Source of the DNA: Gemmatimonadota bacterium | GTDB taxonomy: Bacteria > Gemmatimonadota > Gemmatimonadetes > Gemmatimonadales > GWC2-71-9 | Assembly (NCBI GenBank): GCA_036679605.1 | Contig: JAZDCZ010000286.1 | Location: forward strand, 1 to 11,112 | Direction: 5' to 3' | DNA: 11,112 nt | In this document: piece after piece, positions 1 through 11,112 of the stretch | How the letters are laid out: each line of letters begins with the position of its first letter | Position numbering within the stretch: position 1 is the stretch's first letter | Notes under the pieces: generated by a model | What the model was told of the DNA's origin: nothing | Databases searched by the model: none | What the model saw: only the letters and a program-made list of their open reading frames with translations | Program-made: the position numbers and the translations under genes

Positions 1-195
1 TACGATGGCGTCGTCATGACGAGTTGCTGGGGTTGCGATAGCAGCTTGGTCTCGGAGAGTCTGCTGCGTCATCGCAAGGACATCCCCTTCTATTTCTTTT
101 ATGACGACGGCACACCGCTCGACGAGAGGAGGGTCCGTAGCTTCGCGTACCGACTGCACCGCAACGGCGCGGAGGACACTGTCTCCGCAATTTAG
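1..195 (+). CDS. Partial CDS (3' end only); probable 2-hydroxyacyl-CoA dehydratase subunit / CoA-activase-associated domain protein
   Basis: Frame 1 is open from base 1 to TAG at 193-195: [64 protein letters not shown]. The pattern DGVV-x5-C ... IP-hydrophobic-D ... R-x-x-x-F resembles the C-terminus of HgdAB/BcrBC-type proteins. It ends 18 nt before the next gene. It is not in the ORF track because the start lies outside the window. Confidence 0.55.
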
Positions 196-213
196 CGAAC
201 TAGGCAGAGAGCA

Positions 214-1236
214 ATGGACTCGTATGAACACTTAGCGGTGCCGCTTCCGGGTGAACGGCTTACCATGGAGCCACCACCCCAGTACCCGGCGGGCATCATC
301 AACATCACCAACCGTTGCAATCTGAGTTGTACTCACTGCTACCTGTATGCAGACGGAAACCCTAGCGACCAAAGCGATCATATCCCCGACGAAGAGCTAC
401 TGGCCGAAGTAGAACGGATTCGCGACCGCCACGGCCTCATGTCGATGGTCTGGCAAGGTGGTGAGCCGATGATCCGCTGGCGGCTGCTCGAACGTGCCGT
501 TAAGCTTTTCACCCGCAACACGATCACGACGAATGGAACGATTCCGCTGAGGGAATTTGGACTGACGGTAACTTACGTGGTGTCGCTGGACGGACCGGAA
601 GACTTGAACGATCAACTGCGTGGAACCGGTGTATACGCGCAAGCGCGAGCAACGATCGAAAAGGTGCCGGTCGATTTCGAATCGACGATCCAGGTGCAAT
701 GCGTAGTAACGAAAGCAAACCAACATCGCTTGCATGAACTCGTGGAAGATCTCGTTGACAGTCGAACAGACGGAGTGACGTTCAGTTTCTACTGCCCCAA
801 TAGGGGAGAAACACCGGCTATTGCGTGGGCTGACGCCGAGGAGCGCGAACAAGCAGTCGACGTCGTAGTCGGGTTGAAACGTCAGTATCCGGGCTTCATC
901 TGGAACGCGCAACGCGCTCTCGATTTGATGCGCGCGCCGACGGCCGACCTGGTGACACGCAACTGCCCCGCCGTGCGCACGGTAATTCCCCTGTACGTAG
1001 AAAACGGCCGGATCGTCACGCCGTTTTGTTGCCACGGCAACAACCTCGACTGCCGGCGCTGCGGTACCTGGGTAGCGTTCGCACACGCGGCGAAGATACC
1101 GGGGCCGTGGGACGAGGTGTTGCCGCAGAGTCGGCCCCACGGCTTCTTGGCAGACTACGTCAAACGTACCGCGTTACGGCGAAGCCAGCCGTCACGCGGT
1201 ACGTTTGACCTGAGGGGGCATGGGTCGCGGGATTGA
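214..1236 (+). CDS. Radical SAM enzyme with a C-terminal Cys-rich (twitch/SPASM-like) auxiliary cluster region
   Basis: Contains CxxxCxxC (ITNRCNLSCTHC), GGEP, TTNG and VSLDG motifs, plus C-terminal NCPA...FCCHG...DCRRCG. Confidence 0.92.
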   Translation: MDSYEHLAVPLPGERLTMEPPPQYPAGIINITNRCNLSCTHCYLYADGNPSDQSDHIPDEELLAEVERIRDRHGLMSMVWQGGEPMIRWRLLERAVKLFTRNTITTNGTIPLREFGLTVTYVVSLDGPEDLNDQLRGTGVYAQARATIEKVPVDFESTIQVQCVVTKANQHRLHELVEDLVDSRTDGVTFSFYCPNRGETPAIAWADAEEREQAVDVVVGLKRQYPGFIWNAQRALDLMRAPTADLVTRNCPAVRTVIPLYVENGRIVTPFCCHGNNLDCRRCGTWVAFAHAAKIPGPWDEVLPQSRPHGFLADYVKRTALRRSQPSRGTFDLRGHGSRD

Positions 1237-1238
1237 CC

Positions 1239-1772
1239 ATGAGACGGTACGCAGTTGATGACGTTTTCTTCTATATCGGCAAGGTCGCCGATCGCCCGCA
1301 TGAGTCGCTGGCATTGATCGAGATTCTAGAGAGCGGCTACAATATTTTGTGAGGTCTGGTCGGAGGCGAGGTTATCACCCGGAAACATCCTGCGCATCTA
1401 ATGACCTACGAGCGCCGCCCGTCCGTCATGGCGCTCATTCATGCCCAACCCACCAGTGTCAACGTGCTCGCCCGACTGTTCCATGACGAGGAGAACATAA
1501 ACCGCCTGCTTTCGGTCCAACATGAGCAACTGAAGGTCTTCGCTCCGAACGGGATAGGCCTCATTGATGCGCACGAACCGATCAAGGCACTGAACAGCGC
1601 TTGCGATCTCCAGGAGTACTATTACGACGCGGCCCGGACGTTTCTCGACAATCCATTATTGCGGTTGTTGCCGATCGATCTCATCGTGCGCAACCTTGGC
1701 CGTGTTGCCCGTCTCCCGCTCGGCGACCGTTTGGTAAGCGCCCTGCTTCGCGCACCTCTAGCCCGAGGCTAG
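1239..1772 (+). pseudogene. rhaD: Disrupted class II aldolase, rhamnulose-1-phosphate aldolase (RhaD)-like
   Basis: ATG 1239 is in frame with the 1401..1772 ORF across a TGA at 1350-1352. The joined sequence GYNIL*GL...HPAHLMTY...LIHAQPT...INRLL...VFAPNGIGLI follows RhaD GYHILWGL...LPAHFLSH...IMHCHAT...FTRQL...VFPDGVGIL, and the stop sits on the conserved Trp. The N-terminal GGN motif and the PG...HG segment appear to be missing. The symbol is family-level only. Confidence 0.65.
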
Positions 1773-1777
1773 GCTAC

Positions 1778-2011
1778 GTGCACTATGAGTATCTACCCGA
1801 AGATCTGTATCCTTTTAAGTCACACTGGCACTAGATCGACGGTCTGCCGGTTCACTATATCGACGAGGGGCAAGGCAAGCCCCTGCTGTTTTTGCACGGG
1901 AATCTGACATGGAGCCTACTTTACCGCGACATCGTCAAGGATCTGCGTGATCGTTACCGCTGTATAGCGGTAGACTACCCGGGGATGGGTCTGAGCGGGA
2001 AGCCGCGTGAT
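1778..2011 (+). pseudogene. Truncated alpha/beta hydrolase, haloalkane dehalogenase / OleB-like
   Basis: From GTG 1778: HYEYLPEDLYPFKSHWH*IDGLPVHYIDEGQGKPLLFLHGNLTWSLLYRDIVKDLRDRYRCIAVDYPGMGLSGKPRD. This matches the HLD/OleB N-terminus (YPF..HY.DEG.G...HGNP.WS..YR...RCIA.D..G.G.S.KP). There is an in-frame TAG at 1832-1834, and similarity stops before the nucleophile motif. Confidence 0.85.
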
Positions 2012-2061
2012 CGAAGCAACGTATCGGGTGTAACTACCGACGCGATCCCAAAGAGTTCCTC

Positions 2062-2257
2062 TCATAGGACTTTCCTCGCCTTGGCGGCCAAGCGGCGCCG
2101 CTGCGCATCGGTCAGCAACAGACGCTTGCCTCCGAGTTGTTCGCGCAGAACGCGATTCTCCTCTTGGAGATATTCGATGACATCTTGCTGGCTACGGTTG
2201 ACCCATCCGGCTACGGCCGGCGATGACGGCAGCTCGCAAGGGAATAATATTACTCAC
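2062..2257 (-). mobile_element. Transposase remnant (N-terminal fragment of an integrase-core/rve transposase), frameshifted and truncated
   Basis: The minus strand reads [51 protein letters not shown], the typical N-terminus of a widespread rve-domain transposase family ([36 protein letters not shown]). The likely GTG start at 2257 is one base out of frame, and there is no DDE core. Confidence 0.75.
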
Positions 2258-2337
2258 GTTTCTGCCGGCCGGGTTTTGGCGTTATACGGGGTCGATGCCT
2301 GCGGCCGAGACGCGCGAAGGTGGGCTTCTCCCATATC

Positions 2338-2850
2338 TCAGTGATTGTGCTCCTCGTGAGCGTCACCGGATGGAGACTCCGGATAGAGCTTTCTCATATA
2401 GCTAAGCCTTTTTTCAAGCTCGGCAAACTCCATCGCGGTTCGCTCTGCATCGCCGGTGTCGCCGTACATGTCGAGGTTTTTTGCATGCTCCGCCACACGG
2501 TCTACGTAGCCTGCAAGCATCTTCTGTTTAGCTTCCGAAAGATCTGTCGACTTCTCTGACAACTCCTTCGCCAGATCGCGGATGCCGAACGCTATCTTGT
2601 GGACATCTGCTAACTTGCCGGAATCGATTATGTGGCTGAGCCGTTCGATGTCAGCATCGATAGCACGCCAAAGTTCGGCAGCCGTCTGCTGTTCTTCATC
2701 GCTAGCTCTGTCCTCGTTTGCTTCGTGGATGGCGTTCAGCTCGCCTCCGTGTTCGTGCCCACCGCTTGCAGCACTTTCCGTCGCGGTGGCTAGCCAGATG
2801 GCCGAGGCGCAAATAAGCATAGTTGTCATCATCCAGTTGGTTTTCATCAT
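2338..2850 (-). CDS. Exported His-rich helical protein; putative periplasmic metal-binding protein or chaperone of the efflux operon
   Basis: GAGGAG RBS at 2857-2862. Sec-type signal peptide, GGHEHGG near the mature N-terminus, C-terminal HEEHNH, and an amphipathic all-helical core. It is the last gene of the RND operon. Confidence 0.85.
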   Translation of the reverse strand: MMKTNWMMTTMLICASAIWLATATESAASGGHEHGGELNAIHEANEDRASDEEQQTAAELWRAIDADIERLSHIIDSGKLADVHKIAFGIRDLAKELSEKSTDLSEAKQKMLAGYVDRVAEHAKNLDMYGDTGDAERTAMEFAELEKRLSYMRKLYPESPSGDAHEEHNH

Positions 2851-2891
2851 TGTTTTCTCCTCGATCTTCGCTTGTTGGTGTCGGTCGGCAG

Positions 2892-3011
2892 TTAATGGGG
2901 ACTCTTTCGGCTCATCGCCTCCATCCCGCGCAGTTCCTCGCTGGTTAGGTCCGGAAGGTGACGAATGATAAAGAAAGCAATCTTATGTGATGCGACAGGG
3001 GATTGAGTCAT
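2892..3011 (-). CDS. Possible 39-aa small ORF coupled to the RND pump gene
   Basis: ATGA overlap with the pump stop codon (3008-3011) and GAGGT about 6 nt upstream. Sequence: MTQSPVASHKIAFFIIRHLPDLTSEELRGMEAMSRKSPH*. Confidence 0.3.
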   Translation of the reverse strand: MTQSPVASHKIAFFIIRHLPDLTSEELRGMEAMSRKSPH

Positions 3012-6000
3012 TGCTTAACCTCGTTGTTCGTCTGCTCGTTCGTATCGTTTCCAGCGCCTGCTCCGTACTTCGCTGGAAAGATGCGTGAGAGTTGCTCAGG
3101 GCATTCAAGGCGGAAAATCTTTTCTGCGGCTCTTCCTCCGAAGTGCCAAAAAACAGCAGGAGTGACGACTACGTCGAGAAGCGCCGAAGTCATAAGTCCA
3201 CCGAAAACGACAACCGCTACTGGGTAGAGGATTTCTTTGCCAGGCTCGCCCTGCGCAAGCAGTAAGGGTACAAGAGCCAAACTGGTAGTCAGTGCGGTCA
3301 TCAACACAGGGACCAGGCGGTCAAGGGAACCACGGACTATCATTTCTCTGTCGAAGCACTCTCCTTCGTAACGCATCAGGTGCAAATAGTGGCTGAGCAT
3401 CATAATTCCGTTTCGCGAAGCGATGCCGCAAAGCGTAATAAATGCTACTAGCGAGGCCACACTGGCCACGCCTCCAGTGAGCTTTATCGCTACGATGGAA
3501 CCGATCATCGCGAAAGGAATATCCAAGAGCACCTGAGCGACTATGCGTCCCGAGCGAAAATGCGTATAGAGCACCATGATCATCCCAGCCAGTGAGAAGA
3601 GGCTTAGCAGCCCAATGAGCCGCGTAGCCTCTTGTTGGCTCTCGAACTGGCCGCCGTAGGTAACGAAGTATCCTTCCGGTAACTGGATGTGCTGGGCGAC
3701 CCGCTCCTGAATGTCCGCTACGACGCTTCCCAGGTCGCGCCCGCTGACGTTGGATTGGATAACGATGCGGCGCTGCACGTTTTCTCGCAGCACTTGGTTC
3801 GGCCCTTTACTCTCGATGACGCGTGCGACCGCGCGAAGTGGAATCAGCTGTCCGTTAGGGGTGTCGATGAGAATGTTTCCGAGCGTCTTGGAGCTCAAAC
3901 GGGTTTCATCGGGGAATATTGCGACGAGGTCGAAGCGACGTTGGCCCTCGAGTATTTCGCTGACCGTATCGCCCTGAAGCGCCGCCTGGAGCACCTTTGC
4001 AACCTCGCCTACCCGCAGCCCGTACTGGCGCACGGCATGGCGGTCGATCTCTACCCGGGTTTGCGGAATCAAGACCTGTTGCTCAACGTAGAGATCGACC
4101 ACGCCGGGGACTTCACTTATGACGGCGCGAATCGCCTCAGCCTTTTCCCTGAGCGTGGTTAGGTCCGAGCCGAAGAGCTTCACTGCAATCTGGGCGCGGA
4201 TGCCGGAGAGGAGGTGATCGATGCGATGGCTAATGGGCTGGCCGATGTTCACAACAACACCGGGGATGGTGGCTAGCCGCGCGCGCACATCGTCGAGGAT
4301 AACGTCGCGCTCTCGGGGCTCCGGCCCAGGGCGAGCCTCGACGAGGCCTACAAGGCGGCCTAGCCCACGGACGAGGTCCGTGCTTTCCGGATTCACGATC
4401 TCAACTTCGATTTCGGTGGAGTGCACACCCTCGGCGTGCTCGTCCTGTTCGGCGCGACCCACGCGTCGGCCTGTTTCTTTCACCTCTGGCACGGCACGGA
4501 TGAGCTTTTCTGCAAGCGTGCCGACACGGTTACTCTCCGCCAAGGACGTTCCGGGCGGAAGGAGAATGTTAATTGTCACGCTTCCCTCGTTGAATGGTGG
4601 GAGGAATTCTCGACCAAATCCCAAGAGCAGTAAGAGGGCAAGCCCTAAGGCGGTAAACGCTGTGCCCATAGTCAGCTTCGGATGAGTAAGGGTGTAGCGA
4701 AGAACGAAGCGCCGGTCGGCCCATTTTAGAAAGCGAACGAAGAAGCCGTCCTTCTCCCCCGCCATGAATCGCGCGCTGGGCAACAGGTAGCTAGCCAACA
4801 CCGGGGTAACGGTCAACGAAACAGCAAGCGAGGCAACTATCGAAACAACGTAGGCAATTCCCAGCGGCACGAAGATTCGGCCCTCGATGCCACCCATCGC
4901 GAACAGTGGCATAAAGACCAGGATGACGATGATCGTGGCGAACACGATGGAGTTCCGGATTTCACTCGACGCTTCAAAGACGACCTCAAGTGATGGTTTA
5001 GGAACAGCCGCGCGGTGGTTCTCTTTGAGACGTCGAAAAACGTTTTCCACATCCACGATGGCATCATCGACCAGCTCCCCTATGGCGATCGCGATGCCAC
5101 CGAGTGTCATCGTGTTGATGGTCATGTCGAACCATCGAAACACGAGGAACGTTACAACCAGTGACAGTGGGATAGCGCTGAGCGTGATAAAGGTCGTACG
5201 GAAGTTGAGAAGGAAGAGAAACAGCACGATGACCACAAAAATCGCACCATCTCTTAGTGCTTCGACGACGTTGCTAATAGCGGCCTCGATGAAGTTCGCC
5301 TGACGAAAGATGTGCTTGTTGATCTCGATCCCCTCGGGCAGACCTCTCTGAATGTCTTCGAGGGCGGCATCGATCTGTTCGGTAAGTTCGATTGTGCTCG
5401 CACCGGGCTGCTTCTGGATACTCATGATGACAGCCGGAAGCGCGTTACTGCCGGCGTCGCCTCGTTTGAGCGGCCCGAGTCCATGGATCCGCACATCAGC
5501 TACTTGACCGATGGTAACCGGGATACCGTCACGCGTTACGATGACCGCCTCCCGTAGATCGTCGACCGAGCGGATGCGGGCAAGATTGCGAACCATGGAC
5601 TCGACCGGGCCCTTGATGACGAAGTTCCCGGCGGTATTTACGTTCGACTCTTCAAGCGCTTTTTCCACATCGTGGAGCGTCACACCGAGAGCGCTAAGCT
5701 TATCTGGACGCACCACTACCTGGTACTGTTTAAGCTCACCGCCGATGACAGTGATTTTGGAGACGCCACTGATACTTAGCAGCCGAGGGCGGATGACCCA
5801 GTCGGCCTGCGTGCGAAGCTCCATCGGGGAAATCTCGTCGCCGGTGATGGCGATGAGCATGATCTCTCCCATGATGGAGCTTACCGGGGCCAACGTAGCC
5901 GCCGAGTCCTCGGGCAGTGCCTCACGAACCGTGCCCAGTTTCTCGGTCACAATCTGGCGGTCGATATATATGTCCGTGCCCCAATCGAACTCGACGAAAA

Positions 6001-6277
6001 CGAGGGCAAGTCCGACAGAGCTTACCGAGCGTACGCGCTGCACACCGGTTGCGCCGTTCATTGCTGTCTCGACGGGAAACGACACCAGTGTCTCCACTTC
6101 CTCGGGCGCTAGGCCTGGCGCTTCAAGAAAGATCGTCACGGTGGGTCGGTTAAGGTCGGGAAAGACATCCACCGGCAGGTTGTTCAGCACAAAACCACCG
6201 TAGACGAGCAGTAACACAGCCGCCGAAACGACGAAGATTCGATTCTTTAGTGAGAACTGAATAATACGGTTCAGCAC
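3008..6277 (-). CDS. czcA: CzcA/CusA-family heavy-metal efflux RND transporter permease
   Basis: 1089 aa. Motifs LPVDVFPDLNRPTV, APEEVETLVSFPVE, TM4 GGIAIAIGELVDDAIVDVEN, GREFLPPFNEG, YGGQFESQQ, RNGIMM and RLVPVLMTA. GTG start with a GGAGG RBS. The symbol is family-level. Confidence 0.96.
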   Translation of the reverse strand: MLNRIIQFSLKNRIFVVSAAVLLLVYGGFVLNNLPVDVFPDLNRPTVTIFLEAPGLAPEEVETLVSFPVETAMNGATGVQRVRSVSSVGLALVFVEFDWGTDIYIDRQIVTEKLGTVREALPEDSAATLAPVSSIMGEIMLIAITGDEISPMELRTQADWVIRPRLLSISGVSKITVIGGELKQYQVVVRPDKLSALGVTLHDVEKALEESNVNTAGNFVIKGPVESMVRNLARIRSVDDLREAVIVTRDGIPVTIGQVADVRIHGLGPLKRGDAGSNALPAVIMSIQKQPGASTIELTEQIDAALEDIQRGLPEGIEINKHIFRQANFIEAAISNVVEALRDGAIFVVIVLFLFLLNFRTTFITLSAIPLSLVVTFLVFRWFDMTINTMTLGGIAIAIGELVDDAIVDVENVFRRLKENHRAAVPKPSLEVVFEASSEIRNSIVFATIIVILVFMPLFAMGGIEGRIFVPLGIAYVVSIVASLAVSLTVTPVLASYLLPSARFMAGEKDGFFVRFLKWADRRFVLRYTLTHPKLTMGTAFTALGLALLLLLGFGREFLPPFNEGSVTINILLPPGTSLAESNRVGTLAEKLIRAVPEVKETGRRVGRAEQDEHAEGVHSTEIEVEIVNPESTDLVRGLGRLVGLVEARPGPEPRERDVILDDVRARLATIPGVVVNIGQPISHRIDHLLSGIRAQIAVKLFGSDLTTLREKAEAIRAVISEVPGVVDLYVEQQVLIPQTRVEIDRHAVRQYGLRVGEVAKVLQAALQGDTVSEILEGQRRFDLVAIFPDETRLSSKTLGNILIDTPNGQLIPLRAVARVIESKGPNQVLRENVQRRIVIQSNVSGRDLGSVVADIQERVAQHIQLPEGYFVTYGGQFESQQEATRLIGLLSLFSLAGMIMVLYTHFRSGRIVAQVLLDIPFAMIGSIVAIKLTGGVASVASLVAFITLCGIASRNGIMMLSHYLHLMRYEGECFDREMIVRGSLDRLVPVLMTALTTSLALVPLLLAQGEPGKEILYPVAVVVFGGLMTSALLDVVVTPAVFWHFGGRAAEKIFRLECPEQLSRIFPAKYGAGAGNDTNEQTNNEVKQ

Positions 6278-6328
6278 GACGTTGCCCTCCCGGCGGCGCG
6301 ACGTTTCACTGGCGGAATCCCAAAGACT

Positions 6329-8242
6329 CTACTCATGGGCTCTTCTTCCTTGTTCCTTTGTTGCGCCGCTGGTGCGGGCCAGCGGGGGTTTGCCGGGCTC
6401 GGGTACCACCGGACTATTGGTGGCAAACTGGAGAGCGTGGTTGCCTTGGGTGACAACGACGTCCCCAGGCAAGATGCCGTCACGAACCTCTACGTAGCGC
6501 GCATCTCGTCTACCGAGCTGGACGCGCTTGCGAGTGAAAAAGTCACCGCTTCGCACAAAGACGAATGCTTCGCCGCCCTCTGGGGCCGCAACCGCGGAGC
6601 GTGGTATAGCGACTAGCTCATCGTCGCTCTTGCCGATGATAATGTAGACTTCCACGCGCATGTTTGGTCGGAGCTTTCCCTGCGGTGCATCAACAAGGAT
6701 GTAAGCCGGTAGTGTGCGCGTGTTCTCGTCCACTTCACCCCCGAGATACGCCAGGCTTCCTGAGAAGGACTGGTCCGGATAGGCCGCCGAGTAGATATTG
6801 ACCGCCTGCCCAGGAGTAAGTGTCGGAACCTGGGGTTCGGGAACGTGGCACTTGACCAAGAGCCGGTCCAGCCGCGCGATCGTAAAGAGCGACTTGTCGG
6901 CGGAGACAGGCTCACCGAAGAACACATGCCGTTTGGTGACAACACCATCGAGCGTGGCTCGGATGTCTACTGTCGGGGGCGGTTCGCCGACTTGACGGGT
7001 CTCGATCTCGGCCAAGAGTTGGCCCCGCTCTACGATCTCGCCTTCCAGGACGTGAACACCGGTCACACGGCCGGCGATTCGAGTGCTTGAGTGGTGCAGA
7101 TTCGCGGGCAACGGCTCTACCATCCCAAAGCACTGGGTCGAGCGGTGAAGTAGGCGAAAATCCGCCGTCTCGACCTCGACACCGAGGTTACGCTGCGCGA
7201 GTTCGCTCAAGCGTACGCCGAGAACTGGATCGGTCTCACCGTCCTCGGCTTGTGAGTCCGTGGAGATGTCCTGCGTACCGGATGTATTCCGCGACCGTTT
7301 CTCCGCGTTTGCGGATGCAGCAAACTGGATCTGGTAGGCACCGCGGGTCACCACTCGGTCTCCGGGGACGAGACCGTCGGTTATCTCGACGTAAGCTTCG
7401 CCGCGACGTCCGACCCCCACAGGCACGCCGACGTAGTACGCACCTTTATCGAGAAACACGAACAGGTTTCCGCTTGCGCCCAGGATCGCATCGCTCGGAA
7501 CGACAACCACGTCGACCGCGCGACCGGTTATCAAGTCCACGCGCGCTCGCATGCCCGGGCGAAGAAGCCGTGCCGTGTTTTCTACCTTAATCCAAACGGG
7601 CAGTGTGCGCGTTGTCTCATCAAGAGCGCCGCCGATGAGAACAATCGGGCCATCGAACTTCCAGTCTCCGGCTGCTTCGGGAAAGATGCGCGCAGTCTGG
7701 CCAGCTCTTACCAAACCGGCATCGATTTCGAATAAGTTACATTTGACGTATAGCGTAGAGAGGTCGGAGATGCGATAAAGAACCGAATCCGGCTCTACCG
7801 GCTGGCCAACAGAAACGTTCCTTTCGGTCACCGTTCCGTCGATGCGCGAGGTTAGCGGCACCACCACGGGGCTAGCGGCCACATGGCGACTTTCAATCTC
7901 GACGAGTACATCGCCAACTTTCACGTGCTGACCGCTGTCGAAGTTGACCTTCGTTGCACGGCCTGGAAACCGAGGGCTTGCCCAATAGACCCGTCCTGGC
8001 ATCGGCTCCACGCTGCCATAACAGGTGACCGTGTCTTCGATCGTGCCCAGGTCCGCCTCTTCGCTCTCAATGCCGAGGATGAGTTTGGCCTCGTCGCTGA
8101 GCGTGATTGGTCCGAGGCTACCTACCGTCGCCGCAGGCGTTCCATGCTGCTCCCCTTCGTGGGCGCGTGAGCTTGGCACGGCGAGAAGGAGCAGCACCAT
8201 CCCAAGCCCTGCCGTCGGCCATCTGAGTTCCGCTCGCTTCAT
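6329..8242 (-). CDS. czcB: RND periplasmic adaptor (CzcB/CusB-like MFP) made of two tandem MFP modules
   Basis: Signal peptide ending SRA|HEGEQH. Two copies of G.VEP...GR...G..V..G..L.EIE...DG.V...LDE.TRTLP...LRP.MR...GRR...YVE..DG..PGD.VVT.G...QFA (aa ~46-308 and ~343-607). ATGA overlap with the TolC-family gene. The symbol is family-level. Confidence 0.93.
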   Translation of the reverse strand: MKRAELRWPTAGLGMVLLLLAVPSSRAHEGEQHGTPAATVGSLGPITLSDEAKLILGIESEEADLGTIEDTVTCYGSVEPMPGRVYWASPRFPGRATKVNFDSGQHVKVGDVLVEIESRHVAASPVVVPLTSRIDGTVTERNVSVGQPVEPDSVLYRISDLSTLYVKCNLFEIDAGLVRAGQTARIFPEAAGDWKFDGPIVLIGGALDETTRTLPVWIKVENTARLLRPGMRARVDLITGRAVDVVVVPSDAILGASGNLFVFLDKGAYYVGVPVGVGRRGEAYVEITDGLVPGDRVVTRGAYQIQFAASANAEKRSRNTSGTQDISTDSQAEDGETDPVLGVRLSELAQRNLGVEVETADFRLLHRSTQCFGMVEPLPANLHHSSTRIAGRVTGVHVLEGEIVERGQLLAEIETRQVGEPPPTVDIRATLDGVVTKRHVFFGEPVSADKSLFTIARLDRLLVKCHVPEPQVPTLTPGQAVNIYSAAYPDQSFSGSLAYLGGEVDENTRTLPAYILVDAPQGKLRPNMRVEVYIIIGKSDDELVAIPRSAVAAPEGGEAFVFVRSGDFFTRKRVQLGRRDARYVEVRDGILPGDVVVTQGNHALQFATNSPVVPEPGKPPLARTSGATKEQGRRAHE

Positions 8243-9573
8243 GGCTGCACCTCACTGACTTTAGCGAGAACGTCTTCGAGCGGGGCGTCTACCGCGCCTT
8301 CGAGATCGGACAGGGCCTGGTAGTAAGCCTCTAGCGCATCGAGCCGTGCATTCTCCGCAGCGAAGCGCTGTTGTTGGGTCTGAATGAGCTGAACTGCACT
8401 GATGAGCCCCTCCTCATAGGCTTGCTCAGCTAGGCGTTGGCCCTTCGTAGCCGCCTCTATGCCTCGCTGCAGCCCCCGAATCGCCACGAGCTGCTTGGTC
8501 GCGCGTTGATGTGCGTCTCGCACCTCTCGGTCTATATCTACGAGTGCAGACTCGCGCTGAGCTTCCGCCGTGCGTTCTCGTGCTGCGGCAGCCGCGATCT
8601 CGCCTTCATTGCGGTACAAGAGCGGCAATGGGATTCTGATCTGAAGACCTACAAAGTCGTTGCTGTCGGCAATGACGATTGGATTGTCGAAGCGGCTGCG
8701 CTCTCTCCGGTAACGGATACCTACCGTGGGGTCCGCCCAGCGCTCGGCGGTGCGAAGCGTTTTTTCAAGCTCGGCTGCCGCCGCTTCGCTCTGGAGGGCC
8801 TTAAGATCGGGCCGCTTGCGGGCTGCCTCTAGAAGCGGTACCAGTGGAAACGCTGCCTGACGGCCAGCGATCTCGGGCGAGAGGGTTAACCCGTCGGCGT
8901 GGGGCACGTTTAGCAGGCGACTGAGCTCGATTAGCGCCGAGTCGCGGTCTGCCCCCGAGCGCTCTGCCTCCTGGCGGCGCTGGGCGAGCTCGACGTCGAA
9001 CTGGTGCACATCCAGCTCTGAAACTTCACCGCGACCGAAACGCGCTCGGGCGACTCTCAACAGACGCTCGTTTAGAGCGGCTAAGTTTTGCGACAGCCGG
9101 ACTCGGCGGTCGATCACCTGGGCGCGGCGATAGGTTGCCCTGACCTGCGAAACAATACGCCTCGCAAGATCCTCAATGGACCAAGAGTCCCGCTCGAGCT
9201 CCTTGTTGGCAAGAGCGACGCGTTTGGAGACCTTGCCCAGAATCGGCACTTCCTGCTCCAGCCCAACGCCGTAGTCGTACTCTTTCGCGTCGGGGATCGA
9301 TGGCGCGCCCTCGACCGACAGTTCCGGGTTTGGGTAGGCGCGAGCAGCGCGCACTTTCGCACGCGCTATATCGAGGCTGGCGCGGGCGGCCCCAAGCTCG
9401 GCGTTTCTTGAGAGCGCCATCTCGATAGCCTCATCGAGCGCGAGTCCAGCGGGTGCTGGGTTATCATCGGCCCGAGCCAACCCCAGGGGGGCTGTCAGGC
9501 ACGCTAAAGCGAGAACAACTGTCAGGGCTGTGGTCGACTGCCGGTCTGAACTCCAGAGATGTATATTCCACAT
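8239..9573 (-). CDS. czcC: TolC-family outer membrane efflux protein (CzcC-like)
   Basis: Signal peptide ending ARA. Motifs LALDEAIEMALSRNAEL, YPNPEL, ARFGRGEVSELD, RPDL, IPLPLLYRNEGEI and AYEEGLIS form two OEP repeats. It lies directly upstream of the MFP and RND genes. Confidence 0.94.
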   Translation of the reverse strand: MWNIHLWSSDRQSTTALTVVLALACLTAPLGLARADDNPAPAGLALDEAIEMALSRNAELGAARASLDIARAKVRAARAYPNPELSVEGAPSIPDAKEYDYGVGLEQEVPILGKVSKRVALANKELERDSWSIEDLARRIVSQVRATYRRAQVIDRRVRLSQNLAALNERLLRVARARFGRGEVSELDVHQFDVELAQRRQEAERSGADRDSALIELSRLLNVPHADGLTLSPEIAGRQAAFPLVPLLEAARKRPDLKALQSEAAAAELEKTLRTAERWADPTVGIRYRRERSRFDNPIVIADSNDFVGLQIRIPLPLLYRNEGEIAAAAARERTAEAQRESALVDIDREVRDAHQRATKQLVAIRGLQRGIEAATKGQRLAEQAYEEGLISAVQLIQTQQQRFAAENARLDALEAYYQALSDLEGAVDAPLEDVLAKVSEVQP

Positions 9574-9750
9574 GAGATCTTCTTACCTATCCGTCTTTGT
9601 AAACACCGTTTGTCTTCACGTCCATGCGATACCGAGAGTCCGTCGGTTATACATCTCAGCACGCAACGCGATTAGCGCGATCTGTTCTCGTGCGGACAAA
9701 GCTATGCCGCACACGAGGCTCGGCTGGTCGCTACTAAAGAAGGGGCGTGG

Positions 9751-10191
9751 TCAGATCAGCAGAGAAGAGTTCGTAAGAAAGAGTTTTTCAGACTGAAGAG
9801 GCGGGGTGTAAGACAGGAAACACAGCCGCGTAGCGGCGAGACTGGAGGCGACGAACGATGAACTGGTTGACCAGAAGCCGGTTTGAGGGGCTAGCTTAAC
9901 CGGAGGACCGGTCTCATCCAGCCGAAACTCCTGAACCGAGGCGAGCACGGAACCGTTGCTACAGCAGGAATTCGTATCGTCTCTAGACTCCGGCGTGGGG
10001 GTCCCGTGGTGCTGGTGGTCATGCCGATGAGCGGTCCCATGCACGGCGTGAGTTAGGTCGGATGGCTTAGCTGCCGAGGCTTGCTCGATCAGGGAGCACT
10101 GCAGCGCCGGGGTCGCAAGCGCGGCGAGGAGCGACACGGCAAGCGTCGCGCGGGTCCTAAACCGTCTAAGCTGTGATGGTGCACATCTCAT
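9751..10191 (-). CDS. Small exported His/Cys-rich protein upstream of the efflux operon (CzcI / DUF2946 / HYC_CC_PP-like leader-type protein)
   Basis: Basic N-region plus a hydrophobic segment, then LQC, HAVHGTAHRHDHQHH, SCC, and C-terminal YTPP...LFLTNSSLLI*. This layout is typical of first genes of metal-transport operons. The exact start codon is uncertain. Confidence 0.75.
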   Translation of the reverse strand: MRCAPSQLRRFRTRATLAVSLLAALATPALQCSLIEQASAAKPSDLTHAVHGTAHRHDHQHHGTPTPESRDDTNSCCSNGSVLASVQEFRLDETGPPVKLAPQTGFWSTSSSFVASSLAATRLCFLSYTPPLQSEKLFLTNSSLLI

Positions 10192-10354
10192 CCAACTCTC
10201 ATTATCTCATACTTTGTGGTTATGGGTGACAGTACCCGCCGACAACACGGCGGTTCTACGAAGACAAAGTGTGGACCCGAGTTTGCCGATGACTGAAATG
10301 TGGTGGATGAAGTCGCGAGCGAACCCGTCTCTCACGGCTCGCTCCCGAATAAAA

Positions 10355-10375
10355 TAACAGGGAACTAACAGGGAA
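10355..10375 (+). repeat. Tandem direct repeat TAACAGGGAA x2 (11-bp period)
   Basis: TAACAGGGAA at 10355-10364 and again at 10366-10375. Confidence 0.85.
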
Positions 10376-10402
10376 GCACTACCGCCGTCAATCGAAATCG
10401 TC

Positions 10403-10431
10403 TTGCGGAAATACAGTATTACTGTCATAGT
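10403..10431 (+). promoter_or_regulatory. Putative sigma70 promoter of the TA operon with a palindromic operator in the spacer
   Basis: TTGCGG (10403-10408), a 17-nt spacer, then CATAGT (10426-10431). The spacer contains the palindrome ACAGTA-T-TACTGT (10413-10425). The ATG follows 7 nt after the -10 element. Confidence 0.65.
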
Positions 10432-10438
10432 GGTTCCC

Positions 10439-10669
10439 ATGCGAGATAAGGTCACGATCAACGAACGGGGTGTGATTACGATACCTGCAGCCGTCCGTCG
10501 GGCCTGTGGGCTCAAGGCGAACGACGAGCTGATACTCGAGAACACGGAGGAGGGCATCCTTCTACGTCCGGCGATCAGCGTGCCGATTGAGGTCTACACC
10601 GAAGAGCGCATCCGCGAGTTCGCAAGTGACGAAGAGGCTATCAGCGAGCATCTGCCGAAGCCCGAGTAG
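10439..10669 (+). CDS. vapB: AbrB/MazE/SpoVT-family DNA-binding antitoxin (VapB-like)
   Basis: MRDKVTINERGVITIPAAVRRACGLKANDELILENTEEGILLRP is a swapped-hairpin signature, followed by an acidic tail. ATG 10439 is preferred over TTG 10403, which coincides with the -35 box. Confidence 0.9.
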   Translation: MRDKVTINERGVITIPAAVRRACGLKANDELILENTEEGILLRPAISVPIEVYTEERIREFASDEEAISEHLPKPE

Positions 10670-10678
10670 GGATACCGC

Positions 10679-11077
10679 ATGCGGGTGTTCCTGGATGCCA
10701 ACGTTCTGTTTTCAGCGAGCAGGGTCGGGAGCAGCATCGCGAGGCTGATCGCTTGGCTGATAGAGCGAGAGATAGCAGTCACTAGTGATCTCGCGGTCGA
10801 AGAAGCGCGACGCAACCTTACTCTGAAACGCGAGGACTGGCTGCCTGTCTTCGAGGAACTTCTCGGAGACTTGGTAGTCGTGCCATCGGCATTGTTCGAT
10901 CTTCCCGTCCCGCTTGATACCAAGGACGCCCCACTGTTATGTGCAGCGATTCGAAGCCGGTGCAGTTTGTTTGTCACCGGCGACAAGCGCGACTTCGGTC
11001 ACCTCTACGGCCATACGGTACAGGGGGTCGAAGTGATCTCGTTGCTCCGCTTGGCTGAAATGGTACTGCCAAGTTGA
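10679..11077 (+). CDS. vapC: PIN-domain ribonuclease toxin (VapC-like)
   Basis: MRVFLDANVLFSA, EEARRNL, KDAPLL and FVTGDKRDF supply the PIN acidic residues. It begins 9 nt after the antitoxin stop. Confidence 0.92.
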   Translation: MRVFLDANVLFSASRVGSSIARLIAWLIEREIAVTSDLAVEEARRNLTLKREDWLPVFEELLGDLVVVPSALFDLPVPLDTKDAPLLCAAIRSRCSLFVTGDKRDFGHLYGHTVQGVEVISLLRLAEMVLPS

Positions 11078-11102
11078 GGTGCGGTGCGCAAGCCACCGCA
11101 CC
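11078..11102 (+). terminator. GC-rich stem-loop right after the toxin gene; possible terminator or RNA-stabilising hairpin
   Basis: GGTGCGGTG (11078-11086) and CACCGCACC (11094-11102) form a perfect 9-bp stem with a 7-nt loop. The U-tract is weak (ATACTT). Confidence 0.5.
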
Positions 11103-11112
11103 ATACTTCGAT

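Follow-up and report, generated by a model that had tools for sequence, protein, structure and literature searches.

A natural tandem periplasmic adaptor without alpha-helical hairpins in a putative divalent-metal RND efflux operon from a Gemmatimonadota assembly

BesA, the adaptor of the drug-exporting BesABC system of Borrelia burgdorferi (PDB 4KKS/4KKT/4KKU), is a single, lipid-anchored protein with a membrane-proximal (MP), a beta-barrel and a lipoyl domain, in which a short loop stands in place of the alpha-helical hairpin. The available excerpts of PMC3807786 describe this residual 9-residue loop as flexible and propose that the lipoyl domain contacts the exit duct; they also state that contact of the exit duct with the transporter would be indispensable, that BesB was not expressible and BesC was not crystallised, and that hairpin-less adaptors are also found in other spirochetes and, rarely, in proteobacteria. 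A disrupted gate is attributed to BesC in excerpts of PMC4446572 and PMC4338810, the first of which sees in BesA what may be the greatest difficulty for tip-to-tip models and considers that hairpin-less systems fit deep interpenetration.

Paired adaptors have been described separately. According to the excerpts of PMC4338810, DSY0927 of the Gram-positive Desulfitobacterium hafniense is a natural single chain in which two different MFPs (MF-type and RND-type) are fused and linked to an ABC-type transporter; its N-terminal half lacks the coiled coil, and the protein has been taken as evidence that the functional units are dimeric. In the same excerpts, TriA and TriB of TriABC-OpmH, two non-equivalent adaptors per RND protomer, are 36% identical and both required. 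DSY0927, TriABC and functional AcrA tandem fusions are cited for a trimer of dimers in the part of PMC4446572 that was available, and the CusB trimer of dimers is a further precedent.

Among the metal systems, IhpB of the Bradyrhizobium divalent metal ion exporter IhpABC (NF045680) is a single-module adaptor that appears hairpin-less, since NF045680 (326 positions) aligns unbroken across the hairpin-less lipoyl junction of the adaptor studied here. CzcB, ZneB and CusB are single, hairpin-bearing adaptors of CusA/CzcA-family RND pumps. PDB entry 6VEJ (chain P), which we take to be an engineered TriA-TriB fusion, contains three chains of 695 aa, and every chain carries two MFP modules.

The stretch of DNA analysed here (the window, 11,112 nt, which makes up an entire contig) encodes a tandem adaptor that resembles BesA in its three domains and in the short loop (7 residues in each module versus 9 in BesA), and the partner outer-membrane factor (OMF), when aligned to SilC, CusC and OprJ, also has a weakened acidic gate. 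Unlike BesA, with which it shares about 21% identity, the adaptor is doubled, has no lipobox and is partnered by an HME pump. Like DSY0927 it is a natural single chain of two MFPs, but its halves are homologous and both hairpin-less, and it belongs to an RND-OMF pump. TriABC-OpmH, the AcrA-AcrA fusions and 6VEJ differ from it in being hairpin-bearing, drug-exporting and encoded by separate genes or engineered. The divalent-metal function of IhpB fits the His/Glu site of the RND pump, and ZneB is the closest solved sequence to module 1 (E 2e-16). The cut-offs of both metal adaptor families were not reached, neither that of NF045680 (450; 193.9 bits with both modules, 93-96 with each) nor that of the CzcB/NccB family TIGR00999 (319.3; 224.9 bits). 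Tandem layout and hairpin loss each have a precedent. A literature search, thin on subscription journals, yielded no report of the two together in a metal pump with a matching change at the OMF gate, and no description of a doubled heavy-metal adaptor that lacks hairpins. One of the grounds for refutation named in the initial annotation, an architecture already characterised, applies in part: DSY0927 and the AcrA fusions are published, and metagenomes commonly contain tandem adaptors.

The operon and its tandem adaptor

The genes are arranged on the minus strand in the order leader ORF, OMF, adaptor, RND pump and secreted protein, with an overlap of 4 nt between the OMF stop and the adaptor start:

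9751..10191, minus strand: His/Cys-containing leader ORF, 146 aa, assigned by position
8239..9573, minus strand: outer-membrane factor (TolC/OEP family), 444 aa, PF02321 matched twice
6329..8242, minus strand: tandem hairpin-less periplasmic adaptor (PAP/MFP), 637 aa, from the ORF, domain and profile matches and model
3008..6277, minus strand: CusA/CzcA-family heavy-metal RND pump, 1089 aa, from TIGR00914 and the best PDB match, ZneA
2338..2850, minus strand: secreted four-helix-bundle protein, 170 aa, with homologs downstream in family loci

The 146-aa ORF, without a family match in Pfam and profile scans, is the probable first gene of the operon and is assigned to the system solely by its position. 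Promoter and terminator scans of the locus gave results at chance level (2 against 2.6 expected and 7 against 7.4, respectively). The composition of the contig falls within the main cluster of its bin in a mis-binning check; the bin itself measures 6.7 Mb versus 3.7 Mb in a genus mate, with 6.3% contamination.

As the initial annotation had stated, the adaptor is a double one in one chain: a single 637-aa frame without internal stops encodes two MFP modules (aa ~44-310 and ~342-609) that are 39% identical across 268 aa (E 4e-64), and the motif pairs quoted there were found in both. HlyD_D23, HlyD_3 and Biotin_lipoyl_2 are each matched twice, and the TIGR01730 cut-off (94.9) is exceeded by the whole adaptor (245 bits) and by each module alone (125 and 128). 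The 34-aa linker was likewise confirmed as polar and stop-free, with no second signal peptide visible; it is disordered in the AlphaFold model (pLDDT<50), and the sole in-frame start codon of this region is a TTG at aa 345 without a Shine-Dalgarno-like sequence. A DNA-level repeat between the modules was not found (best self-BLASTN 23 nt, E 0.13), and the doubling is old, since the halves are this diverged, each passes TIGR01730 and no DNA repeat survives. The features of the adaptor are as follows:

8162..8242, minus strand: putative cleavable (SPase I-type) signal peptide, aa 1-27, from the sequence by eye, homologs aligning at the Ala|His junction
8141..8161, minus strand: conserved His-containing mature N-terminus, aa 28-34, invariant in 8/8 alignment rows
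7313..8113, minus strand: module 1, aa 44-310, with membrane-proximal, beta-barrel and lipoyl domains, hairpin-less (profiles, model, census)
7868..7888, minus strand: 7-residue loop in place of the alpha-hairpin, module 1 (census and model)
7220..7312, minus strand: polar disordered inter-module linker (alignment and model; 32-53 aa in 9 doubles)
6416..7219, minus strand: module 2, aa 342-609, with the same three domains, hairpin-less (profiles, model, census)
6977..6997, minus strand: 7-residue loop in place of the alpha-hairpin, module 2 (census and model)

Neither a lipobox nor a hydrophobic tail is present in the tandem adaptor, its signal cleavage being judged by eye, and the lipobox Cys was absent in 11/11 doubles tested. 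The His-containing N-terminus (aa 28-34) is a possible metal-binding tail.

The modules had initially been called complete, but both lack the alpha-helical hairpin, and the model has no helix at that place. In a census based on profiles of the two lipoyl-flanking parts, with the gap length counted, the lipoyl halves are separated by 7 residues in both modules versus about 60-90 in hairpin-bearing adaptors. The loop region is strongly conserved over 123 modules, with Glu, Ser, Arg, Gln, Gly and three Pro each kept in 94-115 of them. The double hairpin loss, which the initial annotation had missed, is more unusual than the fusion itself.

The AlphaFold model, obtained with an 8-sequence alignment (pLDDT 75.9, pTM 0.64), has both modules folded, and none of the three domains is missing from module 2, where pLDDT is high and the MP domain that binds the pump is kept. 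Among the sites listed in contigs of relatives, 11/12 changes in module 1 and 12/15 in module 2 fall at codon position 3, a bias by which both modules look constrained; the degeneration of one module, considered at the outset, was found for neither. Target-normalised TM scores obtained with Foldseek were 0.65-0.67 for BesA, 0.44-0.45 for full-length ZneB (3lnn_A) and CusB (3ne5), and 0.62 for the shorter ZneB chain 3lnn_B. The VIA comparison with BesA gave Z 15.8 for module 1 (246 aligned, rmsd 5.2) and Z 14.9 for module 2 (245 aligned, rmsd 8.8), scores within about 1.5 Z of those of MacA and ZneB. Polyubiquitin matches in the structure-sequence search were repeat-summed noise.

Pump, outer-membrane channel and secreted protein

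The RND pump exceeds the TIGR00914 cut-off (791.7 bits against 701.45), and its best PDB match is ZneA (E 2e-137), with which it is collinear through the docking domain. No docking-domain extension was seen versus ZneA or CusA, and the OMF aligns collinearly, without extension, to SilC, CusC and OprJ. A compensating elongation of the RND or the OMF was accordingly rejected from the alignments to ZneA, CusA, SilC, CusC and OprJ. Two residue sets of these partners are relevant here:

4214..4444, minus strand: porter-domain His/acidic cluster of the RND pump (D612, H614, E616, H619, H684, H688), from its conservation in family RNDs
8380..8391, minus strand: OMF Q395/Q398 at the periplasmic-gate positions, Q398 aligned to the Asp of SilC, CusC and OprJ

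Across 41 family RNDs the residues of the cluster are 98-100% conserved; it is present in 0/15 CusA-type RNDs from the same loci, where H688 aligns with a Met. The positions aligned with the CusA Met triad, presumably the periplasmic residue set of CusA-type Cu(I)/Ag(I) pumps, are occupied by residues other than Met. Judged by residue type, the His/Glu site makes a divalent transition metal, for example Ni, Co, Zn, Fe or Mn, a more probable cargo than Cu(I)/Ag(I). A 23-aa lineage-specific loop insertion lies within the cluster and is present in 10/119 RNDs. Co-adaptation of this insertion to the fusion was discarded, because the RNDs on contigs matching the doubles P0004, P0005 and P0007 do not carry it.

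The gate position is acidic in 3/44 OMFs (38 unique) encoded beside hairpin-less adaptors versus 24/32 beside hairpin adaptors, a contrast that is essentially between one clade and the OMFs of one order; 8/32 of the hairpin-partnered controls lack the acid and 3/44 family OMFs retain it. Family OMFs mostly have Gln there. Outside this count, one more OMF encoded beside a hairpin-less adaptor had Gln, and two OMFs with no adaptor in view were left aside. The occurrence of a Gln gate together with a hairpin-less adaptor parallels, by analogy, the BesC case.

The 170-aa protein, a four-helix bundle with invariant H84, D92, D127 and D131, has a homolog downstream in 12/34 family loci with enough flank. 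It gave no Pfam match above cut-off and no PDB match at E<=0.001, and its structure-search matches were only PsbQ/cytochrome c'-like folds (E>=0.025). It is plausibly a periplasmic metal chaperone, as its conserved residues suggest.

Relatives and origin of the tandem form

A search for full-length double-module homologs, proposed in the initial annotation, has revealed ten other proteins with the same layout. Seven of 116 matches were full-length doubles of 44-74% identity, and three further ones were P0117, P0265 and P0266 (the last two judged by eye). They come from Logan, JGI and NCBI, and their linkers (32-53 aa) are unconserved. Read support across the linker was obtained in part: a Logan contig matches positions 2300-10300 throughout, free of differences and gaps, but it is a contig and not raw reads, and it may derive from the source sample itself. 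For six doubles a close RND relative is recorded on a contig of the same size, indirect evidence that they share the same operon type. The fusion is real, old and conserved. A merger of two neighbouring genes by assembly error or recent stop loss is effectively refuted by these homologs, since ten other full-length fusions have divergent linkers and no second signal peptide is present, even though a single contig of possibly the same source spans the linker.

Among 1.84 billion representatives, the best 150 profile matches comprised 89 hairpin-bearing doubles, 2 hairpin-less doubles, 43 hairpin-less singles and 16 others, a tally that gives no frequency because the two-module profile favours doubles. 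Another hairpin-less double, P0263, is BesA-like by resemblance and lies far from the tandem adaptor in a FastTree of 345 modules built without BesA, in which doubles occupy six or more distinct groups. Among 96 hairpin-bearing doubles, the second module is shortened C-terminally in about 28 (68 near-complete).

Other searches for doubles were negative within their scope. Longer forms (1179-3365 aa) gave none at E<=1e-10 among 8000 candidates, which is weak evidence; none of 251 pattern matches in viral contigs was confirmed as a double; and the hairpin double P0120 gave no hit at 1e-30 when compared with plasmids. Doubles were also not found in 40 host relatives, nor in 400 genomes of the phylum of which three candidates each were scored, each set containing one hairpin-less single (G022 and G393, respectively).

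Single adaptors were found in 36/36 GTDB loci, hairpin-less wherever the junction was covered, mostly in Verrucomicrobiota and also in records labelled Nitrospirota, Chloroflexota and Eisenbacteria; doubles were not found in 23 metagenome loci. In 54 loci with a hairpin-less single, near-duplicates included and only those with enough flank counted, the OMF gene is directly upstream in 41/42 and an RND of >50% identity is downstream in 47/47.

An IQ-TREE analysis of 55 chosen modules, with the hairpin region left out, has grouped the N-modules of the doubles in one clade (100/99) and their C-modules in another (100/98). Both clades together with nine singles form one clade (99/97) inside a hairpin-less clade (99/96), so the fusion arose once. 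Identity is 59% within N-modules, 54% within C-modules and 40% between them; by these values the module halves are not homogenised. Residues are fixed by module (for example S132/A429, N142/H439, Q147/E444) in doubles that are 43-73% identical. The nearest singles show 47% identity to module 1 and 46% to module 2. An exclusive clade of module 1 and module 2 was marginally rejected (AU p 0.032, the group being named post hoc from the tree), so a simple in-place duplication is not established: either the fusion joined two paralogs, or reversion produced some of the singles. A membrane anchor appears to be missing from the nearest singles as well, so its loss did not force the fusion.

Proposed assembly and alternative readings

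The initial annotation had proposed that three copies of the fusion build the hexameric adaptor ring. Three tandem chains in six positions do fit the geometry, but with both hairpins lost the canonical hairpin-lined ring docking the OMF tip-to-tip cannot be built. In the reading that we favour, with a probability of about 0.55, an unanchored adaptor would work in a 3:3:3 complex, its modules occupying two non-equivalent positions and its lipoyl ring sitting on a weakly gated OMF, for the export of a divalent cargo. After signal-peptide cleavage the adaptor would be soluble, and three chains would encircle the RND trimer with modules 1 and 2 in the two adaptor positions. The covalent linkage would supply the avidity that other adaptors get from hairpin-hairpin contacts and the membrane anchor. 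Six lipoyl domains and the conserved Pro-rich loops that they carry would form a ring meeting six OMF helical tips, and the OMF would need little unlocking, as proposed for BesABC. The whole would be a tripartite divalent-metal RND exporter with a small periplasmic four-helix protein.

Several observations bear on this arrangement. The linker of 34 aa suffices, since each module starts and finishes in the MP domain and hairpin-bearing doubles (n=96) get by with linkers that have a median length of 13 aa. The three two-module chains of 6VEJ also fit such a geometry. As hairpins are missing and neither pump nor OMF is extended, the lipoyl ring and its Pro-rich loop are the likely OMF contact. 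The pTM of the model lies above the range calculated arithmetically for independently placed modules (0.39-0.49), so AlphaFold packs the modules together, an indirect hint from the model of side-by-side packing. The separate N- and C-module clades with fixed differences are consistent with specialisation of the two positions, without being proof of it.

For the family singles, six copies of one adaptor are enough for this task, which makes specialisation dispensable in principle. Drift can also account for the fixed module differences, since these come from no more than about four lineages.

The strongest competitor, although unlikely, is that three copies fill the six positions with interchangeable modules, the duplication or fusion being near-neutral or dosage-fixing and the differences drift. 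The repeated appearance of tandem adaptors at no fewer than six places on the module tree would suit it, as would the far commoner same-operon singles (all 36 GTDB loci lack a double) and the equal distance of both modules from their closest singles. Against it stand the module-specific residues fixed across divergent doubles and the lack of homogenisation, and also the requirement for both TriA and TriB at 36% identity (PMC4338810, in excerpt).

It is rather improbable that the adaptor only clamps and activates the RND pump while a direct RND-OMF contact, by deep interpenetration, seals the channel and the loops do not dock the OMF. The essential duct-transporter contact and flexible loop described for BesABC in the excerpts of PMC3807786, and the fit of interpenetration to hairpin-less systems in those of PMC4446572, are in line with this arrangement, but the loop is strongly conserved over the 123 modules, unlike a mere scar, and the extensions of RND or OMF were lacking in comparison with ZneA/CusA and SilC/CusC.

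There is a slim chance that one module per chain docks and the other is a metal-capture or pump-clustering domain, or that the RND-adaptor pair works without an OMF. The linker is long enough for independence and the shortened second modules of hairpin-bearing doubles indicate that a role can change, whereas module 2 retains its three domains, MP included, with high pLDDT, and the OMF gene is almost invariably adjacent in the family loci.

More tentatively than the 3:3:3 reading itself, the locus may belong to a class of hairpin-less heavy-metal RND systems that is widespread but has mostly escaped recognition, in which a Pro-loop lipoyl ring sits directly on a Gln-gated OMF, here in 3:3:3 form with specialised halves. 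If true, nature would provide, beyond the spirochetes, a case that contradicts the hairpin tip-to-tip model. The hairpin-less family offers many alternative targets for the question of how such pumps reach and open the outer-membrane channel. In the tandem form the two adaptor positions would be separately mutable in a natural protein. Tandem adaptors arose repeatedly, while the reviews, in the excerpts available, cite a single natural example.

Source bin and flanking genes of the contig

The genome bin that holds the window contig (G000) has a size of 6.7 Mb versus 3.7 Mb in its genus mate, with a contamination of 6.3%, and the composition of the contig agrees with the main cluster. The following genes were located around the metal-pump operon:

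214-1236 (+), radical SAM protein (PF04055)
1401-1772 (+), ORF of 123 aa with no family match
1786-2344 (+), broken alpha/beta-hydrolase gene (PF00561)
10403-11077 (+), MazE/AbrB-like antitoxin and PIN-domain protein (VapBC-like pair), oriented divergently from the operon

In the ORF at 1892-2344 (+) the PF00561 match is limited to the first 51 aa and is followed by unrelated sequence, and this broken hydrolase gene could mark the edge of an inserted metal-efflux island.

Cysteine pairs of the adaptor and insertion in the RND protein

Two Cys pairs were found in the 637-aa tandem adaptor, C74/C168 in module 1, which is invariant, and C371/C465 in module 2, which is confined to the sub-clade of the window protein. 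These pairs may form a disulfide in the beta-barrel. The RND protein carries an insertion in its porter domain:

4322-4390 (-), porter-domain insertion of 20-23 aa (RND aa ~630-652)

This insertion was present in 10 of the 119 close RND proteins, and the tandem adaptor does not require it.

Other tandem adaptors

The adaptor P0263 (629 aa) is a hairpin-less tandem protein of independent origin, with a hydrophobic anchor at the N-terminus and loops similar to those of BesA, the hairpin-less single adaptor of Borrelia BesABC. More separate origins of tandem adaptors were represented by P0024/P0026/P0041, P0087 and P0200, one of them with an N-terminal heavy-metal-binding domain (PF19335).

Hairpin-bearing tandem adaptors of 650-800 aa make up a large group (96 proteins, including P0120, P0010-P0013 and P0020), with a His N-terminus resembling that of the hairpin-less clade, and most of them fall in its sister group. 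A literature search for this group found none. In P0152, P0161, P0181 and about 25 more hairpin-bearing doubles, the second module ends past the beta-barrel and most of the membrane-proximal domain is missing.

Hairpin-less single adaptors and metal-resistance clusters

A hydrophobic C-terminal tail, often preceded by a His-rich stretch, was detected in 38 of the 103 hairpin-less single adaptors (for example P0014-P0019 and those of loci L004, L006, L008 and L018). This tail is possibly a C-terminal membrane anchor, which would be unusual among adaptors. A second RND system of CusA type (Met) is often located immediately upstream of the hairpin-less operon (loci L003, L007, L010-L012, L016, L022-L025, L059, L061 and L067), and both together constitute metal-resistance clusters.

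Follow-up and report, generated by a model that had tools for sequence, protein, structure and literature searches.

An operon from a Gemmatimonadota bin is predicted to encode a tripartite heavy-metal exporter of the CzcCBA type whose adaptor resembles BesA: in each of its two tandem modules, a short loop takes the place of the helical hairpin. A natural tandem of this kind, within a widespread hairpin-less family of metal-pump adaptors, is apparently undescribed; the overall architecture is already known from BesA. We lean, if only slightly, toward a pump in which three tandem chains would form a six-module ring and the conserved loops, as putative binding sites, would dock the tips of the outer membrane factor (OMF) directly, making the pump shorter.

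The window, that is, the whole stretch of DNA analyzed, is an entire contig of 11,112 bases. The genes of the operon follow one another on its minus strand in this order:

9751..10191, minus strand: small upstream His-rich ORF, DUF2946-like by language-model features, a lead only
8239..9573, minus strand: OMF of the TolC/CzcC type, 444 aa (PF02321)
6329..8242, minus strand: tandem two-module periplasmic adaptor, 637 aa (TIGR01730, 245 bits against a cut-off of 94.9)
3008..6277, minus strand: heavy-metal RND transporter of the CusA/CzcA family, 1089 aa (TIGR00914, 792 bits against a cut-off of 701)
2338..2850, minus strand: secreted His-rich four-helix-bundle protein, an optional fourth operon gene according to its structure model and a comparison of loci

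The 3′ end of the OMF gene and the start of the adaptor gene share 4 bases, and a scan of the window for promoters and terminators gave a chance-level result. Upstream of the operon lies a gene pair for a MazE/AbrB-type antitoxin and a PIN-domain protein (10403-11077, plus strand). At the other end of the contig, a radical SAM gene (214-1236, plus strand) is followed by degraded-looking ORFs within 214-2344 (plus strand), among them a partial alpha/beta hydrolase, which matches PF00561 across ~50 residues and, as judged by eye, has an in-frame stop immediately before it; a stretch near 2050-2215 on the minus strand may be a transposase fragment. The host bin (G000) has 6.7 Mb and 6.3% contamination, compared with 3.7 Mb for a genus mate that holds no match, and for this reason the contig was likely either acquired by transfer, maybe recently, or mis-binned. 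The short loops themselves are not an assembly deletion artefact, because the hairpin is missing at the same place in either module, seven more tandems (44-73% identity) are likewise without it, and a contig of 8,461 bases from run X1, which spans 2248-10708, shows zero differences, X1 being possibly the source sample and thus not independent.

The adaptor is divided as follows:

7313..8110, minus strand: module 1 (residues ~45-310), with membrane-proximal, beta-barrel and lipoyl domains
7865..7894, minus strand: loop 1 (residues 117-126), in the hairpin's place, a degenerate copy of the family motif
7223..7312, minus strand: inter-module linker, disordered (pLDDT <50 at 312-340)
6416..7222, minus strand: module 2 (residues ~341-609)
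6974..7003, minus strand: loop 2 (residues 414-423), with the family motif, the top-conserved 10-residue window of the barrel and lipoyl region

The protein thus has the linear domain set of the MFP family, and its two modules are 39% identical to each other over 268 residues. The N-terminus shows, by eye, a signal-peptide-like stretch, with no lipobox cysteine and no cysteine at all in the first 70 residues. A preliminary description of this DNA had quoted one peptide from each module, in which about 10 residues joined the two lipoyl half-motifs. Both peptides are real and in frame (residues 110-136 and 407-433) and the short junction is confirmed; their positions had to be corrected to 7835-7915 and 6944-7024, the earlier spans having dropped the first six residues of each. 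When the gap is defined as the residues between fixed anchors in profiles of the two half-motifs, it amounts to 8 in both modules, vs 75 in CzcB and 50-229 in those hairpin-bearing adaptors that were measurable among the first 120 homologues. The measure failed for divergent adaptors (most of L164-L192 and L209-L222), and in the L209-L222 adaptors the helical insert was judged by eye.

Neither module contains the helical hairpin or bundle that lies between the lipoyl halves of canonical MFPs (AcrA, MexA, CzcB, ZneB, CusB). The AlphaFold2 model, built on a 9-row alignment (mean pLDDT 76; 75-93 around the loops), agrees with this: both sites are strand-loop-strand, and the model has no hairpin anywhere and no helix longer than 15 residues, the longest (302-316) closing module 1 at its membrane-proximal end. 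The linker, which had been named as a place where a hairpin might form instead, is disordered, varies from 31 to 52 residues in homologues, is unconserved and lies on the membrane-proximal side. In Foldseek searches, BesA was the best match by target-normalised TM score (0.65-0.68; 0.43-0.62 for the other listed structures). By Z (15-16), BesA was level with ZneB and MacA. BesA also aligns to the family profile with no gap across the loop (E 5e-24). The best sequence matches among solved structures are ZneB and CusB.

The architecture is therefore of the BesA type: a loop of about nine residues separates the lipoyl halves, an OMF and an RND are encoded alongside, and no hairpin-bearing adaptor lies nearby. 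BesA itself, from the BesABC pump of Borrelia burgdorferi (PDB 4KKS/4KKT/4KKU), has the same three domains, short loop and OMF-adaptor-RND operon. However, BesA consists of one lipidated module, belongs to a multidrug pump, has a flexible loop and is ~20% identical, whereas the window adaptor is a non-lipidated tandem with a metal RND of the CusA/CzcA family and a conserved proline-rich loop; it lacks the lipidation cysteine, the single module and the multidrug RND that would mark a BesA orthologue. The CzcCBA, ZneCAB and CusCBA systems resemble the window operon in gene order, OMF and TIGR00914 RND, but their adaptors are single modules with a helical domain (the 75-residue insert in CzcB).

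Nine full-length short-loop tandems were found, namely the window adaptor, P0002-P0008 (the seven mentioned above) and P0121, the loop being short in each module of all nine; P0009 and P0122 are incomplete tandems. Single-module short-loop relatives are far commoner. A genome scan with a pattern lying outside the loop confirmed 196 stretches, and all 80 of those listed, several of which are near-duplicates, have the 8-residue gap. These 80 loci come mostly from Verrucomicrobiota, with one from Thermodesulfovibrionales, and their loop composition (E80 S77 R80 Q77 x G80 D67 P80 P80 P80) gives the motif ESRQxGxPPP. In an alignment of 91 rows, part of which was gathered with the loop pattern, the loop is the 10-residue window of lowest entropy (0.49 bits vs a median of 1.80). 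A metagenome scan, with patterns that included the loop, returned short gaps in 69 of 80 adaptors, long gaps in eight and unmeasured gaps in three. Among the top 150 representatives (50% identity), short gaps alone occur in 75 and long gaps alone in 67, and eight are unmeasured. Sulfuriferula and Burkholderiales are among the named relatives (loop measured on the cluster representative P0257), and seven Legionella plasmids carry others (loop measured on one). The distribution of the family is patchy: 10 of the 151 Verrucomicrobiota genomes that were sampled have a member, the seed counted, as does one of 60 genomes related to that of the window; among another 300 genomes from the window's phylum, the listed matches nearly all start past the loop position. 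Four genomes in this last tally are marked unpublished, and so is G097, the source of L170, one of the 36 control OMFs used below; none of the conclusions rests on them.

Single-module members (P0014-P0019 and the Verrucomicrobiota loci) end with a His-rich tract plus a hydrophobic helix that is apparently a C-terminal membrane anchor; the tandem lacks this anchor. In a single case (P0126, 921 aa), an OMF and a hairpin-less adaptor occupy one ORF; the join contains a signal-peptide-like stretch, which points to a lost stop or a frameshift. The adaptor L169:1120-2355 (G084), a collinear match to both the family profile and the IhpB profile, may be a further hairpin-less type.

The history of the family was read from two trees, both quick searches with SH-aLRT support only. 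In the module tree (93 module cores, loop left out), the 13 tandem modules nest among the single short-loop adaptors (SH-aLRT 99), which places the duplication after the loss of the hairpin. The nearest hairpin-bearing relatives are uncharacterised tandems of ~740 residues (SH-aLRT 94). The clade with support 99 leaves out seven short-loop singles, which sit at an open fork, and the family may therefore have more than one origin. The partner RNDs of the family form one clade (support 100). Tandem adaptors that keep their hairpins (~700-770 aa; P0010-P0013, P0020, about 60 representatives; also L159:1624-3909), as well as engineered AcrA and TriAxB fusions, share with the window adaptor the presence of two modules per chain; the natural ones differ in the ~80-residue hairpins of both modules, and the hairpin-less tandem goes back to a separate duplication of its own.

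A second hairpin-less family, with a 5-residue gap and an ESN-type loop in 120 of 120 matches listed among 4,711 at E 1e-20 (for example, L175:1555-2631 on the minus strand, L019:13934-14788 and L205:4812-5762), has collinear matches on plasmids of Afipia, Nitrobacter, Shewanella, Legionella, Alteromonas, and Xanthomonas. It takes in the RefSeq-annotated IhpB and is collinear with the IhpB profile. As its adaptors group with CzcB (96) and its RND with CzcA (100), it lost the hairpin separately. Like the window adaptor, IhpB of Nitrobacter hamburgensis is hairpin-less and encoded in an OMF-adaptor-CusA/CzcA operon; the window adaptor (P0001) differs from it in loop and clade and scores 194 bits on the IhpB model (NCBIfam NF045680), for which the cut-off is 450. 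From the profile and the annotated orthologue, we infer that IhpB of B. japonicum is hairpin-less too. IhpABC, studied by Zhang and O'Brian, is reportedly a divalent metal exporter.

With these two families, the preliminary view of BesA as the one known exception no longer stands, and the accessible text of Greene 2013 already lists hairpin-less adaptors from Borrelia, Treponema, and Spirochaeta and, rarely, proteobacteria (one Legionella protein; PMC3807786). The accessible parts of several reviews treat BesA as an aberrant case (PMC4446572, PMC8277102, PMC8773123). In our literature search, which mostly covered papers outside subscription and is thus a weak negative, no account was found of the ESRQxGxPPP family, of naturally occurring tandems without hairpins or of a hairpin-less IhpB.

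On the CusA/CzcA model the window RND exceeds the cut-off, whereas its scores on the multidrug models stay below theirs. It falls outside the Cu(I)/Ag(I) subgroup of CusCBA: the CusB model gives 98 vs 390 bits, and the PC1 motif is His/Glu-rich, unlike that of the Met-bearing rows, which we take to be CusA-like. The family assignment and this motif indicate that the substrate is probably a divalent metal. In L. fallonii, however, the operon copy is flanked by a copper ATPase on one side and a multicopper oxidase on the other. At residues ~630-655, the window RND has a PC1 insertion of ~20 residues that is absent from the 31 other aligned RNDs. Two genomes carry RND ORFs of 1,470-1,487 residues that also score on the OMF profile (L223:4557-8966 and L227:383-4843), an apparent RND-OMF fusion.

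Near-complete OMF genes adjoin the adaptor in 121 of 151 short-loop loci, the remainder being mostly cut by contig ends, and both OMF and RND are complete in 84 of the 151 (window excluded). The earlier observation that the operon encodes no other MFP was borne out: there is no further adaptor ORF in the window, hence on the contig, and no second adaptor in any of these 84 operons; two of the 84 loci do contain other adaptors, which belong to separate operons that each have an OMF of their own. With no hairpin elsewhere in the adaptor and no second adaptor in the operon, the pump, if it uses the OMF at all, has to dock it in a non-canonical way. According to the available text of two reviews, canonical hairpins are inserted in a single loop of the lipoyl domain, the same loop as here (PMC4446572, PMC8773123). 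The same sources describe adaptors as a six-membered ring on the RND trimer and report that engineered AcrA tandems complement (PMC4446572, PMC8773123).

The mechanism that we propose builds on this arrangement. By analogy with known 3:6:3 pumps, three tandem chains would supply the six adaptor modules. Their membrane-proximal and barrel domains would rest on the RND trimer, the barrel and lipoyl domains would close into a ring, and six rigid proline-rich loops, located where hairpins would otherwise start, would form a rim for the six helical tips of the OMF. Such a pump would be shorter by one hairpin length. Loop conservation, the retention of the OMF and the lack of a lengthened partner together tip the balance, narrowly, toward contact through the loops. 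Bunikis 2008, in its accessible part, similarly suggests that the nine-residue loop of BesA touches the channel tip (PMC2279261). Against loop docking stand the shorter, divergent loops of outlying members, L208 and L226 among them (the L208 RND is the closest to that of the window, at 60%), the degenerate loop of module 1 and the lack of any OMF tip residue specific to hairpin-less operons; loop conservation may instead serve folding or contacts within the ring.

The partner proteins are ordinary in length. The OMF helices equal those of hairpin-partnered controls (72/35/72-75/31 residues); the distance from the strand to the first tip is 72 residues in 117 of 117 family members, with a median of 72 in 18 controls and 13 sister OMFs, and the span to the second tip has a median of 73 vs 72-75. 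Since, in addition, the docking regions DN and DC of the RND contain no insertion (22 family RNDs vs 10 others), neither partner compensates for the lost length. This weighs on an alternative in which the OMF touches the RND docking domain directly, the adaptor being a mere clamp around the junction and the loop structural. Direct contact figures, next to lipoyl contacts, in the model that the accessible text of Greene 2013 proposes for BesABC (PMC3807786), where the BesA loop is described as highly flexible; rim loops of BesB are invoked in that of Bunikis 2008 (PMC2279261), and the divergence of the L208 and L226 loops would fit a non-specific role. Nevertheless, these RNDs show no extension of the docking regions and, as far as the available text of a 2015 review goes, the narrow aperture of the CusB ring may exclude contact between transporter and OMF, while EM envelopes of AcrAB-TolC rule it out in that pump (PMC4446572). 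We consider direct contact unlikely here.

It is also rather improbable that the RND and adaptor act without the OMF, exporting to the periplasm only, or recruit a loosely held, self-opening OMF. Adaptors without hairpins offer no obvious gate opener, and BesC has been modelled with weak gates in the accessible parts of two reviews (PMC8277102, PMC4446572); yet the OMF is intact and adjacent, and both of its tips are conserved across 117 sequences.

Residue-level signals of loop docking were weak. The proposed check for co-evolution between OMF tips and the adaptor loop, an inter-chain MI-APC analysis of 91 operon-paired rows, returned scattered top pairs that are confounded by clade; the best loop pair, R416-G182 (z 3.8), tracks one subclade and hence was not counted. 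OMF residue E183 was considered as a partner of the loop arginine, being present in 109 of 117 family OMFs (93% vs 22% in 36 controls), and was rejected because it also occurs in 13 of 13 sister OMFs whose adaptors carry hairpins. S185 is found in 108 of 117 family OMFs vs three of 13 sister OMFs and six of 36 controls, a difference that may reflect ancestry. Prediction of a complex between one OMF chain and three copies of the barrel and lipoyl domains (91-row alignments) scored 0.00 in two runs, a result that carries no weight for either side.

The downstream protein (2338-2850) was modelled with confidence as a four-helix bundle (pLDDT 89.7), and it directly follows the RND in the window, in L. 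fallonii and in L208, which would suit a detached hairpin bridging the lipoyl ring and the OMF. However, four-helix homologues were present in only 16 of 84 loci that had an entire RND and no less than 900 bases after it, one of them only at a loose cut-off. Moreover, they are weakly conserved in sequence (15-34%), the annotated ihp operon has a P-II protein in their place, and most other loci, chiefly Verrucomicrobiota, have an unrelated His/Cys-rich protein after the RND, sometimes fused to the bundle. A bridging role is accordingly rather improbable. A fold search with the four-helix protein gave nothing at E 0.001, only generic bundles like PsbQ, cytochrome c′, and b562, and the protein looks like an exchangeable metal-binding accessory. 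The His/Cys-rich protein, secreted and of ~150 aa, with a GPNGGR motif and a C-terminal CxxC...CxC (for example, L028:11070-11528 and L045:11141-11611), is probably a metal chaperone.

Two-adaptor pumps such as TriABC (6VEJ) exist, and further adaptors are encoded in the genome; their inserts measure 60-75 residues, and some of these adaptors do not clearly belong to complete operons. One of these could in principle join a mixed ring and dock the OMF with its hairpin. The tandem can, however, fill all six sites alone, no protein among the best 150 representatives mixes short and long modules, and operons of the same three genes are found in different phyla and on plasmids; a borrowed adaptor is hence very improbable. 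Of the three routes named in the preliminary description, loop contact is thus favored by conservation, a separate helical partner is disfavored for the family in general, and contact between pump and channel finds no compensating extension.

Hairpin-less adaptors are perhaps the most serious challenge to the tip-to-tip model of assembly, according to the accessible part of the 2015 review (PMC4446572). Docking was left open for BesABC because BesB could not be expressed by the authors of the BesA study, as the available text states (PMC3807786). The families described above extend the question, since two large families of metal pumps share the hairpin-less architecture with ordinary OMF and RND partners. 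Hairpin-free docking could conceivably be a distinct and common class of assembly, a generalization to which we give somewhat less than even odds: hairpins would have been lost at least twice among metal-export adaptors (ESRQxGxPPP and IhpB/ESN), apart from or alongside BesA, and a conserved lipoyl loop would grip and open the OMF in a pump one hairpin shorter. If this is true, the natural tandem, which pre-links an adaptor dimer, would offer the best starting point for solving a first structure. Cultured, non-pathogenic hosts exist (Verrucomicrobium, Prosthecobacter, Thalassobacterium, Nitrobacter, and Afipia), and the short conserved motif together with the natural tandem makes the question of how an OMF is gripped and opened directly testable.
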